Shown: in pieces, positions 1 to 64,000 of the stretch
How positions within the stretch are numbered: position 1 is the first letter of the stretch
Layout: every line of letters starts with the position of its first letter
Source of the DNA: Amoebidium appalachense
Lineage: Eukaryota; Protista; Ichthyosporea
Assembly (NCBI GenBank): GCA_963693365.1
Contig: CAVNZM010000006.1
Location: 11,597,355 to 11,661,354, forward strand
Direction of reading: 5' to 3'
DNA: 64,000 bases
Position numbers and translations under genes: made by a program
Notes under the pieces: model-generated
What the model was told of the DNA's origin: nothing
The model's database searches: none
The model's input: only the letters and a program-made list of their open reading frames with translations

Positions 1-69
1 CAATACTGTAATTGTGCCCGGGCGGGGGTTCATGGGCACAAGGATTGCCGTAAACGGTGCCATGAGGGT

Positions 70-300
70 GCATCGCACGATATATACGCCACGTTTGTTG
101 TGTGTACATCGCACGATAAATATGCTTCGTGGGTACATCGCACGATAAATAAATATGCTACGAGATAATGCTACGTGGGTACATCGCACAATTCACCTGC
201 ATGTGGGTGCATTCGCATCGCAAATTGTGTCGTGTGCGCATGCACATGGTGCATGGCATCGCACAAAAATATATTCAAATGTCGACGTGGGTGCATTGCA
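70..300. repeat. Degenerate short tandem repeats (catcgcac[ga]...) left of the element
   Basis: catcgcac recurs about five times, often as gtacatcgcacgataaat. Confidence 0.7.
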
Positions 301-627
301 CACTGCGGTGCGTGTGCACCTTTGCGTGAGTGCATTTATGTGATTGCATGCATGGGTGCCATGCGCACGTGAGCGCACGTGCTAGCACATGCAAGGTAAT
401 TCATGTACCATAGGGGTGATCACATGACGTGCATGGGAACAACACACGTGCCGTGTGGGTGCACGAACACAACACATATACATGTGGGTGAATGTGAAAA
501 GTGAATGTGATTGTTACCCCGTGGTTTCATGTGCACAGCATGTATGTTCGCGTACGTGGCCCCATCGGAACGAAGTTGAGTTGGCGCCTTCAATTTTATT
601 GCACCAATCACCGTGCGAGCTGGGTGA

Positions 628-842
628 ACACATGTCGTACCCCCCATTTCCGTGGTTTTTTTTGTAGCTCGAAAATAATGCATCATACAGTGCTCGACCC
701 GGCCGAGATACGTCCAAATTGGCGCTGGTTCAAGCGGTATAGGGGGAGCGCCCAGGAGGGCGTTCGATGGCTGGGTTGGGCTTTGTGATGGCATGCGGAA
801 TAGCTTTATTTGGCTAGAAGTTTTAGCCTTAGATGGCTTGAC
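628..842 (+). repeat. Left terminal inverted repeat of the Polinton-like element
   Basis: Reverse complement of 12610-12824; one mismatch noticed (827 vs 12625). Confidence 0.97.
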
Positions 843-893
843 TCTTGATTGTCAGCCAATCGCGTTTAGGGAAGGGCGTATACCAGCTCCACG

Positions 894-1397
894 ATGCCAA
901 ATACTGCTTTTTTGCAAGTTTTCCCGGGTACAGAAACTTTTTGTGTTTGTTGTATGTACATAAGGCATACCAGGTCCAAGATGATGCAAACCCAGGACAT
1001 TACCAGCGAGGGGCCAGATAAGATGGCAAAGTTAGCCTGCGAGTACATTCGTCTCAGAAAGCTGGGCAGAAACACAATGACGTACAGGGACACGGAGAAG
1101 AAGCGTGTATACTCCCGCCTGCTGATTAAATACATGCGCAGCCACCGGCTGCTCACATTGCAAATCCCAGGTGTGGATGATAAAGCCATTTCCCTGCAAA
1201 AGGTGAGGGGCAAAGCTGCAATGTCTCTAAAACGCATTCAACAAGCATGCAAGGAGTATTGTGATGCGGTGAAGGGAGGTAAACTTGAGCTCTCTCCTGA
1301 GACTATGATGGCGTTCATAACCACAAAGCAGCCTGAAACTACCAACTGGAAGCTTGCAGTCCAAGAGAAGTCTTCAGATTCATGGTTTGAGGCATGA
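894..1397 (+). CDS. Element ORF1: basic helical protein, tentatively like an NCLDV conserved family (DUF5760-like); start may be ATG 981 or 1023
   Basis: Intronless ORF just inside the left TIR; pattern L..EY.RL...KK...LIKYM....L..L.I...ISL...MS.K.I...Y...E.MM.FI...P resembles my recollection of that family. Confidence 0.55.
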   Translation: MPNTAFLQVFPGTETFCVCCMYIRHTRSKMMQTQDITSEGPDKMAKLACEYIRLRKLGRNTMTYRDTEKKRVYSRLLIKYMRSHRLLTLQIPGVDDKAISLQKVRGKAAMSLKRIQQACKEYCDAVKGGKLELSPETMMAFITTKQPETTNWKLAVQEKSSDSWFEA

Positions 1398-1429
1398 CAG
1401 AAATTAATTTTTGGGGATGAGAGGTAATC

Positions 1430-2146
1430 ATGGCTACACCCAGCGCAAACATGTTGGAGGCCCCGGGGCTTACAGAGGATTTGGTGGCTCTCGTGGCGGG
1501 CACCGACGAATCAGGGCAGGCAGGAAGGCCTCCCTCCATGACTGATAGTATGCTTGACCGTGATCTAATGGAAGCCGTGGAAAACAAAAGTGTGGCACGA
1601 CGAGAACGTGCAGAGGCTAGAGCTGCAGCCGAAGCCGCAGCCGGCGCTACACTAGCACTTGAAGCACAGGCAGGTGCCTCAGCTCCGAGGCTGGATGCAT
1701 CCAGCATGCATGATGCAGACACAGGCCCGCATGGCATTGCGGAGCTTAGTTGCTCGTCGCAGCATCTTGGTAGCATGACAAAGGCGTGTGGCCAGCTCCA
1801 TACAGTGCATGGTATAATCGTGTTATTTGCATACATAGCAACTACAGTGTTGAGGGTTATATCGAAGGGTATACAATTGATGGGGTGGCCTGAGAAGCTG
1901 CAGGGAGACCTTGCCAGTGGTGTGTTTGACTCGCACATTTACGCGCTGCTAGATGCGTGTACTGACGCGGCGCTGGTAAAAAATCCGATGCTGGAGCTGG
2001 GAGTGAGACTTACACTGTCAGCAATATTTCATCACAGAAGCTCGAAGCTAGCCCAGGCCGTCTCTCACGTCCACTGGCAGTCTGAGAGCATAGAACAGCC
2101 TCATGGGCAGCTTATGGACCATCTTGACCGATCTGTCACTGTGTGA
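1430..2146 (+). CDS. Element ORF2, 238 aa; C-terminal half tentatively like an NCLDV conserved family (DUF5767-like)
   Basis: Low-complexity N-terminus, then a hydrophobic helix and GIQLMGWPEKL...NPMLELGVRLTLSAIFHH, which resembles the recalled consensus DIKLDGWSE...APELKLLFMLGGSAFMFH. Confidence 0.55.
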   Translation: MATPSANMLEAPGLTEDLVALVAGTDESGQAGRPPSMTDSMLDRDLMEAVENKSVARRERAEARAAAEAAAGATLALEAQAGASAPRLDASSMHDADTGPHGIAELSCSSQHLGSMTKACGQLHTVHGIIVLFAYIATTVLRVISKGIQLMGWPEKLQGDLASGVFDSHIYALLDACTDAALVKNPMLELGVRLTLSAIFHHRSSKLAQAVSHVHWQSESIEQPHGQLMDHLDRSVTV

Positions 2147-2277
2147 CACCCAGTGTGCATGGAGTTCGAGTCTTTGAGCCACTTAGTGAGTGAATAAAAG
2201 TTTGTGGCTGAAATTTCCTGTTTCCGTGGGTTGCGATGTAAAAATTCCATTCATCCGTTCAACCCCAAATCTACATC

Positions 2278-3102
2278 ATGTCTGCGTTTGCCTTCCTGAA
2301 CCCCAGTAGCGAGGATACGACTGTAGGAGGCTACGGTAAGGCCTTCAATTACAAAGTGATTGCGTCATTGGTGCCTGCCAAAGAGCTTGCAACTGCCGTT
2401 GCCGAAGAGATGCCAGAAGCCATGCGGTACGTGCATGACAGACTGTCCGCAGCTTACGGTAGCAGCTACACACAGCACAACGTCAAGCAGTTCCTGCTCA
2501 CCTGGCCGGTGGCTATCAAAGCCTTCCATGATGCCACAACCCCAAAGATTAGTGCGCTTCGCCAGGCAGCGGAAGACAAATACAAGCTGCGCAGGGAGAG
2601 ACAGGAGGCAGACAAGCCCATCCGTGCCCAGGTCAACAAGCGTGTTGCACCCTACCTGCAAGGCTACCAGGGCTGCCTCATGAAGCGCTTGAAGCCGGAA
2701 GATTTCACTGAGTGTTCTACTCTGGCAAATATGGAAAACCAGGACAATCAGCTGGTAGGCAGGGGTGCCATGGTGCCTGTGCGTGGCCTTCGAGAGCGTG
2801 TGATAAACGAGAAGGGTATCGGTACATTGTTTAATGAGGAGATTGCACCGGCTGTGCAAGAGTACCAAGGTAGGCAGACAGGGGCATGGAATTCTGTATA
2901 CCCGCCTGGGGTAGCAAGGTCTATCGAGCAGCGTGGCTTCTACAGGGATGACAGGCAGCCCATGACAGAGACTCAGGCCGCTTTGCGCGGTATGCGACTG
3001 CAGCTTAAGGAGAGGCTGAATGCCGTCAAGCTCCGTGAAACACAGGAGGCTTTGCAGAGCATGGGTCAGAGGCCTTCGTTTGTTCTCAATGCTGCCCAGT
3101 AA
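2278..3102 (+). CDS. Element ORF3, 274-aa predicted helical protein of unknown function
   Basis: Long intronless ORF with ATG, AT-rich upstream spacer, convergent with the integrase; no recognisable motif and not jelly-roll-like by eye. Confidence 0.75.
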   Translation: MSAFAFLNPSSEDTTVGGYGKAFNYKVIASLVPAKELATAVAEEMPEAMRYVHDRLSAAYGSSYTQHNVKQFLLTWPVAIKAFHDATTPKISALRQAAEDKYKLRRERQEADKPIRAQVNKRVAPYLQGYQGCLMKRLKPEDFTECSTLANMENQDNQLVGRGAMVPVRGLRERVINEKGIGTLFNEEIAPAVQEYQGRQTGAWNSVYPPGVARSIEQRGFYRDDRQPMTETQAALRGMRLQLKERLNAVKLRETQEALQSMGQRPSFVLNAAQ

Positions 3103-3115
3103 AGAGTTTGTAGTA

Positions 3116-4249
3116 CTAGTGCCTGCCGCGATGGCGCTTTCTGCCAGACACGCCAGGCTGTGGGAATGTGGCAGGAACCGATCTCTTGTTGCCCATTTGG
3201 AACAAAATGTCGGCAGCATACAGGTCTTGCTGTAGCGGAGTCATGGCATCCAATATGGCCGATGTTTCCTTCTCTTGTTGTGTATGTGTGCTGGTGTCAG
3301 CGGGGGTGGGTAGTATGTCACGTGGGTGGCGGCGTCTGGTCACGCCCGGCTGCCCCTCAAGCTCCACTGTATACTTGAAGCCGGAAAGAAATTTGACAAC
3401 CCAGAGTGACGGGTCCCAATCCCCTGTGCCTGTGTTGACTGTCATGCTTTTCTTTGAAAAGAGCGCGTCTTTCAGTGCCTCGTCTGAGCGTATGCGCACC
3501 TTGTCGCCCGGGAGATACTTAAATGCTGTTTTCATGACTCGCTTTGCCTTCTTTACTGTTTTTAGGTGGTAGCGCTGCTCGTCGTGGTAGGTCACCAGGA
3601 ATGGAGGCTTGCCGCTGACTGCTGAGTGACATCGTGTGTTATATGTTAGTTCGATGTCCACCCACCCATTCTCATAAAAGAGGTTCAGGTAGGCAAGTCC
3701 TAGCTCAAACCTGCTTGCCATTAGCTCACGCAGGCTGCGATTAAACCTCTCCACGATGCTGTTGGCTCTATGATCGCCTGAATCCAGCATTATGTGCTGC
3801 ATGCCCATTCCCCTCACATAAGCTGTAAACTCGCCCTTGAATTCTGAACCCGGGTCTGTGATGAGCCTTTTAAAGGTGTGTGGTCCGTCTGCCCCTGCCA
3901 TGTAGTCGCTTGCTACGCCCGTGTACCCCCTGCTTGTTTCATTCTCAGGGCGCCATGCCACAGCTCTCAGAGCATACAATCTCCGAAGTGCTATTTTGAA
4001 GCCCTCTCTCACAGTGACAGAGTCACGGGCAGTCAGCGGTACCCACACTCCTCTCTTTGAGTTTACCTCGATGACAGTGAGTACAAACGGGTGTGCCTGC
4101 CCGGTCTGTGGATGCTTCTGCATACTTCCAAGGTCAATAGTGAGCACACGCTGGCGACCGGGGTATGTCAACCTCCAGCTTGCAAGGTACATGAGATCGG
4201 CATTCAGGGTCAGTGGAGGTGCTGTTACTGGAATGTCCATCTTAGACAT
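3116..4249 (-). CDS. Retroviral-like (rve, DDE) integrase of Polinton type
   Basis: LNADLMYL (D1), FVLTVIEVNSK, LITDPGSEF (D2), IVERFNRSLR (E, 34 residues after D2), YNTRCHSAV..PP, and C-terminal SH3-like YLPGDKVRIR. Confidence 0.95.
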   Translation of the reverse strand: MSKMDIPVTAPPLTLNADLMYLASWRLTYPGRQRVLTIDLGSMQKHPQTGQAHPFVLTVIEVNSKRGVWVPLTARDSVTVREGFKIALRRLYALRAVAWRPENETSRGYTGVASDYMAGADGPHTFKRLITDPGSEFKGEFTAYVRGMGMQHIMLDSGDHRANSIVERFNRSLRELMASRFELGLAYLNLFYENGWVDIELTYNTRCHSAVSGKPPFLVTYHDEQRYHLKTVKKAKRVMKTAFKYLPGDKVRIRSDEALKDALFSKKSMTVNTGTGDWDPSLWVVKFLSGFKYTVELEGQPGVTRRRHPRDILPTPADTSTHTQQEKETSAILDAMTPLQQDLYAADILFQMGNKRSVPATFPQPGVSGRKRHRGRH

Positions 4250-4284
4250 GCGAGCAACTTGCTTTCACAACCTTACCAAAATAA

Positions 4285-4794
4285 TCAACTTGCATGTGTA
4301 AAAGGTTCTATTTGGCCCGACTCTCTAAAAGTGGCTGGCATCAGCCTGGCCGCCAGCCAGCCCGGCAAGTCTGTAACAGGCTGAGACATGGTCTTCAGTG
4401 CTGTCTGGTCTAGGTGTTCAGTGGAGTGTGCTATCCATGTCGAAAACTTTTTCTCTATCTCCCAGAGGGAGACCTCTGGCTTTTTTAAATGTTTGTTAAC
4501 GCTGTTGTGAACGTCAATTAGCCAGGCAACCAGCGACTCTCGACCCTGTAAGGCAGCATCACCCAAAGCCAGCTTTCCCTTTACTAACATAGTCTGCCAG
4601 TGCCCGCGGCAGGACTCACATGGTAGCACGTGTCCTAAGCTGAAAAAGAAGTCTCTGTATTGTTTTCTATCGGCACTAGACGGTCTGGATGGGTAGCCAA
4701 AGGAGACAGCATGCAAAGAAAGCCACAGGTGCGGGCCCCAGTGGGTACTGTGTAAGTTATATCGGTCTACACTGAGTCTATGAACAGCATCCAT
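4285..4794 (-). CDS. Erv1/Alr-family FAD-linked sulfhydryl oxidase (NCLDV E10/B119L-like)
   Basis: WGPHLWLSLHAVSFGYP, LPCESCRGHW (CxxC), WLIDVHNSVNKHLKKP. Confidence 0.95.
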   Translation of the reverse strand: MDAVHRLSVDRYNLHSTHWGPHLWLSLHAVSFGYPSRPSSADRKQYRDFFFSLGHVLPCESCRGHWQTMLVKGKLALGDAALQGRESLVAWLIDVHNSVNKHLKKPEVSLWEIEKKFSTWIAHSTEHLDQTALKTMSQPVTDLPGWLAARLMPATFRESGQIEPFTHAS

Positions 4795-4916
4795 TGTCTA
4801 AGTTAATGCTATACTTGAACATAAAATGCCCCCATACTTGCGCCGCAAATGACAAACCAGTGACAACCACTGGCAGTTACCAATTCGAAAAAAAACCCAA
4901 CAAGTCAAACCAAAGC

Positions 4917-7900
4917 TCAAAAGCCATAGGGAGTAGAAGTGATTGTGTGCACGGTGCCGTCGTCATTCATCACCCGGTCATCGGGCTTGCAGATCAGACG
5001 CTTGGCGAAAGTCACACGCACTATCTTCTTCTCTGGCTGGGTCACGGGCTTCCCTCCGACCGTGCGTTTGATGCCATATGCTCTTTCAACAGTCAAGCCG
5101 GGGGTCTCGCGCAGGACAAGTCGAGTGTATGCATCTAGGTCCAGAATGTCGCGGGTAGCAGCATTAAATGGGACTCCTTTCATCTTGACACTATCTACCT
5201 CAGAGCCCGACACCTCCACTTTGCGATACGCATAGCTCTTGGGGCCAAGGCAGCGAAGTTTGGAAATGTGCTCGCCGGGCTTGAGCTCGTCTGCCAAATC
5301 CCCCAGAAGCATGCCTTTTTGAGGGTGGCAATGCAGGGGGTTGCTGCTGTCATAGATGTAGTAGATAGAGTCGGTGTCGCAGTACGCTGGCTGGCTGGGA
5401 TGTAGCTTATCCATGCTGATGTGCAGCTTGACACGGCCCCAGGCAGTGGTGCAGGCGGCGATGATGGGGCATGTGGTGATGTGCGATTGGCCAAGGGAAG
5501 CCGCCTTCTCCGATAGCTTGTATCGTACCAACACCCAGCCGGGTACATCCAGAAATCGGACATCTATAGCATCATAGTCCTTTGCCTCATACCTATCCCA
5601 CTTCTCCTTGAATGCCTTGTAGCCGTGCATGGTGTCAGGAAGCGTCATTGAGCCCCACTTATCGTGACGCTCGCCGGTTTTGCCAAAGGGGTTGACAATA
5701 ATGCTCTTAGCCAGAGCCACTCGGCCTGGATTTTTGGCTGCGGGGTCCATGATCTTCTCAGGGGTGAGGGCTAGTTCAGGCTGGGCCACAGGGTCTACAC
5801 CCATGCGCTGGTTGTATCTGCTGCAGTAGTCTGCGACCTGCTCGGGTGTCTTGCAGTGGCTGGGCACCCCATCACCTTGAGCCTTCACAGTGTACCAGTG
5901 CTTGATGAGCGGTGCAAATATGTCAACACTGGTCCGTTCATAGACACGAGCATACTTCAGGTCCAGCATCTCGTAGCCCTTGTACAGGGCGTACCTGATC
6001 TCCTGCACAGTCCACACATGTGTAATGGCACGCTCGTGCTCGCGGTGTCTGCATGTCCTGGGGGCGGAGGGACCAATCTCTGCGCATGCCCTGCACAGGG
6101 TCTCCACAAGGCGCTCAGTGACGTGTATCCGACCCTCCTCGAGGTCCCTGGGCTGCCTCTTGCCCACTGCAATCTTTGCCGACAGCACAGGCCGATGCAG
6201 ACCCCTAGGTGGAAGCATAGTGCATTCGACGAGGCCGAGTTTGCCATTGAAGAGATATGCATGCTCCCTAGGGAAGCCGGGAGGGACTCTGAAGCTGCTG
6301 CCAGTGCACTCGCCATCCGCCCGAAACAGCTGCTCAAACATCTGCGCAGGCGTTGGAGGGGTAGCTGTGCCATACCACAGCCCCACCAGGTCTATCTTGC
6401 GGTAGTTCACAAATGTACCTGCAGGCATGGGGCAGTCTAGTAGAATTGCTGGATAGTGGGACTTGTAGTCGACGACATACATGTACTCGCCGGGCTTGCA
6501 ATCGTGGTACAGGATGTAGCCATTGGTGCAGCCTCCCTTGAAAGCGTCGCGCTCTCTTGGTGGCTTCTGCATGGCAATGTGCAGCAACTTGTCGTGCTCA
6601 CAGAACCACTGCAAAGTCTCCTTCTGCCGCTGCCACTCGCAGCCCCAGATAGAAACCACCTTGTAGCCCATGGCGCGCAGCATCCCACTGCGGCTCTCTG
6701 TCTGCTGCCTTGTCTTGCCAGTCCGGCTATTGAGACCCTGTACTGCCATTGTTTCACAGTCATGGCCATGGAAGCGGCAGCCGTCGAACTCAAAGACTGT
6801 GTTAGTACGGGTGTCATACCCGTCAACATAGAGCTCACGGCCCCCAGCTGCAATCCGATACTGGCCATTGAGTTGCCAACGGAAGCGCCTGTCGAAGAGG
6901 TTGCTTGAATCGTAGCCGCAAATCTTCTCCCGCACATAGCACAGCCACTGCATCTCGTCCATACTAGACCACTGGTGCTTGTAGGGAGAGCCAAACTCAT
7001 GCACTATGGTGTTCTCGGGGAAGATTCTGTCTTGCAGCACGCCATAGACAAAGCTGCCAATAGTGGTACGCGCAAGCGGGTCGATGCCAGGGTAGGCCGC
7101 CTCCACCTCTTTCCTGTAGCAGACACAGGCCTCGCGCAGAATGAGGGTGTCCACCATGCAGTACTTTATGAGCTCCTCCCGATTGTTCCAGCCGGCGGGC
7201 CCGCGTGCTGCTGCCTCCTCCGCATGCCAAACACGAAAGTTTTCAACCTCTTTGGAGCTCTTCATCATCTGCTCAGGCGCCCAGTAGCTCTGGTCAGGCA
7301 GGGGTCCGACATAACCTTCGTGCTCTGGGGTGTTGAACAGGAGTGGATAGTTGAGCTTGCTCAGGCCAGCGTCGCCTGAAAAGCCCCACATTTGCGGGAG
7401 CTGGCTCAGTGGTCGAGGCATGTGGCGCACTGAGTCTTGCACTCGCACGCCATGGTACTGGAGGTATGGCACACTGCTGCCATCCATAATGAAGCTGAAG
7501 TCACCGTTAGCACTGTCAGGACTGCTCTTGCCCTCTCCGGACTTCATGGCGTGAGCTATCTCAGCGGGGCTCAGCTGCTCAAGAAGTGCGTTCAAAATGA
7601 AGTGTACGTCGTATTTTGCGCCATTGTGTGCGTATGCGATGAAGCCTGCATGTGCCGGTTGAAAGAGCCAAGCAATAAAGCGATTCAGGGCCTGCGGCCC
7701 CGCCCATATGTACACCTCCGGGGGCAGTTCAGAGTGCTTGCTCTGAAACCCAGGGCAGGTGCGTACCTCAACACCCGCCAGCAAAGCTTCATCGACTGGC
7801 TTGGGCGGGTTGACAGTGTAGCTGGCGACAACAACATTGACGTCTTGGGGCTGCCCAGTGCCAGCCCTCATGTATGCCTCAAAATCAAAGCATATGAGGC

Positions 7901-9314
7901 CGGCTGGGGTCAGGGTAGCCCGCTTTCTTGCTGACAGAGGCTGATAAGGCTTGTGGTTGATGAAGCAGAAGTGTGTGTCGCGATGGTTGAGCTTCATGCA
8001 TAGCCTGCACAGCTTCCAATCGCACACGCCCCACTCTTGGTGGAGCTTCCACAGTTCAGGCGAAGATTTGTCGATAGCTTGTGGGTCCTTATGCATGACC
8101 TGGCAGAGAGTCTCCCAGTTGCTCTTGTAGTCATTCCGCAGCTTCTTCTTGCTGCACAAGCGCACACAGCTGCTGCACCAGAAGAAGTTGGCCGAAAGTT
8201 TTGCACAAGTGTCGGCATCGTGGTTAGCTACACACTCAGCCGGGAGAGGAATGGCACAGCCAGTGCAAGTCATGGGGGTCAGGTCACCGTCAGCCGGAAA
8301 CACCAGCTGGTGTTGACCGTTTCTGACACTGCAGCTGTTGCATGGACTGCTGGCGCCACTATCCATGCTTGCTCTGACACACCTATGCTGGTGCCGGTCA
8401 ACCAAATCCAAGCACCAGTCGCATGGGGTCAGGTGCTTTGTTGTGGCAAAGGTACGCCCATGGAGAGCTCGCCTCCGCTCCCTGCACAGATGCAGTGCCT
8501 TCATATCCTTAATGAGCTGGACATGCTGATGCCCCCGGCCCCCTGACCCACTCACTGTGACGCCCTCAATGGCAAGGTAGGCAAAAACAACACGACCGCT
8601 GTCTTCTGCATCTGCTTTTAGCAGCTCGTTGTATGGCTGGGTACCCCGCTGAGGGATGCTGGCAAACACACGACAGTCATCGTCCAAATTTACAAGACGT
8701 AAACACAACATACGCTTGCCTGCCCCGAACTCACTGCTCCACACAGCGCCAGTGTTAATCAGGTACACAGCCTGCTCCATCTCCTCTCCGGTCCATGCAC
8801 GGCTCTCAATACCAGCAAACAGCTGGGGGTTGCTGTTTTTTACTGCTGCACGAACAATGTCGGCACCCTTTTCACGCGCGGACCGTGCCAGCCACCTAGG
8901 GTCTCCGTTCAGCTCATGCCGCCGATATTTGTCCAAAAGGACGGCAGCCGCCAGGTTGGTAGTAAAGCAGTCCTGCTTGCCCTTGCTGCTGTAGTCTGCA
9001 ATTGCACCATCTTTGCGCAAGTGTGCAGCATTGCTGTTTGCTTCATTGCTACGTTCCACACTAGAGAGGGGGCAGCCAACACGCATTCCAGCACGCCACT
9101 GCTGAAGCACATTGGTGGACCCTCCTTGCTGTCTGTCAGCTGCTTGATGCTCGGCAGTGCCAATTATCACCTCTATGTGGCAGCGCGAGAATTCAAAAGC
9201 AAATGTTGTGCCATACTGATGCTCCATATCACTGTAGTAGTCGCTGAGGCTACGCACCAGGCTGACACTGCGGACATCTGCAAGCGGCACAATGGTCTGC
9301 CATACCACTGTCAT
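4917..9314 (-). CDS. polB: Protein-primed family B DNA polymerase (pPolB), main part; true N-terminus displaced by the LTR insertion
   Basis: ExoI FDFEAY, ExoII AHNGAKYDVHFI, ExoIII YCMVDTLIL, inserted PD-(D/E)XK/VSR-like VDGYD...FEFDGCRFHGH, motif A DYKSHYP, motif B KSIIVNPFGK, motif C YCDTDS, GPKSYAY, KMKGV; N-terminal Cys/His pair and Zn-finger-like Cys clusters. Confidence 0.97.
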   Translation of the reverse strand: MTVVWQTIVPLADVRSVSLVRSLSDYYSDMEHQYGTTFAFEFSRCHIEVIIGTAEHQAADRQQGGSTNVLQQWRAGMRVGCPLSSVERSNEANSNAAHLRKDGAIADYSSKGKQDCFTTNLAAAVLLDKYRRHELNGDPRWLARSAREKGADIVRAAVKNSNPQLFAGIESRAWTGEEMEQAVYLINTGAVWSSEFGAGKRMLCLRLVNLDDDCRVFASIPQRGTQPYNELLKADAEDSGRVVFAYLAIEGVTVSGSGGRGHQHVQLIKDMKALHLCRERRRALHGRTFATTKHLTPCDWCLDLVDRHQHRCVRASMDSGASSPCNSCSVRNGQHQLVFPADGDLTPMTCTGCAIPLPAECVANHDADTCAKLSANFFWCSSCVRLCSKKKLRNDYKSNWETLCQVMHKDPQAIDKSSPELWKLHQEWGVCDWKLCRLCMKLNHRDTHFCFINHKPYQPLSARKRATLTPAGLICFDFEAYMRAGTGQPQDVNVVVASYTVNPPKPVDEALLAGVEVRTCPGFQSKHSELPPEVYIWAGPQALNRFIAWLFQPAHAGFIAYAHNGAKYDVHFILNALLEQLSPAEIAHAMKSGEGKSSPDSANGDFSFIMDGSSVPYLQYHGVRVQDSVRHMPRPLSQLPQMWGFSGDAGLSKLNYPLLFNTPEHEGYVGPLPDQSYWAPEQMMKSSKEVENFRVWHAEEAAARGPAGWNNREELIKYCMVDTLILREACVCYRKEVEAAYPGIDPLARTTIGSFVYGVLQDRIFPENTIVHEFGSPYKHQWSSMDEMQWLCYVREKICGYDSSNLFDRRFRWQLNGQYRIAAGGRELYVDGYDTRTNTVFEFDGCRFHGHDCETMAVQGLNSRTGKTRQQTESRSGMLRAMGYKVVSIWGCEWQRQKETLQWFCEHDKLLHIAMQKPPRERDAFKGGCTNGYILYHDCKPGEYMYVVDYKSHYPAILLDCPMPAGTFVNYRKIDLVGLWYGTATPPTPAQMFEQLFRADGECTGSSFRVPPGFPREHAYLFNGKLGLVECTMLPPRGLHRPVLSAKIAVGKRQPRDLEEGRIHVTERLVETLCRACAEIGPSAPRTCRHREHERAITHVWTVQEIRYALYKGYEMLDLKYARVYERTSVDIFAPLIKHWYTVKAQGDGVPSHCKTPEQVADYCSRYNQRMGVDPVAQPELALTPEKIMDPAAKNPGRVALAKSIIVNPFGKTGERHDKWGSMTLPDTMHGYKAFKEKWDRYEAKDYDAIDVRFLDVPGWVLVRYKLSEKAASLGQSHITTCPIIAACTTAWGRVKLHISMDKLHPSQPAYCDTDSIYYIYDSSNPLHCHPQKGMLLGDLADELKPGEHISKLRCLGPKSYAYRKVEVSGSEVDSVKMKGVPFNAATRDILDLDAYTRLVLRETPGLTVERAYGIKRTVGGKPVTQPEKKIVRVTFAKRLICKPDDRVMNDDGTVHTITSTPYGF

Positions 9315-9913
9315 GTGCTGAGCTGATTCGTATTAGTTTACTTCTATATTTTGTGTTTTGGTGAGTTAATTTCGGGGGTTTTCTTGCATAGTGATGCCGG
9401 GGTCTAAATGGGGTATGAGGAGATTAATCAGTGGTATGGGGAGAATCTGATGCAGCGGCGGCTGATTGTTTGGTGCGCGCGTGCATGCCCCATGCCTCTG
9501 CGTACTCTCCATGTTAAATGTTGTATTGCTTCTTGCTGTGTGCGTGGCGAGACCCATGTTGCCTGCTCGCGTGTGTGTATGCTTATATGTATTGTGAGTA
9601 AACGTGTGTACGTGTTGTAGTGCTGTAGGGGTGTCTGAGGTCGCGGTAGCCAATGGTGTGGAGTGCGTGTAGTCTGTGGGGGAGGGAGTGTTGTGATTGG
9701 CTGAATGTCACTGTGGTATTTGTCTGGCCAGTGGGCCGCGTGTCTGTGAAGTGTCTCGCGGGGTCGCGGGCTTTTGGAAGTTCTTCTCAGAACACAAAAA
9801 ACTCGCTTCCCACCCAACTCAAAGAAAAGTTTATACGTATACACGGTTTCGAGCCCCTTTAAGCGTGCAGATAGTTAGAGTAGTTCATATACACTCTGTT
9901 TGATGCCACGACA
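9309..9913 (+). repeat. 5' LTR
   Basis: Matches 11401-12005 at constant offset 2092; one mismatch noticed (9903 a vs 11995 t). Confidence 0.96.
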
Positions 9914-9925
9914 AGCTACACCCCC
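9914..9925 (+). promoter_or_regulatory. Putative non-canonical primer-binding site
   Basis: AGCTACACCCCC abuts the 5' LTR, lacks TGG, and is the reverse complement of GGGGGTGTAGCT (typical tRNA-Ala 5' end). Confidence 0.4.
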
Positions 9926-10208
9926 TTTCTCTGCAGTTTTTTGCAGGGAGGGGGCACACGCACTGTTAGTCCTTCTGGGCTGTTGCTTTCACCCCTAGTT
10001 TTTTTTTTTTTTCACGCCTAGCGGTTATGAGTGGTTTTGTCTTAGGCCTTTTTCGACGGTTAGAGGTAGAAGAAACATACGCACACACAGACCTACAGCT
10101 AGCAACAGTTGGCATAGGCAACATGAGCAGTAGGACTAGTATCACAGGGGACTTAGTCCTCGCTAAGGACCTTGACCTCCCTAGGTGACTTAGCAAGCTC
10201 AGGGCCGT

Positions 10209-10420
10209 TTGCCCAGCAGAGGCCTCAGAGGGGACCGGCGGCGGTCACCCTCCCCACGGCGCTACTGCCAGCCCTACCAGCCACGGCCACAACGGGATAA
10301 CAGATGGGCCAGACTAGCGTCTTTGGGCGGGACAGCAAGAGCCGGCGCCAGGCTCTTTCCCAGGTGTGCACCTGCGACAACTGCAAGGAGCGGGGGCAAC
10401 GCGTGGTGTAAACAGCCCCG
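10209..10420 (+). pseudogene. Decayed gag nucleocapsid remnant
   Basis: Arg/Pro-rich RGDRRRSPSPRR stretch followed in a shifted frame by C-D-N-C-K-E-R-G (from 10373), resembling a broken CX2CX4HX4C knuckle. Confidence 0.4.
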
Positions 10421-11389
10421 TCGTGGGGGGCAGGGACGTCGGTGACCGTGTTGCTGGTATGAAGGTTTTATTAGGGGGTAGGCCATCTCTTGGGTTGTTG
10501 TTGTTGTAATACTATGGGAGTAACTGTTGTGTGGTGTTATTTTTCGGCGAGTTTTCTACTGGTGCCTGGCGTTTTCGACGTGTGTATGAGTCCTGTGTTG
10601 GCGACGTGTGTGATTAGGGTCAGTGGAATAGAAAGTCCTGCTGCTGTCTGGGAGCTCGGCCCTCTGACGAGGGGGCTGGGGGGGGGTCGAAGTGTAGTCA
10701 TGGCAGTGGCAGGCCCCCACTGTTGTGAACCCCCGTCGTCAAAGGGCCTGGTGCTGAGGCCCCTTGGAGTGGCTGCCCTGGGCCTGGTGTTGAGGCCCTT
10801 TGGAGTGGCTGCCCGTAGTGTTGTTGAGTAGTGTTGTGGTGCCCAGTGCAGCAGTAGGCCTTAGACACACCGCTGGGTAGGGCACGGTTGGGGCGGAGGC
10901 ATTCCCAAACCACCGGGACCTACGTAGTAGGAGTCTTTGTCGGGTAGAGGAATGGCCAGCAAGAGAGTCTGGAGGTGTACGTCACATGAGTCTGGAGGTG
11001 TTCGTCAGTGGCATGTTAGGTTTTGCTAGGAATTCTTTGTGGATGGGGCATGCTGAGTGTGGTTGTATGGATGGTGTCTGTTATCATGTCTGTTGCTATG
11101 TTCCACTCGATATAACATTGTGCCAGGGGCATGGGGTTTTGGGTGCAGGTTGTGGACGGGGGCAGAGGTGCATCTACAGGGCAACGTCAGTGGCGGTTCT
11201 TATCCTTGTTTTGGGGTTGGGTTGGGTATTAACCATGGTGGGGTGGTGTGTGGATGTATGTATATGTTTTATGTTATATGTTAAATGTTGCTTCCTGCAT
11301 GGGTAGCGGTAGTTGTAGTCGCTCAGCACATAACTTTATTTTGTTTTTAGGTAGTTTTTACTGAGGTGGAACTCAGTTATTTTCTGTGC

Positions 11390-11399
11390 GAGGGGGGAG
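11390..11399 (+). promoter_or_regulatory. Polypurine tract of the LTR element
   Basis: GAGGGGGGAG, one base upstream of the TG start of the 3' LTR. Confidence 0.8.
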
Positions 11400-11400
11400 T

Positions 11401-12005
11401 TGTCATGTGCTGAGCTGATTCGTATTAGTTTACTTCTATATTTTGTGTTTTGGTGAGTTAATTTCGGGGGTTTTCTTGCATAGTGATGCCGGGGTCTAAA
11501 TGGGGTATGAGGAGATTAATCAGTGGTATGGGGAGAATCTGATGCAGCGGCGGCTGATTGTTTGGTGCGCGCGTGCATGCCCCATGCCTCTGCGTACTCT
11601 CCATGTTAAATGTTGTATTGCTTCTTGCTGTGTGCGTGGCGAGACCCATGTTGCCTGCTCGCGTGTGTGTATGCTTATATGTATTGTGAGTAAACGTGTG
11701 TACGTGTTGTAGTGCTGTAGGGGTGTCTGAGGTCGCGGTAGCCAATGGTGTGGAGTGCGTGTAGTCTGTGGGGGAGGGAGTGTTGTGATTGGCTGAATGT
11801 CACTGTGGTATTTGTCTGGCCAGTGGGCCGCGTGTCTGTGAAGTGTCTCGCGGGGTCGCGGGCTTTTGGAAGTTCTTCTCAGAACACAAAAAACTCGCTT
11901 CCCACCCAACTCAAAGAAAAGTTTATACGTATACACGGTTTCGAGCCCCTTTAAGCGTGCAGATAGTTAGAGTAGTTCATATACACTCTGTTTGTTGCCA
12001 CGACA
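11401..12005 (+). repeat. 3' LTR
   Basis: Copy of 9309-9913. Confidence 0.96.
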
Positions 12006-12358
12006 ACCACCTTGCCATGCACAGGGTCGTCCCCAATGAGCGAGTCGCGGCGTATGAGTTGGGTTTTAATTTGAATTCGGTCACCTGGCTGAGGGCATAC
12101 TAATTTGAAAAGCTGCACTGTGACATGCTCGAAAAACTCTTCGAAAGCCTCAGGGTCGACATCTTTTGGGTTATCAGCAGCACCATTGTGTACCACACTT
12201 AGAAGGTAGCGTGTAAATCCCAGGTTTCCCGTAGCCCGTGGTGGCTCTGCATGCTCAAGGCGGACAGCATCAGAGACACGTCCATGCGCAAGGTCGTCAA
12301 GGTCAGGCGGCACCCAGCGCACGGGTTCGGAATCTAAGTGCATGTGATCTTGAGCCAT
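12006..12358 (-). pseudogene. Separated 5' portion (about 116 codons, terminal-protein region) of the pPolB gene
   Basis: ATG at 12358 (MAQDH...); removing 9309-12005 plus one TSD joins ...HGK to VVWQTIVP... in frame. Confidence 0.9.
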
Positions 12359-12487
12359 GATTTGAATGGTATTAGGGTCAAGAAAAATTTCGTTGCGCGC
12401 TTTCAAAAGCTGCAAAATCGGCTACTTTAATCGGATTGGTTGTCTACCGAATGAAATCGGCTCTGCGATTGGACAAGCCGCAAAAAC

Positions 12488-12582
12488 GCCATCTAAGGCT
12501 AAAACGTCTAGCCAAATAAAGCTATTCCGCATGCCATCAGTGGCCATCACAAAGCTCGAAACGCCCCCGTGGGCGCGCTCCC
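12488..12582 (-). repeat. Internal partial and degenerate copy of the inner TIR segment
   Basis: gccatctaaggctaaaacgtctagccaaataaagctattccgcatgccatca (12488-12539) repeats about 12615-12666, then continues in decayed form. Confidence 0.85.
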
Positions 12583-12609
12583 AACCCTGAGCGTCCGATT
12601 GGACCCGGC

Positions 12610-12824
12610 GTCAAGCCATCTAAGACTAAAACTTCTAGCCAAATAAAGCTATTCCGCATGCCATCACAAAGCCCAACCCAGCCATCGAACGCCCTCCTGG
12701 GCGCTCCCCCTATACCGCTTGAACCAGCGCCAATTTGGACGTATCTCGGCCGGGTCGAGCACTGTATGATGCATTATTTTCGAGCTACAAAAAAAACCAC
12801 GGAAATGGGGGGTACGACATGTGT
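12610..12824 (-). repeat. Right terminal inverted repeat of the Polinton-like element
   Basis: Reverse complement of 628-842. Confidence 0.97.
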
Positions 12825-13266
12825 GTGAGTGACGTGTTAGGCCGCTGCAGCATCTTTGATTCGCGTAGCACGCATCGCCATTTCTCTATTTTTGTGTTTT
12901 CTTCTTTTTCTTGGTTTTTTTTTTTTTGCAAGTTTGCTTTGTCTCTCTTGTTGCCTATCGAGAGACCTGATCAGTGGTCGCTTCAGTGCCGCTGTCGACG
13001 TCAGAGCTGGCCAGAGTGCACGTATACTGAGGGGCAGTGGCTTTGCAGGAGTGTTGGTTACGGCCGTGCGCAGTGTCCACCAAGCACACCAAGTGGGCGG
13101 GTGGGCTGCCACCATGGCCACACCCTCCGCCCCATGTTAGTGCACCGCACCAGCAAGCCCTATCCCGCTGCCCTACCGCCCAGAGCACACCACCACCAAT
13201 ACCCAGCCTATGCCTGCAAACACCTGCCTAGCCTGCCTCCTGCCTTAGTGTGCGCTGTGACCAAAC

Positions 13267-13846
13267 ATGCCGCACTTTGTGAACGGTATGTGGTTGTGCC
13301 GGGGGGGGAGGGAGGGGGGGAGGGGGAGGGGGTGGTAGTGGGGGGAGGGACCGGGTGGGGACGGGGAGAGGGGGAGGAGGGGAGGGGGAGGGGGGGAGGG
13401 GGGGAGATGGGGGGAGGGGGTTGACGAGGACACTTTTTTGGAACACAGCGCTGGGGGGTGGCAGCGATGAGGACGACGGGACGTTCGAACCGTTTGGGCT
13501 GCACGGCACGCACGACACATACCCGCTGGGGGCGCTGGGCCCAGACAGGGCCACGGCCGAGGGCAGTGGGGACGAGGACGAGGACAGTTTGGGCGACGAG
13601 CAGAGGAACCCTGAGGGGCAGGCGGGGCGCTGGGTGCTGGTGCGGCTGCAGCTGCTGCAGGGCGGCGCGGCGCTGGTGTGGTTTGTGCTGCTGGTGGTTG
13701 CTATGCCCAGCCAGGTGCGCGCCATGGTGGGCGACACAACAAAGGGCACGGCCATAGGCGCCATGGCCGCAGTCAATGCAAGCATATCCCTCGTCGGCAG
13801 CCCCCTGTGTGGCCTGATGAGGTGTGATAAGTTTTAGAAGCCCCCT

Positions 13847-13880
<34 letters not shown>

Positions 13881-13948
13881 GCCCCCGCTCCCCCGCCCCC
13901 CTCTTTTGTTGTTTGTTTTCGTTGTACTTCGTATGACCATGCCGCGAG

Positions 13949-13981
<33 letters not shown>

Positions 13982-14451
13982 TACAGTGACCGTCTGCGTG
14001 CTGGGCGCTACCGGCGGCTGCCTGTAGTTGTGTGTGGGGCGCTAGCAGTGGGGCTGCTGCTGCAGGGCATGGCCTTTGTCTGCCCCCACATACCCCCGAC
14101 CCCTGCCCAGCACCAGGCTGGCCCCTGCAAGGCCACGCCCACCCCCTCAGACCCAGCAGGGCTGCAGCCAAGCGGCGGCCTGGGCAGCTACACGGTGGCC
14201 TTTGTGCTGGTGTCGGCCGGCTATCTGTTTGTGCAGGTGGGTGGCTGGGCACGTGCAACACACAGGCACACAGGTCACAGGCAGGCACTGTGATAGACAT
14301 GCACGTGTGGGATCAACACACCCTCAACGGTGCGTGGTGGTGTGCGCACATGGAAACAAACAGACGCAAGGAGCCACATTTATCCGCACAACATATTCAA
14401 GCACACGTACTCACAGACACAGACAAGCACCACACCTATACGCTAACACAC

Positions 14452-14494
<43 letters not shown>

Positions 14495-15879
14495 ACACAC
14501 ACACAGAAAAAAAAAAACCACTACACATACCCTAGAAATACCCGCACACGTGCGCGTGCACACACACTATTCATCCAAAAACACATCCACAACCATGACT
14601 ATAACCCAAGCGACACCGGGTCACTTAGCACCCCTCTATTGGCATATTTCATGTTGAAGCCCTACCTTAATGTGTCGGATGAAGGGATTGGGTTGACACA
14701 AGCCGTTTAAGGTGTAAGGCGACCTGCTTGCATATAGCCCTTATTGAACACGTAAACATATCCAATTGGCTATGTTTACTCTCGCTATTGTATATCGAAA
14801 GACCTCCACCAGCCAAAATTTTAGAGGGTCCCATTGTGGAGCGGGTATGGCTCCGCTGTTTTCATACTCTGGCTGATTGCTTTCATTCCCCCCCCCCCCC
14901 CCCTCCCCCCCCCCCCCCCACCCCACCTCCCACCCCCCTCTCCCAACTCCCCGTGCCCATTCCCTCCACTGCCTCTCCCGTTTTCCCCCCTGTCACGACT
15001 TCACGAGTCCACCCCCCCACCCCCCCCCCCCCAAAACCGCCCTCCCCTCGCTCCCCCCCACCACCACGCCACCCACCCACCCATATACATACACCCACGC
15101 ACACGTCCCACGCAGGTGCCGTACAGCGGGGTGATTGCAGACATGACGCCCAGCCACCTGCGGGGGTTCAGCAGTGGGGCACTGGGGGCCATGACCACAC
15201 TGGGGCAGATGGCTGGCGCCCTGGTGGGCGTGGCCTATGCACAGCTGGGCGTGCACGGCACATACGCCCTGCTGGCGGGCGCCATGGTGGCCGCGGGTGT
15301 GTGTGTGTGTGTGTGTGTGCGCACACGTGCGTGTGTACGTGCGTGCCTGCGTGTGTGGGAAGGTGTGCATGTGTGTGTGTTCTTCGGCGTGTGCCGTGCT
15401 TGTACACACGTGTGCGTGTCTGTGTGTGCATGCCTGTGTATGTGCTTGGGCCCATGCCTGATTTGAAGAGCTTCGGTGAGCATAATTTCTATGGTGTGTG
15501 GATCATGTGGGTCAGGGTGGGCCCCTCTTCTTATGCCGAGGCGTTGCTATGCTGTAGAAGCACCTAGAGAGAGGACTGGATGGGTGGCCAAGGGTGCTGA
15601 TTTGTTTTTGTGTTTGGTCGTGTGTGTGCTCGTGTCTGTACGGGTGTCTGTTCGTGTGGTGATGGTGGTGAAGGGTAGGGAGGATGGGGCATACCCAGGC
15701 TAAAGGGAGAGGCACTTGTCCTTCAGGGGAGGGGAGAGGAGGGGAGGGGGAGGGGGGGGGGGGGGGGGGAGGGGTGGACAAAAGTGTGGGTGCTTCCCAC
15801 TGTAGCAAGATCACGGGCTACTCCCTGATTGTAGTTTGTGCACCAGGCAGCCAAGGCACCTGCCTCCCCCTTCCCCCCT

Positions 15880-15954
<75 letters not shown>

Positions 15955-17211
15955 ACACCCACATCCACACACCCCAATGCCAGGCAGGCATGCACACTGA
16001 CCCCCTACCCCGTGCAGCACTGGCCACGGGCTGCAGTGTCACCGAGCACGTGCAAAGGTCTGTGCGGCCCCGCAAGGCGCTGAGCGTGGGAGCAGTGGTG
16101 ACGTCATTCGTGGAGCCTCTGAGGGACCACGACTTCAGATGGGTCTTTGCCACCCGCTTCCTCATGCAGCAGGCGTGCCCCCTCCCTGCATATGCCTGTT
16201 GCTCGGGACATGCACACGGCACATAGTGCAGGGCATGCTCGTGGCACTCAGTGTGCAGGGCATGCACGTGGCTGACTGTGTGTGTGCAGGGCGTGCACGT
16301 GGCTGACTGTGTGTGTGCAGGGGGTGTCGACGGTGCTGAACTTTCTCGAGTACTGGCTGGTGGATGTGGTGGTGCTGCCCGAGGGCCTTGGTGCTGAGAG
16401 GGCCGTGGGGCTTGTGTTCCTGCCCCTGCTGGCTGCCTCCCTGCTGGCTGCAATGGCCGGGGGCTGGGCCAGCGACCGCATGGGGGGCAGAAGGAGAGCG
16501 CTGGTCATGGGGGCGGGCGCACTGATGGCCCTGGCCGCACTGGCCATGTGCTTCCTGCGCCAGCTGGGGGGGGTGGTGGTGGCTGCCACCGTGCTGGGCC
16601 TGGGCTATGGCACATTCGTGGCCGTGGACTTTGCAATGGTGCGTGCCATGCACACAGTAGCGGGCATGCACACAGTAGCGGGCATGCACACAGTAGCTGG
16701 CATGCACACAGTAGCGGGCATGCACACAGTAGCTGGCATGTACACAGTAGCGGGCATGCACACAGTAGCTGGCATGTACACAGTAGCGGGCATGCACACA
16801 GTAGCGGGCATGCACACAGTAGCTGGCATGCACACAGTAGCTGGCATGCACACAGTAGCTGACATGCACACAGTAGCTGGCATGCACGCAGTAGCTGGCA
16901 TGCATGCAAAGGCCATGCCACAGTATCTGGCAATTGCACCAATCATAGGGCAGGCGCTCACCCCCTGCCCCCAGGTGCTTGACGTGCTGCCAGACTCTCA
17001 GCGGCGTGCGCAGGACCTTGCGGTGTGGCACAGTGCGCTGGTGCTGCCGCAGATCCTGGCCACACCATTGGGCGGCCTGCTGAGGGACACGTTCCAGACC
17101 GTGGGCTGTGGCTGCCAGTGCGGGTTGGGCTACAAGGTGCTGTTTGGCACTGCAGCAGCATACTTTGCCCTGTCGGCCCTGCTGGTCACACGCATACGCA
17201 ACGTCAGGTAG
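13267..17211 (+). CDS. Major facilitator superfamily transporter, multi-exon
   Basis: Exons about 13267-13285, 13449-13821, 13987-14236, 15116-15297, 16018-16172, 16321-16638, 16975-17211 splice in frame; two motif-A copies (GLMSDRLRAGRYRR, GGWASDRMGGRRR); DFRWVFATRFLMQ; many transmembrane helices. Confidence 0.9.
16645..16905. repeat. 18-bp intronic minisatellite (gcatgcacacagtagc[gt]g)
   Basis: About 14 tandem copies inside the MFS intron 16639-16974. Confidence 0.92.
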
Positions 17212-17915
17212 CTATTAATGTGGCCATTGCGAGTTACATAGAAGACAGTGTGCTATGTGGCCGTTGCACGCATACTTCAGGGCACTCCGGTGTACCTGCC
17301 CCGTATGAATGAGCAGCACCGTATATAGTGAAATAGCGGCCATGAGGCTGTAGTAACACAGCTATGGCACGGCTTCGGAATTTACAGTATGTGATATGAT
17401 TGAGCCTGGCGTGTAGGTAATATATGACGACTGTATGGGAAGCTATACGTAGTGTTGTAATTGGTTGTATGATAGTATGTGCGCTTTGATTCTGCTACAG
17501 TGGGCCTTTGGTGGTTAATAAGATTATACTGGGATGTTGCTATGTATGTATATAAAATGTGATTATGATTATGTACATGTGGCTGTGGCATCGGTGACTA
17601 AATTTAGACCAAGTGACAGTGCATGCTCGTGCACTTGGCTGTAGTATTCATTGCATCATGGAATTTCAAGTAACCCTGTGCATGCATATGCATATACATA
17701 CTATGCTGGCTGTGGGGTTCGAAGCATGTGCATGGCACTATAATATATTCGACTTGGCAAACCACGTGACTAAGCACATGCATAAAGGTGTAAAGGCGGG
17801 CAAAGCTTTGCAGCCAGCATGCGCCACACCTGCCGGGGCCAGTGTGTGCATGCAACAGCAGCATGGCCAAGACCATGCGGCCCTGCAGCTGGGCCCAGAA
17901 ACAATGTGCACGTGG

Positions 17916-18072
17916 CATTTGATTCCAATATGTTGGTACAGTCATATTTTGATTCCAATATGTTGGTACAGTCAAAATTTGATTCCATTATGTCGGTACA
18001 GTCGACGTTATAATTTGATTCCAATATGTTGGTACAGTCATAATTTAATTCCAATATGTTGGTACAGTCAAA
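17916..18072. repeat. About 30-bp tandem repeat (ttgattccaatatgttggtacagtca...)
   Basis: Five tandem copies. Confidence 0.9.
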
Positions 18073-18433
18073 ATGTGCAGCCATGCACATCCACAATTTA
18101 TATACAGATGGGCCGGGTGGCTGGCCAGCAGCCTCGGCATCCATCTGGGTACACATATGCACACTCCAACCGGGCCGAACATGTTTCAATCAGAACTAAA
18201 AATACACCACAAACCTAGCCCTGGCCTGCATGGTGCCACGGCCATGGCATATTGTGTGTCCCCTGTGGGTGAGGCAGTCTGCCTGTTTTGTGCCTGTGCA
18301 ATGATTCACGGTGTGCGGTGCATGTGTGGCTGGTTGCTCCCAAATGTGCTCCTTCGTTGTGGATTCAGTGGTTGTGTGCATGTGTGCATGCGTGGTGTGG
18401 TGGTGTGTGGTGTCTAACATGCTGTGTGTGGGC

Positions 18434-18878
18434 CTACGAGTAGTAGACCTTTGTCTCCGTGTGGGGGTCGATGGGTGCCTCGAGCCACTCCAGGAAGACA
18501 CCGACCCAGCCACTGTGGGCACGCAGCTGGGTGCCCTTTGCATGGCGGTGGAAGATGGTCCAGCACGTGTACGTCACAAAGCAGCCCACACTCACGTCCA
18601 GCGTGTAGTGGAACAGCGTGCCCACAATCTGTGCACAAAGTCAGATGCTGCTGTGTGTTTGGAGGGGGTGCTGATGCTGTGTGTAACTAAAAAAGTAATA
18701 GCACTGTGCATGTGTGTGTGTGTGTATAGCGTGTATGTGTGTGTGCGTGCGTAGTGTGTGTGTGTGTGCGTGCGTAGCGTGTGTGTGTGTGTGCGTGCGT
18801 AGAGTGTATGTGTGTGTGCATGCGTAGCCTATGATGTATGTGGCGTGTGCGTGTGCGTGTGCGTGTGCGTTCGCGTTC

Positions 18879-18924
<46 letters not shown>

Positions 18925-19320
18925 ACTGCCGTATGCAGGGGCAGGCACGTACCGCCAGGGAGCCAACCACGGAGGACAGCACGAGCAGCGCCCTCAGGGC
19001 CCCATGGGGGCAGTACTCATTATAGACCATGCAGGGCACCCACAGCCCCACCGTGTGCCCGCTGAACATCAGGTCTCCACATGTGTCCAGCAGCGGGTTG
19101 CACAGCACCTTGAAGGCCCGCCGGAACGCCCTGTTGCAGCCATTAGCAGGCCGGCTACCAGACAGCACCCAACACTACAAAGGCAAGGGGGGGGGGGGGG
19201 GGGGGAGGGGGGTGAGCTGCTCTCAGTGTTTTAATGCAATCTTTAAGTGGGGAAAGGTGGCCATGCATTGCCGTGATGACAACAAATGTGTATTTTGGGG
19301 TGTGTGTGTGTCAATGGGCC

Positions 19321-19368
<48 letters not shown>

Positions 19369-20535
19369 GGGCAGAATCGAAAGGGAAAGGGCAAGGTTTT
19401 AGGTGTGTGGTGAGAATACATGTGGCCTGGGTGGGATGGTAATTTATACATGGGAAACGCGACATATGCTGAAATAAAGAGGATGGTAAAGAATACAGCG
19501 CATGCAAAATGAACAGTGCCCCTCCTCGCGAGGTGCGCAAGTCATCCACAGTGCCCGCACTTCGATTCATTCAGCTCACCGTGCAATACACAACGCAGAA
19601 ACCAATTTATTTTAGCCGTGGGTGGGTCCCCGGTCTGGTCGTAGACTAGGAGGGTTATGCATGTGAGCAGGCAGCAAAAGTGCAACTGTCCACGGGGGGA
19701 GGGGGGGAGGGGCACAGAATTTTGTACGTTGGAAAGATGGGCTCTGCCTTGTATGTGCCGGTGGGGTCGGGGCACTGCAGCACAAACCAGCAGCTGTGCT
19801 TCTCAAACTGCTGGCGGCAGTGCGGACTCATGTCCGGCAGCTGCGTCACCTGGTGGCATAGCGTCAGGCCTGCCAACTAGTGTGTGTGCGTGTGTGCCTG
19901 CATGCATGTGTTTATAATGTTCCATTCCCATCTGCTGGGCATGGCGTGCACGTGCATGTCCCCGTGTAAGGGTGGCGTGTGCACGTGTGAGGGTGGGCCT
20001 GTGCCGGTGGGTGCATGCACGTGGGCATGCTGTGCCTGCACCCAGGTGGCCACAACCAACCCATATATGGAAGGTGTGACACGATGTCACAGTGGGCCAA
20101 TCGACAATAAGCAACACCCAAAACAGCTTGCCCCCCGCACCCCCCCCTCCCTCCCTCCTCCTCCTTCCCTCCCCCCTCCCCCCCCCCCCTCCCCAAAAAA
20201 AAAAACTAAAAAAAAAAAACTCAGCACCCACCGTGACGCAGTATGAGCGGAACAGCAGGACCAGTGCCAGCACACTGAATGTGCGCACAAACAGCAGCAG
20301 CTTTCTGTCGTCATGGATCCACCACAGCAGGCCGGCCAGCACATTTGCAGCCACGCACAGGTCCGGCAGGTGCCGCACAAAATAGGCACTGGTGGCTGCC
20401 TCCAGGTGCGGCCGCCACGGCCCCAGCAGCTCATGGCCCACATCAGGTAGGGGGGCTGGTTAGGTGTGCGCCAGCCGGCAACCACAGAGGCCAGCAGGTT
20501 GACATAGAAGCACACGCAGAACAGCACACTCACAA
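18434..20535 (-). CDS. Sphingomyelin synthase / IPC synthase family phosphotransferase, multi-exon; 5' exons not resolved
   Basis: LPDVGHELL, FRSYCVT, LPDMSPHC, CGDLMFSGHT and HYTLDV motifs on successive minus-strand exons; apparent 1-nt frameshift in a G run at about 20450. Confidence 0.88.
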
Positions 20536-20834
20536 CTGAGGGGGTGGTAAGGTGAGGGGTCGGGGTGGAGGCATGGCAGGCAGACAGGAGAGAGAGACAA
20601 CGGGGGCATGTGCGGCACTAGTAGGGCCGCAGGAGGAACGTAAGCGGTCAGTATGTGTGCACACGTGGTGGAACAACGACACAGCGAAAAGCACGTGCTG
20701 TAGGCCGCACTAACTGGCAGCAACGGCCAGAGTATGCAGGGCACGCGGGGTGGGGGGGGACTATCCCACTTCAGTAAACAAGACTCGGGGGAGAGGGGGA
20801 GATACACACATGCAGACACGCACACACATACACA

Positions 20835-20869
<35 letters not shown>

Positions 20870-21675
20870 GGGGAGGGGGGATGGAGGGAGGGAGGAAAAG
20901 CGGGTAGGGAGGGAGGGAGCGAGAGGGAGAGGGAGAGTGAGAGAGGGAGGGAAAGGAGAGGGAGGGGGGGGAGAGAGGGAGAGAGGGAGAGGGAGAGGAA
21001 GAGAGGGAGGGAAAGGGAGACGGAGAGGGGAGAGAGGGAGAGGGAGGGAGCTAGAGAAGGAGGTAGCGAGGGAGAGGGCGAGAGAAGGAGGGAGGGAGGG
21101 TTGGTGAGTGGGTGGGTAGGAGGTAGGGAGGGAAGGAGGGGTGGGGGAGAGAGAGGGGGAAGGGGAGGGGGGGGGGGGAGAGGCGGGGGGGGAGGTAAAG
21201 GGAGGGAAGGGGGGGGGGGGGGGGGGGGTAGGGGGGGGGGGGGGGGCAGGGAGGGGGGGAGGAGGGAGAGAGCAACAAAGATAGTGCCTCTTTGACTTCC
21301 CAAGGGCACGAAACCAGGGGCCAGACGGGTGTGTCAGGGAAGATGTATGAGCACGCAGGGGGGCAAGGGGGTAGGGGGGAAGGGGAGGGGGAGAAAGGGG
21401 AGGAAAGCCAGAGGTTGGAAAGGAGGGCCAGAGGTTGGGGTAACAATCGAAGGACTGCAGGGGTGGAGTGCGCAATGGTGTGGGTGCGTGTGTGGATCAA
21501 TTTGCGTGGGTGGGGATGGTAAATTCGAAGGGTAACGGGAGAGAAGATGCAACGGGAGGCGAACCAGAGGCAGGATAAAGAGAACACGGAATTTCAGGAA
21601 AAATTAACTACAGGCAAGGTGCTTTTGCTAAAGGGGAGGGAGGGGGGAGGGAGGGGGGGGGGGGGGGGAGGGGGG

Positions 21676-21712
<37 letters not shown>

Positions 21713-23240
21713 GAGAGAGAGAGAGAGGGAGGGAAGGAGGGAGGGAGGGAGGGAGGGAGGGAGGGAGGGGGAGGGAGGGAGGGAGGGAGCGAGGGAGGGA
21801 GAAACAGAGAGAGGAGAGAATGAGAGAGTGGGGGCAAAAAGGGGGCCACCGACCAGCAACACGTAGAGCCTTCTGGAAGGTCTTGCTGGGCGCTGCGTGC
21901 TCCTTAAGGCCGTCTGCACCTGGCTGGGTGCGGGTGGAGGGGAAAGGGGGAGGGGCGGGCAGGGTGGGGGGGGGGGCAGGTTGGAGGCGAGGATGGTGCA
22001 ATGGTGGTGTGTGTGTATGTTGGGGGAACGGGGGGAGGGGGGGAATGAGTGATCAGTGGCACAACCGTCAGACTGGGGGTCTATTTGCCGAGGCTGTTGG
22101 AGCTGGCAGACAGGGTCGGGCTAGGAGGCCTTGCCCATACCCTCAAAGCCCTCAATGCCTGCCCCCTCCTCATGTCCACAAGAAACACCCCTCCTTCTCA
22201 ACCCTTACAGGCATACACGTCCTAATACGTGGGCGTAGAGACCATCCACCCAAATGCATACGTCACCACATTTCGGCAGCCCCAGGCCGTGCGCGCTCAC
22301 CAACTGACGAATTCCTAGCACATAGCAAACAGTGTGCACGCACACACGCACCTACGTACGCAAGGCTCACCTGCAAGCACAGTGCACGAACCTTCCTGCC
22401 CCGTAGGTGTGTCAAGGGTTGCCCCTTCGTTAGGGGCAGGGCCCCTCCTTCTTAGACTCATGGCGCAGTCGCAATTGGGCCCACAGCCATCCTCTCCCCT
22501 GTCTGTGTGCCGTGGCCTTCCTTGGTTAGGTTACGCAACAACTAGACGTGCCGTCCTAAACTAGCTTATATTTACCTAGTGGGATAGGTGGCGTATAGCT
22601 ACTACTATACTAACTTATAGTTATCTAGTGGGATATGTGGATATGTGGCATATAGCTACTACTAAACTAGCCTATAATTACCAAGGATAGGTGGCATACA
22701 CAAACTACAACACTACTTGCACGGAGGTAGCAACTTGATGCGTCAAACTGTGTCAAACAGTGTTGGAATTGGGTGGCCAGATCCAGATAGATCTAGATCT
22801 GGAAGCCCGCCCACCGGACCTGCACCAATCAGCAACCACCACCCGTTTTGTAGGGGTGACACAGTAAAGCGGCGTGCCTGACATAGAGCCAACCACCACC
22901 CTTGCATGCACATATGACGTCATTTCAATACTCCCAGGCAGTGCTTAATGGCTGCTGCACCAATAAGATAGATGGGTGGATTGCGGCTTTCTTGCCAGGT
23001 TGTATTTGCCTATTATTAGCTCGAGGCAACTTTGACTAAAGCCCACTGAGCCGAGACTGAGAGCTGATGTGCTGAGCTGATGTGACACAGGCGACCAAGT
23101 GTTTGTAGTTAGCCTGCAAGCAAGTGGGACTCCGTCACGCCTTGCTGCCTCTCTCTCTGTACCCGGGAGGCCAACTTCAGCCTGCCCCAGGCAGAAGCAC
23201 GCAGACCAGAGCACCCAGCCGCCACCCCCCTGCCTTGCCC

Positions 23241-23534
23241 ATGCCTCGGCGTCTGAGCCTTGCCCTTGTCCTGGCCGCAGCCGCCTGCCTGTGTCTGCAG
23301 CCAGCCACTGCGGCACCCTCCGACAGCCGCCTCTCCTGCAGCGAGTGGCTGGGCCACACGGCGACAGCTTGCACTTCACCTAACGTCGTGGCGGGTGTCA
23401 GCTGCCACCACCCTTTCTACCGGGGGCCACTGAGGGGCACACCGCACTGCAGTGAGGCCGTGTGCTGTGTGCCGGAGGAGGGCAGTGGAGGGGCAGACTG
23501 GGACGGCCTACACGAAGACGCCAGCCACCAGTGA
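23241..23534 (+). CDS. Small secreted cysteine-rich protein (97 aa)
   Basis: Signal peptide MPRRLSLALVLAAAACLCLQPATA; mature part C-x10-C-x10-C-x14-C-x4-CC with an acidic tail; single exon. Confidence 0.7.
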   Translation: MPRRLSLALVLAAAACLCLQPATAAPSDSRLSCSEWLGHTATACTSPNVVAGVSCHHPFYRGPLRGTPHCSEAVCCVPEEGSGGADWDGLHEDASHQ

Positions 23535-25109
23535 GCGCGCAGTCATGCATAGAGCCGCTTGCATGATGGCGGGCCGGGATAGAACCGGACGCACGTGTGT
23601 TTGAACGAAGAAGAGGTCATATTTCTTTATTGATGACCCATTTGGCTTGGCAAAAATAGAAAGCGGGTGAACGTCATTCGTACTTTGATAGATTTAGAAC
23701 AATTTCGTAGGTATAGATAAAAGGTGTGTACAGCATGACATACGCAGGGCAAGAGCCCTTGCACATTCAGACAAACAAACATAGAAGCCCTGATTTTTGT
23801 AGAAAAGGCAAGGGAACCCACCCTGCCAGATATGCACCACCTACGTATGGCAGCAATAAACACTGCCCGCTACTCCTTTGGGGGCGCCACACCGTCTGCC
23901 CTCCTCTGTGCGGCCTCAGCAGCCAACCGCCTGCGCTCTGCAGCTGCAAGTATCGGGTTGCTGTCCTGCCTGTCTCCCTCCCCCCCAATCCTGCGCCCCT
24001 CCTCTGTCCCCTGCCCACTGCCCCTGCCCCTGCCCTGCTGGGCAGCCCCCCGTCCTCGTCCTCTGCCTCGCGCCCTGCCTCTCTGCTGGTTGCTGGGTGG
24101 CGGTGGCGGCAACTCCTCAGGCCTACAGGGAGAGGGTGGGTCAGGCCAAACGCTGCACCACCACACCACACGCTTTCACAGCGAAAGCGAGGGTACATCA
24201 TGCGCGCAAAGCACATATAAGAACACCGCACCGCACAGGAATACGCAAACACAGTTCAACTACGTGTATATACAGTGTGCACACAAGCAGGGCAATCGCC
24301 CTTCCCATCCCAAGCTCAGGTACAAAAAGCCTACTGCAGAGACGACCCCGTTGGATAAAAGGGTAAAAAAAGTGGGAGGTGGGAAAAAGAGGGAGAAGAG
24401 GCGGGGAGGGAGAGGGGGGTAGGGGGGGAGGGGACGTGCTCAGCTGGTGGCGGGGGACGGTTGACGGGCCGCAGAAAGTCGGGCACGTGCGTGTCTGTGA
24501 CCGCACGGCCCTGCTGCGTGCGTGCGCGGCTGGGCCGTGCCGTGACACTAAACGACATGCTGTGTGCCTGCAAAGCAAGTGTGCACCGTGCAGGTAGACC
24601 CGTATTGGTGGGCTGCTTGACTCAAATATACCTATAGCTATGACCTCTAGCTACCACCAACCGAGGCGGTGTCTCCTTTTTTTTTTTTTTTTTTTTTTTT
24701 TTTCCTTAAAAGGGGCCGGCTGAGTAGATATTAAACGTCGCACGTGCGGCAACACGTCAGTAGGCTAGTGTTAGGACCTCTAGACAGAAAACAGAAGCTC
24801 TGGCTGTCAAGTTCAACTTCAGCTGTCAGCGATCATGATCCAAGCTTGCTTCTTGAGTTGTGTTGGAAAAATTTAAAAAATGGCGCGAAATGCGGACTGA
24901 AATCCAATGGAAGTGCACTAATAACAACCATATTTAGCTAAATCTCTCCCACCTGCTTACGTAAGCCAGTTCCCCTCCTGAGTCCCGTGGTTGTTTTTCG
25001 GCCCACCTTCATTTGGTTTTAGGCCATGGTGTAGTGAAAGTTTTGCCTACCTGCAGGGGAGACTGGGCTTGCAGCGTTCACTGCGCACGCAGCGCCTGCA
25101 GACGCAACC

Positions 25110-32855
<7,746 letters not shown>

Positions 32856-32971
32856 GGGCCCATGAGGGCCGGCAAATAAATGCCCACAGTGACCACACGT
32901 GATTGGTGCATCTGGTGGCCGTGAGGCCCTGGCCTGGGTGGGTGCATGGCGAATGGAAACAAAAAACGGAA

Positions 32972-33012
<41 letters not shown>

Positions 33013-33409
33013 GCCTTCTGGTGTGTTGGCTCATGATGCGATACTGTGTGGATGTGCTCGTGTGTGTATGTGCGTGTGTGCGCGTCTGTTGGTGCGTATT
33101 TTTGTTCGAACGGAGAGTTTGTGTGTCTGTGGTATGTGTTTTTTTTTTTGTTTTTTTTTTCCCCATTTTTTTTGTGTTTGTTTGTTTGTTTGTTTGTTTG
33201 TGTGTGTGTGTGTGTGTGTGTGACAGTGTGTGGGTGCCCGTGCGCGCGCGTGTTCGTGTGTATGTGTGTGTGTGTGCATGTGCGCCACCATGTAGTAACG
33301 CGGTCCGTCAGAGCCCCCTTCAACGGTTATATGCCTATATAATAGAATATTTATAAAATTTACTTATCATAATGATTATTATTATTTATTGGTTTTTTAT
33401 TATTATTGA

Positions 33410-33443
<34 letters not shown>

Positions 33444-34052
33444 CGCGCGCATGCGCGTGTTCGCACATATTCATGTGTGTGTGTGTGTGTGTGCATGTCT
33501 GCCACCATGTAGTACCCCGGTCCGTCGCCCCTTCCTGTTATACATCTATAAAAGTATAGAAGTTGCTGGAGCTCATCCCCACCAGTGGCCAGCACAGCAC
33601 CCTGACCAGGCCCAGAGTCTAGAATGGTTGCAACCGCAGGGTTCGCTTTCTTTTATCCTTCTCCCCCCCAGCCCACGCCCCTCCCGCATCCCGAATTCTC
33701 CCCCGTGTTGGGTAACTTTGGGGGCTGGGTTGGTTATATATGGTTATATATGGTTATATATGGTTAACGCATGTGACTGTGCACGTGTACATGCGTGTGA
33801 CAACTAGTCACACGCACACTCGCTCTCCCTCCCTCCCTCCCTCCCTCCCTCCCTCCCTCCCTCCCTCCCTCCCTCCCTCCCCTCCCCCCCCCCCTCCCCT
33901 CTCTCTCTCTCCCCCCCCCCTCCCCTCTCTCTCCCCCCCTCTCTCTCACTCTCCCTCCCTCCCTCCCTCCCTCCCTCCCTCGCTTTCTCCCCCCCCCCTC
34001 TCCCCCCCCCCCCCCTCTCTCTCTCTCCCCCCCCTCCCCCTCTCTCCCCCCC

Positions 34053-34092
<40 letters not shown>

Positions 34093-34416
34093 CCCCCCCC
34101 CCCCCCCCCCCCCTTCTCTCTCTATCAGTACTATGCCGTATGTGTACACTGGCCAGAGTGTGAACCGGTCAGGCAGCATCTCAAAAACGCGGATCCCGGG
34201 AGGCACCCGTTTGAAATGTGTGCACACTTTTGTGTTTTGAATTTCAACACGGTGCTGTTGTACGTAAGACTGCTGTCTGTTTTCGTTTTCGGTTTTCCCA
34301 TGCATATGAAAGTTGGTTGAAGTTTTTTTTGCAGAATTTGTCGAGCTTCTCCGTTTGCTCTACTGCGTACCCATACTGTGTGACACGTGCATGATAGTTC
34401 AAGTAACGTATGTAGA

Positions 34417-34452
<36 letters not shown>

Positions 34453-35192
34453 AGCCCAGCCCAGCCTAGCCCAGCCCAGCCCAAACTATTATAGTATGGC
34501 CATACAGGATCTTATTTTCCAAAGAAAAAAATATCTAATTATTACTGCTACTACTATAACTAGTTATTGAATTATTTTAAGCTTACACGTGAGTTATCTG
34601 AATGACCCTTGCAGACTAGTCGGGTGCACATGTGTGTGGCTAGGGGACTCGGAAAAGGGTTCAAGTGGAAACTGTTCAAAAGAAACGAAACTTAAGGAAT
34701 GCATGTACAATTTGAACCGAAAGAAAGCAATACGTATACAGTAATCAGGACACTGATCACCCCGCGCATACAAAGCCACCTACACATTCAGAAGGTTCCC
34801 TATGTCACGGTACACAAGTACACAGCGTGTGCGTGTGTTGGCAATGTCGACGGTCAACAATATTTGTGTGGAGTATCAAAATTACGTAAAGATAAACGTT
34901 AACTACGTGAGATAAGTCAGAACTCAATAGTGTCTGAAGGGACACACAGGTACCCATGGTGCGTGTATGCACGTGCCCAGAGAGAGCGCCTTGAGGGTTG
35001 GCTGGCAAGGTGAATGCCTTGGTCAGTGTGCGCGCGCAAGAGAGGGGTGGGGCACATGGGAGCACCCAAAAACCTAGTAAGTATGGACTAGGGCCCAACA
35101 GGCTGAGCATCAAGCCACGGCCAGTAAACCTGCGCCGGTACGTGGTGTCCCCGGACCCCCCCTCCCCACTGCCGCGTTTGTTTAATTCGATG

Positions 35193-35225
<33 letters not shown>

Positions 35226-35279
35226 GCGCCTGGGGAAGGGGGGCGGCGGAAGAGAGAGAGGAAGGGAGGAAGAGGGAGG

Positions 35280-35320
<41 letters not shown>

Positions 35321-35322
35321 TC

Positions 35323-35379
<57 letters not shown>

Positions 35380-35391
35380 AGGGAGGGAGAG

Positions 35392-35453
<62 letters not shown>

Positions 35454-35470
35454 AGAGACTCAGAGAGAGA

Positions 35471-35527
<57 letters not shown>

Positions 35528-36970
35528 AGGGAGGGAGGGAGGGAGGGAGCAGGGGGGCAATGTTGTACATAGAATTCGGCTCACACACCATTTGTGCAAT
35601 GGAAGAAACGGATTATATAAAACCATTTTTACGTTCTTGACAAGTTGTGCAATCGCTTTCAGGCAACCAGGGGGATGCAGTTTCCGGGAATTTCGAGTTA
35701 CCCGCTGTCACAGAGTGTTTTTTTTTTTGTTTTTTTTATTTTATCCCGTTTCACTCCCGGCGAGGCACTGCCTCAGGGGAGCTTACCGTCTTCCGCCTAG
35801 ACACAGATCGTACTGTATAGCACACTCATAAGTCAGGATTCTAATTGACCCCAACTGGCACTATTTTTAGTTACGCCTTATCCCACGGTTCTAGCCGCAG
35901 CAACACTAGTGGGGAAGTGAGCACAGCTCACTTTAACAACACCAGCCGGGAGCGACCCGGGACACATACACAAACATAAAGACTTGAAAGGGGAAGACCC
36001 CATGCCCAGGACGCTGACCCGAATCGTGGCCGGTGACTCGGATTGGTCTCCCACTTGAACGTTGGGCCGGGATGCCCAAGCGGCGCGCCGTCGACGTCAG
36101 AGGGCCGGTGCTGTTCATGACGTCATGTCTTGCGGCCGGATGATAACAAATTGGTGGTGCTGCTTGACGTAGTCTGGGGTGATGGCTTCTAGGGGGCGGC
36201 CAGACCGGTGGACCGTCGAGGCAGGAAAATCGGAAGTAACCAGGATCGATCCTGCGACTTTGAGCTTGACACGCAGATCTTACCATTGCACCAACCCGCC
36301 CCCCCGCTGTCACAGTGTGGATGTGTGCCGTTGTAGGAAACAGAAACAGGACAATGTCACAAGCCCTGTATGCGTGCCCACGTGTAATTGTGTGTGTGTC
36401 TGTGCATGTGCTTGCATGCATGCATGGACAAACAGTCCTTACACTGCTCCGGCAACTGTTTAGCTAGTGATATAGAGGCCGTGTCACATTACATACACTG
36501 TTGGCAAGCCAGACATCGATGCAGTTTCCATAATTCTGGACTTATGGGTTGTCTGAACTGTTTCACATGCACATGCAAGCCATGGCTTGAAGTTTCCGCA
36601 ATTTCAAGGAATCTTTTGTGTTGCAGTTTCAAGGATTTTTACGTGTCTCGGTGCGTATGTGGATGTGTGGTGTGCAAGGTGTGTGCTGGCATGCCAATGG
36701 GGAGCTCGAGCAACGTGTGTGGCAAGTGTGCTGAAACATGCTCCGTCAGTTGACATGGGGAAAGAGGAATAGGAGGGGAAGGTGCACACAGAACGAGAAG
36801 GTCACAGACTCAGTTAAAGTTGGTTTTTAATAGCACTTTCGACTGAAATCATTCAACATGCTCTGACCTCCCAGAGGCTCTCTCTTTACGCGTTACATTA
36901 TCATACACAAATTCTACGTTTCGGGTTTAAGTTCAGGTTCATTTCGGCGGCCAGGTGGCGTGCAGGTTGC

Positions 36971-37213
36971 TTAGTGGCCGGTGACCTTGCGGGTGAACTC
37001 GTCTTCCTTGTAGAACTGGCTGTCGACGAGGTGCCGGCGCTCAGTCGGGAGCACTCGTTGCCACGGGTACTTGTTGGTGCGCGTGTAGGCGTTGTGCGGG
37101 TGCATGGCCGAGAACACAAGCATGCCGCAGGCCCCAGTAACAGCGCCGCCGATCATGACGAAGAGGGGAATGACCTCGGGTGTGTTGCGGAGCAGATTTG
37201 TGAGGTAACCCAT
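36971..37213 (-). CDS. NDUFA4: NDUFA4/COXFA4 (MLRQ/B12D family) mitochondrial subunit
   Basis: PEVIPLFVMIGGA transmembrane segment followed by P...Y.R...YPW; 80 aa. Confidence 0.85.
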   Translation of the reverse strand: MGYLTNLLRNTPEVIPLFVMIGGAVTGACGMLVFSAMHPHNAYTRTNKYPWQRVLPTERRHLVDSQFYKEDEFTRKVTGH

Positions 37214-38937
37214 GGTGGCGGTTGGTTGTGGAAGGTCAGATTACATTAGATAAGCGAGGCGCAGTCAACTGAGGCTCTGTTTTTGCCCCTGCGCGAATTT
37301 ATACCTCTCGCTGCGACGCAGTTGACAAGAAGAGCATGATGATAAATGGCCAATGAAAAGCCTGAGTTGTTCAGGAATGTATTTTGGAACATTCTGGCGG
37401 AACCTGGAGGAAAAGGCGGCAAAGATCAACCAATCACAGTGAAGTCAACAGTAAACGGTATATTATCAAGTAGACGTAACGAATTGAAGCATCTTAATCT
37501 ATATCATGCGACCAGAAACACCAATTATGTTCAGAATTTTTATTTAAAGATTGTTTTACGTATTATATTGAACAGAAACAAGTAAAGGGCACTGTAAGTA
37601 GTCACCTCTTTGGTGCAGGGCGATCATGGCTCACCAAGTGCAATATTTACACTCCTCGAACATAGAAGATTTTTGTCACCGTTTACCAAAGCCAATCAAG
37701 TACTAACCTTGTTTTTCCAATATGTTGGTTTTGGCCGGATTCAATTGGCTTTGTCACCGTAAGATAACCTGTTCAATCTTCCAACAATTATATAAAAAAA
37801 ATTATTTATTACCTTAAGCCTAGGAGTCTGCGATGCAAAGCAAATTTTAGCGGACTATACGTTACAGGACTGCAGGATGAGGGCTTTCAAATGATAAAGC
37901 AAACCAAATATTTCATGCACGATGATTTGTTAGTGATCACGACAGGAAATCGCTTAAAACTATTCACACGCTCCACCAATTGCTCCTTTGCTTAGGGCGA
38001 CTATAATCTCCCTACATGTTTCGACCGGTGTTATGCTGCGTCAAAGACCCCAGAAAAAATTAAAGTTCCAAAACGACTGTTGAAATCATACCGTTATTTT
38101 AGAAGGGCTATACTTTGTATGAGCATTCTAGTTGGTAAAATAAATTATCGATAATCAATGCAATGCAAATTGTCTTGAGAGAAGACAAAATTCGAAACAA
38201 CAGTGAAGTATTATTCAGAATTGAAGGGATTGCTTGTTTGAATCTTGCTGATTATTCCGTGTCTAGAAGAACGTTTCCGTTTGTGGTCACAGTTTCCAGA
38301 AGTCTCGTCGAAATGCTCCGAAGGTTTGCGAAGGATGGAAAAGGCTCACAGGTATGCATATGAAGGATGAGGTGTGACCGTGTCATGCATGGAAAATATG
38401 AAGTGGTCACGATCAACTTTTCACCTGCCCGCACATGCTACTCCCCTCGGACGTATGTACCATAATAGATAGTAGACCCTCCCCCATGCAAATTGTGACG
38501 AGCATGCATATTGACATGTAGTAGGCATGGTATCGTGACCATGTGAACAAGACATTAGCATATCCTGGTGACATACTGTGGCCGTTCACTGATGGATGAT
38601 CATGACTGAGTCACAGAATGCTGCCGAAGAAGGCGCATGATGTTGCGCCAGCCATCCGGGTGAAGGTACTAAAAGAAGCACCCAACCGTTGCCAGGGCAG
38701 TAAGGGAACGGTCCGTTATCGACACGGACCCCGCTGGGGCACATGCGTATTCAATGCTTATGACTTACGCCCGCTTGGGCCTCTCACAGCGAGTCTAAGC
38801 TTTTGCTTGTTTTTCATTGACGGTGTCAGTGATCACGAATGTGGTAGTGGGTCCATGGCCAGGCGTGATGAGGCCGCCCCGCAACCCCCATCCCTTCGTC
38901 CCAAGTTGATGTACCCGACTCGAGGCTCCCTCCTGAT

Positions 38938-38996
<59 letters not shown>

Positions 38997-39024
38997 TACA
39001 CACACACACACACACACACAGACA

Positions 39025-39083
<59 letters not shown>

Positions 39084-39109
39084 TACACACACACGCACAC
39101 ACACAGACA

Positions 39110-39188
<79 letters not shown>

Positions 39189-40258
39189 CACACATACACA
39201 CACACAAACAAACGTACACACACACACATACACACACACACACACATACTCACACACGCATACACACACACACACACACACATTCACACACTGACTCACT
39301 GAAGAGACAGCCATGACCAGGAAAATGAGATAGTCAGGAGAAAGACAGGTTTGACTCCCGCACGCATACACACACACACACACACAGTGTCACAGTCACA
39401 CACAAACACACACACGCACGTCAAAACGTGATCACGTGTATGTCGTGATTTGCACACATACTATCAGTTACACACACATCCTCACGTATGGACTTACTGA
39501 GTGCGTCATGTTCAGTCACAAGCTTAAATAAGGCAGTGTGGCAGATCATAATGCAAATGCTACACACATTTTCGCTCCCCGTCTTGTTTTCTTTCACTCC
39601 CCGTGTCTTCCTCCCCCTCCTCCCTCATCTCTCGTCCTCACCCTCCCCTCACTCTTAAACTTTGGGGCACACTTAACAAATATTGATGCATGCAGGGCCA
39701 ACGATACACACTAGACTTCTCTGTAGCACACACACAACTTGAACACAACGTGGCACCGACACGCGCCTGCGCGCGCACACACGGATACCGCGCCACCCTA
39801 TTCGTTATACCGGGGCCCCTGTATACTAGAAGTTCTAATCGTGCATTGTGGTGATTGCTGTGGTCTTTAATATACAGGGGGTGACTGAAATTAAGATGAT
39901 TTGAAATTTAAAATTAGCGCTATTTTTTTTTTCTTCAAAAATTAAGATAATAGGGTCTACCAAACCGGGTGGATATTATGATCCGGGGGAGGGGGGGGGG
40001 GGGGGGGGGGGGGGGGATGTTGCTCGTGCACACACAGGCTGCCCGCAACTCACGGACGTACAGATCGGTATGGTCACACCAGCAAGCATTGCTAAGCTTC
40101 ACACGCACACACATAGTATCATAATGCACATCATTGAAACATACACACACACACACTCACTCACACACTCGCTCACACACACACACACACACATACCACA
40201 TGCAGGCACGCACACACTGGGAGAGAGAGGGGTGGGGAGGGCCTGGAGGGGGGAAGAA

Positions 40259-40673
40259 CCCAACCACATCCGCTGAGTCAACTTGCTCCGAGCAGAATAA
40301 TCCTGCATAAAGCAGATTATTCTGCTAAAGCAGAAGTACTCAGCAAACTGAGCAGAATTATTCTGCAAAGGCAGAATTATTCCGCAAAAGCAAGATTATT
40401 CTGCAAAAACAGAATTATTTTGCTAAAAGCAGAATTATTCTGATGTCGAAAGCAGGATATTTCTGCTAAATGCAGAATCAATAGAGGAGTAATTCTGCTT
40501 TTGCGGAATATTTCTGCTGAAAGAAGAATAAATCTACTAAAAGCAGAGCGAATCTGCTTTTGCAGGATCATTCTGCTTTTTGCAGAATAATTCCCGGTTT
40601 GCAGAATAATTCCAATTTTTGCAGAATAACTTACAGTGCTTTTTGCAACTTGACTCTGCCGGTGTGGTTTGGC
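40259..40673. mobile_element. MITE/foldback-like element with imperfect TIRs and internal palindromic gcagaa(t/a)nattctgc arrays
   Basis: Left ccaaccacatccgctgagtcaacttgc vs right gcaacttgactctgccggtgtggtttgg; many gcagaat/attctgc units inside. Confidence 0.6.
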
Positions 40674-42116
40674 TGTGGGGCAGGGGAGAGAGAGGTCTTG
40701 AAAGAGAGGGGGGGGAGAGAGAGAGAGAGAGAGAGCTGAGAGAGAGAGAGGGGGGGGGGGGGAGATAAAGAGAGAGAGGGAGGGAGAAAGGGAGGGGGGG
40801 GGGGGGGAGGAGAGAGAGAGAGAGAGAGAGATGTACATATGGCATCATACTCACACACATGCGCACGCGCAACCATGCCCAGACACACACACAAACGCAT
40901 TCACGCACGCGCACACATGCACGCGCGCCAAGACATCGAATGATTCATGCGCATACACATGATGCATTTACATGCACATATGTGCAGCACGTGCGCAGAC
41001 ACACATACACACACACATACACATGCACACACGCGCGTGCCCCCCCCCCCCCCCCCCCCCACACACACACACAAACACGTGCACACACACACACACACAC
41101 ATTTTGCAAGTGCACCTTATGCGCACAAGCGTCGTGGTATGATATGTAATTTTGCATCTGTTTTCCATCTGAAAGCCACATATGCCCCCAGCTACCAGAA
41201 CCACCATTGATTGGAATTTGTTAGTGTACCGAGATCAGTGTTTGAAGTCTTGTTTGAGATGACTGCCCTTTACCTAGCATAGTCGGCTTCTTTCATTAGA
41301 ATAGAAGCCCCCCTCTCCTCCACTTCCAAGTAAAATTACAAGATCATCGAGGCTATGGTCCCTGAAAAATAAATAAAATTATCCCCTATTTCCAAAGTGC
41401 CGATGATCTTAAGCTTTATTTTAGTCACCCCAATTGTAGCGAGAATACGCCGTGATGCCTTGAGCATGTTCAACATTACTTCCATTGCCGGGACTGTGTA
41501 CACTGTGGGGGGCCGGGGGAGGGGGGGTGGGGTGGGGAGGTTAAAGGGGTACATGTACGTATGTATACATGCCTGACTTCTTCAGGTAATTACACCAGCG
41601 GGTTTTTGTTGTTCGATAGGATTATCGGGAATTTTCCCACAGCCTAGATGGATCTAATGGGGCCACCAGTCGTTAAGGTAAAACCAGTCTTCTATATTAT
41701 GTGTGACCCGCTGGCTACATGGGCCGGGCCGGGCGCCACAGGCAACGTCGACAAAGAAGTTATGTCAGGGAAGCTGCAGTGTTACATGCAGGCAGGCGAC
41801 ACTGACCAGCCACACCCGTGGTATGTACATGTCAGGGAAGGACAGGACTCAAATTCAGAGTTACACGTTTTAGCGTGTATTTTTTTTTGTATTGTATAGC
41901 CCTCATTGAATACCTTTTCGGGCTTAAAGTTTCAGGGACATTTCTGTCCGCAAGCCGCTTTCAGTATGTGATTCACAGCCTATAATAGGCTTAAATGTTT
42001 GATCAGGACATAAATCCGCTATGTAACGTTCTGGTCACGCGTGGCGGCCAGGAGAGGTCGTATATGGGTGTGCTCCCCCTCCCCCCTCCCTCCCCCGGAC
42101 CCCCCCCCCCCCCCCC

Positions 42117-42220
42117 TGGCTGATGTTGCATACTTGAATGTTTGACTTTGCATGTGTCCTGCACCATGCTTCTCATCGGGTATGCGTAGCGTACTTCGTA
42201 CCACATGTTCCGCATTCAAC
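42117..42220. mobile_element. Poly-C-bounded interspersed repeat, truncated copy 3
   Basis: ggctgatgttgcatacttgaatgtttg...gttccgcattcaa matches the right end of copies 1 and 2. Confidence 0.75.
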
Positions 42221-42437
42221 CCCCCCCCCCCCCCCCCCCTCCCTCCCCCCCCCCCCCCCCCCAAAGACCTAACGTTCCTTTGGAGGGGAAAACCGTAGTA
42301 GGCTATGAACAACATCTCCTAAACCACACTCTTTCGAATGGGCCAGAGTACCAGCCCCTGCAGATCGCCGGCTACTATCACCCACCGAATCGCAGTTTCG
42401 GTCTAAGCCCATTATCAGACATCGCAGAGACAGAGAC

Positions 42438-42522
<85 letters not shown>

Positions 42523-43607
42523 GTACACACCCACCCCCCCGGCCAAAGTTAACACCCAAATCGAAAAATGCGGAAGGGAGAGTAACCGGTCGGCCAGACT
42601 GCAGCTGAGCACAGTGCACACTCACATTCGCACCTAGAATAGGTACACACAGCGTTTCACACAAATATATGATTATTCAATATGATTTCGAGTCTTGACG
42701 TGTCAATCGCAGCTTGCTTTACGAAAACGGGTTTCTCCGGAATCTTCTCGGTTGGGATCATCACATGCCCCTGACCAAACTTTGGGGCCACTGCGGAAGG
42801 CTCACCCCCACACAATCATTCAATAGCAAAGCTAATTAGCTAACTTGCACGTGCACCCATCAACACACGGGCGGCTAAGTTGGCCCCTGTCACTGCCTCA
42901 CTGGGATTTCCAAAGCCGCACACGTATACATGGCCATCTTGCTAGCTGGCACCTGATCAGGGCGGCCATTCTTCAGAGGCTGAAATGGGTTGACTCTCCT
43001 TGAAAATGCCTGCCATAAATGGCATGTGTGACGTCATATACTTGCTGCGTGTGGATTGGTCCAGCGCGCAGCACTTTGGAGCCGGCGTTGGGAATGTTGC
43101 CAAGCGCAAATAACGGACACACAAGTGACGCAGCCAACACAACTATAGCTAAGTACTTAGGTTTACTTTGCTGGTCCACAAAAAGGTTCGGACTGTCGGT
43201 GCATTACTGAATAATGTGACAAAAGCTCAGCTATGTGCACATTGGTAGTTCAAGTCGTCCGCGCACAGTAGTGAGACAGACAAAGTGAGCTAGGGGTTGG
43301 GTTCACAAGAAACGGCTGTGGCGCGGGTGCCTGGGACTTGCAGGTCTTTGTGTGAAAAAGTGTAGAGTGCCGTGTGTCTCTGGGCTCAGCCATCTCTGCC
43401 TGCAGTGTCACGTGCTGGGCAGCAGCAGTAGTTTCCATACGCACGTGGTCGTGTGCCAGCCACGGCAGCGGCAGGACCGCAGGCCGTGTCTATCCCCTTT
43501 GCTCCCTGCTGCCACGCACAGCGCACGGTTGGGTGCGCGGCGTGGCCGCCACAGTGGCCATGTGTCAGCGCGTGGCGGCGTGTGCCCCGCGGTGCGCCTA
43601 GACCACC

Positions 43608-61371
<17,764 letters not shown>

Positions 61372-61480
61372 GGCTTTACTGGCGGGGCAACCGGGCCCTG
61401 CCATCACTCAAACTGCGAAGGACCACGAATGAAACATTAGATTTAGACTCGATGAAAAGGTGTAGGGTGTCCTGGTGACC

Positions 61481-61730
61481 ACCCAGCCACAATCTCTCTA
61501 ATCGGATTTTAGACCCAGCCACAATCTCTCTGATCGGATTTTAGACCCAGCCACAGTCGCTCTAATCGGATTTTAGGCCCAGCCACAATCCCTCTGATCG
61601 GATTTTAGACCCAGCCACAATCGCTCTAATCGGATTTTAGGCCCAGCCACAATCTCTCTAATCGGATTTTAGACCCAGCCACAATCTCTCTAATCGGATT
61701 TTAGACCAGCCACAATCTCTCTAATCGGGT
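61481..61730. repeat. 32-bp tandem repeat between the convergent formin and DAP 3' ends
   Basis: acccagccacaatctctctaatcggattttag x8, abutting the DAP stop codon. Confidence 0.93.
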
Positions 61731-61845
61731 TTAGCGCGGTTGCTGGATTGGGATTGGTGCGCCGCCACTTGGCCGACGGTCCAAATGCCTCGGCTCGGGC
61801 TTGTCGTCGGGCCGGTGGGGCACAGCCTTGGCTGCAGTGGAGGAT

Positions 61846-61904
<59 letters not shown>

Positions 61905-61905
61905 C

Positions 61906-61943
<38 letters not shown>

Positions 61944-62758
61944 GTGTGTGTGTGCACATTTGTGTGTTTTGGTGGTGGTGGTGGAGGGCAAACAGAGAGG
62001 CCTAGGGGAGGGGAGGGGGGGGGTGTTGTTAGCCAGCTGGGCCAGCAGGTGCGTTAGATCTAATAATAGATGTGATACATTGATGACTTGGTCTGATACG
62101 GGCCATGGCTAGGGCGGTCACACGTGTGGCTGTGGGTTGCACTATCACAGCACAGTCACCGCATGCACATGTTTGCCGGCCTTCCCTTATGCATGTGGGC
62201 TTGTCACGGTTTTACAGCATGTCGCAGAGCTGGTCCTCCTCCTCCTCCCCCCCCCCCCCCCCCCCCCCCCCCCCTCTCCTTCCCCCTCCCCCACTTCTCA
62301 CAAAAAAAAAAATTTTTTTTTTGAAAAAAAGAACCCTCCCCAAGACGCCCACCTTCTATGGTTTTTCTTTTAGCACACACAGGCACACAAGGAGGTTTGT
62401 GGCTGTAAATTGTACCCCCCTCCCTCCCCCCTCCCCTCCCCCCCCCCCCCCCCCCCCCCCTCCCCCCCCCTCCTTTCTTTTGCATGGTCCTGCACCACCG
62501 GGAAGGAGGGGGGGGTTCATTACTAGGGTGGCCTAGCTTGTACTAGTTTCCCAGGTGCTTCAGGTTCTATCACATCATAATGATAGGATAGGTGTGTTTT
62601 GAACACAACCACACATGCATGTTGGATATGCATATGGACACAACCAAACATGCATATGGACATGTAAACCCTTGCACCAACACACCCACCCGCCCACCAT
62701 TGGTCAACCCCGAGGCACAACTTACAGTAGCCAGCTGCAAAAGTCATGCTCCCGTATC

Positions 62759-62791
<33 letters not shown>

Positions 62792-63185
62792 ACACACACA
62801 CACAGGCATACACACCCTTCTCCTTCTTCTCCCCCTCTGTGTCGCTCTGACTCTCACTGGCTCTGCGTGTGCGCTCTGCCTCCACCTTCTCCTGCACCCC
62901 CATACGGTTGGCCCTGTGCCCCCCAGTCAGTATGTCAGCCACACAGCACCCCCCAGCAGGCAGGCACGTACGGCTTGACGGGGTGGTGGTGGGCTGCCTG
63001 CTTGATGCGCATACCCCCAGCCATCACTGTAGAAGAAAGGGGGGGGGGGGGGTCAGCAGGTTTAGGGATTGTGCCACGGGCATTGAGGAGTCCTGACAGC
63101 TGACGCTGTCCTGACAAACATTTTTCATATTAATTTTCACATGTGCCAGGGACACCCAGCAGACCAATCCTCTCTCTCTCGCACG

Positions 63186-63226
<41 letters not shown>

Positions 63227-63922
63227 CGTGAGGAATGGGGGCAGAGATGTTCCAAGAGGAACTCTCTCAAGCTCCTATAGCATAGGCCAACATTCACACA
63301 CACGTACAGAGTGAAAAATGGGGAACCACAGCAAACAAACCGCACACGGTGCAGCAACTGTTTGGGTCCTTTCCCTTTTCACACGTGTGGATGCATCTCA
63401 CTTGCCAGCAGCTTGCAGGGCACGGGCCTACTCATACACACACGCACACCTAACCAACCAGATGTGACAAACTTACAAGACTGTCCAAAAAGGCGTACCG
63501 TTTTAAGCAACCAGCCAACAAACCAGCGCTGTAACACACACATGCACACGCACACGTATGCGCGCACACACAAGTGCAGTTCCACAGCCTGCATGGCCCC
63601 GAGGCTGGCCAAGAGCCAATTCCAAAGTTTGCCTCATTACTTCACAGAGAGTTCTAGAGCTCCACAGCCTACCATACGCGTGCCATGCTACAGCTGGTCA
63701 TGCAGTACTAGTCTGGTGGGTGAAAGAGGAAAAAAATGTGTTCCATATCGAAAGTTGCCATGTGTGTTGCTTTTTCGAGCTATAAAGCCCGTGGCCGTGC
63801 CTGGGTAGCCCTTTCCCATGTGTTCTATGCATCCCAACTCCCCCTAAGTGGGCCGCACCTGCTTTGGGGTGGCCGGCTAGGACTTCCTCGGTCGTGGCAT
63901 TATGATCCCCTGGGCTGGACAT
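61731..63922 (-). CDS. DAP: Death-associated protein 1 (DAP/DAPL1 family), about 105 aa, 4 exons
   Basis: Exons 63922-63859, 63026-62972, 62913-62816, 61831-61731 join in frame via GT-AG introns: MSSP...AGHPKA-VMAGGMRIKQ...IQQPR*, matching the family motifs AGHPPAVKAGGMRI and IQQPR. Confidence 0.9.
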
Positions 63923-64000
63923 GGTCAAGGTCCTGTTACCTACTCGCGTAGAGTGCGGTGATAGATGCAAAGAGGGTGCGGGCAGGCTGGCTTGTATGGT

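Follow-up and report, generated by a model that had tools for sequence, protein, structure and literature searches.

Maverick-Polintons are 13–25 kb in length and encode a major capsid protein (MCP), an ATPase and adenain; their TIRs are reported to measure 100–1500 bp and their target-site duplications 5–8 bp, and a VSR nuclease is described in polymerases of the pPolB2 type (10.1101/2023.08.22.554363). A survey has argued that every Maverick-Polinton is an endogenous virus that carries capsid genes and, in its account, every earlier claim of a "capsid-less" Polinton, the Trichomonas elements included, later yielded an MCP (PMC10120064). A multi-member capsid-less family with a full Polinton-type polymerase would be a counterexample to the argument as made there, and surveys based on the MCP would miss such a family. 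Transpovirons are linear DNAs of approximately 7 kb, with 6–8 genes, found inside giant-virus particles (PMC11464507), and their polymerase is a fusion of a pPolB palm with an SF1 helicase, without an exonuclease (PMC11161782). TIR-bound pPolB elements without structural genes have already been recognised (PMC13215967; bioRxiv 10.64898/2026.10.13.758929), those of fungi being likely plasmids (PMC13215967). Zora/VC102 and VC218 are nucleocytovirus relatives of the size of PLVs, with RVE integrases and genes shared with the NCLDV (bioRxiv 10.64898/2026.06.19.733378).

The element described here shares with the VSR-bearing, pPolB2-type Maverick-Polintons its TIRs, a long exonuclease-bearing pPolB with a likely VSR insert, and an RVE integrase, but it measures 9.5 kb, and instead of the MCP, ATPase and adenain, none of which was detected, it carries accessory genes of giant-virus type. 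With transpovirons it has in common a short linear DNA of about six genes lacking a morphogenetic module. However, its full Polinton-type polymerase possesses Exo I–III and has no Walker A in its frame, and unlike transpovirons, which are located in the particles or genomes of giant viruses, it lies in a cellular chromosome and carries Erv1 and DUF5767/DUF5760-like genes. The capsid-less pMVREs and transpoviron-like pPolB+DDE modules (PMC13215967; 10.64898/2026.10.13.758929) are similar in their TIRs and lack of structural genes, but those elements belong to the mavirus-related polymerase lineage, and the intact exonuclease of the present element argues against membership. Erv1 is not named in the main text of PMC13215967, and neither Erv1 nor DUF5767 nor DUF5760 occurs in its eight supplement files. 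Mriyaviruses and Zora/VC218 are alike in combining a small genome with giant-virus-shared genes (and, for Zora and VC218, an RVE integrase), but they are of 20–45 kb and are defined by an NCLDV-like MCP and ATPase, Mriya48, VLTF2/3 and HUH. As capsid-less pPolB elements with an integrase are already recognised, we consider the element a new variant and not a new class, and the "distinct class" of the first-pass annotation was an overstatement.

Boundaries and layout of the element

The window, the whole stretch of 64,000 nucleotides that was analysed, comes from the genome of Amoebidium appalachense. The features of the element within it are as follows.

624–627, + strand: left GTGA flank, 4-bp match, likely target-site duplication
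628–842, + strand: left TIR, 215 nt, starting 5'-ACACA
957–1397, + strand: ORF1, basic protein of 146 aa, or of 167 aa if started at the upstream ATG (894)
1430–2146, + strand: ORF2, 238 aa, hydrophobic helix at residues 126–144
2278–3102, + strand: ORF3, 274 aa orphan, mildly basic
3116–4249, − strand: RVE-type DDE integrase, 377 aa, E 1.8e-16 to the Polinton integrase profile
4285–4794, − strand: Erv1/Alr sulfhydryl oxidase, 169 aa, CxxC intact, Pfam 1.2e-19
4917–9308, − strand: pPolB C-terminal piece, Pfam DNA_pol_B_2 3.2e-12
9304–9308 and 12006–12010: 5-bp duplication ACCAC flanking the nested LTR element
9309–12005, + strand: non-coding LTR retroelement of 2.7 kb inside the pPolB gene
9309–9913 and 11401–12005: LTRs of the nested element, 605 nt each, identical at 604 of 605 positions
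12358–12011, − strand: N-terminal piece of pPolB (116 codons), sharing the reading frame of the C-terminal piece (9308–4917)
12488–12582, − strand: second, incomplete copy of the inner TIR, with 82% identity to 742–837
12610–12824, − strand: right TIR, inverted copy of the left
12825–12828, + strand: right GTGA flank, 4-bp match, likely target-site duplication

The two TIRs, at 628–842 and 12610–12824, are identical at 214 of 215 positions by BLAST, and their length falls within the range reported for Maverick-Polintons. Among flank lengths of 1–11 only 4 gives a match, at a single site and with a chance expectation of about 1/256, as compared to the 5–8 bp of Maverick-Polintons. Without the LTR insert and one copy of its duplication the element measures 9,495 nt, 88% of it coding, in agreement with the first-pass annotation, which had proposed a unit of about 9.5 kb enclosed by the TIRs and a matching flank and containing six genes, for pPolB, an integrase, Erv1 and three ORFs. 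All six ORFs are complete and intronless, with internal gaps of 13–131 nt (some genes being spaced by 32–35 nt), and no truncated gene or scar is seen.

The nested LTR element, which has a purine tract before its 3' LTR, lies inside the pPolB gene, and the gene is therefore split in this copy, the two pieces together amounting to 1,579 codons. Through this insertion the present copy has likely lost the ability to replicate. That the LTR element interrupts pPolB was not pointed out in the first-pass annotation.

Polymerase and integrase

The C-terminal piece of pPolB contains a candidate vOTU Cys/His motif, Exo I–III and Pol A, B and C, read by eye and then located. Weak Pfam RAP/REase matches over the insert suggest that it is likely a VSR-type nuclease. 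The N-terminal piece, for which neither Pfam nor homology searches returned a homologue, is likely part of the terminal-protein region, judging by its position and the domain order given in PMC11161782. Homologues of the polymerase are at 22–29% identity, with the best matches being of Polinton type. Motif B has the form K-x4-N-x-F-G, while 65 of the 73 sequences compared have the canonical spacing, and the shifted form is unique to the element; with motif B thus atypical, polymerase activity is not assured. In a phylogeny (FastTree, midpoint root) of 73 sequences and 1,074 columns, for which locus ORFs had to cover 550 profile positions or more, and which holds no reference pMVRE sequences, the element sits on a long unsupported branch, with no supported sister (support of 0.585).

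The integrase possesses the catalytic residues D39, D132 and E167, thus D-35-E spacing, and matches Pfam rve_3 weakly; a chromodomain was not detected in it.

Giant-virus-like genes and the search for a capsid module

The Erv1 of the element is most similar to mimivirus R596 (E of 1.5e-23, versus 1.1e-11 for yeast Erv1), and this score, along with the alignment with giant-virus Erv1s, identifies the predicted protein as the giant-virus type. The type of Erv1 closest to that of the element scores 52–70 bits in 14 other cases and 46 bits in one more. In nucleocytoviricots, Erv1 is described as accompanying the L1/F9 membrane proteins, its oxidation substrates. As no L1/F9-like substrate was recognised in the element, a protein of a helper would be a natural candidate.

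ORF1 matches DUF5760 (PF19064) below the Pfam cut-off (E of 0.038 and 0.02, profile positions 3–83 of 86), and it aligns end to end with nine giant-virus DUF5760 members, with a score reached by 3 of 2000 shuffles; these comparisons make it a likely distant DUF5760 homologue. ORF2 is likely a distant homologue of DUF5767 (PF19071), as judged from its sequence: its Atlas value for this family is 0.92 (214 of 256 features), and its residues 146–207 show a colinear match to a profile of 80 DUF5767 domains, equalled by 1 of 1000 shuffles. ORF2 has no match in Pfam and none among 1.84 billion representatives, the full-length DUF5767 profile misses its domain, and hhalign gives a probability of 0.4–1.1%. 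Repeated searches found no homologues of ORF3. Its single-sequence model is helical, with no beta structure, at low confidence (pLDDT 48), and that of ORF2 is poor (pLDDT 54); Foldseek with these two models, both of poor confidence, gave no match at E <= 0.001, and the DUF5760 and DUF5767 profiles had no convincing match among solved structures. Altogether, three of the four non-replication genes have giant-virus affinity, clear for Erv1 and likely for ORF1 and ORF2, a larger giant-virus content than initially claimed. Of nine giant-virus records, all were found to contain Erv1 and six to contain DUF5760, versus 0 of 14 control genomes. We also considered DUF5760-Erv1 synteny; DUF5760 lies 1–3 kb from an Erv1 gene in 3 of the 9 giant-virus records, but the Erv1 there is a distant paralogue (8–17 bits) and not the type closest to that of the element, and the idea was rejected. 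None of 46 gene-family profiles from 120 giant-virus loci significantly matched the proteins of the window.

The absence of a recognisable Polinton capsid module, as originally noted, holds. In a scan of 238 six-frame segments, the Polinton integrase profile scored E 1.8e-16, and the profiles for the Polinton MCP, A32 ATPase and protease gave no match. No double jelly-roll MCP was seen by Pfam or by our own 12-sequence profile, which covers Polinton-type MCPs only, and the gaps outside the six ORFs are too small for an MCP. An A32-like packaging ATPase gave no profile match, the only two Walker-A-like strings being in non-gene frames and the frames of all six genes being free of the motif, and an adenain-like maturation protease was likewise not detected by profile. 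None of the locus-derived profiles, none of them confirmed as a penton, matched ORF1–3, and the six genes had no Pfam match to an NCLDV-like MCP, ATPase or VLTF2/3.

Relatives and possible means of spread

An LTR-free pPolB junction is present in contigs of all four of four sequencing runs (at most three samples), and diverged relatives exist, a subfamily differing by 96 substitutions and no gaps across 710 nt of the integrase. The giant-virus cassette was found in none of 108 related pPolB loci of other lineages, 39 of them at least 8 kb long. The evidence on sister copies consists of contig joints, six of them listed, with 23 of 111 loose ends viewed; none of the six reports a long insert, one being of unknown length, and the diverged subfamily may include a longer sister, with more sequence between pPolB and Erv1. 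Element words are nearly absent from 12 of 24 runs, some with the same sample labels, to which no evidential weight is given. Viral contigs contained no related locus when searched with single window proteins, or with a relative of the element's Erv1 and a three-sequence Erv1 alignment, and the window proteins are absent from the exact-sequence collection.

The lack of recognisable capsid genes, together with one clear and two likely giant-virus genes, would make spread with giant-virus help likely. The reading that we tentatively prefer, and hold with somewhat less than even confidence, is that of a transpoviron-like giant-virus passenger on a Polinton replicon. By analogy with Polintons, the DNA of an intact copy would be replicated in linear form, a terminal protein serving as primer at the 5'-ACAC ends and being set free by the vOTU domain; insertion of new copies, with a short duplication, would fall to the DDE integrase. 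If a nucleocytovirus infects the same cell, the Erv1, DUF5767-like and DUF5760-like proteins might work in its cytoplasmic factory, where they could aid the copying of the element, as well as its carriage in helper particles, perhaps to the detriment of the helper. In a green alga, a giant virus is reported to reactivate endogenous PLVs (10.1101/2025.10.09.676808), and helper-dependent PLVs such as Gezel-14T and Tetraselmis TsV-S2/S3, integrated in algal genomes, offer a model for such a lifestyle, but they encode their own capsids, of which none was detected here. A bolder version is doubtful: that a Polinton replicon traded its capsid module for captured Erv1, DUF5767-like and DUF5760-like genes, becoming a new kind of giant-virus satellite, host-chromosomal, that boards or sabotages helper virions, a eukaryotic counterpart of the phage satellites that remodel helper morphogenesis. 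Should a helper indeed be the target of the giant-virus genes, the element would represent a host-integrated satellite working via helper morphogenesis and not via its own capsid, and an experimental handle would be gained on DUF5767 and DUF5760, conserved giant-virus families of unknown function, scarcely named in the literature searched.

Other explanations need to be weighed against this passenger. The element might have arisen by the shortening of a larger virus that resides in the same genome or population and possesses capsid genes, for instance a small PLV related to nucleocytoviruses and equipped with an RVE integrase; this parent would have passed on the giant-virus-like genes and would package the short form in trans, as a defective or satellite genome. 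PLV-sized nucleocytovirus relatives with RVE integrases do exist (bioRxiv 10.64898/2026.06.19.733378), and the history of "capsid-less" Polintons, as told in PMC10120064, is one of MCPs found later. Contig depth at the diverged polymerase joint (7682–7832) is 303 (X2) and 98.5 (X3), versus 191 and 38 at the diverged pPolB-Erv1 joint, and this excess may hint at a further variant, contig depth not being equal to copy number. However, the six ORFs are whole, with their short gaps and no scar, none of the listed joints reveals a long insert (the length of one being unknown), and terms for Erv or oxidoreductase are absent from the main text of the Mriyavirus paper, and we regard such a derivation as rather unlikely.

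Less probable still is a helper-independent, self-synthesising transposon confined to the host lineage, its giant-virus-like genes being cargo or serving the element itself, with ORF1 binding its own DNA and Erv1 folding its own protein. Polymerase and integrase would be enough for copying and insertion, the fungal capsid-less pPolB elements are seen as likely plasmids (PMC13215967), and searches of the viral collection did not recover the element. Its CpG is depleted (observed/expected of 0.61, versus 0.52 in the host flank), near the level of the flank, which fits long nuclear residence. On the other hand, a cytoplasmic-type disulfide oxidase would have no evident role in nuclear transposition, random cargo would hardly account for giant-virus affinity in three of the four accessory genes, and intronless genes 32–35 nt apart look viral rather than host-like. 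A particle of the element's own making that lacks a double jelly roll, with the DNA coated by ORF3 and ORF1 and with a membrane protein supplied by ORF2 and oxidised by Erv1, appears very improbable: ORF3 is an orphan without explanation, mildly basic and predicted to be helical, ORF2 has its hydrophobic helix, and highly divergent capsids are reported to have been overlooked before (PMC10120064), but the six genes' frames encode no packaging ATPase and no Walker A, and ORF3 is short for a double jelly-roll MCP and shows no beta structure, in a model that is unreliable (pLDDT 48).

As to possible control regions, no motif shared upstream of the genes stands above chance in the six regions (the best 5-mer and 6-mer counts being reached by 662 and 625 of 1000 shuffles, respectively), and the 40 nt upstream of the genes are 60–65% A+T in these regions.

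Boundaries, copies and an inserted LTR element

The element is real. The first-pass annotation had placed it at 628–12824, and this placing is borne out by inverted repeats at both ends and by GTGA beyond each of them, the only flank match at compared lengths of 1–11 (a single 4-bp site, with a chance expectation of about 1 in 256).

628–842 and 12610–12824: inverted repeats, 215 nt each
9309–12005: non-coding LTR element; its two LTRs agree at 604 of 605 positions, and a 5-bp duplication flanks it

Without the LTR element the unit measures 9,495 nt and is 88% coding, with ORF1–3 following from the left end inward, pPolB, Erv1 and the integrase from the right end inward, and intergenic gaps of 32, 131, 13, 35, and 122 nt. 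The LTR element sits within the pPolB gene, whose two pieces (12358–12011, 116 codons, and 9308–4917) share a frame and sum to 1,579 codons; with its polymerase gene thus split, the copy at 628–12824 is likely inactive as a replicon. The near-identity of the LTRs suggests a recent insertion. As it has no gag/pol ORF and its summed contig depth reaches tens of thousands (sequencing run X2), the inserted element likely belongs to an abundant non-autonomous LTR family; it also contains a 36-nt tandem pair (10744–10814).

Between 64 and 97% of the words sampled from the element are present in 12 of the 24 listed sequencing runs, these 12 comprising two named studies and four rows without a study, one perhaps the source sample. 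Contigs were compared for four runs (at most three samples), and in all four they unite both polymerase pieces without the LTR element. Contig depth is 516–620 on the element versus a mean bin depth of 7–38 on the right flank in run X2, and 108–126 versus 21–24 in run X3; as contig depth is not copy number, these values say no more than that several copies, or free copies, would fit them. The two small runs yielded assembled sequence for the element and none for its flanks. A diverged subfamily is also present, represented by an integrase contig (96 substitutions, no gaps across 710 nt) and a polymerase contig (75 substitutions, no gaps across 580 nt); one diverged contig connects the Erv1 and polymerase sides, with the intervening length undefined, and a differing terminus likewise starts ACACA.

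The surrounding host DNA is eukaryotic, rich in introns and microsatellites, at about 57% GC. The left flank (1–627) contains short imperfect direct repeats and has raised contig depth; it might form the edge of a different repeat that received the element. About 450 nt to the right starts a host gene (13283–17211) that, read by eye, resembles an intron-split membrane transporter.

Polinton-type replication genes and no recognized capsid module

The polymerase matches DNA_pol_B_2 (Pfam) and 13 database homologues at 22–29% identity. Read by eye, it comprises an N-terminal region, a candidate vOTU (Cys228 and His375), Exo I–III, an insert, and Pol A/B/C. The insert has weak matches to nuclease families and may fit the VSR motif. 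The domain order is the one described for Polintons (PMC11161782), and the insert looks like the VSR insert that some pPolB2 are reported to contain (10.1101/2023.08.22.554363). In motif B (5682–5708) the asparagine comes one residue later, a shift found in this sequence alone among 73, with 65 keeping the canonical spacing and seven fitting neither pattern; in a tree of 73 sequences the polymerase forms a long branch with no supported sister. The integrase matches a Polinton-integrase profile (E 1.8e-16) and keeps D-D-35-E.

None of the six genes has a Pfam match to a capsid, A32 or protease family. Profiles for MCP, A32 ATPase and adenain, made from Polinton loci with identities assigned by Pfam, found no match across the 238 six-frame segments of the element; they match 22, 34, and 15 of 108 pPolB loci, source loci included. 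MCP profiles are reported not to transfer between PLV groups (bioRxiv 10.64898/2026.06.19.733378), and space is therefore the stronger argument against a capsid gene: the single gene without assignment is ORF3 (274 aa), modelled as helical with too little confidence to be relied on (pLDDT 48). That the element encodes an unrecognized particle seems very improbable. All Polintons have been argued to be viruses (PMC10120064).

A cassette of probable giant-virus type

The element's Erv1 is nearer to mimivirus R596 (86.7 bits) than to yeast Erv1 (48) or ALR (37.6). It retains the CxxC site, and its N-terminal WGP is common to all 19 other aligned sequences, 18 from giant-virus records and none a cellular Erv1. 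Unlike short giant-virus paralogues it has no hydrophobic C-terminal helix, and unlike long ones no cysteine-bearing tail; the protein (4285–4794) has two cysteines only.

The sole Pfam match of ORF1 is DUF5760, under the cut-off, spanning 81 of 86 positions; ORF1 and nine DUF5760 members from giant-virus records also align over their full lengths, with a score that 3 of 2000 shuffles match. For ORF2, the best Atlas clusters are viral, mainly nucleocytovirus, with DUF5767 in about 20% of members (score 0.92, 214 of 256 features, on a calibration that excludes protein parts). Residues 146–207 are colinear with a domain profile made from 80 of 120 giant-virus loci (1 of 1000 shuffles matches the score); these loci were gathered by a motif that had itself been picked for its likeness to ORF2, and one representative was confirmed as DUF5767. 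No match to ORF2 came from the full-length DUF5767 profile, Pfam, hhalign, or 1.84 billion representatives. As judged from these alignments, ORF1 and ORF2 are likely, not proven, homologues of DUF5760 and DUF5767. Erv1, DUF5767 and DUF5760 were found in none of the 108 pPolB loci.

In three giant-virus records, DUF5760 lies 1–3 kb from a divergent Erv1 paralogue (G001:C1:7484–9079, G004:C2:35310–38694, G009:C2:74823–76367), and a Lon protease gene adjoins this pair in both records checked.

Proposed lifestyle and relation to known elements

The polymerase and integrase account for copying and insertion; the accessory genes call for an explanation beyond these. A helper-free transposon with cargo appears quite unlikely. 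The nucleocytoviricot Erv1 orthologue is described as making disulfides in L1/F9-type virion proteins, with which it co-occurs. The element itself has no recognized L1/F9-type substrate. The simplest role for its Erv1 would thus be in a helper's factory, and it is this role that leads us to favor, tentatively, a transpoviron-like passenger of a giant virus. It is more doubtful that the element is a host-chromosome satellite using its captured giant-virus genes on helper virions. That the element arose by shortening from a parent with capsid genes is less likely than the passenger reading. A longer sister with capsid genes may exist; none is seen among the variant rows listed (40 of 734) or the loose ends listed (23 of 111). 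No motif recurs among the six upstream regions more often than expected by chance.

TIR-bound pPolB elements that lack a capsid are already known: transpovirons (PMC3671162, PMC11464507), a fungal lineage (PMC13215967) and pPolB+DDE modules (10.64898/2026.10.13.758929). The element departs from Polintons in its size, its duplication length and the absence of recognized capsid genes; its polymerase type sets it apart from transpovirons. The gene set appears to be new, with no match in the open-access papers and preprint texts searched; it is absent by term search from PMC11253617, PMC12085832, PMC12220804, and 10.1101/2025.10.09.676808, and from eight supplement files of PMC13215967. A further small element that combines Polinton replication with giant-virus gene content is a 20-kb viral contig bearing pPolB and a VLTF3-like gene (L002:5578–12415). 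Polinton-type pPolB genes also occur in 23 bacterial-MAG contigs (L238–L260), likely mis-binned eukaryotic elements.

Follow-up and report, generated by a model that had tools for sequence, protein, structure and literature searches.

An Erv1 oxidase gene and two probable remote relatives of giant-virus protein families in a Polinton-type element without a recognisable capsid gene

Two short reading frames lying side by side in a 64,000-nucleotide stretch of the Amoebidium appalachense genome (the whole of which is called the window here) raise the question of what genes resembling those of giant viruses are doing in a eukaryotic chromosome. The original prediction took them for conserved NCLDV proteins of unknown function, ORF1 being DUF5760-like and ORF2 DUF5767-like, and suggested that together with an Erv1 gene they formed a captured functional module rather than random cargo. 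Both frames are real, and they are co-oriented and 32 nt apart.

ORF1 and ORF2 belong to a mobile element bounded by 215-bp terminal inverted repeats (TIRs) and spanning positions 628-12824 of the window, the features of which are collected in Table 1. Inside the repeats lie ORF1, ORF2, ORF3, an RVE integrase, Erv1 and a protein-primed family B polymerase (pPolB), and the flanks have the appearance of repeat-rich eukaryotic DNA. The target-site duplication (TSD) is an exact 4 bp, with a 6-bp reading, containing one mismatch, possible if the right end is taken to be 2 bp longer. A scan of 18 long frames from the rest of the window turned up no viral Pfam match, and Rfam returned no match within positions 1-14000. 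This is a Polinton-type element, present in several copies, that was inserted recently into a eukaryotic chromosome. At its right end, positions 12466-12710 contain an internal partial duplicate of TIR sequence, within which 12488-12582 resembles 742-837 at 82%.

Table 1. Features of the element and of its immediate borders, in window coordinates
Feature	Position	Strand	Basis
Left target-site duplication GTGA, 4 bp	624..627	.	Identical 4 bases at 12825-12828, past the right TIR
Left TIR, 215 bp, beginning with a short AC repeat	628..842	+	1 mismatch (position 827) against the right TIR
ORF1, DUF5760-like, 167 aa	894..1397	+	Pfam DUF5760 match and our own profiles; probable start 981 (138 aa)
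ORF2, DUF5767-like, 238 aa	1430..2146	+	DUF5767-like C-terminal half (about residues 110-210) after a low-complexity N-terminal half
ORF3, 274 aa	2278..3102	+	No credible match in Pfam, PHROGs, PDB sequences or the fetched loci
RVE (retroviral-type) integrase, 377 aa	3116..4249	-	Weak Pfam rve and rve_3 matches; PHROG transposases
Erv1/Alr sulfhydryl oxidase, 169 aa	4285..4794	-	CESC active-site pair; Pfam PF04777 at 70.9 bits against a cut-off of 27.6
Protein-primed family B polymerase, main part	4917..9303	-	Pfam DNA_pol_B_2, E 3e-12
Secondary LTR-type insert, no recognised coding sequence	9309..12005	+	605-bp LTRs at 9309-9913 and 11401-12005; TG...CA ends; 5-bp TSD ACCAC
Polymerase 5' part, cut off by the LTR insert	12006..12358	-	Frame arithmetic and the empty form in reads
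Right TIR	12610..12824	-	Pairs with the left TIR
Right target-site duplication GTGA	12825..12828	.	Copy of the left GTGA

The replication and integration genes are of Polinton type. The polymerase has exonuclease and palm motifs, a nuclease-like insert and a putative vOTU Cys/His pair, whose residues sit at the site assigned by Krupovic et al. to the vOTU protease in polinton polymerases (PMC11161782). Six homologues were found, at 27-32% identity (27-28% for the best), the two named ones coming from an insect, and the metagenome loci related through the polymerase carry gene sets that, judged by eye, are Polinton-like. No match to a helicase domain was found in the element. D-D-E-type motifs could be located in the integrase, which matches the integrase of a pPolB locus (phmmer E 2e-12); as queries, neither the integrase nor Erv1 found a close viral locus. 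ORF3 may be a fourth divergent viral protein. Among the seven ORFs of the element there was no match to a jelly-roll major or minor capsid protein in Pfam, PHROGs or PDB sequences, and none to a packaging ATPase or maturation protease in Pfam or PHROGs; to judge from its predicted proteins, this is an element without a recognisable capsid gene.

The polymerase gene is currently split by 2,702 bp, the result of a very recent LTR insertion whose two LTRs differ at one position. Position 9303 is joined directly to 12006 in contigs from three of four read runs, and so an insert-free form exists in the reads; in that form the polymerase frame comes, by frame arithmetic, to 1,579 codons and the native element measures 9,495 bp. 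The LTR-type insert is itself high-copy, its summed depth being about 100 times that of the element in two DNA runs. Variants of the TIRs are abundant in the reads (window 658-733, 908-963 and 12794), and read contigs in which the element's ends run on into other sequence would represent related or non-autonomous elements. One minor copy retains ORF1 and the ATG of ORF2 and then departs, at position 1432, into about 855 nt unlike ORF2, a stretch close to the ORF2 slot in length that would be either a replaced gene or a very divergent allele; since this copy leaves the ORF2 sequence at the start codon, ORF2 may be replaceable.

The likeness of ORF2 to DUF5767 holds up as a remote one, and better than that of ORF1 to DUF5760. 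The motif on which it was first noticed, GIQLMGWPEKL...FD...NPMLELGVRLTLSAIFHH, is present C-terminal to a hydrophobic stretch (residues 126-144, mean Kyte-Doolittle 2.0). Pfam returns no match at E up to 10 for the whole or trimmed protein, the cut-off of PF19071 being 26.9 bits, and sequence searches found no relative of ORF2 among 5.8 billion proteins or of its residues 110-227 among 1.84 billion. The resemblance rests on three partly independent routes: a pairwise match, clusters in the ESM Atlas and profiles. The first is to L235, a Pfam-verified DUF5767 member, with 34% identity over 62 aa in BLASTP (pairwise E 2e-5; E 4e-4 among 75 members). In the ESM Atlas the top three clusters are DUF5767 (scores 0.90-0.91), as are 23 of the 30 matches, the annotation being carried by 20-34% of the members of the clusters concerned. 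For the profiles we used 64 distinct DUF5767 domains from viral contigs (all four of those tested with Pfam were DUF5767) and 11 from giant-virus bins. ORF2 scored 6.1 bits on the first domain profile and 8.8, 10.3 and 11.2 bits as profile diversity rose, with no shuffle out of 4,000 reaching its score on any of the four; since one chance frame among 3,028 also attained 6.1 bits, weight attaches to the later, more diverse profiles alone. With a profile built from full-length DUF5767 proteins, ORF2 gave no score at P 0.01, and the hhalign probability for ORF2, as a single sequence, was 2.6%.

Within DUF5767 (PF19071, Nucleocytoviricota) the nearest resemblance is to one subtype. A pattern built from ORF2 and L235 found two stretches, the contig of L235 itself and another, L249, whose protein is DUF5767 by Pfam (E 3e-10) and has the NPxxELG variant in common with ORF2. 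The L-x-G-W, P and L positions and the C-terminal helix of this NPxxELG subtype align with ORF2, and an all-helical layout is predicted for both. The FEELxEKY motif of DUF5767 is absent from ORF2, and also from the verified members L235 and L249, and so is not universal. ORF2 differs from the family in lying below Pfam detection, in its length (238 aa, against 292-568 aa in typical members), in a more hydrophobic first helix and in its very long branch; in the tree it attaches beside L235 and L249, with another placement also standing (AU test p 0.24). Because the structural model (pLDDT 70, four helices) derives from a DUF5767 alignment, its fold matches are circular: the giant-virus proteins that Foldseek returned matched weakly (the best at E 0.11 and TM 0.72, with nothing reaching E 0.001), and there was no clear match to any solved fold (best Z 6.4). 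The DUF5767 profile likewise produced chance matches only against the PDB. Variants of ORF2 in the reads comprise six replacement and two synonymous codons and frame-keeping indels in the low-complexity half, and one replacement and one synonymous change near the C-terminus; all of those seen fall outside the conserved domain. We regard remote homology to DUF5767 as quite likely, with ORF2 probably a remote, shortened relative of the family. We found nothing to back a link between DUF5767 and vaccinia A11: in PMC4542343, A11R is given as a gene conserved in poxviruses only.

The case for ORF1 is of the same kind and weaker. The expected pattern KK....LIKYM is present, and the start given in Table 1 is preferred because DUF5760 members of 113-140 aa align from that ATG. 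DUF5760 is the sole Pfam match of ORF1 (E 0.025) and covers positions 3-83 of 86, at 15.2 bits against a cut-off of 27 for PF19064. On DUF5760 profiles of 5, 7 and 12 members ORF1 scored 11.7, 13.3 and 11.4 bits, reached by none of 4,000 shuffles; on a 15-row profile it scored 11.2 bits, which two of 4,000 shuffles reached, and on a profile of the halves of L244 and L249 it did no better than shuffles. The alignment with DUF5760 (PF19064, Nucleocytoviricota) is colinear from the first helix to the last strand at 8-18% identity, and the lengths are similar. Sequence searches found no relative of ORF1 among 5.8 billion proteins, and tblastn no match in 50,697 phage records. Its nearest ESM Atlas clusters are mostly tailed-phage proteins, not DUF5760; the seven-member DUF5760 profile has chance matches of up to 21.7 bits in the PDB, above the 13.3 bits of ORF1; and a single-sequence model was poor (pLDDT 52), making a fold search from that model meaningless. 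The earlier assignment is sustained by a sole Pfam match along the whole domain and weakened by a score below the cut-off and by the phage clusters. We judge it probable that ORF1 is homologous to DUF5760 or to a superfamily with DUF5760 among its members.

Several observations touch on the wider relations of this family. A true DUF5760 member (L204:1405-1770) weakly matches DUF7307 (E 2e-4) and Sipho_Gp157 (E 0.01), hinting that DUF5760 may share a superfamily with phage proteins. Proteins of 276-278 aa in GC-rich giant-virus bins (L244:1480-2307, L249:6063-6896) resemble two tandem DUF5760-type domains. ORF1 differs from the 13 DUF5760 members aligned in having a CxxxC pair, which they lack; it occupies residues 119-123 of 167 (window 1248-1262), and in another copy a synonymous change leaves its second Cys intact. 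A CxxxC motif is also found in vaccinia A2.5, the partner of the E10 oxidase.

Whatever its ancestry, ORF1 is a functional gene under purifying selection between copies. The comparison across copies that the original prediction called for shows, in a second copy, 10 synonymous changes over 45 sites and two replacement changes over 156 sites, a pN/pS of about 0.06; another short contig adds one synonymous and one replacement change.

Of the three genes, Erv1 is the one that passes its Pfam cut-off. The FAD-site motifs WxxxH and HNxVN could be located, and the CxxC is intact. Among solved structures in the PDB the best match is mimivirus R596 (86.7 bits), followed by yeast Erv1 (48) and the ASFV enzyme (42.6), which bears out the view that this Erv1 is giant-virus-like; in a tree of 30 viral rows, built without cellular ones, its placement is unsettled and falls outside the R596-like clade. 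It shares with the viral Erv oxidases (mimivirus R596, ASFV pB119L and vaccinia E10) a compact Erv domain with CxxC, and differs from R596 in being without that protein's C-terminal domain. Unlike the viral enzymes, it has no recognised virion proteins encoded beside it. Viral Erv enzymes have in some cases been found at factories and virions (PMC3509050). Elsewhere, a giant-virus gene (L215:9442-10170) has two Erv domains in tandem.

Gene neighbourhoods bear on whether these three genes constitute a module. In the element itself Erv1 is not adjacent to the ORF1-ORF2 pair, lying 2.1 kb away on the opposite strand. In a set of 46 DUF5767 loci, from which those under 4 kb had been dropped, a DUF5760-like gene occurs in two, an Erv gene in three and all three families together in none; 22 Erv loci include DUF5767 in three cases and DUF5760 in none. 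In one short locus outside the 46, about 1.3 kb separates DUF5760 from an Erv-like gene. DUF5767 usually neighbours an A22-type resolvase (in 33 of 43 loci), and for DUF5760 a P11 minor capsid gene is found less than 1 kb upstream in 4 of the 11 loci. DUF5760 and DUF5767 are some 7.5 kb apart in CpV-BQ1 (PMC12085832). The order seen here does have a counterpart in the giant-virus contig L249, where a co-oriented gene of 278 aa comes immediately before DUF5767, with a gap of about 75 bp. The 278-aa gene has no Pfam match itself and is 31% identical (E 1e-27) to L244, which in turn has a sub-cut-off match to DUF5760 (E 0.002), so that its DUF5760 link is transitive. Both families are at home in giant viruses, DUF5767 passing the Pfam cut-off in 10 and DUF5760 in 8 of 12 giant-virus bins, a sample biased by having been reached through motif matches, and neither passing it in 14 control genomes. 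Conversely, none of DUF5767, DUF5760 and Erv was found in 80 other pPolB loci (491 kb in all, 21 of the loci being 8 kb or longer).

These counts divide the original prediction. The three families form no general cluster in giant viruses, and the captured module finds one precedent, L249, for its DUF5760-like-then-DUF5767 order and none among the DUF5767 loci for the set of three. The genes are not ordinary Polinton proteins, to go by the other pPolB loci, and all three do resemble giant-virus families, ORF1 and ORF2 remotely and below Pfam cut-offs. The trees tie no single donor to ORF1, ORF2 and Erv1; that the ORF1-ORF2 pair was captured in one event is plausible.

In proposing an explanation we need to account for an element that has giant-virus-like genes and no recognised virion proteins of its own. 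It is best read as an integrating element that resembles transpovirons and hitch-hikes on, or parasitises, a giant virus. Tentatively, we suggest that ORF1 and ORF2 are cargo of a Polinton-type element without a recognisable capsid gene, and probably remote relatives of giant-virus families, that would act with Erv1 at the assembly site of a helper, the element either travelling along or profiting at the expense of the virus. The RVE integrase would insert the element, whose linear form the polymerase would copy starting from the ends. Since viral Erv enzymes are in some cases found at factories and virions, an Erv oxidase whose element has no recognised virion proteins of its own would need the assembly site of another virus. 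On the analogy of the gene neighbourhoods, the hydrophobic helices of ORF2 might bind membrane (DUF5767 being found beside the A22 resolvase) and ORF1 might be a small helical adaptor (DUF5760 beside the minor capsid P11). We favour an assembly-site role because a transposon confined to the nucleus and without virion proteins would have little use for an Erv oxidase and two probable assembly-linked giant-virus genes. It is possible, and we put it with distinctly more reserve, that a chromosome-integrating, capsid-less satellite brings its own versions of DUF5760, DUF5767 and Erv1 to redirect the membrane and disulfide steps of its helper for its own packaging. Were this true, the element would be a Polinton-derived counterpart of transpovirons, and would offer a six-gene system for finding the function of two widespread, uncharacterised giant-virus families.

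The genes could instead be piecemeal cargo, taken by a capsid-less Polinton from giant viruses in one capture or two (ORF1 with ORF2, Erv1 on its own) and each kept for its own use without cooperating. The absence of the three-gene cluster from both the 46 DUF5767 and the 22 Erv loci is what this would predict, as are the position of Erv1 on the other strand, the minor copy that diverges from the ORF2 start codon onwards, and trees that resolve no donors. Against it, three of the four genes besides polymerase and integrase resemble giant-virus families, as none does in the other pPolB loci, and ORF1 is under purifying selection; we consider uncooperative cargo doubtful, if a serious contender.

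A second alternative turns the relationship around, with the element benefiting its host. Endogenous virophages lower giant-virus yield, and host protection has been reported for endogenous virophages and PLVs; a shortened ORF2 and divergent ORF1 might by the same logic serve as dominant-negative mimics that spoil giant-virus assembly, and the shortness of ORF2, its want of FEELxEKY and its very long branch would all suit such a decoy. The intact CxxC and FAD-site motifs of Erv1 would be needless for it, however, and long branches are expected of any mobile-element gene, and we think an antiviral role unlikely.

The element might also be a segment or reduced form of a virus of its own, with capsid and ATPase on a sister element with related TIRs and with Erv1, ORF1 and ORF2 serving the assembly of its own particle. 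The abundance of TIR variants in the reads, and the contigs in which the same ends run into other sequence, are compatible with such a sister, and replication modules have been reported to move independently of morphogenetic ones (bioRxiv 10.64898/2026.10.13.758929). Yet no capsid gene was recognised in the element, none of the 18 other window frames has a viral Pfam match, and Erv1 is not reported for Polintons or PLVs in the literature searched, which together leave this idea with a slim chance.

Finally, that ORF1 is one of a broader family of long-helix proteins from phages and viruses (of DUF7173, DUF7307 or Gp157 type) and that ORF2 matches DUF5767 through convergence of amphipathic helices, leaving only Erv1 giant-virus-like, would agree with the tailed-phage clusters, the matches of L204, the chance PDB scores of the DUF5760 profile and hhalign probabilities of 2.6% and 5.8% against single sequences, but is very improbable when ORF1 has no tblastn match among phage records and DUF5760 as its sole Pfam match, and when ORF2 matches a verified DUF5767 member and its score climbs with profile diversity, up to 11.2 bits after an initial 6.1.

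Precedents exist for elements without virion genes. Nine Polinton elements without MCP, protease and ATPase have been described (PMC4028283), and further capsid-less pPolB elements are known (PMC13215967; bioRxiv 10.64898/2026.10.13.758929). An Erv1 gene in a Polinton or PLV was not found in the literature searched, of which supplements and subscription papers could hold an example. Erv terms are absent from the main texts of bioRxiv 10.64898/2026.06.19.733378, 10.64898/2026.10.09.758095 and 10.64898/2026.10.13.758929, whose supplements could list such genes, and Erv1, DUF5767 and DUF5760 terms are absent from eight supplementary files of PMC13215967. DUF5767 and DUF5760 are each named in a single paper of the literature searched, as a table entry without function. 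A six-gene element that keeps an Erv1 and probable DUF5767 and DUF5760 genes without a recognised capsid gene points to a common step in the assembly of giant viruses and provides a small system in which that step might be probed. It also suggests that Polinton derivatives may live as integrating parasites of giant viruses by means of helper-type genes.

Set against known systems, the element of our preferred reading, the integrating hitch-hiker or parasite, stands between two of them. With Polintons and Mavericks it shares the pPolB, the RVE integrase and the long TIRs (215 bp with one mismatch); its polymerase is full-length with the putative vOTU Cys/His, and the nearest polymerases are in Polinton-like loci. 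It departs from them in its TSD as read at 4 bp, that of Polintons and Mavericks being usually 6 bp, and in carrying Erv1 and two giant-virus-like genes, seen in none of the 80 pPolB loci. Transpovirons are small, linear, capsid-less elements of 6-8 genes (PMC3671162), which encode a fusion of pPolB with an SF1 helicase (PMC11161782); no such fusion is found in our element. With the transpovirons of mimiviruses it has in common its small size, a predicted linear form without a recognisable capsid gene and, as proposed here, a dependence on giant viruses; it differs from them in the lack of a helicase match, in a full pPolB with exonuclease motifs and in its location within a host chromosome.
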